Assembly (NCBI GenBank): GCA_021815205.1
Contig: JAKAHD010000001.1
Location: 25,247 to 89,246, forward strand
DNA: 64,000 bases
Origin: a bacterium
Lineage (GTDB): Bacteria; Patescibacteriota; Minisyncoccia; UBA6257; GWB1-50-10
Direction of reading: 5' to 3'
This document shows, in pieces, positions 1 through 64,000 of this stretch; position 1 is the stretch's first letter; each line of letters opens with the position of its first letter. The position numbers were made by a program, and so were the translations under genes. The notes under the pieces were generated by a model that had not been told where the DNA came from, searched no databases, and saw only the letters and a program-made list of their open reading frames with translations.

Positions 1-34
1 TTAACGTTGGTTACCAAGGGAGTATGTGATATCA

Positions 35-68
35 CCCGGGGTGTTATGACGCGTCATAACACCCCGGG
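35..68. repeat. Palindrome family A copy 1 (core GGTGTTATGACGCGTCATAACACC, extended by CCCGG arms)
   Basis: Perfect 34-bp self-complementary sequence. The identical 24-bp core recurs at 627-650, 19216-19257 and 41445-41468. Confidence 0.9.
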
Positions 69-174
69 TAGGCAGCAATTTCCAGAATGAAAAGTGAAGA
101 TGGAGTATAATTATAAGAAATTATAAGAAAGGAGCACTATAAGCGCGGAAGAAATCGTAAGTGAACGCTACAAA

Positions 175-618
175 ATGAAGAAGGATATCAGAAAGAAAAA
201 GTTGCGTATACCCGCAATTTCCCATTATTCATCCCGCAAGGAATGGGAGCGGGCCGTATGGAAAATGATTGTAAGGTCTCCCGAAGCACTTGATGCGTTT
301 ACCGCTCCCTATGAGCGTCATTCCCTTGTGATGCGCGCCGCGGTAGTAGATAGGATTCATTCTGGAAGAAGTTATCGCGAGATCAGCAGAGAATTGTGGA
401 GTTCGCTCCAAACAATCGGCAGTATCAAGAGGGCGCTCGATGGGAAAAATTATCGAAGCTATCGGGAGCGGGGGAAGACGGAGCGGAAGAAAAGAGTATA
501 TTCCCAATCCTCCCATAGTACATCACGGCACGAACCGCAAAGGAGGACTACGCGAGTTACCGGTACCGTATCGCTGGGCGGTATCACAAGAACCCGCTAT
601 CCCGATAGACTGAAGTGA
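175..618 (+). CDS. TrpR-related YerC/YecD-family HTH DNA-binding protein
   Basis: The motif SYREISRELWSSLQTIGSIKRAL matches the YerC/YecD (Trp-repressor-like) HTH signature. The basic C-terminal tail is likely low complexity. The gene is flanked on both sides by family A palindromes. Confidence 0.55.
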   Translation: MKKDIRKKKLRIPAISHYSSRKEWERAVWKMIVRSPEALDAFTAPYERHSLVMRAAVVDRIHSGRSYREISRELWSSLQTIGSIKRALDGKNYRSYRERGKTERKKRVYSQSSHSTSRHEPQRRTTRVTGTVSLGGITRTRYPDRLK

Positions 619-626
619 ACACTACA

Positions 627-650
627 GGTGTTATGACGCGTCATAACACC
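627..650. repeat. Palindrome family A copy 2
   Basis: Exact 24-bp core GGTGTTATGACGCGTCATAACACC, immediately 3' of the YerC-like ORF. Confidence 0.9.
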
Positions 651-687
651 CCACCATACGCATGAAAGAGGAAAAGAAAGTTTGCCG

Positions 688-871
688 GAACTGTCTGCCT
701 GCGGCGGATAGCCACCTCTTCGAGGCATTTCCCTTAGGGATGGCAAAAGGAGATACGTATGTATGAATGTATGAATCAGAAACAAAGAACATATCAGAAC
801 TGTCTGCCTGCGGCGGATCTCTTTCCCTGCGGGATATCTCCCGTAGGGATGACCGAGGGAGACAAACATCT
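688..871 (+). repeat. Tandem duplicated ~111-bp leader unit (GAACTGTCTGCCTGCGGCGGA...CCxTAGGGATG...GGAGA...ATG), two copies
   Basis: A 21-nt exact repeat occurs at 688-708 and 799-819. Each is followed by a diverged but alignable hairpin-like segment and an SD-ATG. The second unit's ATG (872) is the probable true start of the downstream gene. Confidence 0.6.
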
Positions 872-2311
872 ATGAGTCAAGAGAGACGTATATGTCAAAA
901 TTGCAAATCCGAGTTCACAATTGAGCCCGACGATTTTGCGTTCTACGAGAAGATAAAGGTGCCGCCGCCCACGTGGTGTCCGGAGTGCAGGTTTAAACGG
1001 AGGGCAAGCACGATGAATGTCTATTCGCTGTATAAAAGAATGTGTGATGGATGTGGGAAGAAAGTTGTTTCCATTTATCACGAAGATCTGCCGTTTAAAA
1101 TCTATTGTTCTTCCTGTTGGTGGGGAGATTCGTGGGACGGTACAGAGTATGGCCAAGAGTATGATCCGAACAAGTCTTTTTTTGAACAAGTTCTCGAGTT
1201 AAGGAATAGAACGCCGTTCATGGCTCTTGAAACACAGGCGACTACCCATGTCAATACAGAATATACTAATTACTCCAGTAATAATAAGGATTCCTATCTT
1301 ACGTACTTTGCGGATTATTTAGATAATTGCATATATGTCTCTTTCGCGAAGAACGTGAAAGATTCCGCTGATTGTTTACGAATAAGCGACTCCGAAGAAT
1401 GTTATGGATCAGTGGGCGTCCTTAAATGTTATCGTACGTATTTTTCGGAAGAGTGTGATAATTGCGTTAACGTTTATTTTTCGAAAAACTGCTCAGGTTG
1501 TTCTGATTGTTTCGGATGCGTTAATCTCCGAAAGAAATCAAATTGCATATTCAACAAACACTACACAAAGGAAGAATATCAAAAGCGTTTGGCGGAGCTG
1601 CGCATCGGATCTTTCAGAGCAATGGAGAAATATCAGAAAGAAATTCCTTCATTTTGGAGAAAATACCCAAGCAAATTTTATCACGGAAACGCCTTGAATA
1701 TGAATGTGTCCGGAGATTACATCTCTCAGTCGAAAAATACCAGAAATGCATATCTTGTGACTCATGTAGAGGATTCGCGCTTTGTTCAGATGCTTTCGGT
1801 GCCAAAGACAAGGGACTCCTACGATTATACGGGATGGGGCGCGAACAGCGAACTTCTTTACGAGTGTCAGAGTGTCGGAGAAAATGCTTCGAGGGTCAAG
1901 TTTTCACTCCATTGTTATCCAAACGTTACAGATTGCGAATATTCATATTATGCAGTAAGCTCGAAAAACGTTTTTGGGTGTGTCAACTTGAAGAAGAAGG
2001 AGTATTGCATATTAAACAAACAATACACGAAAGAGGAATTCGATGAACTTAAAGCGAGAATTATAGAGGATATGAATAAAAGACCTTTCATCGATTCCCT
2101 TGGAAGGATTTGGAGCTATGGAGAATTCTTTCCGCCTATATTATCCCCCTTCGGCTATAACGAGACTTTAGCAATGGATTATTTTCCTATGGCAGAAGAT
2201 AGGGTAGTGGATGAGGGATTTGCGTGGAAAGAGAAGGAGAGTCAATATACCGCGACCATAAACGGATCTGTCTTCCCGATGACGTACAGGCGTCAAGGGT
2301 GGATGTCGTAG
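872..2311 (+). CDS. Cysteine-rich repeat (beta-solenoid-like Cys ladder) protein with N-terminal tandem zinc-ribbon motifs; function unknown
   Basis: The N-terminus has C-x2-C...CPECR twice. The central region has repeating ~9-11-aa units ending in Cys (EECYGSVGVLKCYRTYFSEECDNCVNVYFSKNCSGCSDCFGCVNLRKKSNC), and the motif GCVNL+KK.xC(I)(F/L)NK.YTKEE(Y/F) occurs twice. The ORF track extends the start to 767 through the repeat leader; an SD-like GAGGGA lies 13 nt before ATG 872. Confidence 0.55.
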   Translation: MSQERRICQNCKSEFTIEPDDFAFYEKIKVPPPTWCPECRFKRRASTMNVYSLYKRMCDGCGKKVVSIYHEDLPFKIYCSSCWWGDSWDGTEYGQEYDPNKSFFEQVLELRNRTPFMALETQATTHVNTEYTNYSSNNKDSYLTYFADYLDNCIYVSFAKNVKDSADCLRISDSEECYGSVGVLKCYRTYFSEECDNCVNVYFSKNCSGCSDCFGCVNLRKKSNCIFNKHYTKEEYQKRLAELRIGSFRAMEKYQKEIPSFWRKYPSKFYHGNALNMNVSGDYISQSKNTRNAYLVTHVEDSRFVQMLSVPKTRDSYDYTGWGANSELLYECQSVGENASRVKFSLHCYPNVTDCEYSYYAVSSKNVFGCVNLKKKEYCILNKQYTKEEFDELKARIIEDMNKRPFIDSLGRIWSYGEFFPPILSPFGYNETLAMDYFPMAEDRVVDEGFAWKEKESQYTATINGSVFPMTYRRQGWMS

Positions 2312-2637
2312 ATGAGATTATTGAATGTGTGAAATGCGGGAAATCATTTCGGATTGTAAAATCGGAATGGGAACTTTTAAAAAAATTGAATCTCCCCTTG
2401 CCTCGCACATGTCCGGAATGTCGGAGGATGGACCGCTGTATTCGAATCAATCCTCCGAAGATCTATCACCGCGCCTGCCAGTGCATGGGAGAAGAGTCAC
2501 TCGATGGCGTTTATATGAACACAGGAGAACATCATCACGGAAAAGGGAGGTGCCCGAACGAATTTGAGACCTCCTACGCCCCCGACCGTCCCGAGATTGT
2601 GTACTGCGAATCCTGCTACCAATCGGAGGTCGTATAA
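2224..2637 (+). CDS. Small zinc-ribbon / His-rich protein; possibly the frameshifted C-terminal part of the preceding gene
   Basis: ECVKCGKSFRIVKSEWELLKKLNLPLPRTCPECRR repeats the zinc-ribbon motif found at the N-terminus of the 872-2311 product. The ORF overlaps that gene by 88 nt in another frame. The true start is uncertain. Confidence 0.35.
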   Translation: MEREGESIYRDHKRICLPDDVQASRVDVVDEIIECVKCGKSFRIVKSEWELLKKLNLPLPRTCPECRRMDRCIRINPPKIYHRACQCMGEESLDGVYMNTGEHHHGKGRCPNEFETSYAPDRPEIVYCESCYQSEVV

Positions 2638-2639
2638 CA

Positions 2640-2664
2640 GGTGCTATGCTATAGCATAGCGGCC
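2640..2664. repeat. Palindrome family B copy 1 (GGTGCTATGCTATAGCATAGC, right arm imperfect)
   Basis: Matches the 24-bp palindrome GGTGCTATGCTATAGCATAGCACC found at 19363-19392, 56113-56136 and 56322-56357. Confidence 0.7.
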
Positions 2665-2934
2665 AAAAAAAGAAACAACCTCAAAGGTCTTCACCGTGTC
2701 ATTCTGATCCACTCCGCTAGCTGGAGGACGACAGAGAAGAATCTAAAAGCACCCAGCTCATCATTCATAAGTAGAGAGATCCTTCTCCTCCTGCGGCGGA
2801 TCAGGATGACGAAATTGGTGTTTTGAGATGGGTTCTAAAAAAGATATTCATTCAATCACCGCTATGCCCTCTCTGTGATCCGTGAGAATCCGTGTTCTTA
2901 TCTGTGATATCTATGTGATGGTATAATACCTCCA

Positions 2935-3675
2935 ATGACCAGGGGCGCGAAAAAATTCGTATATGGACTTCTTTATCTTTGTCTCTTTGCGCTTCTTGGA
3001 TACTGGATATTCGGAGGATTGTTCAGGAGCGTCCCCGCCAATCCCTCGACATGTACGGATTGCCCGCCTCAAAATCAGATCGCGCCCATTTCGCTCGTGG
3101 GAGCCGTGCGATTTTGGAAGAGCGGCGACATGGCGCATGTGACGCTCTTGGGGCAGATAAAAAACCCGAATGCCGATTACGGCGTTTCAAAACTGCCGTA
3201 TACGTTCACGTTGTACGACAAGAACGGTGCTGTCGTAGGAACGGTGCAGGGTGCGGAGTCGGTATTTCCGGGAACAACGAAGTATGTGTTCGGGATATAT
3301 GACGGAAGCGCCTACGATGTGGGAAGAACCGCGCGCGCGGACCTCGCGTTTTCGAATCCTCAATGGGTTGCCGCCGGGCAGTTTATCGCTCCGAATATCG
3401 CGGTAACCGCCGGTCCCGCGACCACCGTTTCGCAACACGGGATCGAGGTGACGGGCTCCGTGCGGAATACGAGTCCGCTCACCTCGGGAACCATCAAAGT
3501 GATCGCATTGCTCGGAAATAAGTACGGAGACCCGATCGCGGCGGGGCAGACCCTTCTCGGCGGACTTCGGAGCCTCGACCGCGCATCCTTCTCGATATTT
3601 TTCCCCGCCGATGCCTCACTCACCGCGAACGCCAACCCCTCGTTTACGAGGGTGTTTGTGAGCGTGGAGGAATAA
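2935..3675 (+). CDS. Hypothetical membrane-anchored protein (N-terminal TM helix, extracytoplasmic beta-rich domain)
   Basis: A 246-aa ORF with a hydrophobic N-terminus (LLYLCLFALLGYWIFGGLF) and a GGTATAAT-like -10 box just upstream. No recognisable family. Confidence 0.5.
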   Translation: MTRGAKKFVYGLLYLCLFALLGYWIFGGLFRSVPANPSTCTDCPPQNQIAPISLVGAVRFWKSGDMAHVTLLGQIKNPNADYGVSKLPYTFTLYDKNGAVVGTVQGAESVFPGTTKYVFGIYDGSAYDVGRTARADLAFSNPQWVAAGQFIAPNIAVTAGPATTVSQHGIEVTGSVRNTSPLTSGTIKVIALLGNKYGDPIAAGQTLLGGLRSLDRASFSIFFPADASLTANANPSFTRVFVSVEE

Positions 3676-3743
3676 TTTACTGCAAAAAAGACGATGAAAA
3701 CATACTATAACGTGCGGATCGGCGCATCAAAAAAAGTCGGTAA

Positions 3744-3768
3744 GACTTGGGCTAGCGCCCCGGAGTGC
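3744..3768. repeat. Repeat family E copy 1 (CGCTCCGGGGCGCTAGCCCAAGTC module, reverse orientation)
   Basis: GACTTGGGCTAGCGCCCCGGAG is the reverse complement of the module at 22903-22930 and 34256-34283. Confidence 0.7.
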
Positions 3769-3805
3769 ACACTTTTTTTGGTGTGACGAGTCGCACGATG
3801 CCCGC

Positions 3806-4885
3806 ATGATTTTCGATCGTCTCAAAAAACTCGATTGGGTGCTCGTGGGAGCGCTCATTTTCCTTTCTATTGTAAGTCTCGTCACGCTTGCAAGCTACGA
3901 TATGTCTTACTTTTGGAGGCAGCTCACATGGTATGTGGCGGCGTTTGCACTTATTGTATTCGGGAGCCGGCTCAACTGGTCGTGGCTTATCAGATGGCCT
4001 GTGTTTCGCTACGGAATCTACTGGATTGCAGTCGCGTTTCTCGTGATCTCGAACCTGCAGTCGCACCTCGTGCGCGGCACAAAGAGCTGGCTCATGTTCG
4101 CCGGGTTTCAGTTCGAGCCCGCCGAACTCGCGAAGCTCGGGCTTATTCTAGTACTCGCTGGTTTTTTCACGAGGCGCCATGTTGCGATGTGGCAGACCAA
4201 AAATCTTTTCGTCTCGCTTTGTTATGCGCTTATTCCGGCCGGACTTATCGCGATTCATCCCGATTTCGGTTCCACGATTGTCGTCATGAGCGTATGGCTC
4301 GGGTTCGTGCTTATGGGCGGCGTACACAAGAAAAGATTCCTGGTAGGGCTTGGGCTTGCCGTGGGATGCGGCATACTTCTCTGGACATCATTTCTAAAGC
4401 CGTATCAGAAGGATCGCTTGACTGCATTTCTCTTTCCGGAGCGTGATCCCCTCGGCATCAACTACAACGTCATCCAGTCGAAGATCGCGATCGGTTCTGC
4501 GGGATTTTTCGGAAAGGGGTTCGGAGAGGGGACGCAGATGCAGTTTCGTTTTCTCCCCGAGGCGCAGACCGACTTCATCTTCGCGGCGTTCACCGAGGAG
4601 TGGGGAGTCGTCGCTGACCTCCTCTTACTCTTGACTTTTCTCGTTATTCTCTTTAGATTAGTACACATAGGGTTGCGAGCGGAGCGCAATGAGGCGAAGT
4701 TCGTGGTACTGGGAGGAGCGCTTATCTTTTTTACCCAGTTTCTTATTAACGTCGGTTCCAACCTGGGAATCGTTCCCGTGACCGGCATTACCCTTCCCTT
4801 CGTGAGTTACGGGGGGTCAAGCCTCTTGACGGTTGCCACGCTCATAAGTATAATCCAACATATAAAAATTGAATCCTCAGGATAA
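3806..4885 (+). CDS. SEDS-family peptidoglycan glycosyltransferase (FtsW/RodA)
   Basis: A 359-aa polytopic membrane protein with the characteristic FtsW/RodA/SpoVE conserved blocks (GFQFEPAELAKLGLIL; PFVSYGGSSLL). Confidence 0.9.
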   Translation: MIFDRLKKLDWVLVGALIFLSIVSLVTLASYDMSYFWRQLTWYVAAFALIVFGSRLNWSWLIRWPVFRYGIYWIAVAFLVISNLQSHLVRGTKSWLMFAGFQFEPAELAKLGLILVLAGFFTRRHVAMWQTKNLFVSLCYALIPAGLIAIHPDFGSTIVVMSVWLGFVLMGGVHKKRFLVGLGLAVGCGILLWTSFLKPYQKDRLTAFLFPERDPLGINYNVIQSKIAIGSAGFFGKGFGEGTQMQFRFLPEAQTDFIFAAFTEEWGVVADLLLLLTFLVILFRLVHIGLRAERNEAKFVVLGGALIFFTQFLINVGSNLGIVPVTGITLPFVSYGGSSLLTVATLISIIQHIKIESSG

Positions 4886-5885
4886 ACAACGAGGGCTGCT
4901 CCGTCTGCGTTTTCTTATCGTGCTGGGACTCTTGCTTGCCGTCATACTCCTTATCGCCTATTTCGTATACGGTCTTGAGCCAAGCTATAAGAAGGAGACG
5001 CCCGTATCATTTGAAGTGATGAGAGGAGAGAGCTTCCGCTCGATCGGCGCTCGTTTGTCTCAAGAAGCATTAATTCGTTCCATCACCGTGTTCAAAATCT
5101 ATTCTTTTCTTACAGGGAGCGCATCGAAGTTTCAACCGGGGGTGTATTCGCTTGCGAGTACCATGAGCGTGCCGGAGATTGTGAACGCCCTCAAGGAAGG
5201 GGGGGTGACGCAAGCCACCGTCCGGATCATCGAAGGCACGACGCTCCGGGATATTGATGCCGCGCTCGCCGAGGCGGGAGTGACTCGGGCGGGAGCGATC
5301 GTGAACTTCCCCATTGCGACGGTCCGCGATCACTATCCGTTTCTCGCACACGCAACCTCGCTCGAGGGATTTCTCTTTCCCGATACCTACCACTTCTCGC
5401 GTGATGCCGCTCCCGAGACGGTGGTTAAAAAATTCCTCGACACCTTTGAGGTGAAGGCGTGGCCCCTCCTTTCGGAAAAAGCTGATTGGTACCGCTCGCT
5501 CATACTCGCCTCGTATCTTGAGAAAGAAGTAGTGACGATGCGCGATCGCCGTCTTGTCGCCGGAATCCTTTTGAAGCGCATCTCGATCGCCATGCCCCTT
5601 CAGGTGGATGCAACGATCGTGTACGCGAAGTGCGGCGGCGCGTTGAAGGCGTGCTCCGGCGCCGCACTCACCGCGCAGGATCTGAAGATCAACTCTCCCT
5701 ACAACACCTATCTGCATCGGGGATGGACGCCTACGCCGATAGGAAATCCGGGGAAAGACGCGATACAGGCCGCCGTAACGCCCCTAGTAAGCGCATACCT
5801 GTATTATCTTTCCACCCCCGATCAACAAACCATTTTTTCTCGGACGCTTCAGGAGCACAATACCAGTTCGGCACGCTATCTTTAG
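4869..5885 (+). CDS. mltG: Endolytic murein transglycosylase MltG (YceG family)
   Basis: Single N-terminal TM segment followed by YceG-family motifs. TTG start overlaps the SEDS gene by 17 nt. Confidence 0.85.
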   Translation: MNPQDKQRGLLRLRFLIVLGLLLAVILLIAYFVYGLEPSYKKETPVSFEVMRGESFRSIGARLSQEALIRSITVFKIYSFLTGSASKFQPGVYSLASTMSVPEIVNALKEGGVTQATVRIIEGTTLRDIDAALAEAGVTRAGAIVNFPIATVRDHYPFLAHATSLEGFLFPDTYHFSRDAAPETVVKKFLDTFEVKAWPLLSEKADWYRSLILASYLEKEVVTMRDRRLVAGILLKRISIAMPLQVDATIVYAKCGGALKACSGAALTAQDLKINSPYNTYLHRGWTPTPIGNPGKDAIQAAVTPLVSAYLYYLSTPDQQTIFSRTLQEHNTSSARYL

Positions 5886-5963
5886 ATAATCCCCGCGCGT
5901 TATTGTGAGAGGTCGATCGTCTCATGGAATTGCACTCCGCACACGATACATCGAGAGAGCGTT

Positions 5964-8900
5964 ATGCAAAAAACAAAAGTCTTTTCTTCATATAAAGGTC
6001 CCGTGTATGTCGCGGATAATCCCGTCGCGATTCAGACGGATTCCTACGCATGGTTTTTGAAACGGGGGCTCCGAGAACTCTTCGACGAGATCTCTCCGAT
6101 CCAGGATCACACGGGAAAGGAACTTGAGCTCCATTTTCTTGACTACAAGTTCGACGAGCCGAAATACACGGAGGTAAAGGCGCTTGAAAAAGACCAGACC
6201 TTCGAGGCGCCCCTTCGGGTACATGTGAAGCTTGTGAACAGAGAGACAAAAGATGAGCGGATTCAGGAGGTGTATCTCGGCGATTTCCCCATCATGACCG
6301 ATCGGGGCACCTTTATTATAAACGGCGTGGAGCGCGTGGTGATTTCCCAACTCATCCGTTCGCCCGGCGTGTATTTTTCGGCGGCAATGTTTCGGGGCAA
6401 GAAACTCTTCAGCGCGAAGGTGATTCCAAATCGCGGCGCGTGGCTCGAGTTTGAAACGGAATCCGACGGCTTTATCGGCGTGAAGATCGACCGGCGCCGC
6501 AAGGCTCCGGTGACCCAGCTCTTAAGGATCTTCGGCGTGGCGACCGATGAGGAGATCACAAAACGCTTCGCCGCCGTCGATACGGGAACCATACGTTATA
6601 TTTCAGCAACCTTGAAGAAAGATGAGGCGAAGACGACCGACGACGCGTACATCGAGATCTATCGGCGCCTTCGTCCCGGTGATCTCGCGACCGTTGAGAA
6701 CGCAAAGCTTCTCATCGAACCGATGTTTTCCCGCTTCGACCGCTACGACTTGAGCGCCGTGGGACGCTACAAGTGCAACGAACGGCTCGGATTCGAAAAG
6801 AAAGAGAGTCCGCTCCTTGACAAAGATGACCTCGTTGCGATCGTTCGCGAGATTATTCGTTTAAATAATGATCAGAACGCAGAGCCGGATGATATTGACC
6901 ATCTCGGAAATCGGAGAATCCGCTCCGTGGGAGAACTTATGCAATCGAGGCTCCGGATCGGGTTTGCCCGCTTGAAGCGCGGTATCCAGGACAGGATGTC
7001 CACCTTGGAGCGCACGGGGCTCCAGCCCGCACAACTCATCAATTACAAGCTTTTAACCTCGGTGATCCGTGATCTCTTCGCGGCGTCGCCGCTCTCGCAG
7101 TTTATGGACCAGGTAAATCCTCTTGCGGAACTCGAACACAAGCGCCGTCTTTCGGCGATGGGTCCGGGAGGGCTAACCCGCGAACGTGCCGGATTCGAGG
7201 TGCGCGACGTGCACCCCTCCTACTATGGAAGAATCTGTCCGATTCAGACCCCCGAGGGTGCGAACATCGGTCTCGTGAACTACCTTGCGAACTATGCGAG
7301 GATTAATGCCTTCGGATTTCTGGAGACGCCGTACTTCAAGGTGAAGAACGGTATCGTCACCAAAGAAGTAGTGTGGCTCTCCGCGATCGCGGAGCAGAAG
7401 TACAACATTACGCAGGCGGACCTTCCCGTGGACGAGCAAGGAAGATTCAATGATGCAATAGTTTCCGCGCGACTTAAAGGGGTTCCCGGGACTTGCGCCC
7501 GCGAGGAGGTTGATTTTGTGGATGTTTCGACGGATCAGGTAATCAGCATCTCGACCTCGCTTATTCCCTTTATCGAACACAGCGACGCGAATCGCGTACT
7601 TATGGGATCGAATATGCAGCGCCAGGCGGTCCCGACGCTCATGCCCGAGGCGCCGCTCGTCGGTACCGGCGAGGAGGAGCGCGCCGCGCACTATTCCGGC
7701 CAGGTGGTTGTTTCCGATGTGCACGGGACGGTTCAGGAAGTTGATGCGCGCGGCGTTGTTCTCAAGACCGAGCACGGCACGAAAACCTATCCTTTGTATA
7801 AATTCAAGCGCTCGAATCAATCAACCTGTATGTCGCAACGCCCGATCGTACACGTGGGCGACAAGGTGAAGCCGGGAACGGTCTTGGCGGATGGCCCCGC
7901 AACCGAAGAAGGCGTACTTGCTTTAGGAAAAAATCTTTTAGTCGCCTTTCTTCCGTGGCGGGGCGCAAACTTCGAGGATGCCATTATTCTTTCGGAGCGC
8001 GTCGCGCGCGATGACCTCTTCACCTCGATTTACATTGAAACCTTCACCTGTCTTGTCCGTGACACGAAGCTTGGGGCCGAGATCACAACGCCGGACATTC
8101 CGAACGTCGCGGAGGACAAGCTCCGCAATCTCGACGCCGAGGGTATCGTACGTATCGGCGCCGAAGTGCGGGCGAACGATATTCTGGTCGGGAAGATTTC
8201 CCCGAAGGGTGAGTCGGAGCTTACCTCCGAAGAGCGTTTGCTCCGCGCAATTTTCGGCGAGAAGGCGCGCGACGTCAAAGATTCTTCGCTTACGATGCCG
8301 CATGGAAAACAAGGAAGGGTCATCGGCATCAAGATCTTCTCCCGTGATAAGGGGGATAAGCTCGAGCCGGGCATTATTAAGAAAATCCAGGTCGAGGTCG
8401 CACAATTAAGGAAAGTCAGTGCGGGTGACAAGCTCGCGGGGCGGTACGGCAACAAAGGAGTGATTTCACAAATAAGGAAGATGGAGGATATGCCGTATCT
8501 TGCGGACGGGAGGCCCGTTGATATCGTCTTGAATCCTCTGGGCGTTGCCTCCCGCATGAATCTGGGCCAGATATTGGAAACGCACCTCGGCCTTGCCGCG
8601 AAACACCTTGGTTACCGCGCGATCGTACCGAGTTTTGTGGGAGCGGGCGAGGAGGAGATCAAGAAGGAGCTTCTTAAGGCGGGCTTTTCGGAAACCGGAA
8701 AAACCACCGTGTACAACGGTCTCACGGGGGAGGCGTTTACCGATCCCGTAACGATCGGCTACATGTATATTATGAAGTTAAGCCATCTCGTCGAGGACAA
8801 GATGCATGTGCGTTCGACGGGACCCTACTCTCTTATTACGCAGCAACCCCTGGGAGGAAAGGCCCAACTCGGAGGACAGCGCTTTGGAGAGATGGAGGTC

Positions 8901-9152
8901 TGGGCGCTCGAAGGGTACGGTGCGGCGCACACGCTTCAGGAGATGCTTACCATAAAGTCCGACGACGTTATGGGAAGATCTGCCGCCTTCGAATCGATCA
9001 TACGCGGACAGGAGATCAAGAAGCCGAATATTCCCGCATCGTTCAACGTGCTCGTCTCGGAGCTCAAATCCCTGGGACTCAGTGTCCATTACGAGTACGA
9101 GAAAGGACGCGACGACGGATTCAGCGAAGTATCCGAAACGGAAACCCAATAA
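5964..9152 (+). CDS. rpoB: DNA-directed RNA polymerase subunit beta
   Basis: 1062 aa with unmistakable RpoB conserved regions throughout. Confidence 0.97.
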   Translation: MQKTKVFSSYKGPVYVADNPVAIQTDSYAWFLKRGLRELFDEISPIQDHTGKELELHFLDYKFDEPKYTEVKALEKDQTFEAPLRVHVKLVNRETKDERIQEVYLGDFPIMTDRGTFIINGVERVVISQLIRSPGVYFSAAMFRGKKLFSAKVIPNRGAWLEFETESDGFIGVKIDRRRKAPVTQLLRIFGVATDEEITKRFAAVDTGTIRYISATLKKDEAKTTDDAYIEIYRRLRPGDLATVENAKLLIEPMFSRFDRYDLSAVGRYKCNERLGFEKKESPLLDKDDLVAIVREIIRLNNDQNAEPDDIDHLGNRRIRSVGELMQSRLRIGFARLKRGIQDRMSTLERTGLQPAQLINYKLLTSVIRDLFAASPLSQFMDQVNPLAELEHKRRLSAMGPGGLTRERAGFEVRDVHPSYYGRICPIQTPEGANIGLVNYLANYARINAFGFLETPYFKVKNGIVTKEVVWLSAIAEQKYNITQADLPVDEQGRFNDAIVSARLKGVPGTCAREEVDFVDVSTDQVISISTSLIPFIEHSDANRVLMGSNMQRQAVPTLMPEAPLVGTGEEERAAHYSGQVVVSDVHGTVQEVDARGVVLKTEHGTKTYPLYKFKRSNQSTCMSQRPIVHVGDKVKPGTVLADGPATEEGVLALGKNLLVAFLPWRGANFEDAIILSERVARDDLFTSIYIETFTCLVRDTKLGAEITTPDIPNVAEDKLRNLDAEGIVRIGAEVRANDILVGKISPKGESELTSEERLLRAIFGEKARDVKDSSLTMPHGKQGRVIGIKIFSRDKGDKLEPGIIKKIQVEVAQLRKVSAGDKLAGRYGNKGVISQIRKMEDMPYLADGRPVDIVLNPLGVASRMNLGQILETHLGLAAKHLGYRAIVPSFVGAGEEEIKKELLKAGFSETGKTTVYNGLTGEAFTDPVTIGYMYIMKLSHLVEDKMHVRSTGPYSLITQQPLGGKAQLGGQRFGEMEVWALEGYGAAHTLQEMLTIKSDDVMGRSAAFESIIRGQEIKKPNIPASFNVLVSELKSLGLSVHYEYEKGRDDGFSEVSETETQ

Positions 9153-9162
9153 CCCGCCACCC

Positions 9163-12100
9163 ATGAACATGGAATTAAAATCAATCGCGATACAACTTGC
9201 CTCTCCCGACGAGGTGCTCTCTTGGTCCAAGGGGGAGGTCACGAAGCCCGAGACGCTGAACTACCGCACCCAACGTCCCGAAAAGGACGGACTCTTCTCG
9301 GAGAGGATCTTCGGTCCCACGAAGGATTATGAATGTTACTGCGGCAAGTATAAAAAAATTCGCTATAAGGGCGTGACGTGCGAAAAGTGCGGCGTCGAGG
9401 TGACGCGCGCCGCGGTGCGCAGAGAGCGGATGGGCCACATTACGCTTGCGACTCCCGTCGTGCACGTGTGGTTCTTGAAGACCGTGCCGTCGCGCTTGAG
9501 TCTGCTTTTGAATATCTCGGTGCCGAAACTCGAGAAGGTGATTTACTATGCCGCCTACATCGTGACGGGCGTGAACGAGGAGAGTAAGAAACGCGCACTT
9601 CAAGATCTTGATCAGGAGTACAAGGCATTGAAATCCGAGCGCCAGATGGATGAGAAGGAGCTGAAGGAACGTGAGAAGGAGATGAAAGAAATTATCGCGC
9701 TCCTCAAGCCGGGTCTCATTCTTACGCAGGACGAGTACTATCGTCTCGCAGAGCGGTTCGGTGACGTGTTCGAGGCCTCCCAAGGCGCGGGTGCGCTCCG
9801 GAAGATTTTAGAAGCGATTGATCTTAAAGCAACCGCGAAAGAGCTCGAGAAGGATCTCACGAAGGTACAGGACGCGAACCGTGAGAAGCGGCTTCTCTTG
9901 CGTCTTCGGCTCATAAGATCCATGATCCGCGCGCATGTGCGTCCCGAATGGATGATTATGACCGTGCTCCCCGTGCTGCCGCCGGACTTGCGGCCGATGG
10001 TCGCATTAGACGGCGGGCACTATGCGACCGCCGACCTGAATGATCTTTATGGAAGAGTTATCAACAGGAACAACCGTCTGAAAAAGCTTATGGAGCTCAA
10101 GTCTCCTGAGGTTATTATCGTGAACGAGAAACGCATGCTCCAGGAGGCGGTGGATGCCCTCATTGATAATACCGCGCGGCTTGGCAGCCAGCTCTTGTCC
10201 TCAAAACGCAGACCGCTCCGGTCTCTTGCCGACATGCTCAAAGGAAAACAGGGCCGGTTCCGTCAGAACCTGCTTGGAAAGCGCGTTGATTATTCCGGCC
10301 GTTCGGTGATCGTCGTGGGCCCTGAATTGAAGCTCAACGAATGCGGCCTTCCGAAACACATGGCGCTCGAACTCTTCCGGCCGTTCGTTATTAATCGCCT
10401 GATCGAGATGAATTTCGCCTTCAATATCAAGCAGGCGAACCGCCTTATCGAACAGGGGCCGCCCGAAGTTTGGGCGATCTTGGAAGAGGTGATCCGTAAC
10501 CGGCGCGTGCTTTTGAACCGCGCACCGACCCTGCACCGGCTCGGCATCCAGGCCTTCAAACCCGTCTTAATCGAAGACCTTGCGATACGAATCCCTCCGC
10601 TTGTCTGTGCGGCGTTCAATGCCGACTTCGACGGCGATCAGATGGCGGTGCATCTTCCGCTTACGACCGAAGCGCAGTTTGAGGCCGAGACGCTCATGGA
10701 CGCGGGGAAGAATCTTTTGAAGCCCGCAAACGGCGATCCGATCGTGTCGCCGACGCAAGACATGATCTTGGGCGTCTACTTCCTCACGCATATCGTGCCC
10801 GGCGCGAAAGGGGAAGGGAGGACATTCTCGGGACCCGAGGAGGCGATGTTCGCGTACGAATCGGGCGTGATCGCCTTGAATGCCGCGATTAAGGTAAAGA
10901 TGGAGGAGGGGATTATAGAAACGTCCTATGGGCGGATCATCTTTAGTAGTACGCTTCCCCCCGGAACCGCATTCGTGAATACCACGCTTGATAAACAGGG
11001 ACTTTCAAAGCTCATCACCTCAATGATTGAAACGCACGAGATCGAGGAGAGCCGCGAGTACCTTGATAAGGTCAAGGATCTCGGCTTCTTGTACGCCACC
11101 GTTTCTTCGACGACGTGGGGCATGATGGATGCGATCGTGCCGAAGGAGAAGCACGAGATGCTCGCTCGCGCCCGCGAACGTGCCGCGATGGTTGACGCAC
11201 AGTATGAAGAGGGACTCTTGACCGATGAGGAACGGAAGAGCAAGGTTATCGGAATCTGGATGAAAGCGCGCGAAGATATCGCGGCGCTCATCCCAAAGGT
11301 GGTCACCGAAGGAAATCCGATCTATTCCATTATAAGTTCCAAAGCCCGCGGCAGCTGGGCGCAGATGATTCAGATGATGGGTATGAAAGGTTTGGTGCAG
11401 GATACGAGAGGCGAGACGATGGAACTTCCCGCAACCTCCTCGTATAAAGAAGGGTTGGGGGTGCTTGAATACTTCATTACGACGCACGGCGCGCGCAAGG
11501 GTTCAACCGATACGGCATTGAAAACCGCATCGGCCGGGTACCTTACTCGTCGTCTCGTGGATGTAGCGCAGGACGTATGCATCAATGAAACCAACTGTCG
11601 TGCCGTGAAGGGAATCACCATTCTCAAGAAGGAGGGAGATGCGTTCGGGTACCAGTTCGCGGAGCGTCTATACTCAAGAACCTCACTTTATGATATCCGC
11701 GTTGACCGGAAGATACTCGTACGCGCGGGAGAGATTATAAGCCGGGAAGCCGCAAAGAAAATTCAGGAAGCCGGCATCGAATCCGTCGAGGTGCGTTCCC
11801 CAATCGCCTGCAAGGCGGTCTACGGCATCTGCGCCGCGTGTTACGGGCTTGATCTCGGAAGAAACAAACCGGTGGAGCTCGGCGAAGCCGTTGGTATTGT
11901 CGCCGCGCAGTCGATCGGAGAACCGGGCACGCAACTTACGCTCCGCACCTTCCACATCGGAGGCGTTGCGGGCGTCGATATCACGCATGGACTTCCCCGC
12001 GTTGAAGAGATATTCGAGGCGCGTCCCCCGAAAGGAAAATCGACCCTGAACAAGGTGGATGGCGTGGTATATGACATAGAAGATCGCGGGCTCTCGACGC

Positions 12101-12816
12101 TTATCAAGGTCAAGGAAACCGGCGCGAAGAAGCCATCGAAGAAACGCCGTAAGACGGGATCGGAGGAAGGGAATATAATCGAATATCTTGTGCCCCACGG
12201 CGCGAGCATCTACGTAAAGATCGGAGCTACAGTAACCCGCGGTGAGCAGTTGTACGAGGGTCCGCTCGATATCCGCGAAATTCTCGCGTATCGGGGAGTC
12301 GATGCCGTCATTCATTATATCGTGAACGAAGTGCAGAAGATTTACATTCCGGAAGGAGCGATCATCAACGACAAGCATATCGAAGTGATCGTGCGACAAA
12401 TGCTTTCCCGTGTGACCATCAAGGATCCGGGTGATACCGATTTCATGCCGGGAGAAATCATTGAGAAACAGAAATTCATCGCCGTGAACCGCGCGGCAAA
12501 GCGCGAAAAGAGGCAGGCGTCCCGGGCGGTGCAAAAGATATTTGGGATCACGCGCGTGGCGCTTACCACCGAAAGTTTTCTCTCCGCGGCTTCGTTTCAG
12601 GAAACCGCGCGCGTCTTGGTTGACGCATCCATCCAGGGGAAGACGGACGTGCTCTACGGCCTCAAAGAAAACGTCATCATCGGGAAACTTATCCCCGTAG
12701 GCACGGGCTGGAGGGGATTTCCCGAGGAAGCGCTCGCCGAGTTCAGGGAAAAATTGACAGGGCCGAAAAAGGCCGATACTATGGAGGGCGAGGCGGAAGA
12801 ACACGAGCCGGCATAA
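9163..12816 (+). CDS. rpoC: DNA-directed RNA polymerase subunit beta'
   Basis: RpoC zinc-finger (CGKYKKIRYKGVTCEKCGVEV) and NADFDGD catalytic motif. The likely start is ATG 9163, just after the rpoB stop; the ORF-track start at 9082 overlaps rpoB. Confidence 0.97.
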   Translation: MNMELKSIAIQLASPDEVLSWSKGEVTKPETLNYRTQRPEKDGLFSERIFGPTKDYECYCGKYKKIRYKGVTCEKCGVEVTRAAVRRERMGHITLATPVVHVWFLKTVPSRLSLLLNISVPKLEKVIYYAAYIVTGVNEESKKRALQDLDQEYKALKSERQMDEKELKEREKEMKEIIALLKPGLILTQDEYYRLAERFGDVFEASQGAGALRKILEAIDLKATAKELEKDLTKVQDANREKRLLLRLRLIRSMIRAHVRPEWMIMTVLPVLPPDLRPMVALDGGHYATADLNDLYGRVINRNNRLKKLMELKSPEVIIVNEKRMLQEAVDALIDNTARLGSQLLSSKRRPLRSLADMLKGKQGRFRQNLLGKRVDYSGRSVIVVGPELKLNECGLPKHMALELFRPFVINRLIEMNFAFNIKQANRLIEQGPPEVWAILEEVIRNRRVLLNRAPTLHRLGIQAFKPVLIEDLAIRIPPLVCAAFNADFDGDQMAVHLPLTTEAQFEAETLMDAGKNLLKPANGDPIVSPTQDMILGVYFLTHIVPGAKGEGRTFSGPEEAMFAYESGVIALNAAIKVKMEEGIIETSYGRIIFSSTLPPGTAFVNTTLDKQGLSKLITSMIETHEIEESREYLDKVKDLGFLYATVSSTTWGMMDAIVPKEKHEMLARARERAAMVDAQYEEGLLTDEERKSKVIGIWMKAREDIAALIPKVVTEGNPIYSIISSKARGSWAQMIQMMGMKGLVQDTRGETMELPATSSYKEGLGVLEYFITTHGARKGSTDTALKTASAGYLTRRLVDVAQDVCINETNCRAVKGITILKKEGDAFGYQFAERLYSRTSLYDIRVDRKILVRAGEIISREAAKKIQEAGIESVEVRSPIACKAVYGICAACYGLDLGRNKPVELGEAVGIVAAQSIGEPGTQLTLRTFHIGGVAGVDITHGLPRVEEIFEARPPKGKSTLNKVDGVVYDIEDRGLSTLIKVKETGAKKPSKKRRKTGSEEGNIIEYLVPHGASIYVKIGATVTRGEQLYEGPLDIREILAYRGVDAVIHYIVNEVQKIYIPEGAIINDKHIEVIVRQMLSRVTIKDPGDTDFMPGEIIEKQKFIAVNRAAKREKRQASRAVQKIFGITRVALTTESFLSAASFQETARVLVDASIQGKTDVLYGLKENVIIGKLIPVGTGWRGFPEEALAEFREKLTGPKKADTMEGEAEEHEPA

Positions 12817-12819
12817 CCC

Positions 12820-13254
12820 ATGGAACAGCATATCGAATCAAACAACGAGAAGATATATGAGATCACCGCGCTTCTTCGGGATGAGGATTTTTCTCCGGTG
12901 AGACAGCTTCTTGAAACATATGCCGCCCGTATCATGGAAGAGCGTCCGCTTGAGAAAACACACTTGAGTTACCCGATTCTTAAGGAACGTTTCGTCTTTC
13001 AGGGAGTGTGTTATTTCACCATGCCTGAAGCGTCGGTTGCGAGACTCCAGAATGATCTGCGTTTTGCAAGCGGTGTGTTGCGCTCCATGGTGCGCAGCGT
13101 GAAACGCGTGGGAGCAAAGAGCGGAGCGAATAGGGGTTTGGGGTTACACCGCGAAGCGGGGAGATTAAGTGGGTCCCGCGAAGGGAGAAGATCGGAGGGT
13201 CAGGTGCTCACCAACGAGGCGCTTGAGAAAAAGATAGAGGAGATTTTGCAGTAA
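12820..13254 (+). CDS. rpsF: 30S ribosomal protein bS6 (C-terminal low-complexity extension)
   Basis: YEI...L(S)YPI...G.YYF...P....LR....VLRSMV pattern of bS6. Heads the conserved rpsF-ssb-rpsR arrangement. Confidence 0.8.
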   Translation: MEQHIESNNEKIYEITALLRDEDFSPVRQLLETYAARIMEERPLEKTHLSYPILKERFVFQGVCYFTMPEASVARLQNDLRFASGVLRSMVRSVKRVGAKSGANRGLGLHREAGRLSGSREGRRSEGQVLTNEALEKKIEEILQ

Positions 13255-13297
13255 ATAAGGTATACTTATTGTAGGGCTACGAGATGCCAATTATATG

Positions 13298-13474
13298 CTA
13301 CGAAATACGAATTGTGTACGAATATACGAACACATGAGATCCTTCATCCGCCTGCGGCGCCTGCTCGCCGAATCCGCCACAGTGGAGCAGGCGGAGATCC
13401 ATGATGACGGTACGATTCGTATATTCGTAGTCAATTCGTAATTCGTAGAGAGAACGTAATCTATAGAGCATCAC
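13298..13474. mobile_element. MITE-like repeat family C copy 1 (177 bp; 33-bp imperfect TIR CTACGAAATACGAATTGTGTACGAATATACGAA / TTCGTATATTCGTAGTCAATTCGTAATTCGTAG)
   Basis: Identical 177-bp copy at 13934-14110. It ends directly at the ATG of ssb. The reverse-strand 'ORFs' 13298..13891 and 13934..14170 are translations of this repeat. Confidence 0.85.
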
Positions 13475-13933
13475 ATGAATCTCAACAAGGTCTTCATTCT
13501 TGGCAATCTTACCCGCGATCCCGAACTGCGGCAGACATCCGGAGGACAGTCGGTATCCACCTTCGGGGTGGCGACGAACAGTTTTTTTCAGGATAAGTCC
13601 GGGCAACGCCAGCAGAAGGTTGAATTTCATAACATAGTCGTGTGGGGAAGGCAGGCGGAGGTCGCGAGCCAGTTCTTGAAGAAGGGCGGGCTTGTACTCG
13701 TCGAGGGAAGGCTTCAGACCCGAACGTGGCAGGACAAGCAGGGAATGAACCACAAGACGACGGAGATCGTCTCCGAACGGATCCAGTTCGGTCCGCGAAT
13801 GGGAGGCGGAGATGCGGCCCGGAGTTCCTTTGGGGTCGGGAAAGCGACGGAGGACTCTGAAGCGCCGAAAGAAGAACTTCCCGATGTCCATATTGACGAA
13901 GAAGACATCAAGCCGGAAGATATTCCGTTTTAG
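13475..13933 (+). CDS. ssb: Single-stranded DNA-binding protein
   Basis: OB-fold SSB signature and acidic C-terminal tail ending DIPF. Confidence 0.92.
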   Translation: MNLNKVFILGNLTRDPELRQTSGGQSVSTFGVATNSFFQDKSGQRQQKVEFHNIVVWGRQAEVASQFLKKGGLVLVEGRLQTRTWQDKQGMNHKTTEIVSERIQFGPRMGGGDAARSSFGVGKATEDSEAPKEELPDVHIDEEDIKPEDIPF

Positions 13934-14110
13934 CTACGAAATACGAATTGTGTACGAATATACGAACACATGAGATCCTTCATCCGCCTGCGGCGCCTGC
14001 TCGCCGAATCCGCCACAGTGGAGCAGGCGGAGATCCATGATGACGGTACGATTCGTATATTCGTAGTCAATTCGTAATTCGTAGAGAGAACGTAATCTAT
14101 AGAGCATCAC
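13934..14110. mobile_element. MITE-like repeat family C copy 2 (177 bp, identical to copy 1)
   Basis: Exact direct repeat of 13298-13474. It ends directly at the ATG of rpsR. Confidence 0.85.
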
Positions 14111-14320
14111 ATGAAGACGAAAAAACAGTGCTTTTTTTGCTCGCAGAACGCGAAGGAGATTGATTTCCACGATGTGGAGATGCTCTCGCGTTTTATCTCA
14201 AGCCAGGGAAAGATCATCGACCCGCGCCATACGGGTGTGTGCGCCACGCATCAGCGTAATCTCGCCCGCGCCATCAAGCAGGCGAGAGTGATGGGGCTCG
14301 TTCCTTTCGTGACCCGATAA
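14111..14320 (+). CDS. rpsR: 30S ribosomal protein bS18
   Basis: 69 aa with the conserved bS18 Cys-containing N-terminus and DPRHTGVCATHQRNLARAIKQAR. Confidence 0.9.
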   Translation: MKTKKQCFFCSQNAKEIDFHDVEMLSRFISSQGKIIDPRHTGVCATHQRNLARAIKQARVMGLVPFVTR

Positions 14321-14338
14321 CGGTGTAGTTTCTTTTCT

Positions 14339-14914
14339 ATGGGGATTGATGTTCTTGCCTTCCAGTTTGTCCACGGTCTTACGGGGTGGGCGGGTATGCT
14401 CGACACTGCCGGCGTTTTTTTTGCGCAGTACCTTCCGTATTTGCTCGGTATTGCGATCATTATTTTTATATTCAAGAGCCGATCGCCCAAGACGCGTTTC
14501 AAGACGTTTCTTTTTATTACGCTCACGGCGCTCCTCTCGCGCGGGATACTTACCGAGGCAATAGGATTTTTCTTTCTGCGTCCCAGGCCTTTTGATGCGT
14601 TCGGGTTCACGCCGCTTATTTCCGTATCGGGAGCATCGTTCCCCTCGGGTCATGCGGCATTTTTCTTCGCCGTAAGCTTTGCGATATTCGCGATCGACCG
14701 CACGTGGGGATGGTGGTTTTTTGTCTTGTCTGTTTTGAACGGCCTCGCAAGAGTTTTCGTGGGTGTGCATTACCCCCTCGATGTCGCGGGCGGGTTCCTT
14801 GTTGCGCTCGTATCCTATTTCGTGATTGCGCCGATCTTCAAGACGCCCCACGCGCCGCTACATGAAGCATCACATGAAACACACGCACTTCAGGAAGAAG
14901 GCGAGACGATATAA
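14339..14914 (+). CDS. PAP2-family membrane phosphatase (undecaprenyl-diphosphatase / PgpB-like)
   Basis: PAP2 motifs PSGH and GVHYPLDVAGG within a polytopic membrane protein. Confidence 0.75.
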   Translation: MGIDVLAFQFVHGLTGWAGMLDTAGVFFAQYLPYLLGIAIIIFIFKSRSPKTRFKTFLFITLTALLSRGILTEAIGFFFLRPRPFDAFGFTPLISVSGASFPSGHAAFFFAVSFAIFAIDRTWGWWFFVLSVLNGLARVFVGVHYPLDVAGGFLVALVSYFVIAPIFKTPHAPLHEASHETHALQEEGETI

Positions 14915-15461
14915 AGGGTACACTGCCGCAGTCCTTGCTGAACTTTGGCGGGGCGGGGTAGGAATTTTTCCAACCGACACGCTGTATGGAATTGTCGCGC
15001 CCGCATTTTCAGAAGCCGCAGTGGAACGAATATATCGGTTACGGAAGAGAAGTAAAAAAAAGCCCTCGATCATTCTCATTGCGGCCCCCGAAGACATCGC
15101 TCTCTTCGGCATAAAGGCGGGGAGGAAGGAAAGACTCTTTTTGGAAAAAGCGTGGCCCGGAAAGGTGAGCGTAATCCTTTCGTGTCCCGGAAGCGAGTTC
15201 TCATACCTTCATCGCGGCGCATACACACTTGCCTTTCGAGTGCCGAAGAATGCCGCACTCCGGAGGTTCCTGAAGTTCTCGGGGCCGCTTATCGCGCCGA
15301 GCGCGAACCCCGAAGGGAAACCTCCCGCGCAGACGATCCGCGAGGCGAGGCGCTATTTTGGCGACAGAGTTGATTTTTACATTCATAGAGGAAGATTAGG
15401 GGGAAAGCCCTCCCGTCTTGTGGAGCTCAAAAATGGCGAGGTAAAAATATTGAGAAAATAG
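14862..15461 (+). CDS. tsaC: L-threonylcarbamoyladenylate synthase (TsaC/YrdC/Sua5 family)
   Basis: YrdC-domain signature (GVGIFPTDTLYGIV). The start is uncertain: ATG 14862 or 14874, overlapping the PAP2 gene end. Confidence 0.8.
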   Translation: MKHHMKHTHFRKKARRYKGYTAAVLAELWRGGVGIFPTDTLYGIVAPAFSEAAVERIYRLRKRSKKKPSIILIAAPEDIALFGIKAGRKERLFLEKAWPGKVSVILSCPGSEFSYLHRGAYTLAFRVPKNAALRRFLKFSGPLIAPSANPEGKPPAQTIREARRYFGDRVDFYIHRGRLGGKPSRLVELKNGEVKILRK

Positions 15462-15475
15462 TATTCAATGTCATT

Positions 15476-15575
15476 GGGAGCCTGGCCCGCGCAGGCAGAC
15501 GGAACGAAGCAATCCTCAGAGAAGACAGCACCTGAGATTGCTTCGGACTTGCGTCCTCGCAATGACGTTCTCTTG
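15476..15575 (+). promoter_or_regulatory. Long imperfect hairpin in the secE-nusG leader (GTCATTGGGAGC...CGAAGCAATC / GATTGCTTCGG...CCTCGCAATGAC)
   Basis: Two nested inverted-repeat arm pairs about 40 nt apart, upstream of secE. A related CGTCATTGCGAG motif recurs near 59500. Confidence 0.4.
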
Positions 15576-15650
15576 TGTCCTTTTTTCTTCTGTGCTAGAG
15601 TGGAGTAGAGCCACAAGACGGCCGTCGTTTTCTTTTAGGAATCAGTAATT

Positions 15651-15833
15651 ATGGGGCACATCAAGAGTTTTCTTAACGAATCGCGGCAGGAATTGAAGCG
15701 GGTTAATTGGCCCAGAAAGGAAGAGACCACGCGTTATACGATCTTTGTGATCGTGCTTTCGGTGGGGCTTGCCGCATTTTTAGGCATCCTTGATTACATG
15801 TTTTTGCAGATACTCCAACACGTGATACTCTAG
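15651..15833 (+). CDS. secE: Preprotein translocase subunit SecE
   Basis: 60 aa with a single C-terminal TM helix and the ELKKVNWP motif, immediately upstream of nusG. Confidence 0.8.
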   Translation: MGHIKSFLNESRQELKRVNWPRKEETTRYTIFVIVLSVGLAAFLGILDYMFLQILQHVIL

Positions 15834-15849
15834 AAAAGAGAGGAACATT

Positions 15850-16410
15850 ATGCTCTTACCTACACAGAAAAAAGAAAAGAACCAGGGGCGTGCATGGTAC
15901 GCAATCCATACTTACTCCGGGTATGAAGACGCGGTCGCGCGGTATTTGAAGCAACGTATCGAGTCCTTGAGTGTTACCGATAAGATATTCAACGTTATTG
16001 TTCCGAAGGAGACAAAAATAAAAATCAAGAATGGAAAACGCCAGAAGACGGAAGAGAAAATTTACCCCGGATACGTACTCGTGGATATGGTGCTCGATAA
16101 CGACTCATGGTACGTCGTACGCAATACGCCAAGGGTGACGGGATTCGTGGGTGTCGACACCGCGACGCCGACGCCGCTCTCAAAAGAAGAAATTGACGAT
16201 CTTATGCGGCGTATCGGGGAGGCCGAGCCGAAATTTAAAGTTGACTTCAAGGAGGGGGAAGTGGTAAAAATTACGGACGGTCCCTTCAAGGAGCAGGAAG
16301 GCAAAGTGTCCGAGGTTGATGACGAACATGGGAAGATTAAGGTGCTCGTCCCGATATTTGGAAGGGATACGTTAGTCGAGCTGGATTCATTGCAGGTAAA
16401 GCGATTATAA
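15850..16410 (+). CDS. nusG: Transcription termination/antitermination factor NusG
   Basis: NGN domain (AWYAIHTYSGYE) plus KOW domain (GEVVKITDGPFKEQEGKV). Confidence 0.92.
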   Translation: MLLPTQKKEKNQGRAWYAIHTYSGYEDAVARYLKQRIESLSVTDKIFNVIVPKETKIKIKNGKRQKTEEKIYPGYVLVDMVLDNDSWYVVRNTPRVTGFVGVDTATPTPLSKEEIDDLMRRIGEAEPKFKVDFKEGEVVKITDGPFKEQEGKVSEVDDEHGKIKVLVPIFGRDTLVELDSLQVKRL

Positions 16411-16415
16411 TAATG

Positions 16416-16536
16416 CTACGAAATACGAATTGTGTACGAATATACGAATACGACCGTTATTCTGACCTGCCGCAGGCAGAGAAGAATCTATCGGATTAGT
16501 ATATTCGTACTCAATTCGTAATTCGTAGAGAAATAC
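16416..16536. mobile_element. MITE-like repeat family C copy 3 (121 bp, same TIRs, different core)
   Basis: CTACGAAATACGAATTGTGTACGAATATACGAA...TATATTCGTACTCAATTCGTAATTCGTAGAG ending at the ATG of rplK. Confidence 0.8.
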
Positions 16537-16959
16537 ATGGCGAAACCAATTAAGGCAATGTTAAAACTGCAGATCAAGGCGGGAGAAGCGAATCCCGCGC
16601 CGCCGATCGGCCCCGCGTTGGGGCAGCACGGCGTGAATATCCAGCAGTTCTGTCAGCAATTTAATGAAGCAACGAAGGAGATGCGCGGCGACGTGATTCC
16701 CGCGGAGATCACCATCTATGAAGACAGGACGTTTGAATTTAAACTCAAGACTCCGCCCGCCTCGGCGCTCATCAAAAAAGCTGCGGGTATAGAAAAAGGA
16801 GCCGCGGAGTCCGGAAAGAAGACGGTGGGAAAGATCTCAAGGGCTGATTTGAGAAGTATCGCGGAGAAGAAGATGGTGGACCTGAACGCGACGGACATTG
16901 AAGCGGCGGAAAGAATCATTTCCGGCACGGCGAAAAACATGGGTATTGAGATTGAATAG
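16537..16959 (+). CDS. rplK: 50S ribosomal protein uL11
   Basis: Classic uL11 N-terminus ([26 protein letters not shown]). No rplA follows. Confidence 0.95.
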
Positions 16960-17145
16960 TCTCAATACCCATGTTTTAACCCTTACATCAAGGGCGATAG
17001 ATTTCTGATTGTATTCGAGAAAACCATCTCGCAGGCCGAGCGGGCATGGTTTCCGCCGAAGGCGGAAGAGCGAGGCCGAGAGTGAGCGCGCATTCCTCGC
17101 TGGGGAATGCAATAGCGTGTTTTCGAGAATATAATTCAAGAAATC

Positions 17146-17586
17146 TTACTCGGCCGCCACCTCTTTCTTTGCTTCTATCTCCCGATACACCGTTCCCAAG
17201 ACCCCGTTTATGAACTTTGGAGAATTCTGCCCTCCGTAATTTTTTGCGATTTCAATCGCTTCGTTGATGGCTACCTTGGGGGGCACCTCGTTCCTGTCCG
17301 CATAGAGGAGTTCCGAGAGGCCGATACGAAGCACGTTCCTGTCGATGATCGCGACCTGTTCCAAGGGCCATTCCGGCGCGACTCTCCTGATGATCGCGTC
17401 TATTTCGGGGAGGTGCTCGATAACCCCCTTCGCGATGCGCCACACGAAGTCCGGCTCGTCGATACCGGGCCCGTAATCTTTAGTGTTACGTTCGATGATA
17501 GCGGGAAGATCGCTCTCGTGGTGGTAAAAATCCCACTCGTAGAGCGACTGCAACACGATAGTTCTTGCAAGGTGCCGCGTGGCCAT
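17146..17586 (-). CDS. nusB: Transcription antitermination factor NusB
   Basis: 146-aa NusB-family all-helical protein ([12 protein letters not shown]...GVLGTVYRE). Confidence 0.88.
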
Positions 17587-17589
17587 GTT

Positions 17590-17700
17590 CTTAAAATTCT
17601 AAATCCTAATTCCTAAATTCTAAACAATGACAAAAATCCAAAATCCTAATGTCCAAAACACGCGTTTTGAAAATTCGTATATTTGGTCATTTGAATTTGT
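17590..17700. repeat. AT-rich satellite-like tract of AAATCCTAA-type short repeats plus AAACGCGTGTTT palindrome (family F)
   Basis: Low-complexity AATCCTAA/ATTCTAAA iterations. Related tracts occur at 17940-18048, 18186-18240 and 29434-29600, all sharing GAAATTCGTAT and TTAGGATTTG. Confidence 0.6.
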
Positions 17701-17886
17701 TTAGGATTTAGGATTTGAAACATTAGAATTTCGCGTATATGTGCCGCACTGCGGACATAGGCGATGGGGAAGCGTCGGGCCCTTACAGTTGGGGCAGGGA
17801 ATCACCCGCACCTTCTTCAACGCCAACTGGGAACGCCGTCTTCCGACCTTCGATTTTGAATGATGTTTGGTAGGTACGCCACCCAT
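17701..17886 (-). CDS. rpmF: 50S ribosomal protein bL32
   Basis: GVPTKHHSKSKVGRRRSQ...CPNCKGPTLPHRLCPQCGTY matches bL32. The likely start is the internal Met; the track ORF extends to 17949. Confidence 0.8.
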   Translation of the reverse strand: MGGVPTKHHSKSKVGRRRSQLALKKVRVIPCPNCKGPTLPHRLCPQCGTYTRNSNVSNPKS

Positions 17887-18052
17887 GGACTTAATTTGAA
17901 TCTTATAGTAACGCTTGCACGGATGGAAGTCAAATGAAGCAAATTCCAAATCCTAATTTCCTCCGCCTGAGGCGGATCCTCCTTCGGAGGAAAATCCTAA
18001 ATAATGGCCAAGATACGAAATTCCAATAACCAAAACGCGTCGTGTTTTCTAT

Positions 18053-18177
18053 CCCGTGAGAAGCAAGAAACCCCGTGGCGTGCCACGGGGATGAACCCCC
18101 CACTCATTTCGTGGGGGGGAATGCCTCGTCCCGTGGCGAACGCGGGGTTTCCTGCCCCCATGTGAGCTTCTCACGGG
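18053..18177. mobile_element. MITE-like repeat family D copy 1 (~125 bp, 13-bp perfect TIR TCCCGTGAGAAGC / GCTTCTCACGGGA, hairpin-rich GC core)
   Basis: Near-identical copies occur at 23137-23263 and 27380-27511. The internal hairpins are CCCCGTGGCGTGCCACGGGG and CCCCACTCATTTCGTGGGGG. Confidence 0.85.
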
Positions 18178-18230
18178 ATTTATTTTGAATTTTTGTCATT
18201 CGAATTTGTTTAGGATTTAGAGTTTTGAAT

Positions 18231-19175
18231 TTAGGATTTTGTCTTAATAAATTGCTCGACTTTCTGAATCGCCTCGGTATTGGTGTTAACCCAAATGATG
18301 CGGAAATCCCTTTTGAACCACGTCATCTGCCGCTTGGCGTAGCGGCATATTTCCTTCGCGAGTGTTTCTTCGAACGCTTCCCGTGTGATCTTCCCTTGGA
18401 GGAATTGGGCGCCGTACCGGTACTCGAGTCCGAGATCGTCCATACGTTTCCATGAAACACCTTCCTCATGGAGCCGGGTGATCTCCTCGATCATTCCGTG
18501 CCGGAGGCGTTTGTGAAGCCGTATCCTGATACGTCGTTCGAGTTCCTGTGGGTCTTTTCTGATTCCGAGGAAGAGTATGTCCGCGTCGAGCGGACAGAGG
18601 GAAAGTTCAGGCACTTTCCCGAGCGCCTCGGCGATCTCGAGCGCTCGGATAAGGCGACGCGGATTCTTAGGATCGATCGTCTTGGCTCGCGCAGGATCCT
18701 TTTTTTTCAAATACGAGAACAGTTCTTGAGCGGATACCTTCCCGAGTCGTGCGCGCAGCGCCCGATCTGGTCTTACTTCCGGGAAGACGATGCCATCCAC
18801 CGCGGCGCGGATATAAAGTCCCGTCCCGCCGCACACAACAGGCACCTTATTCTCTTTCCATATGCGCGCGATTTCTTTTCGCGCGAGTTTCTGATAGTGT
18901 GCGACGGTAAATATCCTCTTTGGATCCGCGATATCAAGAAGATGGTGCGGTACCCCCTTCATTTCGCGTTTTGTAATTTTCCCCGTGCCGATATTCATGC
19001 CCTTGTATACCTGCCTCGAATCGGCGGAGATAATCTCGGCGCCCTCTGCACCGAACCGCTTTTGCGCTCGCGCGGAGTTAAAAAGACGCGCCACCTCGAC
19101 CGCGAGTTCGGACTTCCCGCTCGCGGTGGGACCCGCGATTATGATGAGTGGGCGTACCGTATCCTTCCTCTCCAT
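18231..19175 (-). CDS. miaA: tRNA dimethylallyltransferase
   Basis: P-loop (IIAGPTASGKSELA) and MiaA conserved blocks. Confidence 0.93.
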   Translation of the reverse strand: MERKDTVRPLIIIAGPTASGKSELAVEVARLFNSARAQKRFGAEGAEIISADSRQVYKGMNIGTGKITKREMKGVPHHLLDIADPKRIFTVAHYQKLARKEIARIWKENKVPVVCGGTGLYIRAAVDGIVFPEVRPDRALRARLGKVSAQELFSYLKKKDPARAKTIDPKNPRRLIRALEIAEALGKVPELSLCPLDADILFLGIRKDPQELERRIRIRLHKRLRHGMIEEITRLHEEGVSWKRMDDLGLEYRYGAQFLQGKITREAFEETLAKEICRYAKRQMTWFKRDFRIIWVNTNTEAIQKVEQFIKTKS

Positions 19176-19215
19176 AGTGATAGCTATAGTATACGGCGAT
19201 CTTTCCTCACGCGCA

Positions 19216-19257
19216 TCTCCCGAGAGTGTTATGACGCGTCATAACACCCTCGGGAGA
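19216..19257. repeat. Palindrome family A copy 3 (extended 42-bp palindrome)
   Basis: TCTCCCGAGAGTGTTATGACGCGTCATAACACCCTCGGGAGA lies between thrS and miaA. Confidence 0.9.
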
Positions 19258-19362
19258 CGCCCGACAATGGACAACGGTGGAGATAGAACTTTCATGGAGG
19301 AAAGAAAATGAAAAGGAGCTTGGCATAAAAACATGCTAAGCTCTTATATTTTCTATAGCGCC

Positions 19363-19392
19363 GAGGGTGCTATGCTATAGCATAGCACCCTC
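19363..19392. repeat. Palindrome family B copy 2 (GAGGGTGCTATGCTATAGCATAGCACCCTC)
   Basis: Perfect 30-bp palindrome, 110 bp from family A copy 3. Confidence 0.9.
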
Positions 19393-19445
19393 AAGACGTC
19401 GAGAAATACTTCTTCTCCGGGGGCGGACCGGGATGACGAGAGCGC

Positions 19446-21233
19446 TTATTTCCGTTCTGTAATCTCTTTTGTAATTTTCTCGATGAATTTCTCAAGCGGA
19501 ATCGTTTCGGTTTCTTTCACGTGCCGCGTGCGGATAGTCACGGTTTTCGCGGTTTCTTCTTTCTCTCCTACGACGATCGTGTAGGGGATTTTCCGGAGTT
19601 CCGTTTCGCGGATCCGTTTTCCGAGCGTTTCGTTCGCACCCCCAAGTTCGGTGCGGATACCGTGTTGCGTAAGCCCCTCATTTACTTTCTCGGCATAGGC
19701 ACTGAACTTGTCACTCACAGGAAGGATGGTTACTTGCGTCGGTGCGAGCCAGACAGGGAAATCGCCCGCGTAGTGCTCGATCAAGACGGAGAGAAAACGC
19801 TCGATGGAGCCCATGATCGCCGCATGGATCATCACGATCCGTTCCGGCTCCCCTTCTTCGTTCGTGCAGGTGAGATCGAAGCGCTCCGGCATGTTCATGT
19901 CGAGCTGGATCGTCGCGACCTGCCACTCGCGCCTCAAGGAATCCTTCCCTATAAAATCTATTTTCGGACCGTAAAATGCCGCTTCGCCTTTTGCCTCGGT
20001 TGCGGTCGCGTGCCGCTCCTTTACGAGCGCGCGGAGTTCGTTTTCTGCCGCTTTCCAGGTTTTGGGATTTCCAAGATACTTCTCCATATGTTTCGGATCA
20101 GAGAGCGATAAACGTACCCCGAGATCGAATCCGAATGCGCCGTAGAATGTTTCGATGATGCGCCATATTTTTGCCATCTCTTCCCTAATTTGGGATTTCC
20201 TACAGAAGACGTGAGCATCATCCTGGGTGATGGATCGGACGCGCGAGAGGCCGGCAAGCTCTCCCGATTGTTCATCGCGGTATACTTTTGTGGTATTTGC
20301 ATAACGCTGAGGAAGTTCGCGGTAGCTCCATGATCGGCGGGCGTAGATCTGCGTGTGATGAGGGCAGTTCATCGGTTTTATCGCAAAAAAATGTCCTTCG
20401 CGCGTCCTCACCTTGAAGAGATCATCCTTGAATTTCTCCCAGTGTCCGCTTTTCTCGTACAGTTCTTTTTTAGTGAGGTGCGGTATGTCGACCTGGCTAT
20501 ACCCCGCCGCCCTGCGGAGACCCCACACGTAATCGTCAAGAAGGTTCCGGAGCAGTGTTCCCTTCGGAGTCCATAGGGGGAGCCCCGCCCCCACAAGTTC
20601 GGAGAAGGTGAAGAGATCGAGTTCGGGTCCCAATTTTTTATGATCGCGCCGCTTCGCCTCTTCCTGAAACGCGAGATAGTCGTCGAGTTCTTCTTTTGTT
20701 TTAAATGCAAGCCCGTAGATGCGCGTGAGCATCGGATTCTTCTCGTCGCCGCGCCAGTAGGCGCCCGCGATATGGGAGAGCTTGAACGCGTCGGGATTGA
20801 TCTCCGAGGTGTTTCTCACATGCCCTCCCTTGCATAAGTCTACGAATGCCGCTGATTGCCGCTGATTTTTAGCTGATGACCGCTGACCCTCTTTTCCGGT
20901 AATGTAGATAGTAAGCGGTTTTTTCTCTTTCTGAAATTCTTTAATGAGATCAAGTTTGAAGGGCTGGTCTCCAAAAAGTTTTTTCGCGGCAAGGGGAGTG
21001 ATTTTTTTACCTGAAAAGGGGAGCTTTTTGCCAACGAGTCCCCGCATGGTTTTCTCGAACTCCCGCAAGTCCTCGTCCGTGATGGGGCGGGGGAGCTTGA
21101 AGTCGTAGTAGAACCCGTGTTCGATTACGGGCCCGATCCCGAGCTTCGCCTTCGGAAATTTCTTCAGTACCGCCGCGGCCAAGAGGTGCGCCAAGGAGTG
21201 ACGGATGCCGTCCACGGAATCGTGTGTTTTCAT
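19446..21233 (-). CDS. thrS: Threonine--tRNA ligase (no N-terminal TGS domain)
   Basis: Class II aaRS core plus the ThrRS editing/second additional domain (HSLAHLLAAAV). 595 aa. Confidence 0.95.
   Translation of the reverse strand: MKTHDSVDGIRHSLAHLLAAAVLKKFPKAKLGIGPVIEHGFYYDFKLPRPITDEDLREFEKTMRGLVGKKLPFSGKKITPLAAKKLFGDQPFKLDLIKEFQKEKKPLTIYITGKEGQRSSAKNQRQSAAFVDLCKGGHVRNTSEINPDAFKLSHIAGAYWRGDEKNPMLTRIYGLAFKTKEELDDYLAFQEEAKRRDHKKLGPELDLFTFSELVGAGLPLWTPKGTLLRNLLDDYVWGLRRAAGYSQVDIPHLTKKELYEKSGHWEKFKDDLFKVRTREGHFFAIKPMNCPHHTQIYARRSWSYRELPQRYANTTKVYRDEQSGELAGLSRVRSITQDDAHVFCRKSQIREEMAKIWRIIETFYGAFGFDLGVRLSLSDPKHMEKYLGNPKTWKAAENELRALVKERHATATEAKGEAAFYGPKIDFIGKDSLRREWQVATIQLDMNMPERFDLTCTNEEGEPERIVMIHAAIMGSIERFLSVLIEHYAGDFPVWLAPTQVTILPVSDKFSAYAEKVNEGLTQHGIRTELGGANETLGKRIRETELRKIPYTIVVGEKEETAKTVTIRTRHVKETETIPLEKFIEKITKEITERK
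20849..20888. repeat. Tandem CGCTGAT motif array (CCGCTGATTGCCGCTGATTTTTAGCTGATGACCGCTGAC)
   Basis: Four iterations of (C)GCTGA(T/C). The same hexamer arrays recur at 36466-36490, 55419-55440, 56063-56097, 59470-59490 and 61485-61568. Confidence 0.6.
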
Positions 21234-21250
21234 TACTATAAATTATGCCT

Positions 21251-22843
21251 CTAATTCTTGTTTTTTGGAAGTGCGTCAAGGATTTTTTGCGCCGAGGCGG
21301 GATCGCGGATCGAGACGTAGTAGTTATAGAGTTTCTGGTATGGGAAAATGAAAGTTGGATCAAGCGCGATCGAGCGTTGCCATTCAGCGATCGCATCCTT
21401 CATCTTGCCTTCCGTTTCATATACGTTTCCGAGATCATAATGCGGCACGGCGTTTGCGGGATCGAGCGTGATCGTGCGTTCGTAGGCGTTCTTCGCGTAG
21501 GCGAGGTTCCCCGCATCGGCGTAGGCGATGCCGAGATTGTTCCAGATGCGTACGCTTTGCGGCGCGTACCGGAGCGTCTGCGTGTAGAAGGTAATTGGAT
21601 CGCGCCAGTCCGTGTTTCTTTTTATCGTTTGTATCCCGAAAAAAATGATTCCTGCGCCCCCCACCGAGATGAGTGCATATTGGAGCGTTCGGAGATTTCG
21701 TGGAATAAGCGATACGAGCGCCGCGAGGAAGAGGAAGAACCCCACGATCGGTGCGTACATATAATGTTCGTAGATGAGGCCCGCGACGGGAACCGCGATG
21801 CCGGAAGCGGGGAAGATCGCGACAAAGAACCACGCGGCGCCGAAGGCAATGCGCTTATCTCTTTTCCAAAAGAGCGCTGAGACGGCGATGAGAAGCGCCG
21901 CGATGACGAACCCGAGAATTACCTGCGGATTGAAGAACGCAGTCGCGACAGGAAACGAGAGCGAGCGTTCCATGTGAAGCCCCACGGGAAAGAGCATAAG
22001 CCCCGCGTAGACGGGGAGCGTCGAGAGGAAGGTGAAGAATCTCGCCGTGATGTGATCGGTGTAGTAGGTGTGAGTGTTGTAGATGTTGAATGTGTTTTGA
22101 AAATCAAGAAGCGTGCCGCGCAGGATAAGAAACCCGATACCGAGAATCGCGAACGGCAAAAGGCGCATCACAATTTCCCGCACGGACTTTTTCCATTTTT
22201 CCTTCAATTCAAGCGCATACCAGATATCCACAAGGAGCAGGAATCCGGGGAGTATGATGGAACGTTCCTTCGTCATGAGCGCAAGAGGATACATAAAGAA
22301 TGCCGCGAGGTACCAGTACGAAGCGGCACCGCTGTCGCTTTTCTTCTGGTGTATCCGGATGTAAAAGAGCATCGCGAGGAGTGTGAAGAAGAACGAAAGC
22401 GGATCGCCGCGCCCCGAGACGTATGTGATCGCCTCGGTTTGAAGCGGGGAGACGAGAAAGAAAAGCGCGACCGCGAAAGAGACGAGTTTCTTTTTGAAAA
22501 GCGCAAAGAGCACGAAGAAGACGAGGATCGCATTCCCGATATGGAGGAGCGTGTTCGTGAGATGGTACCCGCCGACCCAGTTACCCCAGAGATGCCACTC
22601 GATCGAATAGGTGATGAGGAGAACGGGGCGCCAGTAGTTGCTCTCGAGCCCCGAGCCCGCGATCAGGTTTTTCGTGAAGAAGTCGCCGATCGAGAAATTA
22701 TGGACATAGGCGTTATTCACGATGCCGTCGAAGTCGTCCCAGAACATCTGGTTCCCAAACGAGTTCGCGTAGATCGAAAACCCAATGATAATGAGAGCGA
22801 GGACCGCCAACAAGGTCGTGTGACCGAGAATCCATTTCTTCAT
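21251..22843 (-). CDS. Polytopic membrane protein with C-terminal TPR repeats (GT-C / TMTC-PMT-like putative glycosyltransferase)
   Basis: About 11 predicted TM segments and a C-terminal TPR module (NLGIAYADAGNLAYAKNAYERTITLDP...). The overlapping plus-strand Glu/Arg-rich ORFs are spurious. Confidence 0.6.
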   Translation of the reverse strand: MKKWILGHTTLLAVLALIIIGFSIYANSFGNQMFWDDFDGIVNNAYVHNFSIGDFFTKNLIAGSGLESNYWRPVLLITYSIEWHLWGNWVGGYHLTNTLLHIGNAILVFFVLFALFKKKLVSFAVALFFLVSPLQTEAITYVSGRGDPLSFFFTLLAMLFYIRIHQKKSDSGAASYWYLAAFFMYPLALMTKERSIILPGFLLLVDIWYALELKEKWKKSVREIVMRLLPFAILGIGFLILRGTLLDFQNTFNIYNTHTYYTDHITARFFTFLSTLPVYAGLMLFPVGLHMERSLSFPVATAFFNPQVILGFVIAALLIAVSALFWKRDKRIAFGAAWFFVAIFPASGIAVPVAGLIYEHYMYAPIVGFFLFLAALVSLIPRNLRTLQYALISVGGAGIIFFGIQTIKRNTDWRDPITFYTQTLRYAPQSVRIWNNLGIAYADAGNLAYAKNAYERTITLDPANAVPHYDLGNVYETEGKMKDAIAEWQRSIALDPTFIFPYQKLYNYYVSIRDPASAQKILDALPKNKN

Positions 22844-22878
22844 AGAGATAATGATAACAGATTTAGGAGTCTAGACTT

Positions 22879-22959
22879 CTGCGCCGCACACCTTGCTGCT
22901 CGGGCGCTCCGGGGCGCTAGCCCAAGTCCTACCCTCGCATCAAAGTATGCGGCGCAGGA
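22879..22959. mobile_element. Repeat family E copy 2 (CTGCTCGGGCGCTCCGGGGCGCTAGCCCAAGTCCTACCCTCGC, flanked by inverted repeats CTGCGCCGCACA / TATGCGGCGCAG)
   Basis: The core is shared with 34256-34283 and, reverse-complemented, with 3744-3768. Confidence 0.7.
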
Positions 22960-23136
22960 GTCCATTGGAGGTGATTATTGGCTAAGCTACACGAGACGAT
23001 CTTTTGGATGATATATACCAGATCGCAATCCTTTCCCAATGTAACCTTATTAGGTAAAAACAACTTTTCCTTTTCGAAGAAGCTTCTTGGAGTGAGGATA
23101 TAGCTTTATGAGCGACAATGAAGGAACAGGAATTTA

Positions 23137-23263
23137 TCCCGTGAGAAGCAGAAAACCCCGGGCGTGCCACGGGGATGAACCCCACACTCATTTAGTGTGG
23201 GGGTGAATGCCTTGTCCCGTGGCGAACGCGGGGTTTACTACTCCGTGTGAGCTTCTCACGGGA
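23137..23263. mobile_element. MITE-like repeat family D copy 2
   Basis: Same 13-bp TIRs and core as 18053-18177, with a few substitutions. Confidence 0.85.
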
Positions 23264-23400
23264 TTTATCACTGTCCGAATCCCGAAGTCTGCCGTAGGCA
23301 GACGGAGGTTGAGTTTGAGAAATTCCATTGTGAATGAGGAGGAGCGAATAAAAAGCTATCCGAGCGGAAAGCTGGCTGATGAGGAAAAGAAAAGTTGTTT

Positions 23401-26400
23401 TCACAGCGCCTCCACCCCCTCGCAGATATACTTTGTGTCCCCGTTTTTCCACGAGAGGAAGCCGTCCACGATGACCACCCTGTTCTCCTCCCACACTTCC
23501 GGTTTCTTCGCGAGGAGCTCCGAAAACACAAGGAGCTCGATTGAATTATTTTCGTGGTCTTCGAGCGTTACGAAGAGCATCGGCTGCCCTTTTTTTGTTA
23601 CGATCTTCTTCATGACGCTCACGACGCCCGCCATCCGGAACTTCAAAGATTTTTCACCCTGCTTCGGTACGGAGAGCGCGAATGCGATGGTCTTTGCCTT
23701 GCCGTTCAGTTTCGGCAGATGCTCGCTCATCGGATGGTCGGTGAGGTAGAGTCCTAAAAGCTCTTTTTCCCACCCAAGCATTGTGGCGGTATCGGTTTTT
23801 TCGACGGGACGGAGACGCAACGCCCCGAACGTCGAGACGTTTCCGAAGAGTGAGTTCTGGTTGCTTCCGGAGATTTTTTTTGCGGCCTGGTTGAACTTGA
23901 TGAGCTCCTCGATGTTTGCAAGAAGCGTGCCGCGTTCTACACCAAACGAATCCAACGCGCCGGCTTTTGCGAGACTTTCCAGGGACTTCTTGTTCATATC
24001 CCTGTGATAAAGACGCGAGAGGAAGTTTTGGAGACTGGTATATGCTCCGCCGCGCGCCCGCTCTTCGATAATGGCGTTCACGATGTTCGCGCCGAGATTT
24101 TTGATCGCGAGGAGTCCGAACCGTATTCCAGCTTGCCCCGAATCGGATTGAGGGGGTTGCCCCGCGTGCCCGCCGAAGTTTTGCGAATACTGGGAGCGTA
24201 TCGAAGAGTCTACGGTGAAATCCTGGAAGCTCGAGTTCACGTCCGGAGGCAGTACCTCGATTCGGTGATGCCGCGCCTCGCTCACGAGAAAACTGATACG
24301 CTCCACGTCGGTGCCCGAGACGTTCAGGAGACTTGCCATAAACTCGACGGGATAGTGCGCCTTAAGGTACGCCGTCTCGTAGCTTATCATGGCGTAGCAC
24401 GCGGCATGCGATCGATTGAAGCCGTACCGCGCGAAGGGAGGAAAGAGCTCCCAAATCTTCACGGCGATGCGCTTCTCGATGCCGTTTCTCGTCATGCCCT
24501 CGATGAGTTTTTTCTCCTGTTCGTCAAGGAGACTCTTGATTTTCTTTCCGATTGCCTTGCGGAGCGTGTCCGCCTCGGCGAGCGTGAAACCCGCGAGGTC
24601 GCGCGCGATGCGCATCATCTGTTCCTGATAGATTCCCACGCCGTAGGTCCCTTCGAGGATGGGCTTGAGTTTCGGATGAATGTAGTTTACGGTTTCTCTT
24701 CCGAACTTGCGGTTGATGTACTGCGGAATCAGTTCCATAGGTCCCGGGCGGTACAGCGATACCATTACAATAATGTCCTCAAGGTTGGTCGGCTTCAGCT
24801 CTTTCAGATAGCGGCGCATACCCTGCGACTCGAACTGGAAGATGCCGGTCGTGTCGCCTCTCTGGAAGATTTCGAATGTTGCCGCATCGTCAAGGGGAAT
24901 TGCGTCGATGTCGATCGAGACGCCGTGATATTCCTTCACGAGGCGGAGCGTTTTTTCGATAATGGTGAGGTTCTTGAGTCCCAAGAGGTCCATCTTCAAG
25001 AGCCCAATATCCTCGACACTGTGCCCCTCGAACTGCGTGAGGATCGTCTCTTCTCCTTGCGGCGCGTGCTGGAGCGGTATGAAGTTCGTGAGCGGTTCGG
25101 GGGAAATCACAACGCCGCATGCGTGCACCGAGGCGTGGCGAGCCGTACCCTCGAGTTTCAGTGCCGCGTCGAGGATCTTCTTCGCGTCCGCGTTATCGGT
25201 GTACAGCTTCTTAAGTTCCGGAATTGAGACGATTTCATCCTTCAGAGGAATGTTGAGACCCGTGATGAGCTTCGCGATCTGGTCGCACAAGGCGTAGGGG
25301 TAGCTCATCGCGCGTCCCGCGTCGCGAATTGCCGCGCGCGCCATCATCGTCCCGAACGTGATAATCTGCGCGACGTGGTCCGCGCCGTAGCGCTCGCGGA
25401 CGTAGGCCAAGACCTCGTCGCGGCGCGTGTCCGTGAAGTCCACGTCGATATCGGGCGCCTGGATCCTGTCGGGGTTCAGAAATCGTTCGAAGAGAAGCTC
25501 GTACTTCAGGGGGTCGATGTTCGTGATCCCGAGGATATAAGAAACGATGCTTCCCGCCGCGCTCCCGCGGCCGGGCCCCACGACAATGCCGTGATCCCTC
25601 GCCCACGTAATGTAGTCCTGCACGATAAGGAAGTAGTCGGCGAAGCCGGTTTTCTTAATCACGCCCATTTCCATCTGAAGGCGTTCCCGTACCTCATCCG
25701 TCGTCTTGGGGTATCGCTTACCGATTCGCTCCTCAATGAGATTGCCGAGGTATTCGAATGAATCTTTTCCTTCGGGGAGCGGGAAACGGGGAAGAAACGT
25801 CTTTCCGAGTCCGAGCTGCCAGTTGCACTTCTCCGCGATTTTCCATGTGTGCTCGATCGCCTCGGGAATATGCGCGAAATGTTTTTCCATCTGCTCCGGC
25901 GATTGAAGTGAGAGGTCGAAGCGTTTCAAACTCAGGCGATCCTCGTCGTCGAGTTTGGTGTTCGTCTGCACCGCGAGAAGTATCTCATGCGCGGTCTTGT
26001 CGTCGGGATTCACGTAATGGATATCCTGCGTCGCGACGAGCGGAATACCGAGTTTTTTTCCAAGTGTCATGAGCGGCGCGTGGAGTTCCGGTGCGTGCGG
26101 CTGTACTTCGAGATAATAATCTTCGCCGAAGAGGTTTTGATACCATCGCGCGGTTTCCTCCGCTTCCTGCATTTTTTTTGCCGCGACGAGCCGCCCGATT
26201 TCCCCGGAGAAACATCCCGAGAGACACACAAGCCCCTCGTGGTGTTTTTTGAGAAGCTCCTTGTCAATGCGCGGCTTGTAGTAGAAGCCGTCGAGGTAAG
26301 AGATGGTGACGAGCTTTATGAGATTCTTCCATCCCGTCTCGTTTTTTGCGAGGAGGATTTGATGATAACGCATCTCGTCGATTTTCGGTCGTTTATTGAG

Positions 26401-26625
26401 ATGTCCGTTCGGCGCGATGTACGTCTCGACGCCGATTATGGGTTTGATACCCGCCTTCGCTGCTTTTTTATAGAACTCCACAGCACCATAGAGATTGCCG
26501 TGATCGGTCAAGGCAATTGCATCCATGCCGAGTTCTTTCGAGCGGTTCACGAGGCCGTCTATTTTCGCGAGTCCATCAAGCAATGAATAATGACTGTGGG
26601 TATGTAAGTGGACAAATTTAGACAT
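23401..26625 (-). CDS. dnaE: DNA polymerase III subunit alpha
   Basis: N-terminal PHP domain (HLHTHSHYSLLDG), a polymerase core and an OB domain; 1074 aa. The long antisense ORFs within it are spurious. Confidence 0.97.
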   Translation of the reverse strand: MSKFVHLHTHSHYSLLDGLAKIDGLVNRSKELGMDAIALTDHGNLYGAVEFYKKAAKAGIKPIIGVETYIAPNGHLNKRPKIDEMRYHQILLAKNETGWKNLIKLVTISYLDGFYYKPRIDKELLKKHHEGLVCLSGCFSGEIGRLVAAKKMQEAEETARWYQNLFGEDYYLEVQPHAPELHAPLMTLGKKLGIPLVATQDIHYVNPDDKTAHEILLAVQTNTKLDDEDRLSLKRFDLSLQSPEQMEKHFAHIPEAIEHTWKIAEKCNWQLGLGKTFLPRFPLPEGKDSFEYLGNLIEERIGKRYPKTTDEVRERLQMEMGVIKKTGFADYFLIVQDYITWARDHGIVVGPGRGSAAGSIVSYILGITNIDPLKYELLFERFLNPDRIQAPDIDVDFTDTRRDEVLAYVRERYGADHVAQIITFGTMMARAAIRDAGRAMSYPYALCDQIAKLITGLNIPLKDEIVSIPELKKLYTDNADAKKILDAALKLEGTARHASVHACGVVISPEPLTNFIPLQHAPQGEETILTQFEGHSVEDIGLLKMDLLGLKNLTIIEKTLRLVKEYHGVSIDIDAIPLDDAATFEIFQRGDTTGIFQFESQGMRRYLKELKPTNLEDIIVMVSLYRPGPMELIPQYINRKFGRETVNYIHPKLKPILEGTYGVGIYQEQMMRIARDLAGFTLAEADTLRKAIGKKIKSLLDEQEKKLIEGMTRNGIEKRIAVKIWELFPPFARYGFNRSHAACYAMISYETAYLKAHYPVEFMASLLNVSGTDVERISFLVSEARHHRIEVLPPDVNSSFQDFTVDSSIRSQYSQNFGGHAGQPPQSDSGQAGIRFGLLAIKNLGANIVNAIIEERARGGAYTSLQNFLSRLYHRDMNKKSLESLAKAGALDSFGVERGTLLANIEELIKFNQAAKKISGSNQNSLFGNVSTFGALRLRPVEKTDTATMLGWEKELLGLYLTDHPMSEHLPKLNGKAKTIAFALSVPKQGEKSLKFRMAGVVSVMKKIVTKKGQPMLFVTLEDHENNSIELLVFSELLAKKPEVWEENRVVIVDGFLSWKNGDTKYICEGVEAL

Positions 26626-26764
26626 AATAATATGTGTGGAGACCTGCCCCGTAGCATTCGAGCGAAGCGAGAGTTGCTATGGAGTGTACGAACTTGGGCA
26701 TGGCATTTACCCACTCATTGTATTCGGGGAGGAAAGGACGCGCAAACCCTCGAATGCTTTATAA

Positions 26765-27361
26765 TTGAGAATGATGAGATACAAATACACCATCGGCATC
26801 GACGAAGTGGGGCGGGGACCCTTGGCAGGACCCGTCACGGTCTGCGCCGCCGCGATCCCCAAGGGCATGAAGCTCGACTCGCTCCCGAACGGGGTGAAGC
26901 TCAATGACTCGAAGAAACTTACGGCGAAATCGCGGGAGGCGTGGGCGAAGAAGCTCAAGGAGCGTGGAGTTGTGTTCGCGATCTCGAACGTGACGCCCGG
27001 AGTAATCGACAGGATCAACATCTCGAAGGCGGCGAATCGAGCCGCGGAACGTTCCTTAAACCGACTCGCGGAAAAGAAAGGGATCCCGCTTACGCAGTCG
27101 CTGATTTTTTTGGACGGGGGGTTGTACGTTGATGGGGGACGTACGGTGATCAAAGCCGATGGACGGATCAATGCCGTGAAGGCGGCATCCATTTTGGCGA
27201 AAGTGAGAAGAGACAGGTATATGAAGAAGATTTCGCTGCGCTACCCCTTCTATGGATTCGAGAAGCATGTAGGGTACGGTACGCGGGCGCATATCGCGGC
27301 GATTAAGAAGCACGGGCTCTCCCCCGCGCATCGGAAAAGTTTCTGCCGTTCGTTCGTGTAG
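26765..27361 (+). CDS. rnhB: Ribonuclease HII
   Basis: GIDEVGRGPLAGPV catalytic motif and RNase HII fold-wide similarity. Confidence 0.9.
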   Translation: MRMMRYKYTIGIDEVGRGPLAGPVTVCAAAIPKGMKLDSLPNGVKLNDSKKLTAKSREAWAKKLKERGVVFAISNVTPGVIDRINISKAANRAAERSLNRLAEKKGIPLTQSLIFLDGGLYVDGGRTVIKADGRINAVKAASILAKVRRDRYMKKISLRYPFYGFEKHVGYGTRAHIAAIKKHGLSPAHRKSFCRSFV

Positions 27362-27379
27362 TCCGTGTCTTCGTGTCTA

Positions 27380-27511
27380 TCCCGTGAGAAGCAAGAAACC
27401 CCGTGGCGTGCCACAGAGATGAACCCCCACACTCATTTCGTGTGGGGGGGGTGAATGCCTCGTCCCGCGGCGAACGCGGGGTTTCCTACCCCCATGTGAG
27501 CTTCTCACGGG
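27380..27511. mobile_element. MITE-like repeat family D copy 3
   Basis: Same TIRs and core as copies 1 and 2. Followed by a 44-bp imperfect palindrome ATTACTAACTTGTGTGACGATCGTCACATAAGTTAGTAAT (27521-27566). Confidence 0.85.
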
Positions 27512-27585
27512 ATTTATTTTACATTACTAACTTGTGTGACGATCGTCACATAAGTTAGTAATGTAGTAATAGAGAAAACGAGTAT

Positions 27586-27620
27586 AGGATATAAAATCCC
27601 GCCTGTGAAACACAGGCGGG
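27586..27620 (-). terminator. Rho-independent terminator of rnpB (CCCGCCUGUG-UUU-CACAGGCGGG followed by AUUUUAUAU on the minus strand)
   Basis: A 10-bp GC-rich stem followed by a U-rich tract, immediately after the conserved 3' end of the RNase P RNA. Confidence 0.6.
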
Positions 27621-28490
27621 ATTGTCGGCACATCGTAAGCGGGATTCTGTTTTGTCCCCCGCATGAATTTATGCGGGGGATGAAGCGATAATTCATCTGG
27701 GCCCTCGATTACTCTCGGGCTCAAGCCCTTCGACGCTGCTCGGGGCTATGCGGCACTTTGCCAATGTTACGCATTGGCCGCGGAAATACGCGGACTTCAC
27801 GCAGAACAACATAGAAAAATTTCCGCGCTCTTCCGCGTCAGTTCGGCGAACTTCCGCGGTCAGTGCGTAACACTGACAACACGACCTTGCACCCTGTAAG
27901 GATTTAGCCGTTTCATCTCCGCGTTTCCATCCCTATTGCGGAGCTGGACCAACTAGCTTGGGATTGGGTCCCTCCGGTCCTTTCGGACCGGAGCGTTTCT
28001 GCTCGCACCTCTAAGGTTTCCCTCGACGGCTGTTAGCCGCTACATTTTGCCACTGCTCCGCAGTGGCCGCGGACTGCGCTGACTTTACGCTGACTACGCG
28101 GAATATTCTGCGTGTGTCCGCGTGCTGTCTGCGACTTTCTGCGGTCATTGCGAAGCAATGACAGGGTGTCCCGACTTTCCTCCCCCCACCACTTTTGATG
28201 TCTTACCTGATACTTTTTACAATTCGCTTTCTTAATTCGGAGTATGAATTTTTGAACTGTTTCAATCTTCTTTCTCGGATTATCGCGTCGGATTTATCCC
28301 GATAGGCCTCATAGTAGATCAATACAAAAGGCTTTCTTGATTTGATCGATTTATTGGCGCCGCCATTATGCTCTCCTAATCTTCTTTTCAGGTCTTCGGT
28401 ATACCCGATATACAGGTCTCTGTCTCGTTCACTTTTTAAAACATAGACATAAAACATCAAAAGTGGTGGGGGGCTATCGCTTGATGTACC
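27620..28490 (-). ncRNA. rnpB: RNase P RNA, bacterial type A, with expanded helices and a ~290-nt insertion (the GIY-YIG ORF) at P3
   Basis: The minus-strand reading contains the universally conserved blocks. The P4 5' strand is GGAGGAAAGUCGGGAC, against E. coli GAGGAAAGUCCGGGCU. GGCUAACAGCCGUCGAGGGAAACC and GGUGCGAGCAGAAACGCUCC correspond to the conserved GGUAACGCC...GGGAAACC and GUGCAACAGAAA blocks. GGGAUGGAAACGCGG corresponds to GGGUGAAAGGGUGCGG. GGCUAAAUCC...GGGUGCAAGGUCG corresponds to GGUAAACUCCACCCGGAGCAAGGCC. The 3' region GGGCUUGAGCCCGAGAGUAAUCGAGGGCCCAGAUGAAUUAUCG...ACAAAACAGAAUCCCGCUUACGAUG matches E. coli GCUUGAGCCAGUGAGCGAUUGCUGGCCUAGAUGAAUGACUG...ACAGAACCCGGCUUAUCGG. The upstream promoter is TTGACA-16-TAGAAT. 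The ends are approximate. Confidence 0.65.
28203..28460 (-). CDS. GIY-YIG nuclease-family protein (UPF0213/YhbQ-like, 85 aa) nested within rnpB
   Basis: YVYVLKSERDRDLYIGYTEDLKRRLGEHNGG gives a clear GIY-YIG motif. The ORF exactly fills the loop closed by 19-bp perfect inverted repeats CCCCCCACCACTTTTGATG (28182-28200) and CATCAAAAGTGGTGGGGGG (28456-28474). The TTG/ATG start lies within the repeat arm. Confidence 0.8.
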   Translation of the reverse strand: MMFYVYVLKSERDRDLYIGYTEDLKRRLGEHNGGANKSIKSRKPFVLIYYEAYRDKSDAIIRERRLKQFKNSYSELRKRIVKSIR

Positions 28491-28496
28491 GCGGTC

Positions 28497-28524
28497 ATTC
28501 TAGGTTATTTGAATATTTTGTCAA
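28497..28524 (-). promoter_or_regulatory. Sigma70-type promoter for rnpB (TTGACA - 16 nt - TAGAAT on the minus strand)
   Basis: A consensus -35 and near-consensus -10 lie about 7 nt upstream of the predicted P1 5' strand GGUACAUC. Confidence 0.55.
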
Positions 28525-28556
28525 TTGTCGTTACTATGAGGAGCGGATAGAAAAAT

Positions 28557-28629
28557 GCCACCTTAGCTCAGCTGGTAGAGCAATGCTTTCGTAAAGCATG
28601 GGTCCCGAGTTCGAGTCTCGGAGGTGGCT
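28557..28629 (+). tRNA. tRNA-Thr (anticodon CGU)
   Basis: Cloverleaf with acceptor stem GCCACCU/AGGUGGC, anticodon stem-loop AUGCU-UUCGUAA-AGCAU and T-arm GGGTC-CCGAGTTCGAGT-CTCGG. CCA is not encoded. Confidence 0.85.
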
Positions 28630-28645
28630 CAGAACTTCATATTCG

Positions 28646-28791
28646 GTAAACCCCAACGTGGCGATCATCTCCGTTCTTGCGGGCGCAGGAGGACTTGTCC
28701 TTCGAAGCCTTATTCTTAATCCAAGAAAACTAATATGTTATCGGTAAACCCCAACGTGGCGATCATCTCCGTTCTTGCGGGCGCAGGAGGA
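28646..28791 (+). repeat. 49-bp direct duplication (GGTAAACCCCAACGTGGCGATCATCTCCGTTCTTGCGGGCGCAGGAGGA) at 28646-28694 and 28742-28790
   Basis: The second copy encodes residues VNPNVAIISVLAGAGG of the truncated RF2. The first copy is out of frame, in the tRNA-Thr/prfB spacer. Confidence 0.9.
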
Positions 28792-29433
28792 GACGATGCG
28801 AAGGACTGGGCGAATAGGCTCCTCCGGATGTACTCGCGCTATGCGGATTTGAGGCATTGGAAGCTCCAGGCGGTAAACGATACGACGATAGAGCTTCGGG
28901 GCGAAGGGGCCTATGAGTGTTTAAAGGATGAGTCCGGCGTACATCGCCTGGTGCGTATCTCGCCCTTCGACGCGAAGAAGCTGCGGCACACTTCGTTCGC
29001 CTTGGTCGAAGTACTCCCCGAATTACCCGCGAATGATGCGGCGCACATCCAGATTCCTGAAAAGGATTTGAAGGTGGAGTTCTCCCGTGCGGGAGGGCCC
29101 GGCGGACAGAATGTGAACAAGGTAGAAACCGCGGTGCGGGTGACGCACCTGCCGACGGGGCTCGTGACATCATCGCGCGCCGAGCGGTCGCAGGCCTCGA
29201 ATCGCGAGAAAGCCCTGAATCTCCTGAAGGCAAAACTCGTGAAGCTCATGGAGGAGAAGCATGAGAAAGAAATCTCGAACCTGCGAACCCGCGTCGCTCC
29301 GGAGTGGGGGCATGAGATTCGTTCCTATGTACTCCATCCCTATAAGCAGATAAAGGATCACAGAACGGGACAGAAGATAAGCAGGGTGGAGGAAGTATTA
29401 GAAGGAAATCTAGATTTGTTAAATGCCAAATAA
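28735..29433 (+). CDS. prfB: Peptide chain release factor 2 lacking N-terminal domain 1 (domains 2-4 only); possibly truncated or pseudogenised
   Basis: The SPF codon-recognition motif (RISPFD), the GGQ motif (GGPGGQNVNKVETAVRVTHLPTGLV) and the AGAGGDDAKDWANRLLRMY block are all present. The product is only 232 aa, about 110-130 residues short of a normal RF2. No frameshift site or N-terminal coding sequence lies upstream. Confidence 0.75.
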   Translation: MLSVNPNVAIISVLAGAGGDDAKDWANRLLRMYSRYADLRHWKLQAVNDTTIELRGEGAYECLKDESGVHRLVRISPFDAKKLRHTSFALVEVLPELPANDAAHIQIPEKDLKVEFSRAGGPGGQNVNKVETAVRVTHLPTGLVTSSRAERSQASNREKALNLLKAKLVKLMEEKHEKEISNLRTRVAPEWGHEIRSYVLHPYKQIKDHRTGQKISRVEEVLEGNLDLLNAK

Positions 29434-29640
29434 CAAATTCCAAATCAATGACTAAATCCGAAACACGAAATCCGAGATTCGAAACAATGATCAAAAGCGA
29501 GAAAAAACCGAATGCCCCAAACGCGTGTTTCTAATTTCTGAAATTCGTATTTAGGATTTGTTTCGCATTTTGATATTCGGATTTCGAATTTGATTGGACG
29601 TTTGACATTTGGATTTTGGCATTCATCCAGTACACTCTGT
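29434..29640. repeat. AT-rich family F tract (AAATCCGAAA iterations, AAACGCGTGTTT palindrome, GAAATTCGTATTTAGGATTTG)
   Basis: Shares the GAAATTCGTAT/TTAGGATTTG/ACGCGT core with 17650-17730 and 18186-18240. It contains a TTGACA-like -35 box upstream of ftsE. Confidence 0.55.
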
Positions 29641-29706
29641 TGAGTGGGAAAGGTGTTTGTGCTATCCTATAGGAGAAAAGACGATCTCTGCGTCTTTTTG
29701 ATTGCC

Positions 29707-30390
29707 ATGATCATTTTTCAGAACGTTTCGAAGAACTATAATCACAACTCCGTTGCTTTGGACAAGGTAAGCTTCAAGATCCAGCCGAACGAGTTCGTGA
29801 CTTTCGTGGGCCGTTCGGGAGCGGGGAAGTCCACCGTGGTAAAATTATTGATAGGAGAAGAGAAGCCCTCGAAGGGACAGATCTTCTTCGGCGCGTATGA
29901 GGTGAACAAACTGAAGCCCTCCGAGCTTCCCGAATTCAGGAGGCATATCGGCGTTATTTTCCAGGATTTCAGACTGCTCTCGAAGAAGAATGCATTTGAG
30001 AATGTGGCGTTCGCGCTCGAGGTTGAAGGAAGGTTTCAAAAAGAGATCAATGAACTTGTGCCCCAAGTGCTTGATATGGTGGGGCTCAAGGAGAAGATGT
30101 TCAACTATCCGACGGAGCTCTCGGGAGGCGAGAAACAGCGGGTCGCGATCGCGCGGGCGATGATCAATCAGCCGGATGTGCTTATTGCCGACGAGCCGAC
30201 GGGGAATCTCGATCCCTTCAACACATGGGAGGTGATCAAGCTCTTGAAGAAGATCAACGAATTGGGGAGCACGGTGATCCTTGCGACGCACGACAAAGAG
30301 ATTGTAAACACCCTTGGGGAACGGGTCGTCACGCTTGAGAACGGCCAGGTTGTGAAAGATGAAGCGCATGGAAGATTTCTCATTGATTAA
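29707..30390 (+). CDS. ftsE: Cell-division ABC ATPase FtsE
   Basis: Walker A GRSGAGKST, signature LSGGEKQRVAIARA and Walker B LIADEPTGNLD. The start is at the internal Met (MIIFQNV). Confidence 0.9.
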   Translation: MIIFQNVSKNYNHNSVALDKVSFKIQPNEFVTFVGRSGAGKSTVVKLLIGEEKPSKGQIFFGAYEVNKLKPSELPEFRRHIGVIFQDFRLLSKKNAFENVAFALEVEGRFQKEINELVPQVLDMVGLKEKMFNYPTELSGGEKQRVAIARAMINQPDVLIADEPTGNLDPFNTWEVIKLLKKINELGSTVILATHDKEIVNTLGERVVTLENGQVVKDEAHGRFLID

Positions 30391-30394
30391 TATG

Positions 30395-30652
30395 CTACGA
30401 AATACGAATTGTATACGAATATACGAATACGGACTCATAGCCCATAATTTGCAACGCAATGGGCAATTTCGTATATTCGTAATGAAGATACCGCACCGCA
30501 CGCGGTGCGGTATCGGAATTCATCCGAAGCCAACCCTCCTTCGTCCGCCTCGAGCGGACTACGGAAGGGTTCTCCTTCGCCCTCCATCCTCATCGCACGC
30601 GACGGAGGTATTCGGGCGAAGGAGAATAAATTCGTAATTCGTAGAGAAATTC
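30395..30652. mobile_element. MITE-like repeat family C copy 4 (258 bp; same TIRs, carrying a nested 12-bp-stem palindrome ATACCGCACCGCACGCGGTGCGGTAT and GC-rich hairpins)
   Basis: Inserted in the ftsE-ftsX spacer. The right TIR ends at the ATG of ftsX. Confidence 0.8.
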
Positions 30653-31558
30653 ATGGTGACATTATTTCGAATTCTAAAATACGGATGGCAGAGTTTCTTA
30701 AGGAATGGATGGCTTTCTTTCTCGACGATCGGCATCATGATCTTGGCGCTTCTTGTATTTGAGGGGCTCATTCTCTTCAATGTAGTGAGTAAGGGTGCGG
30801 TGCAGGCGATCCAGGAGAAGGTTGATATCAGCGTGTACTTCAAGAGTAACGTGCCTGAAGACACGATTCTCAATCTGAAAAAATCTCTCGAAGGATTGGA
30901 TGAGGTGAAGTACGTCGAGTATATTTCGAAGGATCAGGCGCTCGCGGATTTCAAGGCGCGCCACGCGAACGAAGCTACAATCACCCAGACGCTCGCGGAA
31001 CTCAACACCAATCCGCTTCTCGCGTCGTTGAACATCAAGGCGAAGGATTTGCATCACTATGATTCCATAGCCCGGTATCTCGAGAAGCCGGATTTCAAGG
31101 ATATCACCGAGAAGATCACCTACGCGCAGAATCAGGTGGTAATCGATCGTCTTACCTCCCTGATCGACAACTTCCAGCGGGGCGGTTTTGCGCTCACGCT
31201 CTTCCTCGCGTTTCTTGCCGTGATGGTGACGTTTAACACGATACGGCTCGCCATCTTTTCGAATCGGGAACAGATCGGCATCATGCGGCTCGTGGGTGCC
31301 TCAAACAACTTCATTCGAGGTCCGTATGTAATTGAGGGAATTTTATACGGTATCATCGCGGCGGCGGTGAGTTTTCTCATCTTTATCCCTCTTATTGGGG
31401 TCGTTTCCCCAAGCATTGCGAGTTTTGTTCCCGAGGTCGATCTTGCGGGCTATTTTAGCGCGCATTTCATGCTGGTGCTTTTCTACCAGATGCTTTTCGG
31501 GGTGGTCTTGGGAATCGTCTCGAGCGTGGTAGCTACCCGCCATTATCTCAACGTATAG
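30653..31558 (+). CDS. ftsX: Cell-division permease-like protein FtsX
   Basis: Four-TM FtsX topology with a large first periplasmic loop. Conserved C-terminal block (IGIMRLVGASNNFIRGPYVIEG). Confidence 0.85.
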   Translation: MVTLFRILKYGWQSFLRNGWLSFSTIGIMILALLVFEGLILFNVVSKGAVQAIQEKVDISVYFKSNVPEDTILNLKKSLEGLDEVKYVEYISKDQALADFKARHANEATITQTLAELNTNPLLASLNIKAKDLHHYDSIARYLEKPDFKDITEKITYAQNQVVIDRLTSLIDNFQRGGFALTLFLAFLAVMVTFNTIRLAIFSNREQIGIMRLVGASNNFIRGPYVIEGILYGIIAAAVSFLIFIPLIGVVSPSIASFVPEVDLAGYFSAHFMLVLFYQMLFGVVLGIVSSVVATRHYLNV

Positions 31559-31631
31559 GTTTTCCCGCACGCTTCTCTTGGTACTGCCTCGCCTCCCGGA
31601 TAAGGCGGCTTCGAGGTAACAAGGAGGCCTT

Positions 31632-32192
31632 GTGGTGCGTATAGGTATGCGAAAATCCCTTACCCCAGAACATTTTAATACGGTTGCCCTCCGTCTCAAG
31701 GCGGGCGACAAGACCGCGGGGAAGGAACTTTTTGAGTATTGGAGTCCGTTACTTTTCCGATTCTTTATGCTCAGGATTGCGCATAAGGGAAAGGCGGAAG
31801 ATCTGGTGCAGGATGTGTTTTTAAAACTTATCTCGCGCATCGACACGTTCGATACGAGTGTGGGAAATTTTACCGCCTGGTTTTGGCAGGTCGCAAAGAA
31901 TACTCTGAAGGACTATTACCGCGAGAAAAAGGAGGGAACGTTTTCCGATGTGTTCCCCGATGGGATTGATATCGCCGACGATCGTCCTGTGCTCGAGACC
32001 TCGCTCCGCGTGCAGGAAGTGCTTCGTGTCCTTTCGCGCTTTTCCGAAGAGGAGCAGGAAACATTCTCATTGCGTTGCGTAAGCGGACTGTCGTATAAAG
32101 AGATTGCGGCGATTACCGCAAGATCGGAAGGCGCGTTGAGAGTCGAAGTGCACCGCTTGACGCAAAAACTCAAAAAACTACTTCATGAATAA
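31632..32192 (+). CDS. ECF-type RNA polymerase sigma factor (sigma-70 regions 2 and 4)
   Basis: Region 2 (DLVQDVFLKLISRIDTFD...FTAWFWQVAKNTLKDYYREK) and region 4 HTH (LSYKEIAAITARSEGALRVEVHRLTQKL). Confidence 0.8.
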   Translation: MVRIGMRKSLTPEHFNTVALRLKAGDKTAGKELFEYWSPLLFRFFMLRIAHKGKAEDLVQDVFLKLISRIDTFDTSVGNFTAWFWQVAKNTLKDYYREKKEGTFSDVFPDGIDIADDRPVLETSLRVQEVLRVLSRFSEEEQETFSLRCVSGLSYKEIAAITARSEGALRVEVHRLTQKLKKLLHE

Positions 32193-32832
32193 TCGTTTTT
32201 CAGCACACCTCAACTATTGGAAGTCGCTTCGCGCATTGCGGCGATTCACGCAGCCGCGCGGCACGTTCCTTTCGGAAGCGAGCGCGGAATTTTTGCGCGC
32301 GCTTTCGGAAAGAGGAAACGTTGTTCCGGTCTCCTCTTCGAGAGGAAGGAAAATCGTGTTGCGATACGCGATGCTTGTTATCGTATTCATGCTTATGTTG
32401 CACGGAGGCGCGGTGGTACTTGCGGATTCAGAGAACGTCGCGCTCACTCACCCGCTCTACCCCTATAAACGTCTTGGTGAAGATCTCCGGCTTTCGATTG
32501 CTCCAGTTGCGAGTCGTGCCGCCTTGCGGAGCAAGTTCGCGGAGCGTCGCCTCGAAGAGATGCAGGAGGCGAAGAAAAAGACAATGAAACGTCAAAAACT
32601 TGAAGTGCTGAACAATGATTTTAAGCGCGAGGTGAATGCGGCCTTGGCGAGCGCGGACACCGTGCAGGGCATAAGTACCAGCACCCGTATGTCCCTATGC
32701 GGAGCTCTCCAGGGGCTTATTCGTGAGCGCGATGCGCTCATGCACAAGGGACGCATTACGAAATGGAGCGGGTTTGCGTCGCATTGTAAAGAATTTTCGG
32801 GCACCGATACGTTTCCGGTGCAAGAGGAGTAG
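32185..32832 (+). CDS. Putative anti-sigma factor (single-pass membrane protein, DUF5667-like topology)
   Basis: Overlaps the sigma gene by 8 nt. It has a cytoplasmic N-terminus, one TM helix (IVLRYAMLVIVFMLMLHGGAVVLA) and a helical extracytoplasmic C-terminus. Confidence 0.4.
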   Translation: MNNRFSAHLNYWKSLRALRRFTQPRGTFLSEASAEFLRALSERGNVVPVSSSRGRKIVLRYAMLVIVFMLMLHGGAVVLADSENVALTHPLYPYKRLGEDLRLSIAPVASRAALRSKFAERRLEEMQEAKKKTMKRQKLEVLNNDFKREVNAALASADTVQGISTSTRMSLCGALQGLIRERDALMHKGRITKWSGFASHCKEFSGTDTFPVQEE

Positions 32833-33052
32833 GGGAGTCGGTTCTGTCCTGCCTTCGAAAACACGCGTCAACTCGCCCCAGCCGGCGAGTTGCGCTCGCT
32901 CTCGGCCTCGCTCTTCCGCCTTCGGCGGAAACCATGCCCGCTTGGCCTGCGAGACGGTTTTCGAAAGCAGGCAGAACCTTATGAGGGGTGGTGAACGATA
33001 TGACGCGCGATTATCTTTTTGTGTTGGTTGGACGGTGGAGTATTATAGGAAG

Positions 33053-34273
33053 ATGGAGTTCGGGTTTTGGGGAAAATTGAAGAAGCCGATATTCGCGCTT
33101 GCGCCGATGGCGAACGTGACGGATGCCGCATTCAGATATATTATCGCGAAGTACGGGAAGTTCACACGCCCCGACGGAACCGTGGGAGGCGGGCCCGATG
33201 TGATGTGGACCGAATTCGTGTCGTGCGACGGGCTCTGTTCCGAGGGAAGGGAAGCGCTACTTCAGGATCTGCGGTTCGACGCATCGGAACGGCCTATCGT
33301 TGCTCAATTTTTTGGTGCGGTGCCGGAGCATTTTTACGAGTGCGCGAAGCTTGCCGTGGAACTCGGATTCGACGGCATTGATATTAATATGGGATGCCCC
33401 GATAAGAATGTGCTGAAGCAGGGGGCGGGCGCTGCGTGTATCGATGCGCCGGAGCGCGCGAAAGAGATCATACGTGCGACACAAGAAGGTGCGGGAGTAC
33501 TTCCTGTGTCTGTAAAAACAAGAATAGGGACGAAGCGCAACACGCTTGCCGCGTGGCTGCCGTTGCTTCTCGCGCAGGATCTTGCCGCGATCACGATACA
33601 TGCGCGGACTGCAAAGGAGCTTTCCCTCGTGCCGGCGCACTGGGAGATTTTTCATGATGCGGTTCGGATACGGAACGAAGTACAGAGCGGAAGCGCGAAA
33701 AAGACGTTGCTTTTGGGAAACGGGGATGTGGAAAGTATCGAAGATGCTGCAAAGAAGGCCGAGGAGTACGGATTGGATGGCGTGATGATAGGGAGGGGAA
33801 TTTTCGGCAATCCTTGGTTTTTTAGAGATGCCGATATGTTTCGTACCGCGGGTTTAGCATACCGAGAAAAGTCTGCGCTCCAGGGCGCCTGCCTGCCCAA
33901 GCAGGCTAGCCCAAGCCCCCACACCTATTTCGTAGGTGTGGGGGCAAGTTTTCCCCACTCTTCTCAGCATACTAAGCCCGCTCCCCATAAATTTCGGGAA
34001 GAGGAGGGATTGCATAAAGAGAGTGATGGTGTTGGAGCGGATGAAAAGCTCCGGGTGATGGTGGAACACACGTTCCTTTTCGAGGAGATGTTCCGCGGAA
34101 AGAAAAGTTTTGATGTGATGAAGAAGCATTACAAGGCGTATGTGAACGGATTTAAAGGGGCAAAAGAGTTGCGCATCAGGTTGATGGATACGAAGAACGC
34201 GCAGGAGGTCGCGGACATCGTGGAAAATGTCCACGCATGGCACACTCACCGCTCGGGCGCTCCGGGGCGCTAG
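33053..34273 (+). CDS. dus: tRNA-dihydrouridine synthase with a ~60-aa repeat-derived in-frame insertion and a repeat-derived C-terminus
   Basis: The Dus TIM-barrel has LAPMANVTDAAFR, PIVAQFFG and GIDINMGCP. The ORF-track start at 32723 is a spurious extension; ATG 33053 precedes MEFGFWGKLKKPIF. Confidence 0.85.
   Translation: MEFGFWGKLKKPIFALAPMANVTDAAFRYIIAKYGKFTRPDGTVGGGPDVMWTEFVSCDGLCSEGREALLQDLRFDASERPIVAQFFGAVPEHFYECAKLAVELGFDGIDINMGCPDKNVLKQGAGAACIDAPERAKEIIRATQEGAGVLPVSVKTRIGTKRNTLAAWLPLLLAQDLAAITIHARTAKELSLVPAHWEIFHDAVRIRNEVQSGSAKKTLLLGNGDVESIEDAAKKAEEYGLDGVMIGRGIFGNPWFFRDADMFRTAGLAYREKSALQGACLPKQASPSPHTYFVGVGASFPHSSQHTKPAPHKFREEEGLHKESDGVGADEKLRVMVEHTFLFEEMFRGKKSFDVMKKHYKAYVNGFKGAKELRIRLMDTKNAQEVADIVENVHAWHTHRSGAPGR
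33860..34020. mobile_element. Intragenic repeat module inside dus (CTGCCCAAGCAGGCTAGCCCAAGCC plus hairpin CCCCCACACCTATTTCGTAGGTGTGGGGG)
   Basis: Low-complexity P/S/H-rich peptide (LAYREKSALQGACLPKQASPSPHTYFVGVGASFPHSSQHTKPAPHKFREEEG...) interrupts the Dus fold between the barrel and the helical domain. Its DNA shares the GCTAGCCCAAG and CCCACAC..ATTTCGT..GTGTGGG modules with families E and D. Confidence 0.6.
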
Positions 34274-34308
34274 CCCAAGTCTTACCCTCGCGGTTGGGTG
34301 TGCCATGC
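34235..34308. mobile_element. Repeat family E copy 3 (TIR GCATGGCACAC / GTGTGCCATGC) overlapping the dus stop codon
   Basis: CACCGCTCGGGCGCTCCGGGGCGCTAGCCCAAGTCTTACCCTCGC. The dus stop TAG lies inside GCGCTAGCCC, and the last ~12 codons of dus come from the element. Confidence 0.7.
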
Positions 34309-34372
34309 AAGATAAGAAATAAATGGTTATTGTCATAGCGGCGTTCTGGGTTCCGCGGTATACTAGAGCGAT

Positions 34373-35596
34373 ATGAGGGGTATAAAACGGCGCCTCGCGC
34401 TTTACGCGGGAGGCATTATGATTCTCCTTCTTCTAGGAGGATTTTTCTTTCTTACCGTAAAAAACACCCTGGGGCTCGACCGCTCCGACCGGGAGGCGCG
34501 CTCCGCCGCCTCCCTCGATATCGGTCCGCAGAAGCCGCTTTTGCATCCTCCGTCCGTCGTCCGCGCGATCTATCTCACGGGCTGGTCCGCGGGGGACGCC
34601 GCAAAGATTTCCTATGTACTTCATCTTGCGCGCGAAAACGCCGTCAATGCGGTGGTAATTGATATCAAAGATTATTCCGGGCATGTGTCGTATGACGTGC
34701 CCGATCCAGAAGTGGCGCAGTATCACGCCGCCGAAGGGAGAATCCAGAAGATTAACTCGCTCCTCAAGGAGCTCCACGATGCGGGGATCTATGTGATAGG
34801 AAGGATTACGGTTTTTCAGGATCCCGTGCTCGCGCACGCGCGCCCCGCTATGGCGGTGCATAATGGCGCAAAAATGACCTCAACTTCCTCCGAAGCATTT
34901 GCGTCCACGGCATCCTTATGGCACGACGAAGGAGGACTGAACTGGATGGACCCCGCTTCGCGCGGCGTGTGGAAGTATGTGGCGGCGATCGCGAAGAACG
35001 CGGCACAAAGGGGATTCGACGAGGTGAACTTCGATTATGTTCGTTTCCCTTCGGGCGGCAATCTCGACGCGGCACAGTACCCCTCCTGGAACAAGACCAC
35101 ACCGAGAAGCGTTGTAATAGAGGACTTTTTCAAATATCTGCGGGATGCGCTTCCTCATGTGAAAATTTCTGCGGACCTCTTCGGATTCACCACCTTCCGG
35201 AAGGACGATCTTGGCATCGGACAGCTCATAGAAGACGCATTTCCATACTTCGATTACATTGCTCCCATGGTATACCCCTCGCACTATAGCGCGGGTTTCC
35301 TCGAGTATAAAAAGCCCGCATCATATCCGTATGAAGTGGTCAGCTATTCTTTGAAGGCCGCCGAGGCGCGCCGTGAAACGCTCATGAACGCCACTTCGAC
35401 GCGCGTATCGGGAGCGCCGATCGCAAAACTGCGGCCATGGCTTCAGGACTTCGAGTTGGGCGGCGTGCCATACGATGCGGCAATGGTCACGCAAGAGATT
35501 CAGGCGACGAAAGATTCGCTTTCGAAGGATTATGTCGGTTTCATGATGTGGAGCCCGACGAACGTGTATACCGAAGCGGCGCTCTTGATTAAGTAA
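34373..35596 (+). CDS. Membrane-anchored glycoside-hydrolase-like (GHL10/DUF4015-type) protein
   Basis: N-terminal TM helix followed by a TIM-barrel-like domain with AIYLTGWSAG, VIDIKDYSGHVSY and NWMDP...GFDEVNFDYVRFP blocks typical of the DUF4015 family. Confidence 0.5.
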   Translation: MRGIKRRLALYAGGIMILLLLGGFFFLTVKNTLGLDRSDREARSAASLDIGPQKPLLHPPSVVRAIYLTGWSAGDAAKISYVLHLARENAVNAVVIDIKDYSGHVSYDVPDPEVAQYHAAEGRIQKINSLLKELHDAGIYVIGRITVFQDPVLAHARPAMAVHNGAKMTSTSSEAFASTASLWHDEGGLNWMDPASRGVWKYVAAIAKNAAQRGFDEVNFDYVRFPSGGNLDAAQYPSWNKTTPRSVVIEDFFKYLRDALPHVKISADLFGFTTFRKDDLGIGQLIEDAFPYFDYIAPMVYPSHYSAGFLEYKKPASYPYEVVSYSLKAAEARRETLMNATSTRVSGAPIAKLRPWLQDFELGGVPYDAAMVTQEIQATKDSLSKDYVGFMMWSPTNVYTEAALLIK

Positions 35597-35664
35597 TTAG
35601 ATTAGTTTATAGTGTGCGTTGAGATTGAATAATTTTTAACAAATTAATTTAGATGAGGTAAAAG

Positions 35665-36408
35665 TTGGAGGTAGATTTTTCTGAAATAAAGAAACTTGAA
35701 GATAAAATAAAAAAGCTTCAAGACCTGAACGAAATGTGGGGGAGAGTTTTCTCTCTGGCGCTTCATGATATCCGAAGCCCGCTTAATGGCGTGTTAGGAT
35801 TTTCTGACATGCTTTCGTCGGAATTTGATTCGTTTTCCGATGAAGAAAAAAAGGAATTCTTGTCAAAAATTTCCCTGTCTGCAAAGAGAATAGTCGAGAC
35901 AATGGATCAATTTACCGATTTAGGAGAACAACTGTCTTTAGGGAGGGCTCTCAAAAAGGAAAAATTGAACCTGAAGGATGCGATTAATAAGGTTGTTGAT
36001 TCCCTCTCTTTTGAAGCTGAGACGAAAAAGATTTCTCTTTCCGTATCCGTTGATAAGAGGGTCTTTCTCTCCGTGGATAAATTGATGTTCTTCGGTATTA
36101 TCCGAAACCTTCTCGCGAACGCGATAAAATTCCAAGCGGGCGGGATGGTCAAGATTGCGGTGGAGCAAAGCCACGGATTAATCTACATACACATTATGAA
36201 TTCCGGCACATTTATCCCGGAAGAAAATATCAAAAGACTTTTCCTTCGTTTTGACGGTAAAAGCACTCCTGATACCGATGGGAAAACAAGTACAGGACTT
36301 GGTCTCATGCTGGTGAAGGAGTTTGTGGAGCTCAATGGAGGCGGTATTTCCGTCATGAGCAAGCCTGAGGTAGGCACCACTTTCACCGTCATGTTCCCAG
36401 TGCCTTGA
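35665..36408 (+). CDS. Cytoplasmic sensor histidine kinase (HisKA + HATPase_c), orphan, low GC
   Basis: H-box ALHDIRSPLNGVLGF; N/G1/G2 boxes NLLANAIKF...GLGLMLVKEFVELNGG. No TM region and no adjacent response regulator. Markedly AT-richer than its neighbours. Confidence 0.75.
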   Translation: MEVDFSEIKKLEDKIKKLQDLNEMWGRVFSLALHDIRSPLNGVLGFSDMLSSEFDSFSDEEKKEFLSKISLSAKRIVETMDQFTDLGEQLSLGRALKKEKLNLKDAINKVVDSLSFEAETKKISLSVSVDKRVFLSVDKLMFFGIIRNLLANAIKFQAGGMVKIAVEQSHGLIYIHIMNSGTFIPEENIKRLFLRFDGKSTPDTDGKTSTGLGLMLVKEFVELNGGGISVMSKPEVGTTFTVMFPVP

Positions 36409-36425
36409 CGAGACTTTTATTTTAC

Positions 36426-36465
36426 GAGCGCTATCCAGATAATTCCGGATAGCGCTACATTTTTT
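36426..36465 (+). terminator. Rho-independent terminator after the histidine kinase gene
   Basis: AGCGCTATCCAGATAATTCCGGATAGCGCT hairpin followed by TTTTTT. Confidence 0.6.
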
Positions 36466-36495
36466 CGTATCAGCGGCAATCAGCGGTAATCCGTA

Positions 36496-37458
36496 CTACT
36501 TCTTTTTCTTTATTTCATTCAGAATCTTTTTCACCTTCTCGAGGCTCGCATCGTCGTAAATCGAAATCGGCGTGGGGGAGAGTTTCAGTTTTTTCAAAGC
36601 AGTGATTTTTTTCTTCAGTTCTTTTTCGTCCGCCATGTCGCTTTTTGAAAGAAACACGTATTCCGGTTTTTTGAGGAGTGCCGGGCGGTAGTTCTTGAGC
36701 TCGGCGCGGATGGTTGTGTAATCCTCCGCAGGCGTCTCGGATTCCGCAGAGATAAAGTGAAAGAGCACGCGCGTGCGTTCAATGTGCCGTAGAAACTTGA
36801 TGCCGAGCCCTTTGCCGTGCGAGGCGCCCTCGATGAGTCCGGGGATATCGGCGAGAATAAGCTCGTAGTACGTGCCAAGGTTCGGTTCAAGTGTCGTAAA
36901 CTGGTAGTTCGCCACCTTTGCCTTCGCGTTCGTAAGTTCGTTCAAGAAACTTGATTTTCCAACATTCGGAAGCCCGACGAATCCCACATCCGCGATCATC
37001 TTGAGTTCGAGCCGGAATGTGAAGTGTTCTCCCCGCGTGCCTTCTTGGAACTCCGTGGGGCTCGTGTTTCTGGGGGAGCGAAAATGGAAGTTACCTTTGC
37101 CGCCGTGCCCGCCTTTCGCGAGAAGCAGGCGTTCGCCGATGTGCGTGATCTCCGCGTCTGTTTTGTTCGTGAGATTATGGATCACTGTTCCTACCGGAAC
37201 TTTGAGCACAAGATCTTCGCCGGTCGTGCCGTCGCGGAACTGCGAGCGTCCTTCTCCGCCGTGCTCCGCGCGGAACTCTTTTCTATTGCGGAACTGGTTC
37301 AAGGCGCTCAAGTCGGAAATGCCCTCCGCATAGACGTTGCCTCCGTTTCCTCCGTGCGCGCCCGTGGGGCCCTGCGCCCCGAGGTTTTTGTCGAAAGCGA
37401 CCGCGCCCTTACCCCCGTTTCCCGCATATACTTCTATCGTTACGTCATCGATAAGCAT
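36496..37458 (-). CDS. obg: GTPase Obg
   Basis: Gly-rich N-terminal Obg fold (NGGKGAVAFDKNLGAQGPTGAHGGNGGNVY) plus G domain (GLPNVGKSS...DIPGLIEGAS). Confidence 0.93.
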   Translation of the reverse strand: MLIDDVTIEVYAGNGGKGAVAFDKNLGAQGPTGAHGGNGGNVYAEGISDLSALNQFRNRKEFRAEHGGEGRSQFRDGTTGEDLVLKVPVGTVIHNLTNKTDAEITHIGERLLLAKGGHGGKGNFHFRSPRNTSPTEFQEGTRGEHFTFRLELKMIADVGFVGLPNVGKSSFLNELTNAKAKVANYQFTTLEPNLGTYYELILADIPGLIEGASHGKGLGIKFLRHIERTRVLFHFISAESETPAEDYTTIRAELKNYRPALLKKPEYVFLSKSDMADEKELKKKITALKKLKLSPTPISIYDDASLEKVKKILNEIKKKK

Positions 37459-37786
37459 AAAGGTATTGTAGCCGTTTTCCCCGATTTAAGGTACTTTTCC
37501 CTTACTCTATAGAGATCGAACTTCGATAGATCTTTTGTCTTTGCGAGGCAATAGCGATCGCCGAAGCAATCTCAATAACCGCAATAACAGGATTCGTTTG
37601 CGTTTTTGAGAGAGGGTGATTAAATGAATGGATATGGTTTATCCCGTTGGAAATAAACGTGCAATCGATATTTATGTATACAAAAATTTTTAGGAAGACC
37701 CCTTCTCGTCAATCGGGTTCTTTAGTTTATCCCCACACCCTCCAGAATACCTTGCGGCGAAGGTGTGAGGATTTATTTCTAACGGG

Positions 37787-38884
37787 ATGAAAAAGTTTGG
37801 TGCGCTCCCGTCGCAGATGCTTCGGGAGATGATGGAGGGAGGATTCATTAAGAACGCGGTTTCTGACGGTGTGAATCCCGGATCGCTTGACCTTGCGCTT
37901 TCCGAGGAGGTGTATCGCGTGGAAGGAGTGTTTCTCCCCGAACCCGGCGAAACGGTGCGCGAACTCTTGGGAAAGATCACCCGCACGCCGCACGAGTACG
38001 CGAAACCCCTGGAACGCGACGTCACGTATCTCGCGCGGCTTAAGGAGATATTTGCCCTTCCCGCGGAGGTATATGGCTACTGTAATCCGAAGAGCTCGAC
38101 GGGAAGAAACGATGTGCATGTGCGCGTCCTCACGGACGGCGTCTCGCGCTACGATGTGGTGCCCGCGGGATATCGCGGCGAAGCGTGGCTTGTCATCAAT
38201 CCAAAATCATTTTCGATTGTGGTCGCACCCGGAGAGCGGCTCGTGCAGGTTCGGCTCTTTAATGGCGATACTCGTTTCAACGAGCTCGAGCTCGAGATGA
38301 CGATGCAGAAAGAGCCGCTCCTCTTCGATACGCACGGCGTACCCATCGGCTATGACCGGCTGAAGATAAAAGACGGGGATGGCTCGATTATCCTCCGGCT
38401 CGATACGGAGATTCATCCCGTGGGATACGCCTGCTTCGGCTCCGACCGCGTGCTTGATTTTTCGAAAAAGGACTTTTATGCGCCGCGGGATTTTTTTAAT
38501 GAGGTGAAAAAAGAACACGAATATGTCCGTTTGAAAAAAGGAGTATTTTATATTCTTTCCTCGAGAGAGGCGGTAAGAGTTCCGCCATACCTTGCGTGCG
38601 AGATGCGCCCCATGGATGAACGGAGCGGTGAATTTAGATCGCATTATGCGGGATTCATCGATCCGGGATGGGGATACGGAAAAGACGGAGAAGGGAAGGG
38701 AAGACCGCTCACGCTCGAGGTGCGTCCGTTTGAGGACATCATCGTGCGTCCGCGGCAGGTGATCGCAAAAATCAGATTTGAGCGCATGATGGATGTCCCC
38801 GATATGTTGTATGATGCGGCGGGGAAGTCGAATTACGTAGCGCAGTCAAAGGCGAAGCTCTCGAAGCATTTTGTGAGTGAGTGA
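37787..38884 (+). CDS. dCTP deaminase-like protein, long two-domain form
   Basis: The N-terminal half resembles Dcd (ALPSQMLREMMEGGFI...VNPGSLDLALSEEVYRV). At 365 aa it is about twice canonical Dcd. Confidence 0.55.
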   Translation: MKKFGALPSQMLREMMEGGFIKNAVSDGVNPGSLDLALSEEVYRVEGVFLPEPGETVRELLGKITRTPHEYAKPLERDVTYLARLKEIFALPAEVYGYCNPKSSTGRNDVHVRVLTDGVSRYDVVPAGYRGEAWLVINPKSFSIVVAPGERLVQVRLFNGDTRFNELELEMTMQKEPLLFDTHGVPIGYDRLKIKDGDGSIILRLDTEIHPVGYACFGSDRVLDFSKKDFYAPRDFFNEVKKEHEYVRLKKGVFYILSSREAVRVPPYLACEMRPMDERSGEFRSHYAGFIDPGWGYGKDGEGKGRPLTLEVRPFEDIIVRPRQVIAKIRFERMMDVPDMLYDAAGKSNYVAQSKAKLSKHFVSE

Positions 38885-38907
38885 TTGCATAGTATAATGA
38901 AAACCTT

Positions 38908-39540
38908 ATGCAAGACACTACGTTTGTTACCCTCGTTTCGTGGGTGATTGCGCATGGGTATGCGTTGTTTTTCATCGCCGCGGTCTTGGAAGGGCCGCTC
39001 GTAACCGCCGCCGCGGGAGTTGCCGCCTCGCTTGGCGTATTCAGTTTGCCGATCGTGATTCTCATTTCGATTGCGGGCGACCTGATCGCCGACATCGTGT
39101 ACTATTCGATAGGATACTGGGGAGGAAGGCCGTTTGTCGCGCGCTACGGGGGCATTTTCAAATTAACTCCGGAACGCATCACAAAATTCGAGTCGCTTAT
39201 CCATCGGCATCTCGGAAAGACGCTCGTGTTCTTCAAACTTTCCCCCGTCATCCCCGTGCCGGGGATTCTTATGGTGGGAACTTCTCGCGCTCCTCTCAAG
39301 CGGTTTATTAAAATTTCTCTCGCAATTACGCTCCCCAAATCGCTTCTCTTCGCGTTTCTCGGTTTCTATTCGGGCAAGGCATACAAATATTTAAGCGGCA
39401 GCATTGTGAAGGCGCAGTATGCGGTGTTCATCGTGACGCTTCTCATATTCGCGGTGTATTTCCTGTATAAATGGGTCACCTCGTATCTCGCAAATCAAAT
39501 CGACGACAAGAACGAAGAAGAAGAAAATATGAACCGATGA
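38908..39540 (+). CDS. DedA/SNARE-associated (TVP38) family membrane protein
   Basis: DedA signature around GYWGGRPFVARYGG...KFESLIHRHLGKTLVFFKLSPVIPVPG. Confidence 0.75.
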   Translation: MQDTTFVTLVSWVIAHGYALFFIAAVLEGPLVTAAAGVAASLGVFSLPIVILISIAGDLIADIVYYSIGYWGGRPFVARYGGIFKLTPERITKFESLIHRHLGKTLVFFKLSPVIPVPGILMVGTSRAPLKRFIKISLAITLPKSLLFAFLGFYSGKAYKYLSGSIVKAQYAVFIVTLLIFAVYFLYKWVTSYLANQIDDKNEEEENMNR

Positions 39541-40685
39541 AAGTCGCATACTTCATAGGATCGGCAAAGAACGAGGGTGACGGGGTAAACCGTGTACTTG
39601 CCCGCCTCATCAAAGAGGGAGAGAAACGGGGCGTGGAGAGCATGATCGTGACGGGGTGGGTCGAGAGTCCGGGAACCACCTATCACGTTCCCATTATTAC
39701 CATCCCTTCTCTCGTGTTTCCGCTCTACCGCGAGTACCGGTTTCCGCTTCCGTGGATGAAGAATTTTTATCCACATCTCGACGCGTTCAAACCGGATATT
39801 ATTCATGTGCACAGCCCCGATACGAGCGCGTGGGAAGCGCTCGGCTACGCGCGAAAGCGGGGGATCCCGATCATGGCAACGCATCACACCGATTTCGTGC
39901 GGTACCTGAAGTACTACCACCTTTCCGCATTGAAGCTCTTCGTGTGGTTTCTTCTCCGTTCTCTGTATAACAAACTCGATCTCGTCACCGCCACCTCGTC
40001 ATTCACGGGAGACGATCTTGTGCGGCACGGCGTGCGGAATGTGCGCGTCGTGATGTGGGGCGCGGATCAGGCGCAATTCAACCCTTCCTTCCGCTCCGAT
40101 GCATGGCGCAGAAAAATACTGAAAGAAGGTGAGAAACACGTCTTGTTTTGCGCCTCACGGCTCACGTGGGAAAAAGATCTCCAGACGCTTGCGGAGACGT
40201 ACAAGATGCTCCGGGAGAAACGGAGCGATTGCGCGATGGCGATTGCGGGGGATGGCCCCGCGAGAAAGAAACTCGAAGCGATGATGCCCGGCGCCGTGTT
40301 TTTGGGAAGGATCGGGGGCAGGGAATTTTCCGAGGCGTATGCCTCGTCCGATGTATTGCTCTTCCCCTCGAGTACCGAGACATTCGGAAACGTAACGATC
40401 GAGGCAATGGCGTCGGGGCTCGTGCCGGTCGTCGCAAATGAAGGAGGATCGAAATCGCTCGTCGAGGATGGGGTTACGGGATTTTTGTGCGCGCCGAGAG
40501 ACCCGAAGAGTTTTTTCGAAAAAACCACGCGACTGCTTGACGATGCGGTATTAAGAAGAAACATGCGGGAAGCGGCGCTCCTTTATGCGAAGGATTTTAC
40601 ATGGGACGCGGTATACGGAAAGATGCGTGCGCTCTACGAGGAACTTATACACACGCATAAAAATAAGGAAGGGTTGTCATTCTGA
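39537..40685 (+). CDS. Glycosyltransferase family 4 (GT-B) protein
   Basis: C-terminal GT1/GT4 motif (EGGSKSLVEDGVTGFL, ETFGNVTIEAMASGLPVV). The start overlaps the DedA stop (ATGA). Confidence 0.85.
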   Translation: MKVAYFIGSAKNEGDGVNRVLARLIKEGEKRGVESMIVTGWVESPGTTYHVPIITIPSLVFPLYREYRFPLPWMKNFYPHLDAFKPDIIHVHSPDTSAWEALGYARKRGIPIMATHHTDFVRYLKYYHLSALKLFVWFLLRSLYNKLDLVTATSSFTGDDLVRHGVRNVRVVMWGADQAQFNPSFRSDAWRRKILKEGEKHVLFCASRLTWEKDLQTLAETYKMLREKRSDCAMAIAGDGPARKKLEAMMPGAVFLGRIGGREFSEAYASSDVLLFPSSTETFGNVTIEAMASGLVPVVANEGGSKSLVEDGVTGFLCAPRDPKSFFEKTTRLLDDAVLRRNMREAALLYAKDFTWDAVYGKMRALYEELIHTHKNKEGLSF

Positions 40686-40789
40686 ATTTTTATCAACACA
40701 GAAACGAAGAGTGAGAGTATTCCGATAAGAACTGTGCGGGGCAGTTCAGTGGAGTGCAACAAGAAATACAAATCCGCTAGAATAAGAGA

Positions 40790-41428
40790 ATGATCTCTTC
40801 ATTGCTCACATCCCTCGCTTCCTTTGTGAGCGCGGCGATAAGCACGCTCGGCTATCCCGGTATTGCGGTGCTTATGGCGCTCGAATCCGCCGCGACGCCT
40901 CTCCCCTCGGAGCTTATCATGCCGTTCGCCGGCTACCTCGTTTCGACGGGGAGGTTCTCCCTCTTTGGCGTTTCGCTCGCGGGGGCCCTGGGTTCGACAT
41001 TGGGCTCGATTATTGTGTATATGATCGCGCGCTACGGCGGGCGCCCGCTCGTTGAAAAATATGGCAAGCGCATATTCATTTCTCCTGCGCATCTTGAGGC
41101 GGCGGAGATCTTTTTCAAAACACACGGCGTGTCCGCGCTCTTCTTGGGGAGAATAATTCCGGTGGTGCGCACCTATATTTCGATCCCCGCAGGCATCGCG
41201 CAAGCCCCCCTCGGGATATTTACGCTTACATGTTTCGTCGGTTCGTTCCTGTGGTCGCTTCTTCTCGCGTGGGTCGGGCAGATCTTCGGGAACGGGTGGC
41301 ATATCATTACCCCCTACGCGCAGATCATAAACTACTGTATCGGCATCGCGCTCTTCTTTTTAGTGGCGTATTGGTTTTTGAAACGCGTCCTTTCCAGAAG
41401 AGATAACAAGAGAGACCGAGAAGACTAA
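40790..41428 (+). CDS. DedA family membrane protein (second copy)
   Basis: GYPGIAVLMALESAATPLPSELIMPFAGYL...RYGGRPLVEKYGKR canonical DedA block. Confidence 0.85.
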   Translation: MISSLLTSLASFVSAAISTLGYPGIAVLMALESAATPLPSELIMPFAGYLVSTGRFSLFGVSLAGALGSTLGSIIVYMIARYGGRPLVEKYGKRIFISPAHLEAAEIFFKTHGVSALFLGRIIPVVRTYISIPAGIAQAPLGIFTLTCFVGSFLWSLLLAWVGQIFGNGWHIITPYAQIINYCIGIALFFLVAYWFLKRVLSRRDNKRDRED

Positions 41429-41444
41429 AACGTCTCTCCTACGG

Positions 41445-41468
41445 GGTGTTATGACGCGTCATAACACC
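41445..41468. repeat. Palindrome family A copy 4
   Basis: Exact GGTGTTATGACGCGTCATAACACC about 90 nt upstream of the zwf-gnd fusion start. Confidence 0.9.
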
Positions 41469-41557
41469 CTCGATCCCATTCGCCTACCCCCATACCAGAG
41501 CGTACACTCGTGATGTGGGGGGTTTACTTCGGGAGGCGTTCGGTGGATACTAGAGGA

Positions 41558-44044
41558 ATGTATTTATCGAACGAGCAGAACTTCTCCTCTCGAATACCCA
41601 CGATCGTAGTCGTGATGGGTGCGACGGGCGATCTGATGACGAAGAAGATTACCCCCGCGCTTTTCGGTCTGTTCCGGAAAGGCGCGCTTCCCGCCATGTT
41701 TCGCGTCGTGGGATTCGCGCGCCGCGATCTCACGCACAACGAGTTTCAAGAGCGCGGCAGGGAGATTCTCGAGAACTATTACCCGCGTGAAGCGCATACG
41801 AAAGCCGCCCGGGATTTTCTCGGCCGCTATTTCTACGAGCGAGGTATGTTCGAGAGGAAAAAGGACTACGAGCGGCTGAAGCGCGCGCTCGGGAAGATCG
41901 ACGACGAGTGGGGAATGTGCTCGAATAAGATTTTTTATCTTGCGGTGCCTCCGCGGCGGTATCCCGAGATTGCGAACCATCTCGCGGCAACGGGACTTTC
42001 GAAGCCGTGCGGAGGCCCCGACGAGGGGTGGACCCGCGTCATCGTGGAGAAGCCGTTCGGAAGCGATGAAAAAAGCGCAAAGGCGCTGGACGCGCTCCTC
42101 GGAAAACTCTTCCGCGAGGAGCAGATCTACCGTATTGATCACTATCTCGCGAAAGAGATGCTCCAAAATATCCTCACGTTCCGCTTCGCAAACAATCTTT
42201 TTGAGACGAACTGGGGAGGCAATCTCATTGAGCGCATGCATATAAAACTTCTCGAATCGATCGGCGTGGAGGATCGTGGGGGATTTTACGATGGGGTTGG
42301 TGCGCTCCGCGACGTAGGGCAGAACCACCTGCTCCAGATGCTCGCGCTTGTGACGATGGAACGCCCCGAGACATTCTCCGCTTCCGCCATCCGCGCGGCG
42401 CGCGCAAGAATTCTCGAGACGCTCGAGATTCCTTCCGCGAAAGACGTGCGCAACAATACATTCCGCGCGCAGTATGAAGGATATCGCGCGATTAAGGGCG
42501 TTGCTTCCAATTCGAATACGGAGACCTACTTCAAGGTGCGGGCGCGGCTCCGCGCGCCGCGATGGAGGGGAGTGCCGATCACAATGGAATCGGGAAAACG
42601 TATGGGAAAGCCGTTGAAGGAGATCGAGATCGTATTCCGCCATCCCAGCCCATGCCTTTGTCCCGAAGGAGAGACGCATTATGCAAACTCCCTCGTCATA
42701 CATCTCGAACCAAAAGAAGGAATCACGATCCGTTTTTGGTCCAAGAAGCCGGGACATACCATGGAACTCGAGAGACGGACGTTCGATTTTGCATTCAGAG
42801 AGAAGGATGCCCATTCCCAGTACACCGAGGAGTATGAAAAGCTCCTTCTCGATTGCATCGCAGACGACCAGACACTTTTTGTGTCAAGCGAGGAAATCAA
42901 GGCGATGTGGAACTTTATTGATCCGATCGTCGCGGGATGGGAGAAAGGTGCGGTGCCGCTTGTGCGCTATGTTCCCGGGAGTGCCGACATCTCGGAGCAC
43001 GCCGAGGAAGCGATCCGAAGCCGCGAAACGTCCGGAAGGATCACGACGCGAGAGATTGGCGTGGTGGGACTCGGGAAAATGGGATCAGGGATCGCGCTCC
43101 AGCTCGTCGAGAAGGGATGGAAGATACACGCATGGAACAGAACCCCCGAGGTTACGCGGCGGCTCGCACGCGAGGGACTTCACGGCGTATATTCGATCAA
43201 GGAACTTGTCGCCGCGCTTCCCGCGCCGCGCGTGGTATGGCTCATGGTTCCTTCCTTCGCTAAAGCTGCGAATGGCAAGCCCGAGGAAAAGCCGGTTGAT
43301 GAGATGCTCTTCGGGAAAGAAGGGCTCGCGCGTTTTTTGAAACAAGGAGACATCGTAGTGGATGGCGGCAATTCCTTTTTTGAGGATTCCGTGCGGCGTG
43401 CGGCGCGCCTCAAAAAGCTCGGTATCCGATTCGTGGACGCGGGGGTTTCGGGAGGCCCTTGGGGCGCGCGACACGGCGCGTCCATTATGGTGGGAGGAGA
43501 GAAAAAAGATTTTGAGTATCTCAAACCGCTTCTCGAAAACCTTTCGGTGCGGGGTGGGTACGGGTACATGGGAAAATCGGGCGCCGGGCACTTTGTAAAA
43601 ATGGTGCACAACGGCATCGAATACGGCATGATGCAGTCCTTGGCGGAAGGGTTCTCGGTGATCAAGAAATCGAAGCTCGTTTCTGATCTCCGCGAAGTTG
43701 CGCGAGTATACGGAAATGGAAGTGTGATCACCTCGCGGCTCGTGGACTGGCTCCAGGGCGGGCTTGCACAGTACGGAACATCGTTGCGGGGGGTATCCGG
43801 CTCCGTGGCGCATACGGGAGAAGGAGAATGGACCGTGAAGACGGCAAAGAAACTCAAGGTGCAAACCCCCGTTATAAAGGACGCATTCGACTTCAGAGTG
43901 CGTTCGGCCGCACACCCGAGTTATACGGGTCAGATCCTTTCGATGCTCCGGAATCAGTTCGGCGGCCACTCGCTCATTTCAGAATCAGGAAAGAAGAAGA
44001 AAAGGAAACGATCGGGCAATCGCGCCCGCGGAACGCGGCTGTAA
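41558..44044 (+). CDS. zwf: Fused glucose-6-phosphate dehydrogenase (N, ~485 aa) and 6-phosphogluconate dehydrogenase, short decarboxylating Gnd/YqeC-like (C, ~330 aa)
   Basis: G6PD motifs GATGDLMTKK and RIDHYLAKE. After a ~20-aa linker come the 6PGDH Rossmann VGLGKMGSG and the GMMQSLAEGF / GAGHFVKMVHNGIEYG blocks. The reading frame is uninterrupted for 844 codons. Confidence 0.85.
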   Translation: MYLSNEQNFSSRIPTIVVVMGATGDLMTKKITPALFGLFRKGALPAMFRVVGFARRDLTHNEFQERGREILENYYPREAHTKAARDFLGRYFYERGMFERKKDYERLKRALGKIDDEWGMCSNKIFYLAVPPRRYPEIANHLAATGLSKPCGGPDEGWTRVIVEKPFGSDEKSAKALDALLGKLFREEQIYRIDHYLAKEMLQNILTFRFANNLFETNWGGNLIERMHIKLLESIGVEDRGGFYDGVGALRDVGQNHLLQMLALVTMERPETFSASAIRAARARILETLEIPSAKDVRNNTFRAQYEGYRAIKGVASNSNTETYFKVRARLRAPRWRGVPITMESGKRMGKPLKEIEIVFRHPSPCLCPEGETHYANSLVIHLEPKEGITIRFWSKKPGHTMELERRTFDFAFREKDAHSQYTEEYEKLLLDCIADDQTLFVSSEEIKAMWNFIDPIVAGWEKGAVPLVRYVPGSADISEHAEEAIRSRETSGRITTREIGVVGLGKMGSGIALQLVEKGWKIHAWNRTPEVTRRLAREGLHGVYSIKELVAALPAPRVVWLMVPSFAKAANGKPEEKPVDEMLFGKEGLARFLKQGDIVVDGGNSFFEDSVRRAARLKKLGIRFVDAGVSGGPWGARHGASIMVGGEKKDFEYLKPLLENLSVRGGYGYMGKSGAGHFVKMVHNGIEYGMMQSLAEGFSVIKKSKLVSDLREVARVYGNGSVITSRLVDWLQGGLAQYGTSLRGVSGSVAHTGEGEWTVKTAKKLKVQTPVIKDAFDFRVRSAAHPSYTGQILSMLRNQFGGHSLISESGKKKKRKRSGNRARGTRL

Positions 44045-44069
44045 AGCATTATTTATCCGCTCTTAATTC

Positions 44070-44729
44070 ATGCGTGCGATTTTCGAACGATATAGATTGT
44101 GTGTTCGCGAGAAAGGATTTGGGTTTTCCCTCGCCGTTTCCTTTGCGCTCCTTGTGGTCGGGGTTGTCGTGACGTGGTTTGCGATTGTGTATGCGACCGA
44201 GCGCTCCAGTAACTCCGTGAGCGACGTTATTCTAAGCAATATTCCCGTATTCGACGTGGACGGCATCTTTCTCTACGGCCCCGTCATCTACTGGGTTATT
44301 ATAGGATTATATCTGCTGTCTCATCCCGAGAAGCTTCCCTTTTCCCTAAAGACGATAGGACTTTTCCTTCTTATTCGATCCGCATTTATCAGTATGACGC
44401 ATATTGGCCCCTTCATTCCGAACTCCACAACGACAGGCGGCATCATAGGCGTCTTTACGACGGGGAATGATCTCTTTTTCTCGAGTCATACGGGATTGCC
44501 GTTCCTTATGGGCTTGATGCTTTGGAAGAACGAATATATGAGATATTTCTCGCTTGCGGCGTCGGTCTTTTTCGGCGCGGTCGTCCTTATGGCACACCTC
44601 CATTACTCGATCGACGTCTTTGCCGCTTTTTTCATTACTTTCTCGATCTTCTCGATTGCGAAGGTGTTTTTTAAAAGAGATTTCACGAGGTCCAACCTCC
44701 GTATGGAGGTTGGACCTCGCAGCGACTAA
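44070..44729 (+). CDS. PAP2_C / sphingomyelin-synthase-like family polytopic membrane protein
   Basis: C-terminal motifs SSHTG and HLHYSIDVFAAFFI resemble the SGHT / HYTxDV motifs of PAP2_C (SMS/IPC-synthase-like) enzymes. The first PAP2 motif is absent. Confidence 0.45.
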   Translation: MRAIFERYRLCVREKGFGFSLAVSFALLVVGVVVTWFAIVYATERSSNSVSDVILSNIPVFDVDGIFLYGPVIYWVIIGLYLLSHPEKLPFSLKTIGLFLLIRSAFISMTHIGPFIPNSTTTGGIIGVFTTGNDLFFSSHTGLPFLMGLMLWKNEYMRYFSLAASVFFGAVVLMAHLHYSIDVFAAFFITFSIFSIAKVFFKRDFTRSNLRMEVGPRSD

Positions 44730-44736
44730 AAAGAGG

Positions 44737-45354
44737 CTAGTAGCCCTGGGGGAAGCTGTATGAAGAGGGAATCTGTTTCGGGAGTTCTTCTTTCAAGCCG
44801 TATGCGATTACGATCTCCTGATGCGGAGCGAGCACGAGATCGCGCGGGTTCTCGGTGTACGGCGCGCCGTTTACGAACATCGCGAGCGTCGAGCTTGCGG
44901 TCGTACAGTAGCCGCCGATACATTGGTTCGTAAGTCGCACCCCCCAGATATCAAAGAACTGCCCCAGTGTAAAATCCTGGACGACGGGCGATTCCACATG
45001 GATGATTTGCGCTGTGTCGTGTGTATGGATGGGCGCGATGAATCTCGCCGCGTCGTCAATGCCAATATCCTGTGGTACGGGAACTATTTTCCTGTGAATA
45101 AAAATATCGAGATGTTGGTGATTATGGAGCGCGGCACCTTCTTTGGTAAGTGCGGGGAGCCCGATATCCGCGAGCCGCGCCTTGAGCTGTGCCGTCTCGG
45201 CTTGCCAGGGCGCCTCTCCGGTTTGTATTCCCGGAAGGTTATTTGGATCGGTGACGGCGGGATGCGGCGCAGCACCTTTCCCGCCGAGCCAGAAGAGTAC
45301 CGCGAGCACGACCGCAATGCCTCCCGCGAAATAGAGCGATGTATGTTTTTTCAT
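44737..45354 (-). CDS. Hypothetical secreted/membrane-anchored protein (DUF3105-like His-rich motif)
   Basis: N-terminal signal/TM, then HNHQHLDIFIHRK...IAPIHTHD...TLGQFFDIWGV, reminiscent of DUF3105 metal-binding proteins. The start is taken at the internal Met MKKHTSLYF. Confidence 0.4.
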   Translation of the reverse strand: MKKHTSLYFAGGIAVVLAVLFWLGGKGAAPHPAVTDPNNLPGIQTGEAPWQAETAQLKARLADIGLPALTKEGAALHNHQHLDIFIHRKIVPVPQDIGIDDAARFIAPIHTHDTAQIIHVESPVVQDFTLGQFFDIWGVRLTNQCIGGYCTTASSTLAMFVNGAPYTENPRDLVLAPHQEIVIAYGLKEELPKQIPSSYSFPQGY

Positions 45355-45695
45355 AGCGTTATAATGATGCACGAAGTTCGTGGGGAACGCAAACACAAGA
45401 AACCCCGCTTCGAGAAGCGAGGTTTTCTATAACGCGTGCACGATAGATTCCGTGCTGCGAATCAGTATGATTCGCTTATGCGTATAGGTACGCAAGGAGG
45501 AGTTATGTATGTTCATGCACAGATCGGAGGCGAACGCAAGAATACTGCATGTGTTGCAATATCGTTTTTGCCCACTCGTATATACATTATCGGCATATAT
45601 GGGAATTACGGCGATATTTCTAGAAGCAGGCGGCCTTTTAAATGTATGGTTATTTCCTGCTCATAGAGTACGGACACGCGAGCGGCGAAAAGGTG

Positions 45696-46388
45696 TCATA
45701 TGTCATGCGGTGTGTGATATGCAGCCCAGCTCGTGGTGCGGCGCGCGATGTTTTTAGGACGGGCTTCGTGAAGCTGCGCCGCAAGCTTTTTTCTTGCGCG
45801 TGAGAGCGTGAGCTTCACCGCATTGCCGCTCTTCTGCGTCCTGCTCGCGATTTCTTTAATTGGCAGGCCGTCGCGGTAGCGCAAGAGCACCGCCACCTTC
45901 TCGTTCGGCGTGAGTATGCCGATTGCATATACCAATTCTTCGAGTTTCAATTTTCTTTCCATAACGAGGAGCGCCGAGGGAGTGTCAGCTCTTAACTCCT
46001 CATTATGCTCCTCGAGTGATACAGTTCTGTGCCGCGTGCGGTAGAAGTTGACGAGAAGGTTGTGTGCGGTTTTCTTGAGGTACGTGAAGCACACCGCTCC
46101 GTGTATGCCGAATTTTTTGATCGCACGGAATGTGCGGAAAAACGTTTCCTGAACAAGATCTTCCGCGATGTCTTTCGAACGCCCGACATGGTACCAGAAA
46201 TATCTAAAGAAGACACCCCCGTACTTTCTATACAGGTTCGCGAAGCGCTCTTCGCGGTCTTCTGGAGCGGATGGTGGTATGGCGTTGCGCTTTTTCTTTG
46301 GCATAGGTGCATTATTGGCCTCGCCGCATCGGTATACGGGGATATACGCGGCAGATTCCCCAATCGTTTCCTTCGGGGCGGTGCTCAA
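45696..46388 (-). CDS. Sigma-70 family (ECF-like) RNA polymerase sigma factor
   Basis: Region 2 (DLVQETFFRTFRAIKKF...YLKKTAHNLLVNFYRTRHR) and region 4 (LTPNEKVAVLLRYRDGLPIKEIASRTQKSGNAVKLTLSRARKKL). The N-terminal ~30 aa may be an overextension. Confidence 0.75.
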   Translation of the reverse strand: MSTAPKETIGESAAYIPVYRCGEANNAPMPKKKRNAIPPSAPEDREERFANLYRKYGGVFFRYFWYHVGRSKDIAEDLVQETFFRTFRAIKKFGIHGAVCFTYLKKTAHNLLVNFYRTRHRTVSLEEHNEELRADTPSALLVMERKLKLEELVYAIGILTPNEKVAVLLRYRDGLPIKEIASRTQKSGNAVKLTLSRARKKLAAQLHEARPKNIARRTTSWAAYHTPHDI

Positions 46389-46540
46389 AAAGAAGACGGA
46401 ATAACGCTCTATTTCTTATCCGTACCGAGCGTAGAACCGGCATTCACACGTTACCAATCTTTTCGTAACATCCGGGCGGTCGTTCTCGTATCTACTACTG
46501 ACAAAAAGGTCGGATGGAAGGAATTATATAAAGAAGCGCA

Positions 46541-47227
46541 ATGATGAACATGAAACGCGTGATTCTGGCAGGAGGAACGGCGGCAATGACGCTTATTCTC
46601 GCCTCAACCCTCGTTGCGGGGGCGCAAACTACGACGACAACCCCCACTCCCGCGCCGGCACACCCCGAGCCTATGGTGGTACGCGTGAATGCGGCAGGGC
46701 ACATTCTGCTCCGCGGCACCATCAGCTCGATCGGAAGCGGCGCCTTGACGGTCAAAAGCTGGGGCGGGGATTGGACAGTGAACGTCCCTTCTTCAGCGGA
46801 AGTACTCCCGGGAGGGGATATGTCCAAGTTCAAGCAGGGCGATCTTGTGGGCGTGTTGGGTATTATCTCCCAAAGCGGGAACTGGACGGTTGACGCAAAA
46901 GTCGTCCGTGATTGGACGCTCCGCACCGAGGTGAATACCGAGGTGAAGCAGAACCAAAAAGAGACGCGTCAGATGATGCAGCGCGAGCGGCCGAGGGTAT
47001 ACCAGGGAACTGCGAGCGCGGTAACCGGCTCGTCGTTTACGTTGACTTCCGCGAAGGGCACCGCGTACACGGTGAATGTTACTGCAGGAACAAAGTTCTT
47101 GAATAAGAAGTGGCTCTCGATTGCGGCGGCCGACATTCAGAACGGGGATACCATTCGTGTGTTCGGGGTGAACGCAAGCGGCACCATCTCGGCGACCGTC
47201 GTTCGGGATGTATCACTCCCAAGATAA
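46541..47227 (+). CDS. Secreted protein with two DUF5666-like repeats and a Thr/Pro-rich linker
   Basis: Signal peptide followed by duplicated ~60-aa beta-rich units (GTISSIGSGALTVKSWGGDWTVNV...GDLVGVLG / GTASAVTGSSFTLTSAKGTAYTVNV...GDTIRVFG). Divergent from the sigma factor gene. Confidence 0.5.
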   Translation: MMNMKRVILAGGTAAMTLILASTLVAGAQTTTTTPTPAPAHPEPMVVRVNAAGHILLRGTISSIGSGALTVKSWGGDWTVNVPSSAEVLPGGDMSKFKQGDLVGVLGIISQSGNWTVDAKVVRDWTLRTEVNTEVKQNQKETRQMMQRERPRVYQGTASAVTGSSFTLTSAKGTAYTVNVTAGTKFLNKKWLSIAAADIQNGDTIRVFGVNASGTISATVVRDVSLPR

Positions 47228-47365
47228 CGGCGTGATCGCGTGAGATTAGTTAACTTTTATGCGCAGCACCCGCTCGATTTGAGCGGGTGCTGCCTTTTTG
47301 AGATTCAACCTCGGAAAGATTCTTCGAATATTTACGCCACCTGATTTCTGTGGTATCACCTTACT

Positions 47366-49318
47366 ATGGAAAACCCCGACTTTCTTAAAGCCCGATACGA
47401 TCTCCACAAAGCTCCCGAAGTAGAAAAGGCCGCCCTGCGCACCGAGCAGGCAACCGGCGAGAAGGTGCCCCAGGACCCTTCCGCCCGCATCGAAAACTAC
47501 TTGGACCGCCTGGAGCGCCTCGCCATGGATCCCGAGAAAGAACAGGCAAGAAGGATGTTCGGCGACGAATCCCGTCCCCGCGCCCTGGGCCTTCTCCGCG
47601 AGATGGTGATGAATAAATATGTCCGCCCCAACAAGGAGAAGATGGCCGAGGGAGCAGCGAGAATGGAAGAGCGGGCCGCAAGAGAATTGGGCATCGAAGC
47701 CCATTACGGAGAAGTAGAACTCGAACAAAGAGGCGAGATTGCCGTCGCTGATCTCGAAAAATCTCTGGACAACTGGATCTCGTACCTCTCGGACGCGAAC
47801 GAGCCCTACCCCGTCTGGTTCCGCTACTATGTTTTCCGCAACGTCTTAGACCTCGGCGATTACGACAAGGACAAAGGCGAGTTCACCAAGCGTTCCCCGG
47901 GTTCGACCCGCCTCTTCCCGGATATTGATCGGGGCGCCCTCGCCTATGTGGAGCAGATGATTGAAGCCGCGAAAGATCCGGAAATGCTCGAGCGTCTGCG
48001 GAGGGCGCAAGAAGCGACGGGCACGCCCGAAGACCAGCTCCTCACTAAAGAGAAGGCCGCCCAGTTCTCCAAACTTTCTTTCAGCAAACAGTACGTCGAA
48101 GGCATTCAGCAAGCGGGTGAGATCACGCCCGAGATGCGGGAAGAGACGCGGGGTGAGTGGGTAAAATATCAAAAAGGAACCGACCCCACCGCCCTCTGGG
48201 CCTCCCTCCAGAACAAGGGCGCGGCTTGGTGCACCAAGGGATTTGCAACCGCGGAGACCCAGCTCAAGGGCGGCGACTTCTATGTCTATTATACCCTCGA
48301 CCGCCAAGGTAAGCCGACTATTCCCCGAATCGCCATCCGGATGCAAGGGGAAAATATCGGCGAGGTGCGAGGCGTCGCCGACAACAATCAGAATCTTGAG
48401 GGTAACATGACGACGATCGCCGAAAAGAAGATGGAGGACCTGCCGGGCGCCGAGCAATATCAGAAGAAATCCGCCGACATGAAACTCTTGACCGCGATTG
48501 AGAAGAGGACACAGAAAGAAGAACCGCTCACCAAAGATGACCTCATATTTCTCTACGAACTTGAGGCTCCTATCGAGGGCTTCGGCTACCAAAGAGACCC
48601 GAGGATCGCGGAGCTTCGCAGAAAGAGGAATCCGGAAGAGGATATGCCGATTGTTTTCGGGTGCGAGAAAAGTCAGATTGCCCGCGATGTATCCGAAATC
48701 AATGGGGACACGAAGGCCTATATCGGCCCGCTCGTCCCCGGCATCTTCGATAAATTCCAGGAATACGGCATTGAGTATATGTACACCTCTTTCCCCGAGG
48801 GCCGGATCAGAGTCAGGATGGAGACCATGGAAATCGGCGGCAAGAATGTTGAGAAACTCGTCGCCGAGATGAAAAAGCAGAAAATTAACATCAGCGACTA
48901 CGCGATGGATATGCTGAGGAGCAAGGATTTCATGACGCGGAAGAAAGCGGAGAAAGAAACTCTCGTCCGGATCAAAGTGGGTGATCTCCGTTTACCCAAA
49001 GATAAACTTCCCACGACGGGCGAGATATACCGGCGTATCGAAGAACTCGGTCTTGAACTTTGTTCCGCGGAAACCGGCCCCAATTACCGGTTGCGATATC
49101 AAAACCAGCCGATGGGAGAATGGCTCAGCATCGGTATGAAACAAATTTCCGGCCGCAACGATCGCCCGGCCGTCTTCGACCTGGGACGGGACAAGCATGG
49201 TTTGTGGATGGACTTCGACTGGGCGGATCCGGGCCGCATGTTGAAATCTGACCGCGAGTTCGTATTTTGCCTCCGTCCACGCACCAAAGCGAAGCTTCGT
49301 GCCGGGCAAGCAAGTTGA
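47366..49318 (+). CDS. Large soluble hypothetical protein (650 aa), no recognisable family
   Basis: Long uninterrupted ORF with genome-typical codon usage. Charged and helical N-terminal third, then a mixed alpha/beta region (AAWCTKGFATAETQLKGGDFYVYYTLDRQGKPTIPRIAIRM). No TM region and no motif I can assign. Confidence 0.6.
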   Translation: MENPDFLKARYDLHKAPEVEKAALRTEQATGEKVPQDPSARIENYLDRLERLAMDPEKEQARRMFGDESRPRALGLLREMVMNKYVRPNKEKMAEGAARMEERAARELGIEAHYGEVELEQRGEIAVADLEKSLDNWISYLSDANEPYPVWFRYYVFRNVLDLGDYDKDKGEFTKRSPGSTRLFPDIDRGALAYVEQMIEAAKDPEMLERLRRAQEATGTPEDQLLTKEKAAQFSKLSFSKQYVEGIQQAGEITPEMREETRGEWVKYQKGTDPTALWASLQNKGAAWCTKGFATAETQLKGGDFYVYYTLDRQGKPTIPRIAIRMQGENIGEVRGVADNNQNLEGNMTTIAEKKMEDLPGAEQYQKKSADMKLLTAIEKRTQKEEPLTKDDLIFLYELEAPIEGFGYQRDPRIAELRRKRNPEEDMPIVFGCEKSQIARDVSEINGDTKAYIGPLVPGIFDKFQEYGIEYMYTSFPEGRIRVRMETMEIGGKNVEKLVAEMKKQKINISDYAMDMLRSKDFMTRKKAEKETLVRIKVGDLRLPKDKLPTTGEIYRRIEELGLELCSAETGPNYRLRYQNQPMGEWLSIGMKQISGRNDRPAVFDLGRDKHGLWMDFDWADPGRMLKSDREFVFCLRPRTKAKLRAGQAS

Positions 49319-49404
49319 AAAACTCAAAATCTTAGAATCTATACCTTTTGCCTCTTTAACCCGTTGATTTGCAGTTCCGGCTCGCATCTCGGCCGGGTTG
49401 CTTT

Positions 49405-50649
49405 CTATCTCCTTCTTCTGAAACTGCGTTTAGGGTTTTGATGCCGGAAGCGGTTCCTGCGAGGGAGCGAGAAATTCGGAGTACGAATATGAGAGGCGGG
49501 CGGAGGCGGCAGCAAGGGGAGTCTTGAAACTTGAAGGGTGGCGCGCATGAGCCGCTCGATATCCCGCACGTCCCTTCTTTGATCCGGCCTCGCGAAAGAA
49601 ATCGCGTGCCCCGCGCTCCCCGCGCGGCCCGTGCGGCCGATCCGATGAATGTAATCTTCGGGGACGGTAGGAAGGTCGTAATTGATGACGAGCTCGATAT
49701 TATTGACGTCAATGCCTCTCGCCGCGATGTCCGTTGCGACCACAATCCGATATCTTCCTTTTTTGAAGCCGTCGAGCGCTTCGCGCCGTTGGTTCAGTGA
49801 GCGATTCGAGTGAAGCTCGGCGGCGGTATGGCCAAGCGCGCGAAGATGCGCCGCAAGCTTTTTTGCGGCGAATTTGGTTCTTAGGAAGATAAGTACCGAG
49901 CCCCGGTATTCTTGCAGTATTTTTTCAAGGAGGCGCACCTTCTCCGGTTGAGGGACAAAAAATAGTTCCTGGGTCACATCTTTTGCCGCCGTCCCCGAAC
50001 GCGCAATCTCAACGCGCAAAGGGAGCTTCAGATACGCGCGCGCCATGGCGATGATATTTTCCGGCATGGTGGCGGAAAAAAGAAGCGTCTGCCGTTCTTG
50101 GGGCAGGAGCGGGAGAATCTTCGCGAGTTGCGGCGCAAAGCCCATGTCGAGCATGCGATCCGCTTCATCAAGCACGGCGATCCTTATCTCTTTCAACGTC
50201 AAATTTTTTTGCGCGAGATGATCAATAAGGCGCCCGGGAGTTGCAATCACAACCTGCGGCATCCGAGCGAGCGCCCGTAGTTGCTTTCCCATCGGCTCGC
50301 CGCCGATAAGGATCGCCGTTTTTATTCCAAGCGGCGCCCCTATGGTATGGAACGATTCATTTACCTGCTCGGCAAGTTCTCTCGTGGGAAGGAGCACAAG
50401 GGCGCGATGCCGCGGATTTTTGAGGAGATGCTGAATAGTGGGAATGCCGAACGCGAATGTCTTGCCGGTGCCGGTTTGGGCGATCCCCATAATATCTTTC
50501 CCTTCGATCGCCTGGGGGATCGCTTGTTCCTGAATCGGAGTCGGCGTCACAAGCGCAAGCGCATCAAGGATAGCGAGGATGCTTGGGGCGATGCCAAGGC
50601 CGTAAAATGACGGAGGGTTTGGATTCATCCCGTTAGAAGCAGATTGCAA
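49405..50649 (-). CDS. DEAD-box ATP-dependent RNA helicase
   Basis: Q motif, Walker A AQTGTGKT, DEAD box VLDEADRML, SAT and HRIGRTGR motifs. Confidence 0.93.
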   Translation of the reverse strand: MQSASNGMNPNPPSFYGLGIAPSILAILDALALVTPTPIQEQAIPQAIEGKDIMGIAQTGTGKTFAFGIPTIQHLLKNPRHRALVLLPTRELAEQVNESFHTIGAPLGIKTAILIGGEPMGKQLRALARMPQVVIATPGRLIDHLAQKNLTLKEIRIAVLDEADRMLDMGFAPQLAKILPLLPQERQTLLFSATMPENIIAMARAYLKLPLRVEIARSGTAAKDVTQELFFVPQPEKVRLLEKILQEYRGSVLIFLRTKFAAKKLAAHLRALGHTAAELHSNRSLNQRREALDGFKKGRYRIVVATDIAARGIDVNNIELVINYDLPTVPEDYIHRIGRTGRAGSAGHAISFARPDQRRDVRDIERLMRATLQVSRLPLLPPPPASHIRTPNFSLPRRNRFRHQNPKRSFRRRR

Positions 50650-50828
50650 CCCGCAAGGTGCTGAATAATTTAAGTTTTAGAAATGATTTTTCCATAGAAT
50701 GATTTTCGTGGTTAAGCGCGATCGCGGCTTCTAACGGGATTCATTGCAAAAGATGGGGTGTCGAGAACGTTGCTCGTATTGTAGCAAGATAACGCTCTCT
50801 GGTCACTCTCATGCTGCGCTGATTCTGG

Positions 50829-50899
50829 CTGCCGGGCTTGGGCTCGAACCAAGATACTGGGCTTCAAAGGCCCATGTCCTACCATTAGACGACCCGGCA
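50829..50899 (-). tRNA. tRNA-Gln (anticodon UUG)
   Basis: The minus-strand cloverleaf has acceptor UGCCGGG/CCCGGCA with G73 discriminator, anticodon stem-loop UGGGCC-UUUGAAG-GCCCA and T-arm CUUGG-UUCGAGC-CCAAG. Confidence 0.75.
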
Positions 50900-51111
50900 A
50901 TGGAATGACTATTCCGTTTGCAATATACCGCAACTCACACTTCCTTACAAGAAACGCGATAGTGTATCATTGAATTATGGACCAGAAAGATACCTATTTC
51001 GTCGCGGTGAAGATGTTTCTCGAGTACGAAGAGTATATGATGGTGAGGAAGAAACCTGCGAAAGGCGCATCATTGCGAAAGCAACTTCCGTAGCGGATAA
51101 TATAAATATTC

Positions 51112-51585
51112 ATGCAAGAAGCGCTCGTACAACGTGCCAAGGAGATTATCGAAAAGATAATCTACATCACGATCGCGACCGTAACGCCCGAGGGCACGCC
51201 GTGGAACAGCCCCGTCTATTCCGCGTACGACAAGGACACCTACGCCTTCTACTGGGTTTCGTCGCGCGCGGCGCAACACAGCAAGAACATCGAACAAAAT
51301 CCCGACGTGTTTCTTGTAATATACGATTCGACGGTGCCCGAGGGAACGGGGGAGGGGGTGTATGTTCAAGCGCGCGCCTCCGTGGTTACGGACGTAGAAG
51401 AAATGACGAGGGCGGTGTATCTTCTTTACACGAGAAAGAAGAAAAAGTTGAGGGATGTACAGCATTTTCTCAATCTGCGTCCGCGTCGTATCTACAAAGC
51501 GGTACCCGAAAAGGTATGGCTCAATAGCAGTGAGAAGGTTGGTGATGAGGATCTCGACACCCGAGTCGAGATACAATTACCATAA
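51112..51585 (+). CDS. Pyridoxamine 5'-phosphate oxidase-family FMN-binding protein (general stress protein 26-like)
   Basis: Split-barrel PNPOx-like pattern (ITIATVTPEGTPWNSPVY...FYWVSSRAAQHSKNIEQNPDVFLVIYD). The overlapping 50970..51527 ORF is spurious. Confidence 0.75.
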   Translation: MQEALVQRAKEIIEKIIYITIATVTPEGTPWNSPVYSAYDKDTYAFYWVSSRAAQHSKNIEQNPDVFLVIYDSTVPEGTGEGVYVQARASVVTDVEEMTRAVYLLYTRKKKKLRDVQHFLNLRPRRIYKAVPEKVWLNSSEKVGDEDLDTRVEIQLP

Positions 51586-51600
51586 GAAGAAAGTCTCAAT

Positions 51601-52338
51601 ATGAAACTCAAGATTCTATCGTGGAACGTGTGGGGCGGAAGACGCCTCGATGAAGTAATTGAGTTTTTACGGCATGCGGAGGCGGACGTCATTTTTCTCC
51701 AGGAAGTTATCGAGGACGATAGGGAGGGAAATACCGCGCTCACCATCGCTCACGCGTTGGGGTACCAGGGATGCGCGTTCGCGATTGATATGGATATTCC
51801 TTCGGCGTACACGGGTCCCCTACGGGCGAAGAATGAAATCATCAAATTCGGCAATGCGATCATCTCAAGCTACGAGATCGTGAAGCGCGGAAGGTACGAC
51901 CTTTCGCCGGAGCAGTCGCGTACCGTGTCGGGAGCGGAGATTCGGGCGGGGGATACCGTACTGCACGCGTTCAGCGTCCACTTAAAACATCTCCATGTGC
52001 GGGGTTCATATCCCGAGATTGAAGCGCGGCAGAAGACGCAGACCGATGCCTTGCGTGCGCTCGCCTCGCGCGAGCGTACGATCGTTGCGGGGGATTTTAA
52101 TACCGTTCCCGGAACGTATCCGATAGAAAAAATGCGAGAGGCGTTCGAGAACGCCGAAGCGGGCTCCGCCACACCCACATGGGCGGTATATAAGGAAGGG
52201 TGCAGATGCGCTCCCTCGAGCGTGCAGTACAAATTTGATTATATCTTCGCGACGAAGGATCTCTCCCCGCGTTCCTTCGAGGTTGCTCAATCGAAGGCAT
52301 CGGATCATCTCCCGGTATTCTCTTTTATTATCGTGTAA
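51601..52338 (+). CDS. Endonuclease/exonuclease/phosphatase (EEP) family protein
   Basis: N-terminal LKILSWNVWGG...DVIFLQEV and C-terminal SDHLPV motifs of the EEP fold. Confidence 0.8.
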   Translation: MKLKILSWNVWGGRRLDEVIEFLRHAEADVIFLQEVIEDDREGNTALTIAHALGYQGCAFAIDMDIPSAYTGPLRAKNEIIKFGNAIISSYEIVKRGRYDLSPEQSRTVSGAEIRAGDTVLHAFSVHLKHLHVRGSYPEIEARQKTQTDALRALASRERTIVAGDFNTVPGTYPIEKMREAFENAEAGSATPTWAVYKEGCRCAPSSVQYKFDYIFATKDLSPRSFEVAQSKASDHLPVFSFIIV

Positions 52339-52343
52339 ACGGC

Positions 52344-53006
52344 ATGCCCGATTTTTTTATTGGTTCGTTTCTCAAGTGGTTCCCGCGGGTGATCTCCGGG
52401 TTAGCGGTGCTCGCAGCAATTTTCGCGTATTTCGGATGTTGCGGCACGCGCGAGGAGAAACGGAGACATCTCTTCCTCGGGTTCTTGATATTCCTTTTCG
52501 CCCTCCAAGTTCTAAACGCTGGACTCCTCATGTGGGGTCAGCAGTATGTGTGGTCCAGGGATCCGCTCGCGCGAGCGCTGCTCATTACTCCGCTCCCCAA
52601 AAATATTCCTGTCCCGCTTGTTGAGGCGGTCCCCGGCGTGTTCCAGGCTCCCTCGGGGTACTATATATTCTATTCACTTCAGCATTTTTGGTTCCCGCTT
52701 CTCTTGAGCGCGCTCCTCGCGTTCCTCTTTTATCTTTTTCTGAAGATGCTTCAAAAGTATAACGGGCGATTTTTCGAGACGGGGGAGACCGAGCTCGGAT
52801 TCCTGCTTGCGCTTGCGGTCGGCTGGCCGAAGTTCGTTATATTTCTTCCGCTCGCGCTTCTTTTCGTGGTGCTCATCGCGATTTTCCGCGGCATCGTAGC
52901 GAAAGAAAAATATACGACACTCGGGGTGCCGCTTCTCTTGGCTGCAGTCGTTGTACTGGCCACGCAGACATTCTTACAGTCATTTCTCACCCCGCTTATT
53001 TTTTAG
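52344..53006 (+). CDS. Polytopic membrane protein, weak similarity to A24 prepilin-peptidase family
   Basis: Six hydrophobic segments. GETELGFLLALAVGW resembles the G(D)VKLLAALGAWLGW block of PilD-like peptidases, but the catalytic Asp residues are not securely identified. Confidence 0.35.
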   Translation: MPDFFIGSFLKWFPRVISGLAVLAAIFAYFGCCGTREEKRRHLFLGFLIFLFALQVLNAGLLMWGQQYVWSRDPLARALLITPLPKNIPVPLVEAVPGVFQAPSGYYIFYSLQHFWFPLLLSALLAFLFYLFLKMLQKYNGRFFETGETELGFLLALAVGWPKFVIFLPLALLFVVLIAIFRGIVAKEKYTTLGVPLLLAAVVVLATQTFLQSFLTPLIF

Positions 53007-53014
53007 GTATTTTC

Positions 53015-53062
53015 CTATCGAAGTTCAACTTCACTATTTCTAGTGAAGTTGAACTTCGATAG
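53015..53062. terminator. Bidirectional terminator hairpin (22-bp perfect stem CTATCGAAGTTCAACTTCACTA / TAGTGAAGTTGAACTTCGATAG)
   Basis: Between convergent genes (52344-53006 plus; dnaX minus), followed by a T-rich tract. Confidence 0.7.
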
Positions 53063-53087
53063 AGGGGCTCGATCTACCCCGTTCTTC

Positions 53088-54200
53088 TTACTTTTTTGGA
53101 AGAACATTGAGGAGCGCTACCTCGAGCGGAATGATGGGGAACTGGCTGTAGCGCATCTCGCCGTATGCTTCGATTAATGCCTCGAGGAGGTTTATATGCG
53201 CGGTAGTGAAGCGTTTTGAGGCCTTTATAATCATCTGAAGATGCTCCTCCATAAGTTCTTCCTTGAACAATGATTCCATCTTTGGGTTCGTGGCGAGGAC
53301 CGCGACGCGGCGGAGGTATTTGATGACGTCTTTCGTAAACTGCGCGAGATTGAATCCGCCGTTCTCGATCTCCGCAAGCGCGGCGAGCGCCTCGTCGAGC
53401 GTGCCTTCGAGGAGAAGTTCCGAGAAGTGTGAGAGCGTATCGAACCCAACTTTCCCTATCATGCGCTCGACCTCTTCGAGTGTGATGTGCGTGTCGCCAA
53501 AGAGCACGAGCTGGTCCAAGAGCGATTCCGCGTCGCGGTAGCTCCCTTCAGCCGAGGTCGCGATGAGGTTCAGCGCCTCGTTCGAGATCTTGATGCCTTC
53601 CTCTACGGCAATCTTCTTGAGCTTCTTTACGATCTCTTGAAGCGCGGCGCGTTTGAAATAAAACTTCTGGGTGCGCGAACTAATCGTCGGAGGCACCTTT
53701 TCGATCTCGGTCGTCGCGAGAATAAGAATCACGTGCGCGGGCGGCTCCTCGAGCGTCTTGAGGAGTGCGTTCCACGCGTCTTTCGTAAGCATGTGCGCTT
53801 CGTCGATGATAAACACCTTGTACGGGCTCATACTCGGCGTGACCCGCACACTCTCCTTGAGGTTCCTAATCTCATCAATGCCGCGGTTCGATGCCGCGTC
53901 GATCTCGATCACGTCGATTAAGTGTCCCTCGTCGATCGCGCGGCATGTGGCGCAGGTATTACATGGTTCACCTTTTGCCCTAAAGCTCGCATTGCTCGCT
54001 CGGGTTTCACAGTTTGCAATCTTCGCGATGAGGCGGGCAGTCGTCGTTTTTCCCGTGCCTCGGGGACCCGCAAAAAGATATGCGTGCGCGAGTTTTTCCT
54101 GTTTTGCCGCTTCGTGCAAAACCTTCATTATCTGCTCCTGTCCTAAAAGATCCTCGAAGGTGCTCGGGCGGTATTTTCGGTAGAGTGCAAGATGTGGCAT
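53088..54200 (-). CDS. dnaX: DNA polymerase III subunit gamma/tau (short form)
   Basis: AAA+ clamp-loader motifs (YRKYRPSTFEDLLGQE; GPRGTGKTTTARLIAK; zinc module CxxC; SRTQ). Confidence 0.93.
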   Translation of the reverse strand: MPHLALYRKYRPSTFEDLLGQEQIMKVLHEAAKQEKLAHAYLFAGPRGTGKTTTARLIAKIANCETRASNASFRAKGEPCNTCATCRAIDEGHLIDVIEIDAASNRGIDEIRNLKESVRVTPSMSPYKVFIIDEAHMLTKDAWNALLKTLEEPPAHVILILATTEIEKVPPTISSRTQKFYFKRAALQEIVKKLKKIAVEEGIKISNEALNLIATSAEGSYRDAESLLDQLVLFGDTHITLEEVERMIGKVGFDTLSHFSELLLEGTLDEALAALAEIENGGFNLAQFTKDVIKYLRRVAVLATNPKMESLFKEELMEEHLQMIIKASKRFTTAHINLLEALIEAYGEMRYSQFPIIPLEVALLNVLPKK

Positions 54201-54247
54201 GCGTTTAGTATATCGTATTTAGTATATAGTATATAGGATATCGAAAC

Positions 54248-54835
54248 ATGAAAAGGAAGGTGCGTAGTATTGTAATTTCGGCTATTATAATAATTGTAGG
54301 GGCTGGCACATACGTCTATCTCGGCACGCATCCGGGCGCACCGAGTAACGCGAATGTTCCCCTCGAACCACAAACCATGGGAAATTTAGACCTCAAAAGT
54401 TCAACCTTTAGGGACGGGGATCCGATTCCCGCGAAGTTCACCTGCGACGGGGATAACGTAAACCCGATGCTCGAGATTCGGAACGCGCCGCGCGGCACGA
54501 GATCGTTCGCGCTCATTGTGGACGATCCGGATGCCTCGAATGGCGGCGTGTGGGATCACTGGCTCCTTTGGAATATCGACCCCAAGACACAGTACATCAT
54601 GGAGGACAACATTCCGTTCGGCGCCGTGCAGGGAACGAACAGTTTCGGCAAGGAACGCTACGGCGGCCCGTGCCCGCCGCGCGGCAACGCCCCGCATCGG
54701 TATATGTTCAAACTCTATGCGTTGGATACAATGCTCAATCTCGCGCAGGGCGCGACGAAAGCGGAACTTGAAGCCGCAATACGGGGACACGTGCTCGAGC
54801 AGACGACGCTCATGGGAAAGTACGGACGGAAGTGA
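54248..54835 (+). CDS. YbhB/YbcL-family phosphatidylethanolamine-binding protein (PEBP)
   Basis: Signal/TM N-terminus followed by the PEBP signature (SFALIVDDPDA...WDHWLLWNI...PCPPRGNAPHRYMFKLYALD). Confidence 0.85.
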   Translation: MKRKVRSIVISAIIIIVGAGTYVYLGTHPGAPSNANVPLEPQTMGNLDLKSSTFRDGDPIPAKFTCDGDNVNPMLEIRNAPRGTRSFALIVDDPDASNGGVWDHWLLWNIDPKTQYIMEDNIPFGAVQGTNSFGKERYGGPCPPRGNAPHRYMFKLYALDTMLNLAQGATKAELEAAIRGHVLEQTTLMGKYGRK

Positions 54836-54953
54836 TCAATTTTTAATTTGAAATTTAAAATTTTTAATCAAGGTTTTAACACGTCAATTTGAGAATTGTG
54901 AAAATTGGTTCATTTAGATTTGATTAAAAATTAAGAATTAAAAATTCTTTCTC

Positions 54954-55301
54954 ATGCCCTGTTCTTTTTCCGAAAAATATCTCTGGACCCTCCACGCCCG
55001 CGTGAAGATGAAATATTACGGCGTTGCCGAATCGCGGGTGAAGCGCATCATCCGCTTTCCCGCCCGCTACGAGGAAGGGATCGCGCCGAAGACGGTGGCG
55101 GTTATGTGTCCCTACGGGACATCTCCCGCAGGGAGACAACCTTATAGGGGAGAGATCTGGGTTATGTATAAGTTGGTGAAATCCCCTCATTCAAAGCAAA
55201 AGAAGATAAAAATAATTACGGTGTGGCGGTATCCGGGGAAAGCGCCGACGAGGGACCCGATTCCGGAGAACGTACTCGAGGAGATTAAGAGGTTCCTTTA
55301 A
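54954..55301 (+). CDS. Hypothetical protein (115 aa)
   Basis: ORF preceded by an extremely AT-rich spacer. No identifiable family. Confidence 0.35.
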   Translation: MPCSFSEKYLWTLHARVKMKYYGVAESRVKRIIRFPARYEEGIAPKTVAVMCPYGTSPAGRQPYRGEIWVMYKLVKSPHSKQKKIKIITVWRYPGKAPTRDPIPENVLEEIKRFL

Positions 55302-55446
55302 TCTCCTCGAGTCATCCTTAATTCTGTCCGTGCAGATAGGCGAAGGATCTCGATTCTCCTCTGCGCCCGCCCGCGCAGGCAAGGTTCAGAATAACAATGA
55401 GGTGTGATCAACATGAGTCAGTCGTATCAGCACAGATCAGCGTCCA

Positions 55447-56073
55447 ATGCGCAGAGTGTTACCGCAAAAGTTTTTTGACCGTATAACCGAGGTTGTCGCC
55501 GAAGAGCTACTCGGGAAGTATCTCGTGCGGAGGTATAGGGGAAAGGAGATTGCGGGGATGATTACCGAGGTCGAGGTGTATGACGGTTTCAAAGACAAGG
55601 GGTCACACGCCTCGCGCGGCATGACGGAGCGGAACAAGGTTATGTTCGGCCCCGCGGGATATTGGTACCCGTACTTCACGTACGGCATGCACTGGCTCGT
55701 GAATATTACGACGCGGGAGAAAGGGTATCCGGCAGCTATCTTGATACGTGGTGTCAAAATAGCGGATTCGTGCAGAACAGACACGGAAATACGCGGAAAC
55801 AACCGGATGCTGATGCGGAATATAGACGGGCCCGCGAGAGTTACAAAATATTTTAAAATTGATGAGCGATTTTACGGGAAGCCCGCCGCGAAGAAAACGG
55901 GACTGTGGGTCGAGGATAGGCCTGCCCGCCGTATCCGTCGCGACGGAGAAGGCGGGAGAGTGCGGGGAAAAAAGATGAAAATAAAAAAAAGTGCCCGCAT
56001 CGGGATTGAGTATGCGGGAGAATATTGGAAAAAACGAAAATGGCGATTTACTTTAGACGCCCATGACCGCTGA
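55447..56073 (+). CDS. mpg: DNA-3-methyladenine glycosylase (Mpg/AAG family)
   Basis: ELLGKYLVRRYRGKEIAGMITEVEVYDGFKDKGSHASRG...GPAGYWYPYFTYGMHWLVNITT is the canonical AAG fold signature. It carries a basic C-terminal tail. Confidence 0.85.
   Translation: MRRVLPQKFFDRITEVVAEELLGKYLVRRYRGKEIAGMITEVEVYDGFKDKGSHASRGMTERNKVMFGPAGYWYPYFTYGMHWLVNITTREKGYPAAILIRGVKIADSCRTDTEIRGNNRMLMRNIDGPARVTKYFKIDERFYGKPAAKKTGLWVEDRPARRIRRDGEGGRVRGKKMKIKKSARIGIEYAGEYWKKRKWRFTLDAHDR

Positions 56074-64000: not shown

Follow-up and report, generated by a model that had tools for sequence, protein, structure and literature searches.

In model bacteria, domain 1 of the release factors is a helical bundle that contacts the L11/L7-L12 stalk and RF3. 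A programmed +1 frameshift site is common, but not universal, in prfB. Two release factor homologues that lack domain 1, PrfH and ArfB, act as rescue factors.

Domain 1 has the lowest conservation among the release factor domains; RF3 is bound by it and requires it for the stimulation of nucleotide exchange, and neither codon recognition nor peptidyl-tRNA hydrolysis has need of it (PMC1586002). N-terminally truncated RF1 works in vivo, and prfC is non-essential and is missing from small-genome bacteria (PMC1586002). As far as they are relayed in PMC1586002, the engineered N-terminal truncations of E. coli RF1 and RF2 (Mora et al.) keep codon-specific release and lose only the stimulation through RF3. 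PrfH (RF-H) also lacks domain 1 and keeps the GGQ motif (PMC1586002). The need for domain 1 in vivo has so far been argued from the engineered E. coli truncations and from the atypical PrfH. Full-text literature searches on CPR, Patescibacteria and Parcubacteria found no natural RF2 without domain 1 described, which is not proof of novelty.

In the present study, a short prfB gene was analysed within a 64-kb stretch of bacterial DNA, referred to here as the window. The features of the locus are as follows.

28509..28537, + strand: putative promoter of the tRNA-Thr/prfB transcript, TTGAAT-17 nt-TACTAT, read from the sequence
28557..28630, + strand: tRNA-Thr, anticodon CGU (ARAGORN; Rfam tRNA, 66.3 bits)
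28643..28693, + strand: upstream repeat copy, a non-coding relic of prfB codons 3-19, 100% identical to 28741-28791
28694..28734, + strand: unique spacer, the present 5′ leader of prfB, for which no second copy was found in the window or the fetched loci
28735..29433, + strand: prfB, RF2 with domains 2, 3 and 4 only (232 aa, ATG start)
28741..28791, + strand: downstream coding repeat copy, prfB codons 3-19, an exact repeat
28960..28968, + strand: SPF codon-recognition motif, S76-P77-F78 (S76 and P77 invariant in 35 aligned sequences)
29101..29109, + strand: GGQ peptidyl-tRNA hydrolysis motif, G123-G124-Q125 (invariant in the same 35-sequence alignment)
29707..31558, + strand: ftsE (ABC ATPase) and ftsX, the downstream neighbours (gene calls, Pfam matches)

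An earlier note on this DNA had claimed that prfB begins near RF2 residue 120, without the N-terminal domain, and this is borne out. The start of the ORF (28735-29433) is the equivalent of RF2 residue ~120, and an in-frame TAA 18 nt 5′ of the ATG closes the reading frame. Among Pfam domains, PCRF is matched at profile positions 101-194 of 194 only, and the RF-1 domain is complete (E 3.6e-36). The prfB model TIGR00020 is matched at profile positions 116-346 of 353 with 293.4 bits, which is under its curated cut-off (293 vs 370 bits) because domain 1 is missing. The 232-aa ORF is nevertheless nearer RF2 than RF1, with 293 bits for the prfB model vs 194 bits for the prfA model. The best matches in the PDB are RF2 at E 4e-59, with RF1 at E 3e-46 at best, and the phmmer alignment pairs residues 6-228 with 124-355 of a 366-aa RF2 of solved structure.

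The SPF and GGQ motifs were correctly reported as retained (residues 76-78 and 123-125), as was the lack of a programmed frameshift site: there is no CTTTGA in 28600-29433, and prfB runs uninterrupted, without an internal stop. An AF2 model of the short RF2, built on the alignment of its relatives (pLDDT 84, pTM 0.79), was compared by Foldseek with the free RF2 structures 2ihr and 1gqe, giving TM(query) values of 0.79-0.82 at a probability of 1.00. Both structures, from T. thermophilus and E. coli, show RF2 free and in its closed form, and the fold of domains 2, 3 and 4 is predicted to be present in the short protein.

The upstream neighbours of prfB in the window are tRNA-Thr, rnpB and rnhB. 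The rnpB gene adjoining the locus, which had been named from the sequence alone, is real; it is on the minus strand and matches Rfam with 31.7 bits (E 7e-8), below the gathering score because of insertions. The P3 loop of this adjacent RNase P RNA gene holds an inserted GIY-YIG ORF, and the insertion is private to this genome, lying inside rnpB and not at the prfB junction.

A repeat of the prfB 5′ end stands exactly at the truncation point, beside a tRNA and a GIY-YIG ORF, as would be expected if a rearrangement of the tRNA/rnpB/GIY-YIG locus had recently decapitated prfB, with the duplication as its footprint and the gene left as a pseudogene or remnant. The comparative data do not fit such a lesion. 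The best 120 matches among 5.8 billion proteins are all 221-278 aa (71-91% identity) and share a common start position with the 232-aa RF2. Where source names are given for these 120, they are Jorgensenbacteria, Brennerbacteria, Paceibacterota, Minisyncoccia and 'Patescibacteria group', and the relatives carry the NCBI label 'release factor-like'. In 30 aligned homologues the start is conserved as M-x-x-N-P-N-[IV]-x-x-[IV]-S-V-L-A-G-A-G-G-D-D-A-K-D-W-A (in short, M-x-x-N-P-N...AGAGGDDAKDWA). The few longer homologues have extensions of at most 25 aa, some of which are recognisably translated tRNA.

In comparisons of prfB with five relatives, dN/dS is 0.03-0.07 and synonymous sites are close to saturation. 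Likewise, the relatives examined are without the duplication, tRNA-Thr is already 5′ of a full-length prfB in L091, and the GIY-YIG insertion is a private one in rnpB, away from the prfB junction. A recent lesion is extremely improbable, and as a reading of these sequences it is already refuted by the comparative data. With all close homologues short, strong purifying selection and an orthologous locus, the truncation is, on comparative grounds, a conserved and selected lineage trait and no lesion. Of the two origins offered in the earlier note, a naturally domain-1-less RF2 in this lineage agrees with the short homologues, the purifying selection and the orthologous locus. The other, a decapitation of prfB by a rearrangement linked to the duplication, tRNA, rnpB and GIY-YIG ORF, fails on the tRNA-Thr already placed 5′ of the full-length gene in L091. 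When prfB length was compared in relatives, the short form was found without the duplication, a result that the note itself had held to speak against a lesion.

The nearest relatives beyond the short group, in a library clustered at 50% identity, are the full-length RF2s P0121 and P0122 (337-347 aa, 59-61% identity). In a species-level scan, L004 has the short form (229 aa) at 70% identity, and L005 and L007 are full-length at 62% and 54%, respectively. A search seeded with full-length P0121 found the full-length sisters to be Wolfebacteria, Liptonbacteria and other Paceibacterota.

Short and full-length genes share their surroundings. The order prfB-ftsE-ftsX is found at short-form loci (the window, L003, L084, L088 and L090) and also at full-length loci (the P0122 contig, L093 and L095). 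The same tRNA is 5′ of prfB in L002, L003, L004, L084, L086, L088, L090, L091 and L093, and tRNA-Thr(CGU) precedes a full-length prfB in L091/L092 and L093. In L091, the ATG of the 347-aa full-length gene is 4 nt after tRNA-Thr; the 228-aa short prfB of L090 starts 3 nt after it; in L004 the tRNA and the short ORF overlap by one base (-1 nt); and in L003 the gap is 18 nt. Since the short gene occupies the same tRNA-Thr–prfB–ftsE–ftsX slot as full-length prfB does in the sisters, the deletion of domain 1 appears to be old and to have happened in situ. In the simplest history, the domain-1 segment would have been cut out in place while the tRNA stayed as the fixed boundary upstream.

The canonical +1 frameshift is kept in L093 and L095, in which ORF1 is followed by CTT TGA C or CTT TGA G. 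In P0121 the frameshift is gone and domain 1 is kept; in the short clade both domain 1 and the frameshift site are gone. A gradual erosion of domain 1, suggested by lengths of 287-330 aa in the P0121-seeded search, was considered and rejected. Gene callers begin frameshifted prfB genes 3′ of the frameshift site, which produces these apparent lengths, and because ORF1 and CTT TGA C/G are present upstream in L093 and L095 the lengths are a gene-calling artefact.

Domain 1 might be provided in trans, or a second, full-length prfB might be encoded elsewhere, with the short protein in an accessory role such as that of a rescue factor. The existence of PrfH and ArfB counts for this, as does the failure of the short gene to reach the curated prfB cut-off, and the analysis covered 64 kb. 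The searches made point the other way. A domain-1 HMM built from five full-length relatives recovers independent full-length controls (L005, E 3.6e-10; L007, E 6e-5). With these positive controls detected, it matches nothing in the seven short-clade loci searched, nor in the 64-kb window read in all six frames (best E-value 0.58). With tblastn, no RF2 paralog was found in the 64-kb window besides the 17-codon upstream copy. In L003, L004 and L090 the tRNA abuts the short ORF, which leaves no room upstream for domain 1.

In addition, the short gene is in the orthologous prfB slot beside ftsEX, SPF, GGQ and RF2-level similarity are kept, and the PrfH and ArfB models are under their cut-offs. The search seeded with the full-length sister returned no short-clade names, only about a quarter of its matches being named. 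A split or redundant RF2 is accordingly given little credence. UGA is in use as a stop codon within the window, a point the earlier note had proposed to check genome-wide: of the 52 ORFs that reach 120 aa, it ends 15, one of them the 1074-aa dnaE, with TAG ending 17/52 and TAA 20/52, and RF2 activity is therefore needed. On examination of the 64-kb window, the short prfB is presumably the sole RF2 of the organism.

The duplication requires separate treatment. It had been described as a direct, out-of-frame repeat located upstream, after tRNA-Thr, all of which holds. Its dimensions are revised, from 49 to 51 bp, from codons 4-20 to codons 3-19, and from 48 to 47 bp between the copies. Copy 1 begins 13 nt after tRNA-Thr(CGU), with a 12 nt trailer between, and the start-to-start spacing is 98 bp; since 98 mod 3 = 2, the upstream copy is out of frame (+2). 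The two copies are separated by 47 bp of unique sequence ending in ATGTTA. The upstream copy is without a start codon, the sole ATG between the tRNA and codon 3 being that at 28735. Where the coding copy reads ...ATATGTTA|TCGG, the upstream copy reads ...ATAT|TCGG. By simple arithmetic, the chance expectation of an exact 51-mer repeat within 3 kb is ~1e-24.

The two copies in the window differ at 0/51 positions, whereas the same 51 nt show 16-17/51 differences between the window and its closest relatives, so that, set against the divergence of species, the duplication is very recent. L002 (91% protein identity) and L003 (85%) do not have it, and in the other relatives the tRNA-prfB junctions are either too short for the repeat or share no repeat; in all, eight relatives are without it. 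Judged on these comparisons, the duplication is young, private to the population and without connection to the loss of domain 1, which is ancient.

Several other accounts of the duplicated segment were examined. A tandem duplication of a longer unit, including the 3′ part of the tRNA and the leader, was rejected because similarity beyond the 51 bp is not significant: 411/5000 shuffles reach the score observed outside the 51 bp, with no significant microhomology or leader homology, and no convincing tRNA-like remnant was found at the duplication. A second copy of the 47-bp spacer was found neither in the window nor among 90 fetched loci, and the spacer is therefore not a repeated element. Likewise, a structured leader or attenuator was rejected, as the 200-nt leader folds no better than shuffled sequence (z = +0.9).

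As the window derives from a MEGAHIT metagenome assembly and the repeat is short, the 51-bp duplication might have been created in assembly, for instance when strains were mixed into a chimera in the de Bruijn graph. Against this, MEGAHIT does no scaffolding, and the repeat/spacer junction and the 47-bp spacer are unique and must exist in reads at k=141. Furthermore, the 143-kb ENA contig k141_2924797 of ERZ27237563 has the repeat within 6.7 kb of sequence identical to the window. This is a different contig, having 14.8 kb upstream of prfB vs 28.7 kb in the window, and the incompatible coordinates of the two make an artefact unlikely. Nine contigs encode the exact 232-aa protein; the two that bear the duplication may stem from related samples of one study. 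In the JGI metagenomes neither the junction nor the repeat 32-mer was found, the species being absent from that collection. The duplication is probably real.

Comparison of the tRNA/prfB junction between relatives shows other changes at this point. Unrelated ORFs are inserted there in L002 (methyltransferase-like), L084 (unknown) and L088 (MBL-fold), each beginning 0-1 nt after the tRNA and displacing prfB downstream, a spacing that resembles that of the short prfB itself. In L086, the junction has a 130-bp insert on whose flanks 16 bp of the tRNA 3′ end are repeated. On this comparison, the junction is clearly a recurrent insertion site and unstable in the clade, and the 98-bp segment in the window is regarded as a further product of this instability.

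It is possible, though doubtful, that the duplication is specifically the footprint of cassette turnover, in which the slot after tRNA-Thr gains and loses genes and 98 bp were left behind. The three unrelated ORFs set directly after the tRNA in L002, L084 and L088 are what such turnover would produce, and the L086 insert, flanked by duplicated tRNA 3′ end, is of a similar kind. However, the cassette-bearing relatives have no flanking repeats of at least 9 nt, the spacer matches no relative's cassette end, and no recombinase or att-like site was identified. The duplication could have arisen by illegitimate recombination, by template switching or as such a footprint. It is a minor, recent structural polymorphism, of minor interest as a marker of a rearrangement-prone tRNA/gene junction.

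Taken together, it is likely that this is a working short RF2 whose domain 1 was lost in situ in the ancestor of the clade, with the duplication a separate and recent event. The ORF would be the working RF2 of the organism, a class-I release factor that decodes UGA and UAA and in which domain 3, bearing GGQ, is joined only to the superdomain for codon recognition (domains 2 and 4, bearing SPF). In the common ancestor of a clade of ultrasmall Parcubacteria/Paceibacteria, to which Jorgensenbacteria, Brennerbacteria and their relatives belong, an in-place deletion would have removed the 5′ third of prfB. The site for +1 frameshift autoregulation would have gone as well, with prfB staying directly 3′ of tRNA-Thr(CGU).

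Transcripts joining a tRNA to an mRNA are known, as in the E. coli thrU-tyrU-glyT-thrT-tufB operon and in mitochondrial tRNA punctuation. Here, the start codon 0-4 nt after tRNA-Thr in relatives suggests co-transcription and a near-leaderless mRNA. The tRNA-Thr and prfB are probably co-transcribed from the promoter-like block, and 3′ processing of the tRNA would then yield an mRNA with almost no leader. The block is also conserved 5′ of tRNA-Thr in L002 and L003; it scores 8/12, under the threshold of the promoter scan. In the window, the 98-bp segment (the copy of codons 3-19 and 47 bp of unique sequence) now stands between the tRNA and the start codon. The prfB AUG thereby lies 104 nt behind the tRNA instead of 0-18 nt, which is the sole evident effect of the duplication.

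With domains 2-4, intact SPF and GGQ motifs, and a domain 1 that is dispensable for these functions (PMC1586002), RF3-independent termination is expected, and the short RF2 would terminate at UGA and UAA without RF3-assisted recycling. It is predicted that RF3 is absent from the clade.

A more far-reaching interpretation can be offered tentatively, as a less likely one: that termination has been rebuilt in this clade without docking to the stalk and RF3, and that the 3′ end of tRNA-Thr is a fixed expression slot with continuing turnover. RF3 would then be absent, and RF1 may be shortened too. Any ORF placed behind tRNA-Thr(CGU) would be released as a near-leaderless mRNA, the fixed tRNA boundary would be that against which domain 1 and the frameshift autoregulation were deleted, and turnover in the slot would have left its traces in the 98-bp duplication and in the ORFs inserted in relatives.

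The working short RF2 proposed here is of moderate interest for termination and for reduced translation systems. A large clade that retains UGA as a stop codon, with an only detectable RF2 that is without domain 1, provides a natural experiment on the need for that domain. The predictions are that prfC is missing, that recycling is independent of RF3 and that the L11/L7-L12 stalk may be changed. Annotation is affected too. Curated thresholds of length and score are missed by these essential genes, the score threshold for want of domain 1, and so they go under the labels 'release factor-like' or 'PCRF domain-containing'. Where a pipeline takes the presence of prfB as its guide to the genetic code, these genomes could therefore be misjudged.

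Compared with known systems, the short protein is an RF2 by sequence, motifs, fold and genomic position, and departs from RF2 in domain 1 and the frameshift site. With canonical RF2 (E. coli, T. thermophilus and B. subtilis; PDB 1gqe, 2ihr and 9fy1) it has 41-46% identity over domains 2-4 and shares SPF, GGQ and the closed-form fold (TM about 0.8), and in related Parcubacteria a full-length RF2 occupies the orthologous genomic slot. Unlike canonical RF2, it is without the entire domain 1 (about 115-120 residues) and a domain 2 loop of ~10 residues, the latter also absent in P0121 and P0122. It is also without the CUU UGA C +1 frameshift site that the sisters L093 and L095 keep.

The engineered E. 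coli truncations have the same architecture of domains 2-4 and are a functional precedent for the proposed mechanism; they are, however, laboratory constructs with slow growth, whereas the short RF2 is natural, fixed in the clade and under purifying selection. In PrfH the codon-recognition region is altered, and an rtcB-like gene, that of its RtcB2 partner, always stands upstream, whereas in the short RF2 the SPF motif is intact, the upstream neighbour is a tRNA and there is no rtcB partner. An identity as PrfH was rejected, TIGR03072 giving 81 bits vs a cut-off of 166.65 bits and no rtcB-like gene being found upstream. In ArfB (YaeJ) and mitochondrial ICT1 a GGQ domain likewise acts without domain 1. 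ArfB, at about 140 aa, is without the codon-recognition domains 2 and 4 and has a basic C-terminal tail instead. This identity was also rejected, as NF006718 gives 53 bits vs a cut-off of 100 over residues 103-136 only, and domains 2 and 4 are full in the short RF2. As in the thrU-tyrU-glyT-thrT-tufB operon, a tRNA is directly 5′ of a translation-factor gene, with the AUG 0-4 nt away in several relatives. The window differs in that its AUG has been pushed by the duplication to 104 nt from the tRNA, and tRNA-Thr and prfB are here a putative co-transcript.

In the related loci listed below, the next ORF starts 0-4 nt after the 3′ end of tRNA-Thr(CGU), whichever ORF that is. Short and full-length forms of prfB show this spacing, as do three inserted, unrelated genes, and in L004 the ORF start overlaps an encoded CCA.

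ORFs following tRNA-Thr(CGU) in related loci
L002, 2126: methyltransferase-like ORF
L084, 2070: unknown protein
L088, 1862: MBL-fold ORF
L090, 2501: short prfB
L091, 1289: full-length prfB
L004, 3001: short prfB

The arrangement suggests that these ORFs are expressed as leaderless, tRNA-punctuated mRNAs and that the position after the tRNA is a recurrent insertion slot. In L086 (2330-2500), another related locus, 130 bp have been inserted between tRNA-Thr and prfB. Sixteen bp of the tRNA 3′ end (AGAGGTGGCTCATAAA) are directly repeated on the flanks of this insert, which contains T-arm-like hairpins and may be what is left of a tRNA or of a small element that integrated here.

Between rnpB, the RNase P RNA gene, and tRNA-Thr, overlapping and divergent promoter-like sites are found at window 28497-28537.

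28524 to 28497, minus strand: promoter-like TTGACA-16-TAGAAT (11/12 matches)
28509-28537, plus strand: promoter-like TTGAAT-17-TACTAT

As putative promoters, the former would drive rnpB and the latter tRNA-Thr/prfB.

The canonical prfB +1 frameshift is kept in sister Parcubacteria, as CTT TGA C and CTT TGA G (L093, about 1363-1440; L095, about 1385-1470). Public gene calls for prfB in these sister lineages begin downstream of the frameshift site, giving spuriously short database proteins of 287-330 aa.

Downstream of the window prfB, the intergenic region before ftsE (29433-29640) holds two nested, imperfect inverted repeats whose 23-24-nt arms are 75-78% complementary. Nothing resembling a terminator was called within this region.

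29422-29444 with 29601-29623: inverted repeat pair 1
29461-29484 with 29568-29591: inverted repeat pair 2

A near-perfect palindrome of 46 nt (27520-27565) lies in the gap that separates rnhB from the rnpB 3′ end. Its 23-nt arms are 96% complementary and meet without a loop; it may terminate transcription in both directions or serve as a site for protein binding.

About 27621-28490, minus strand: rnpB

Within rnpB, approximately 275 nt are inserted exactly at the apical loop of the P3 hairpin (28182-28473, minus strand), a loop of 4-5 nt in the relatives L003, L002, and L090. The gene is enlarged at two more points (27740-27890 and 28040-28160, minus strand), one expansion being a hairpin with 60-nt arms (27758-27879), and both share a 31-nt repeat (27754-27784 and 28043-28073, 84% identical). 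Different insertions occupy the same points in relatives (L002, 1790-1930; L003, 2700-2840). Because of these two further expansions, Rfam RNaseP_bact_a scores only 31.7 bits on the window rnpB, against a gathering score of 100. The P3 insertion lengthens the stem by 18 bp (24-nt inverted repeat, 96% complementary), and the extended stem encloses an 84/85-aa GIY-YIG ORF encoded on the ribozyme strand, so the RNase P transcript would carry a protein-coding insert, unless this is processed out. To our knowledge, no RNase P transcript with such an insert has been described.

Follow-up and report, generated by a model that had tools for sequence, protein, structure and literature searches.

Probable in-frame insertions of a small palindromic element in the tRNA-dihydrouridine synthase gene of an ultra-small bacterium

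The window analyzed here, a stretch of 64,000 nucleotides of bacterial DNA (GCA_021815205.1, JAKAHD010000001.1:25247-89246), carries on its plus strand a gene for tRNA-dihydrouridine synthase (dus, positions 33053 to 34273), which was delimited by its PF01207 match, the start pattern of its orthologues, and the ORF list of the window. The ORF that spans the region of interest extends from 32723 to 34273; since orthologues open with M-x-x-GFW-x-L, the true start of dus was placed at the ATG at 33053, and the likely product, as read from the sequence, has 406 amino acids. The public record of the same protein (P0001, 430 amino acids) starts 72 nt further upstream. An identical Dus protein was found on nine contigs among those looked up, and thus the sequence is not an assembly artefact. 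Residues 16 to 262 matched PF01207 (Dus) with 175.7 bits against a cutoff of 20.4 (1.7e-51). Close Dus homologues all came from Patescibacteria (CPR) MAGs, the nearest being 59 to 70% identical, and the host is an ultra-small (CPR/Patescibacteria) bacterium.

The original prediction had described a dus gene with an intact TIM barrel and an insertion of about 60 amino acids between the barrel and the C-terminal helical domain, and both parts of this description held. The TIM-barrel catalytic domain (residues 1 to 267; 33053 to 33853, plus strand) is intact by alignment with Dus structures in the PDB, and the C-terminal helical domain (residues 330 to 394; 34040 to 34234, plus strand) is intact by alignment with Thermotoga Dus (1vhn), by alignment with homologues, and in an AlphaFold2 model. 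Residues 15 to 270 of Dus aligned with residues 8 to 235 of 1vhn, and residues 330 to 389, from the helical (tRNA-binding) domain, aligned with 241 to 300; about 59 residues between the two aligned blocks face only 5 in 1vhn. The AlphaFold2 model had a mean pLDDT of 79.3, with both domains mostly above 90, confident helices at residues 329 to 401, and values below 50 at residues 268 to 325 and 400 to 406. The modeling, which had been proposed together with the original prediction, indicates that residues 268 to 325 form a disordered interdomain loop and that the last residues are probably a floppy tail.

Alignment with 19 homologues showed that both domains are conserved and that the linker between them is hypervariable. 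Among the best 120 homologues, the linker from barrel to helical domain is mostly 10 to 12 amino acids long (20 to 21 amino acids in 15 of them); at 73 amino acids, the linker encoded in the window is the longest in this comparison. The disordered segment (residues 268 to 325; 33854 to 34027, plus strand) has no counterpart in 1vhn and is extra relative to the orthologues; its presence there had been named beforehand as the observation that would speak against an insertion, and the same segment was absent from them. Other CPR Dus proteins (P0029, P0064, and P0036/P0073) carry unrelated hairpin-rich DNA at the same linker position, and the linker is thus a recurrent safe landing site.

An intact copy of a palindromic repeat, termed family E, lies at the 3' end of dus (34230 to 34313, plus strand; covariance model, 68.4 bits, E = 3.3e-16; fold z = -5.4). 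The core of this copy (34258 to 34284) is exactly CGCTCCGGGGCGCTAGCCCAAGTCTTA, with an exact 22-mer match, and its complementary arms have inverted ends at 34235 to 34245 and 34298 to 34308. The TAG stop codon of dus (34271 to 34273) falls within the core, which reads in the dus frame as ..CGC TCG GGC GCT CCG GGG CGC TAG. Residues A395 to R406 of Dus, the tail AWHTHRSGAPGR, are encoded by the 5' arm and core of this copy. Hence, a second E copy with inverted ends does overlap the stop codon and the last 12 or so residues are element derived, as had been predicted. The further claim, that the C terminus of Dus was replaced, is correct for the 12-residue variable tail and the stop codon and incorrect for the helical domain, which is complete (1vhn, AlphaFold2). 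The DNA past the 3' arm reads AAGATAAGAAATAAATGG, with no T run directly after the stem; the A and T runs of the main E subfamily sit inside the stem. An intrinsic terminator was ruled out on account of the missing T run and the copies inside ORFs.

Two further intact E copies in the window are intergenic, one at 22877 to 22959 on the plus strand (73.5 bits) and one at 3713 to 3795 on the minus strand (64.6 bits), the latter from the subfamily with a AAAAAGTGTG inner stem. The sequence CTCCGGGGCGCTAGCCCAAGTC occurs exactly at three sites in the window, 3744 (minus), 22907 (plus), and 34260 (plus), with 0 expected by chance. The covariance model also catches every long hairpin in the window, and matches below about 25 bits are not E copies. 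A hairpin scan placed nearly all strong hairpins of the window between genes, and by a profile built from other genomes, dus was the sole CDS in the window with E-derived sequence.

Next, the DNA encoding the Dus linker was characterized. This DNA (about 33850 to 33982) folds as one closed hairpin on the plus strand (-66.1 kcal/mol, z = -7.2) and on the minus strand (-78.2 kcal/mol, z = -7.7). Outer arms of 23 bp that belong to this DNA itself (33850 to 33872 and 33957 to 33979) close a 130-nt unit, in the manner of the complementary arms of family E, and delimit a whole decayed E element in frame (33850 to 33979, plus strand). Inside these arms lie a decayed inner stem and E core, AAAGTcTG CGCTCCaGGGCG (18 nt) CTAGCCCAAG, at 33868 to 33915 (plus strand), found both by nhmmer and by a gapped pattern. 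With a profile made only from copies in other genomes, 33868 to 33915 was the fourth nhmmer match in the window (E = 0.0092), and the 27-nt core CGCTCCGGGGCGCTAGCCCAAGTCTTA is thus represented in a decayed, interrupted form. The gapped pattern GCGCTCCRGGGCGC-N(0-30)-TAGCCCAAG, with 0.00 matches expected by chance, matched 33875 to 33915 and two of the three intact copies; it missed the copy at 3713 to 3795, which has GCAC where the pattern has GCGC. One extra exact copy of the 11-mer GCTAGCCCAAG is present at 33905, within the insert.

The 18 nt that split the core (33889 to 33906, plus strand; profile alignment and fold) form a small hairpin of their own and are a partial duplicate of GCCCAAGC. 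Read in the frame of the commonest family peptide, the insert core gives ALQGAC..ASPSP versus ALRGASPSL. Its inner stem, AAAGTcTG, is that of the subfamily of the copy at 3713 to 3795 and not that of the downstream copy (CTCGGG). The covariance model returned only a local match of 9.8 bits (E = 5) because it fails across the nested insertions, and the sequence-only profile and the gapped pattern were used instead. Fold, profile, and pattern agree with the original prediction of a family E module in the insert, and the relation of the insert DNA to the repeat family, which was to be decided by formal alignment, is significant.

A second, nested hairpin of 31 nt, GCCCCCACACCT-ATTTCGT-AGGTGTGGGGGC with CAAG on both flanks, was detected by the hairpin scan at 33915 to 33945 (plus strand). 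Past it, the insert resumes as CAAGTTTTCCCCACTCTTC, where the family consensus is CAAGTCTTACCCACTTTTT. This hairpin had been assigned to family D, a nested-palindrome element with three copies in the window, at 18050 to 18183 (plus strand; fold z = -7.9), 23135 to 23268, and 27378 to 27517, each of them between genes. When a profile of the D apex was built from these three copies, the dus hairpin (33917 to 33944) was the best non-self match, at only E = 0.022. Thus, the resemblance of the dus hairpin to the D apex is suggestive only, and the assignment is marginal. A metagenome scan for D-type or dus-type hairpins returned 70 heterogeneous matches, mostly generic hairpins, of which only L127 and L175 were dus-like; it lends no support to an independent, widespread D hairpin module.

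The distribution of family E beyond the window was then assessed. In a set of one genome per species, the 18-mer CCGGGGCGCTAGCCCAAG was found at 102 loci, about 90 of them in CPR genomes and accompanied by the full core; the dozen or so non-CPR matches, about as many as expected by chance, lacked the rest of the core. The lineages with E include Saccharibacteria, Nanosyncoccus, Minisyncoccia, Paceibacterota, Kaiser-, Jorgensen-, Adler-, and Nomurabacteria, and Peregrini- and Peribacteria. Viral contigs held no copy of the 18-mer. A literature search found no published description of family E; the family spans CPR and, as far as searched, is apparently undescribed so far. A DNA-uptake sequence was ruled out because the copies are too few, at about 11 in an 805-kb genome.

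Alignment of 87 distinct copies showed a core, CGCTCCGGGGCGCTAGCCCAAGTCTTA, whose conservation is either complete or above 90%, and arms that vary from copy to copy. The copies were retrieved with an exact 18-mer as the seed, so that the invariance of the core is partly an effect of retrieval, and decayed copies clearly exist; the nine core positions outside the seed were 90 to 100% conserved in the 87 copies. Ungapped stem lengths peak at 27 to 29 bp, which gives an element of about 83 bp that consists of an asymmetric 27-nt center, a short subfamily-specific inner stem, and outer arms, the stem totaling about 28 bp. Within one genome, the inner parts of the arms are shared, and the outermost 6 to 8 bp are copy specific yet complementary.

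Pairing of the arms is maintained as they change. All 28 of 28 arm pairs showed changes on both sides, 78% of arm cells were paired versus 41 to 49% when the partner was slid, and the arm covariation score was 0.575 versus 0.153 for shuffles. A G:U signature of a transcribed strand was sought among the arm pairs and not found (78 G:T mismatches versus 147 A:C mismatches), and copies lie in both orientations relative to genes. Because G:T is not favored over A:C and orientation is mixed, the pairing constraint appears to act at the DNA level. Rfam placed only two tRNAs above the gathering threshold in the window, and no Rfam family matched E; at E values up to 10, Rfam returned only noise over 33800 to 34360.

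About 40% of the E copies (38 of about 94) are located in long ORFs, in frame, 22 in sense and 16 in antisense orientation. The host genes encode LigA, ValRS, TsaD, Tgt, UvrB, TypA, GatB, MnmA, and a cysteine-desulfurase-like protein. Four frames of E are open (..GALRGASPSLTPS.., RSGALAQVL, VRLGLAPRSA, and DKTWASAPER), and the two frames that contain stops had 0 internal uses. In about 25 further copies the host ORF ends within E, as it does in dus. No frame-breaking intragenic copy was seen among those examined, and no genes were split around the tightly packed intergenic copies, whose flanking ORFs are distinct, complete genes. This pattern of frames is what translation followed by selection would predict. 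At the level of reading frames, E appears to insert in frame into protein-coding genes.

The LigA site illustrates several states of one insertion. Among 120 orthologues that are 77 to 99% identical, 35 have short linkers, 2 have an intact E, and 78 have long inserts, in which the arms are recognizable and the center has decayed or been swapped for other GC-rich palindromic modules. The dus linker insert, decayed and with nested additions, is in the same state as these 78.

Comparison of filled and empty sites provided further insight into the anatomy of E. Three related Saccharibacteria differ in the occupancy of three sites in TsaD: L006 carries E at site A but not at site B, L025 shows the converse, and L009 is filled at site B and has a decayed copy at site C. 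The filled form of site B is longer by 51 nt, which comprise the 27-nt core and 24 nt of reverse complement of the native upstream codons. Its 5' arm specifies the native peptide REEIEKIF, whose counterpart in the empty gene is REEAKKVF, and changes in the coding arm between L009 and L025 are mirrored in the opposite arm. In LigA, the site is filled in L014 and empty in P0122, which is 94 to 97% identical. The 3' arm in L014 encodes SNEPLPSE-VEVRGE, matching the native SNEGIPPE-VEVRGE of P0172, and the 5' arm opens with 12 bases that are exactly the reverse complement of part of the native-matching sequence of the 3' arm. The gap relative to Mycobacterium tuberculosis LigA is 17 amino acids, or 51 nt. 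Protein alignment suggests the same arrangement of a host arm and an inverted arm in UvrB of L092. In the informative cases, then, one arm of E consists of host coding sequence, of which the opposite arm is the reverse complement. An apparent flip of the core at a single UvrB site (L031 versus L092) was rejected: the arms are unrelated and the two positions lie about 12 residues apart, and the two were treated as independent insertions.

A consistent direct target-site duplication of fixed length was sought around the copies and not found, the distribution of flanking direct repeats being close to that of the permuted control. Direct repeats of 8 to 9 bp flank E in the ValRS lineage only, and these repeats fit ordinary transposition better than inverted duplication. 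No transposase and no recurrent neighbor was present within 3 kb of about 90 copies, the only recurrent genes being the host genes themselves, and the mobility of E is therefore inferred only from presence and absence at orthologous sites. For dus, the best match in the databases is only 59 to 70% identical, so that an empty state of this gene was never seen.

The original prediction had likened the dus insertion to RPEs. These small palindromic repeats (RPE-1 to RPE-10) are found between genes and in frame inside unrelated metabolic and housekeeping genes (PMC10969869). Inside genes they are translated as extra surface segments, in the reduced genomes of host-dependent bacteria (PMC10969869). 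They are about 100 to 150 bp long, conserved along their full length, and confined to Rickettsia (PMC10969869). E resembles RPEs in being a small palindrome that occurs both in intergenic DNA and in frame in housekeeping genes of host-dependent bacteria with reduced genomes. In contrast to RPEs as published, E is about 83 bp long, extends across a superphylum, and has an invariant 27-nt center with copy-specific arms, and these arms are at least partly inverted copies of host flank. The comparison with RPEs was apt as to in-frame palindromic insertion, which extends to genes of other CPR genomes and varies by presence and absence, and was not upheld as to membership in the RPE family.

Other known systems share some of these traits. 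MITEs (Correia, ERIC, and the Coxiella QMITE) are, like E, short, nonautonomous, multicopy stem-loops that are occasionally intragenic and fuse or alter ORFs, and the Coxiella QMITE also makes in-frame fusions. MITEs have a parent insertion sequence, are flanked by direct target-site duplications, and share their terminal inverted repeats from copy to copy, whereas the outermost 6 to 20 bp of E arms differ even within one genome and a direct duplication of fixed length was confined to the 8 to 9 bp of the ValRS lineage. REP/BIME elements (RAYT, TnpA-REP) share with E short palindromes in which pairing outweighs stem sequence, and they are believed to be processed in single-strand hairpin form by a trans-acting enzyme. 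REPs are 20 to 40 bp long, extragenic by definition, and marked by a head, GTAG or CGTC, that is conserved and adjoins the stem; the alignment of 87 E copies had no such head, the conserved part of E is the loop, about 40% of copies lie within genes, and none of the copies had a RAYT gene nearby. In quasi-palindrome template-switch mutagenesis (the Ripley model), imperfect inverted repeats are perfected and extended by copying from arm to arm. This process matches both the covarying arms of E and its inverted copies of the host flank but, being mutational, leaves the arrival of a constant core at new sites unexplained. To our knowledge, the known bacterial transposition chemistries give direct duplications and not inverted copies of the flank.

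Taken together, these results make it probable that two separate insertions of E, a small palindromic mobile element, were absorbed into the reading frame of dus. The older copy would have inserted into the flexible stretch that joins the TIM barrel to the helical domain and then decayed, gaining nested hairpin inserts of 18 nt and about 33 nt, both multiples of three; judging from the reading frame, it would be translated within the disordered loop of 58 residues. The younger, intact copy would have arrived at the 3' end of the gene, where its arm and part of its core came to encode the last 12 residues and the TAG in the core came to terminate the protein. The mobile unit may consist of the core and the short inner stem, moved in trans by a putative enzyme. 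Snap-back or template-switch copying of the flank would then lengthen the palindrome and maintain its complementarity at the DNA level; any direct duplication present at first could be lost in the same process. Selection would spare only insertions that preserve the frame and lie in loops or at the ends of genes. No benefit of the E copies to Dus is implied; the conserved core itself might also serve the host, as DNA or as RNA.

An alternative that we regard as unlikely is that E is a nucleic acid signal selected by the host, a loop hairpin bound by a CPR-specific protein, with roles in chromosome organization, replication priming, or mRNA processing or stability, and that the intragenic copies are tolerated side effects. 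Such a signal would account for a 27-nt core that is invariant over very distant lineages while the arms change freely and covary, for the orthologous copies in ValRS and TsaD that keep the core and compensate arm changes despite one arm being protein coding, and for the lack of a transposase near the copies. It is harder to reconcile with copies in both orientations relative to genes, with positions conserved only within narrow clades, and with presence and absence that vary between orthologues 94 to 97% identical. The many decayed copies, at the LigA site and in the dus insert, also speak against a host signal, as does the lack of a G-U signature, an Rfam family, or a terminator-like T run.

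It is very unlikely that the dus linker is an ordinary fast-evolving disordered linker that acquired its likeness to E by gene conversion or template switching from the downstream copy. Linker length does vary among CPR Dus proteins, an intact donor copy lies 360 nt downstream in the same gene, and the halves of the core are parted by a partial duplicate of GCCCAAGC. However, the inner stem of the insert (AAAGTcTG) belongs to another subfamily than that of the supposed donor (CTCGGG) and matches the copy at 3713 to 3795, and the insert is closed as a 130-nt unit by 23-bp outer arms of its own, which is the standard anatomy of independent E copies. A third proposal is that hairpin inserts are excised from the mRNA or skipped by the ribosome, so that the predicted peptides ALQGACLPKQASPSP and those of the ALRGASPSL type are missing from the protein. 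It appeals to the ends of the element, which are juxtaposed at the foot of a long stem as would suit excision, and to the unusual intervening sequences for which CPR rRNA genes are known. It is the least credible of the three, because every examined intragenic copy keeps the frame and is free of stops, in four combinations of frame and orientation, and the lengths of the nested additions in dus are likewise divisible by three, a constraint expected only if the sequence is translated.

Insertion of E into dus on two occasions thus remains the preferred reading. A wider proposal, which we offer tentatively and hold to be possible rather than probable, is that E is an active module found throughout the Patescibacteria, a palindrome of about 28 bp made, during integration or in a later maturation, by inverted copying of the flank and moved in trans by a conserved CPR enzyme that recognizes the 27-nt loop, and that it belongs to a set of small hairpin modules, each able to nest in the loop of another, that has added disordered loops and new C termini to a sizeable share of essential CPR proteins.

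CPR/Patescibacteria genomes are among the smallest and most streamlined known, and a repeat is tolerated here inside essential genes, those for DNA ligase, ValRS, TsaD, UvrB, and Dus. The exact 27-mer CGCTCCGGGGCGCTAGCCCAAGTCTTA is a simple marker with which E can be tracked in metagenomes. If this tolerance holds, annotation would be affected as well: many of the "CPR-specific insertions," odd C termini, and short hypothetical ORFs annotated in MAGs would derive from elements, as illustrated by the start and the tail of dus and by spurious ORFs across E copies. The invariant center with flank-derived arms would point to a way of making and moving palindromes that is so far undescribed. Finally, CPR bacteria would provide a second, independent, and much broader case of the phenomenon first seen in Rickettsia, and in-frame palindromic insertions would be tied to a host-dependent, small-population lifestyle.

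Immediately 5' of the start of dus, the tRNA-dihydrouridine synthase gene, lies one copy of an 87-nt repeat (positions 32876-32962), whose second copy (17019-17105) is inverted relative to the first and shares 89% identity with it. The copy beside dus falls within the over-long GTG ORF at 32723-34273 and within the stretch that the public annotation adds at the 5' end, and it represents a further repeat family adjoining dus. A near-perfect inverted duplication makes up the 3,054-nt contig L105 (ERZ909589), on which two identical Dus genes of 388 aa stand head to head; this duplication is probably an assembly fold-back artifact.

Family D, a multiply nested palindrome of ∼135 nt, is present in three intergenic copies spaced within 10 kb of one another (18050-18183, 23135-23268, and 27378-27517). 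Its predicted fold has an energy of −80 kcal/mol (z = −7.9), and a comparison of family D with Rfam gave no match. A 183-nt sequence occurs in two exact copies (13297-13479 and 13933-14115) at a distance of 636 nt, with related sequences at 16411-16531 and 30390-30647; an AT-rich inverted-repeat family composed of TACGAAT-like units has four loci in the window. Short perfect palindromes make up two further families, GGGTGTTATGACGCGTCATAACACCC and GGTGCTATGCTATAGCATAGCACC (37-64, 624-651, 19222-19249, and 41442-41469; also 2635, 19361, 56108, and 56313), with four copies per family, all intergenic. At some copies complementarity reaches into the flanks; these palindromes could be protein-binding sites or additional palindromic modules. 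A perfect 28-nt palindrome, ATTCTCACATTCTGCAGAATGTGAGAAT (58910-58937), is located inside the ORF at 58363-59400.

Shortly past tRNA-Thr, in the region at 28557-28791, a 51-nt segment is exactly repeated in direct orientation (28643-28693 and 28741-28791), and this duplication overlaps the beginning of a release-factor ORF (28735-29433). The encoded protein, with PCRF and RF-1 domains, is only 233 aa and looks short at its N terminus. A frameshift or rearrangement could account for this arrangement.

A single 440-aa TsaD from a Saccharibacteria locus (L009:3428-4750, minus strand) carries three separate palindromic inserts, namely, an intact copy of family E (the CPR-wide palindromic element), a decayed family E copy (..SRAAALRNAPSQSL..), and one of another type. 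In Saccharibacteria LigA (DNA ligase; orthologues P0121-P0240), one loop, located between PL(K/R)L and EVRGE, holds at least 20 distinct insert versions of 13 to 69 aa among proteins that are 77 to 99% identical. In many of these inserts the arm-encoded flanks are conserved and the central modules differ, as if hairpin loops had been swapped or re-invaded.

Follow-up and report, generated by a model that had tools for sequence, protein, structure and literature searches.

A predicted bifunctional fusion of glucose-6-phosphate dehydrogenase and short-chain 6-phosphogluconate dehydrogenase in Patescibacteria

[quoted passage not shown] The diatom protein, which is compared here by its published description, was reported from one diatom lineage only, and its gene model is disputed. 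Fusions of G6PD with 6-phosphogluconolactonase (G6PD::6PGL) arose independently several times (PMC3148214). [quoted passage not shown] The second half of Zwf-Gnd can be compared with the stand-alone short-chain tetrameric 6PGDHs, such as those of Gluconobacter oxydans (10GW/6XEQ) and Gluconacetobacter diazotrophicus (6VPB) and Gnd2 of M. tuberculosis (8IHE/9IJB).

Here we describe a gene found in 64,000 nucleotides of patescibacterial DNA (the whole stretch that was analysed, hereafter the window), in which G6PD and 6PGDH lie within one open reading frame, as in the definition of the diatom-type fusion and as shown by ORF, Pfam and NCBIfam analyses. The two fusions share the same enzymes (steps 1 and 3 of the oxidative branch), the single frame and the short spacer; moreover, both are known from sequence alone, and annotations at times drop them or give G6PD as the only label. 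Unlike the bacterial gene, the diatom one is eukaryotic. Since a zwf→gnd operon of the CPR probably gave rise to the bacterial family, independent origins of the two fusions are likely. Taken as a whole, the locus is very probably a genuine bifunctional gene for G6PD and a short-chain 6PGDH, born in a zwf→gnd operon of CPR type. Its features are the following (window positions):

41444-41469, no strand assigned: perfect 26-nt palindrome GGGTGTTATGACGCGTCATAACACCC, in the 129-nt spacer upstream of the fusion gene
41558..44044, + strand: zwf-gnd fusion gene, 828 codons plus stop, uninterrupted ORF
41609..42169, + strand: G6PD N-terminal NAD(P)-binding domain, aa 18-204 (Pfam PF00479 G6PD_N, E = 2e-56)
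42173..42997, + strand: G6PD C-terminal catalytic domain, aa 206-480 (Pfam PF02781 G6PD_C, E = 3e-81)
42986..43051, + strand: Zwf-Gnd junction (AF2 secondary structure and pLDDT)
43052..43546, + strand: 6PGDH Rossmann domain, aa 499-663 (Pfam PF03446 NAD_binding_2, E = 1.5e-44)
43586..43975, + strand: single all-helical hemi-domain of a short-chain 6PGDH, aa 677-806 (PF00393, 6VPB alignment, invariance)
43976..44041, + strand: Lys/Arg-rich C-terminal tail with a KKKKRKR run, aa 807-828 (low pLDDT)

The product matched four Pfam domains and passed the curated NCBIfam cutoffs for both halves, in agreement with a preliminary description of this DNA that had recognised Zwf and Gnd in one polypeptide and had quoted the motifs RIDHYLAKE, VGLGKMGSG and GAGHFVKMVHNGIEYG, every one of which was found. 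A single open frame runs from 41510 to 44044 (+) in the ORF listing and would encode 844 aa if begun at GTG 41510; the public gene call chose ATG 41513 (843 aa). The N-termini of homologs, however, start 5-13 residues ahead of a conserved IPT(I/V) motif, and for this reason we favour the start at 41558 over the 843-aa version. The frame is uninterrupted, as had been stated, but its length is 828 aa, because the previously given 829 counts the stop codon.

The palindrome lies 16 nt past the stop (41428) of the upstream VTT-domain gene and 89 nt ahead of ATG 41558. Counting this one, the window has four exact copies, against zero expected by chance, and the element is a hairpin repeat of a generic kind, without specificity for the fusion gene. 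Of the earlier statement that a family A palindrome sits in the promoter region, the repeated palindrome upstream of the gene stands, but the promoter is unproven: the promoter/terminator scan gave no sigma-70-like promoter upstream of the fusion gene and no terminator call at the palindrome. An Rfam scan of the window returned two tRNAs and nothing else.

The N-terminal 490 residues are predicted to be a complete G6PD, which would convert glucose-6-phosphate (G6P) to 6-phosphoglucono-delta-lactone with the formation of one NAD(P)H. This half passed the Zwf family threshold (TIGR00871 zwf, 468.4 bits as compared to a cutoff of 400.6), and in the AF2 model it superimposes on known G6PD structures (Foldseek TM of 0.88-0.89 vs. 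1DPG and 6E08; 0.89 over 485 columns for 1DPG). The N-terminal domain contains G21ATGDL26 (the GxxGDL dinucleotide fingerprint), R55-R56 and E164KPFG168 (EKPxG), while the peptide R192IDHYLAKE200, of the RIDHYLGKE type, sits immediately before the C-terminal domain. Its Asp-His pair and Lys are taken by us to be substrate and catalytic residues, on the basis of what is known of the L. mesenteroides enzyme. The C-terminal domain holds the catalytic-site residues H257 (GQNHLLQ) and K347, the former presumably being the catalytic His (His240 in L. mesenteroides). When residue conservation was scored across 41 fused homologs, the catalytic and substrate-binding residues that were checked in both halves were kept in at least 40 of the 41; H195, K199, H257 and K347 are invariant (41/41), and D194 and E200 are conserved in 40/41.

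The C-terminal half is predicted to be a complete short-chain 6PGDH, which would convert 6-phosphogluconate (6PG) to ribulose-5-phosphate and CO2 with a second NAD(P)H. It passed the short-chain cutoffs (TIGR00872 gnd_rel, 308.4 bits vs. 297.2; NF007161, 330.2 vs. 271) and failed the long-chain model (TIGR00873, 191 bits vs. a cutoff of 427). Consistently, the Pfam 6PGD match (PF00393, aa 677-786) covers model positions 1-116 of 290 only, and aa 499-806 align end to end with the 332-aa 6VPB (E = 1e-56). The assignment of this half to the short decarboxylating type, already proposed, is thus borne out by both cutoffs, by the non-duplicated hemi-domain and by the 6VPB alignment. The Rossmann domain contains G504LGKMG509, N527-R528-T529, N605 and S631GG633, together with a loop insertion of 10 aa (aa 568-577), which 93% of the homologs in the alignment lack. 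In the hemi-domain, K681, H684, N685 and E688 lie inside GAGHFVKMVHNGIEYG and are followed by T759, R780 and the C-terminal R798-x2-F-G-x-H804. S631, K681, H684, N685 and E688 are invariant in the 41 fused homologs; with the support of the motif alignment, we take K681, E688, S631, H684 and N685 to be the counterparts of K183, E190, S128, H186 and N187 of the sheep enzyme. In the RX2FGXH stretch (R798-N-Q-F801-G802-G803-H804) R798, F801, G802, G803 and H804 are invariant and N799 and Q800 variable across the same homologs.

Stand-alone short-chain 6PGDHs therefore resemble the Gnd half in their whole length, in the single helical hemi-domain, in the catalytic set and in the RX2FGXH motif, which in these enzymes completes the substrate site of the neighbouring subunit in tetramer assembly (bioRxiv 10.64898/2026.01.21.700892). 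They differ in that the N-terminus of the Gnd half is covalently joined to a 490-aa G6PD, and in the cofactor turn, which is Asn-Arg-Thr in the fusion and Asp-Arg in 6VPB and 6XEQ. Under the published rule for NADP+ specificity of 6PGDHs (PMC8900737), the Asn-Arg-Thr turn is of the NADP+ type, and a preference of the Gnd half for NADP+ over NAD+ is predicted. Considering also R55 in the G6PD half, both halves are likely to use NADP+. The activity of the two halves, their cofactor choice and the oligomeric state are predicted here from the amino acid sequence. If the predictions are right, this would be a natural single-chain enzyme yielding two NADPH per glucose-6-phosphate and combining a dimeric and a tetrameric module, and it raises questions about quaternary structure, the kinetic gain from joining non-consecutive steps and the dispensability of the lactonase.

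Zwf-Gnd fusions are not a one-off but make up a conserved family, found in Patescibacteria/CPR and in some Coriobacteriia. The organism of the window, going by its nearest named homologs, is Patescibacteria/Parcubacteria-like. At least 120 protein clusters (90% identity) have the fused architecture, the top 120 being all four-domain proteins of 764-848 aa; a 50%-identity library contained 12 full-length and 7 partial representatives spanning the junction, and the single-ORF fusion was verified in 20 species genomes belonging to CPR lineages and to high-GC Coriobacteriia. The fusion had been called unusual; this is correct for bacteria in general, whereas in its own lineage the fusion is not rare. 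In all other phyla sampled, frame-aware tblastn found separate genes in the order gnd→zwf. Candidate fusions from Chloroflexota, Bacteroidota, Ignavibacteria, Eisenbacteria, Hydrogenophilaceae and further phyla were discarded, since tblastn shows separate gnd→zwf genes, and the long open frames at two loci (L047 and L075) were rejected as high-GC chance frames.

Other CPR genomes also have the zwf→gnd order, with the genes separate. These zwf→gnd(→pgl) clusters (e.g. L003, L020, L026, L032, L036 and L037) are the closest relatives of the fused genes, with which they form one clade (100% bootstrap); they have the same gene order and differ in encoding two polypeptides, which in some cases share a frame and are parted by stop codons only. 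At L003, the arrangement is zwf-TAG-RRT-Met-gnd, with a single in-frame TAG between the genes. In 90% of replicates the fused genes group to the exclusion of the basal split ones, and bootstrap support for the nested position of the Coriobacteriia subclade is 100%; since these are neighbour-joining trees on a query-anchored alignment, and the Gnd half alone separates fused from split forms poorly, it is uncertain how many times fusion and fission took place. The value of 0% obtained for the zwf→gnd clade in the Gnd-half bootstrap was set aside as a rooting artefact, the outgroup L061 carrying a CPR-type gnd. The fusion probably occurred inside a CPR-type zwf→gnd operon through the loss of the zwf stop codon and a tiny spacer, after which the fused gene spread among Patescibacteria and reached some Coriobacteriia, the latter probably by horizontal transfer. 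Split genes, split genes in one frame and fused genes form a series that documents gene fusion by stop-codon loss; a gene transfer linking CPR bacteria and Actinomycetota is probable.

The step between the two dehydrogenases deserves separate consideration. Purpose-built pgl HMMs, and Pfam searches on every large ORF, found no pgl in the whole 64-kb window, which extends the earlier remark that no 6-phosphogluconolactonase is adjacent; likewise, none was found in the 10 kb beyond its right edge, and Pfam and NCBIfam found no lactonase domain (PF01182) in the fusion polypeptide. The hydrolysis of the lactone is probably spontaneous or carried out by an unlinked enzyme, and, this being so, the fusion would provide fixed 1:1 co-expression and co-localisation of the NADPH-forming steps rather than true channelling. 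A kinetic benefit of the fusion is not obvious, because steps 1 and 3 are not consecutive. Alternatively, the fusion may have accompanied the loss of the lactonase, the lactone being dealt with on the bifunctional enzyme itself, through spontaneous hydrolysis near its second active site or through a hydrolytic activity of its own. Within ±10 kb per genome, a divergent pgl (PF01182, best NCBIfam match TIGR01198) adjoins 5 of the 14 split CPR loci and none of the 21 fused ones (Fisher p = 0.006), although these are not independent events, since split and fused loci are phylogenetically structured. No conserved neighbour of the fused loci could stand in for the lactonase or act as a PPP partner, the recurring ones (3-4 loci) being generic response regulators, an IMPase-like protein and ABC ATPases. 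However, given the ±10 kb scope, pgl may lie elsewhere in the genome; an adjacent pgl is also missing at 9/14 split loci, and Pfam and the AF2 model show no extra domain or insertion in the fusion polypeptide that could be a hydrolase. We consider this alternative unlikely, and we attach the same low probability to its broader form, in which fused lineages lost the lactonase genome-wide and Zwf-Gnd runs a two-enzyme oxidative branch, giving 2 NADPH per G6P with spontaneous or on-enzyme opening of the lactone. If true, reduced genomes would have evolved, in this lactonase-free branch, a minimal version of the pathway.

A genuine bifunctional enzyme is also favoured by the structure of the junction, whose sequence includes ...AEEAIRSRETSGRITTREIGVVGLGK... 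The AF2 monomer model (mean pLDDT 85) predicts that aa 477-492 are the terminal helix of the G6PD fold and that aa 493-498 are the sole low-confidence flexible tether, only residues 493-495 falling below 50. The linker, previously estimated at about 20 aa, is therefore for the most part the normal C-terminal helix of G6PD, as structure comparison also indicates, and its flexible part amounts to only about 6 residues. With a pTM of 0.63, the model does not reliably predict how the two halves are placed relative to each other. G6PDs are obligate dimers, and the RX2FGXH helix of the Gnd half completes the active site of a neighbour, so that the fusion protein presumably must oligomerise. One may ask whether the chain is instead a polyprotein-like precursor, translated as one and then cleaved into separate Zwf and Gnd, the fusion serving for co-expression only. 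Such processing has been proposed for at least a part of the metabolic fusion proteins of diatoms (PMC2173943), and a poorly conserved junction sequence would fit it. On the other hand, the exposed tether is very short and has no conserved cleavage motif, and the spacing from P473 to E499 is held to 22-28 residues in 37/41 homologs, so that length is constrained where sequence varies, which suggests a structural role. Cleavage appears quite improbable, and we know of no bacterial precedent for it.

It is even less credible that the C-terminal half, joined to Zwf, belongs to a different beta-hydroxyacid dehydrogenase family, for example HIBADH or tartronate-semialdehyde reductase. These enzymes have the NAD_binding_2 fold in common with it and gave weak matches (tartro_sem_red, 92 bits; HIBADH, 70 bits), but the scores are well under the respective cutoffs (340 and 292 bits), whereas gnd_rel and NF007161 are passed. 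Moreover, the 6PGDH-specific GAGHFVKMVHNGIEYG and RX2FGXH are invariant, and the closest solved structures are all 6PGDHs.

Finally, a single base error could create an apparent fusion out of two neighbouring genes, because in some relatives (L003, L020 and L022) the separate genes share a frame and are split by stop codons only, but an assembly or sequencing artefact is practically negligible here, since the identical protein (843-aa call) was found on nine contigs from ENA and NCBI sources, further samples contain other genes of the window too, and the fused frame recurs in 20 divergent species genomes as well as in the protein clusters. A stop or frameshift at the junction, which the preliminary description had recommended looking for and which would have made the gene an assembly error, is absent at about 42980-43055 of the window, where there is no in-frame stop and no start-like context, and single tblastn HSPs span the junction to 20 other genomes. 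This scenario is therefore excluded.

Hundreds of CPR and Coriobacteriia fusion proteins carry the sole database label "glucose-6-phosphate dehydrogenase", although both dehydrogenases are present in one gene. As a consequence, metabolic reconstructions of these reduced genomes will score 6PGDH as missing and the oxidative branch as incomplete. The basic C-terminal tails, 2-29 aa long and with 39% K+R over the 41 homologs, are a trait of the family, and the tail of the protein encoded in the window is among the longest.

The frame at 41510..44044 of the window (+ strand) is open without interruption in the ORF listing, and translation from the ATG at 41558 gives a protein of 828 aa. We placed the start at this ATG, and not at the upstream GTG/ATG of the public 843-aa gene call, because in the alignment the N-termini of homologs lie 5-13 residues ahead of the conserved IPT(I/V)xV(L/F)GATGDL segment. 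Pfam recognises four domains:

Residues 18-204: G6PD_N
Residues 206-480: G6PD_C
Residues 499-663: NAD_binding_2
Residues 677-786: 6PGD helical domain

The protein passes the cutoffs of the NCBIfam curated equivalog model TIGR00871 zwf (468 bits, cutoff 400.6) and of TIGR00872 gnd_rel (308 bits, cutoff 297) and NF007161 (330 bits, cutoff 271), and its C-terminal half fails the long-chain gnd models of NCBIfam. When PDB sequences were searched, residues ~10-490 matched G6PDs (best E = 6e-96) and residues 499-804 matched short-chain 6PGDHs (6VPB, E = 3e-54). The single-polypeptide Zwf-Gnd fusion proposed in the preliminary description is therefore borne out by the uninterrupted frame and by the curated models and, judging from sequence, the gene almost certainly encodes a bifunctional enzyme.

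An assembly error that merged two separate genes at the junction is excluded by recurrence on nine contigs and in other genomes. The identical protein is found on nine contigs of 50-200 kb and is recorded from both NCBI and ENA sources, and neighbouring genes of the same organism were found again in further samples. In a 5.8-billion-protein collection, the best 120 clusters (90% identity) are all 764-848 aa long with all four Pfam domains, their named members being Patescibacteria (Taylor-, Wolfe-, Kaiser-, Portnoy- and Sungbacteria, Minisyncoccia). When 1.84 billion representatives at 50% identity were scanned exhaustively with HMMER, 12 full-length and 7 truncated sequences spanning the junction were recovered, down to 37% identity, below which ordinary G6PDs of ~470 aa are ranked; of the full-length representatives put to Pfam, the two most distant were confirmed. 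In GTDB species genomes, single-ORF fusions were verified in 20 loci by a stop-free-frame test and frame-aware tblastn. Public databases name the fused proteins only 'glucose-6-phosphate dehydrogenase'. Together the fused proteins make up a sizeable family that has gone unrecognised; it is restricted by lineage and has one analogue in eukaryotes.

The two halves had been described as joined by a linker of ~20 aa. The AlphaFold2 model built on a 41-sequence alignment (mean pLDDT 85.4, pTM 0.63) shows a helix at 477-492, confidence dropping under pLDDT 50 at residues 493-495 alone, and the first Gnd Rossmann strand at 499-503; in Foldseek, complete G6PD chains match the model's N-terminal half with TM 0.88-0.89 over ~485 columns. 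Most of this stretch is therefore the terminal helix of G6PD itself, and the free tether is limited to about 6 residues. The P473-E499 spacing is 22-28 residues in 37 of 41 homologs, constrained in length and variable in sequence. Foldseek found no PDB chain covering both halves.

The functional residues are almost all invariant across 41 fused homologs (D194 is Asp in 40 of them):

G6PD half: G21xTGDL, R55, E164KPFG, R192IDHYLAKE200, H257 (GQNHLLQ), K347
6PGDH half: G504LGKMG, N605, S631GG, T759, R780, R798-x2-F-G-x-H804
6PGDH half, inside GAGHFVKMVHNGIEYG: K681/H684/N685/E688

In the G6PD half, R55 is at the position of the 2'-phosphate arginine, H257 is the catalytic His, and R192IDHYLAKE200 carries the Asp-His pair and the Lys. 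R798-x2-F-G-x-H804 is the RX2FGXH motif. In short-chain tetrameric 6PGDHs this motif, located in the C-terminal helix, completes a neighbouring subunit's substrate site (bioRxiv 10.64898/2026.01.21.700892), from which oligomerisation of the Gnd module is inferred to be necessary. Following beta-2, the Gnd half has the turn N527-R528-T529; in 6PGDH, specificity for NADP+ is defined by Asn-Arg-Thr and use of NAD+ by Asp in place of the Asn (PMC8900737). On this rule, and from R55 in the G6PD half, NADP+ is predicted to be used by both halves. The first position is Asn in 36 of 41 family members and Asp in 4, and in the solved short-chain enzymes of NAD+ type the turn is Asp-Arg. Two further features of the Gnd half were observed:

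aa 568-577 (window 43259-43288, + strand): 10-aa loop insertion in the Rossmann domain
aa 807-828 (window 43976-44041, + strand): Lys/Arg-rich tail SLISESGKKKKRKRSGNRARGTRL after the conserved FGGH

The loop is absent from 93% of aligned homologs, a few relatives have different, longer insertions at this spot, and model confidence is low there. Short basic tails (39% K+R) are typical of the fused family, this one being unusually long; association with nucleic acid or membrane is possible.

HMMs based on Bacteroidota pgl genes and on CPR pgl-like ORFs, together with Pfam on every large ORF, detected no lactonase in the 64-kb window or in the 10 kb past its right edge, so that the absence of an adjacent 6PGL noted at first holds over this whole region. 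The fusion gene stands alone among ordinary housekeeping genes (rpoB/C, nusG, dnaE, thrS, miaA, prfB, ftsEX, obg, dcd, ychF, scpAB), and no conserved neighbour common to the fused loci was found. Among loci from other genomes, 5 of 14 split CPR loci but 0 of 21 fused ones have a divergent pgl-like gene directly adjoining zwf or gnd (Fisher p = 0.006, with ±10 kb seen per genome and phylogenetically non-independent loci), an association that is suggestive only. The pgl-like ORFs, including one beyond these five (L069), are:

L020:12350-13078
L026:12144-12881
L032:4542-5285
L036:12036-12737
L037:9175-9990
L069:1158-1865

The CPR gene passes the PF01182 Pfam threshold, its best NCBIfam model is TIGR01198 pgl, below cutoff, and it carries the motifs LLSGGS and G(I/V)GxDGHTAG(I/M)(M/L)P(F/Y). 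The ORFs form a distinct, divergent family of putative CPR 6-phosphogluconolactonases, whose identity automated annotation may miss because it falls below the TIGR01198 cutoff. Since steps 1 and 3 have no common intermediate, the most economical reading is that fusion would fix 1:1 co-expression and co-localisation of both NADPH-forming dehydrogenases in a reduced genome; the lactone would open spontaneously or through an unlinked enzyme. A lactonase-free branch or an unusual quaternary structure, if demonstrated by experiment, would make the fusion more significant.

The well-studied G6PD::6PGL fusions are those of Plasmodium, Giardia, Trichomonas and vertebrates (H6PD). Their defining lactonase domain is lacking in the zwf-gnd protein, which therefore falls outside this group. 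Representatives P0237, P0259, P0266 and P0136 have further G6PD architectures: ankyrin-G6PD-6PGL (1114 aa), G6PD-6PGL (720 aa), a partial 6PGL-G6PD (652 aa) and a CPR-like G6PD of 868 aa with a ~420-aa C-terminal region without Pfam match. The diatom Phaeodactylum is reported to have a fusion of G6PDH with 6PGDH (PMC2173943, PMC3148214), and the authors found no other in nr as of 2011 (PMC3148214). Full-text literature searches returned no description of a bacterial Zwf-Gnd fusion, and papers on short-chain 6PGDHs (bioRxiv 10.64898/2026.01.21.700892, PMC8900737) do not mention fusions.

The species-genome loci show three arrangements: fused zwf-gnd; separate adjacent zwf→gnd, in the loci retrieved all in CPR-like genomes; and gnd→zwf as separate genes, frequently with pgl or opcA after them, which is the arrangement in all the other phyla sampled (Chloroflexota, Bacteroidota, Ignavibacteria, Terriglobia, Elusimicrobiota and others). 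In bootstrapped neighbour-joining, sequences with the order zwf→gnd group as a single clade (100%). Eight split loci branch at its base, and the fused genes as a whole exclude them in 90% of replicates (82% when only the Zwf half is used); the Gnd half alone gives poorer resolution and, properly rooted, the same broad grouping. Four high-GC (64-69%) fusions of Coriobacteriia/Actinomycetes (L009, L012, L013 and L017, MAGs with contigs up to 705 kb; match 10001-12390 in each, 50-53% identity) cluster together (100%) and nest with the CPR fusions (100%), a placement that points to horizontal transfer between CPR bacteria and Actinomycetota. Both genes are in the same frame in three split loci (L003:4831-5040, L020:11297-11521, L022:3441-3656). 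The L003 junction reads ...EKASVIV-TAG-RRT-M-QKTIGIIGLGKMG, so that one stop-codon change turns split into fused or the reverse. These loci look like snapshots of such fusion or fission, sequencing errors being possible. The fusion probably originated when a zwf→gnd operon of CPR bacteria lost a stop codon. Later, some fused genes would have split again or the fusion would have recurred, and the fused gene was probably transferred to Coriobacteriia. In a Nitrospirota MAG (L061:10001-15126), a CPR-type gnd (45% identity) is nested in the CPR Gnd clade, and the zwf ~1.9 kb downstream, with pgl next, is only 33% identical; the operon looks mosaic, and gene replacement may have produced it.

The palindrome that the preliminary description placed in the promoter region is real and repeated, but no sigma-70-like promoter was detected near it. 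It is a perfect 26-nt palindrome (41444-41469) with no T-tract after it. Its 22-nt core, GTGTTATGACGCGTCATAACAC, with a MluI site at the centre, occurs in four exact copies, all intergenic (0 expected by chance):

Window 41-62: core copy
Window 628-649: core copy
Window 19226-19247: core copy
Window 41446-41467: core copy

The flanks vary by copy, lengthening the stem to 12-22 bp in three and leaving 10 bp in the copy at 628, with folding energies of -14 to -44 kcal/mol. The exact 24-mer also lies inside longer palindromes of four unrelated lower-GC metagenome contigs (L082-L085). The palindrome is a generic hairpin element, nothing linking it to regulation of the fusion gene, and for its core a hairpin repeat and a protein-binding site are both possible.

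Elsewhere in the window, the release-factor ORF at 28735-29433 has only 232 aa and its PCRF match starts at model position 101, as would fit the programmed +1 frameshift usual in prfB, the N-terminal part being encoded in another frame. An IS110/IS116/IS902-family transposase (PF02371) lies amid housekeeping genes at 60088-61323, an arrangement repeated in a second sample (L087).
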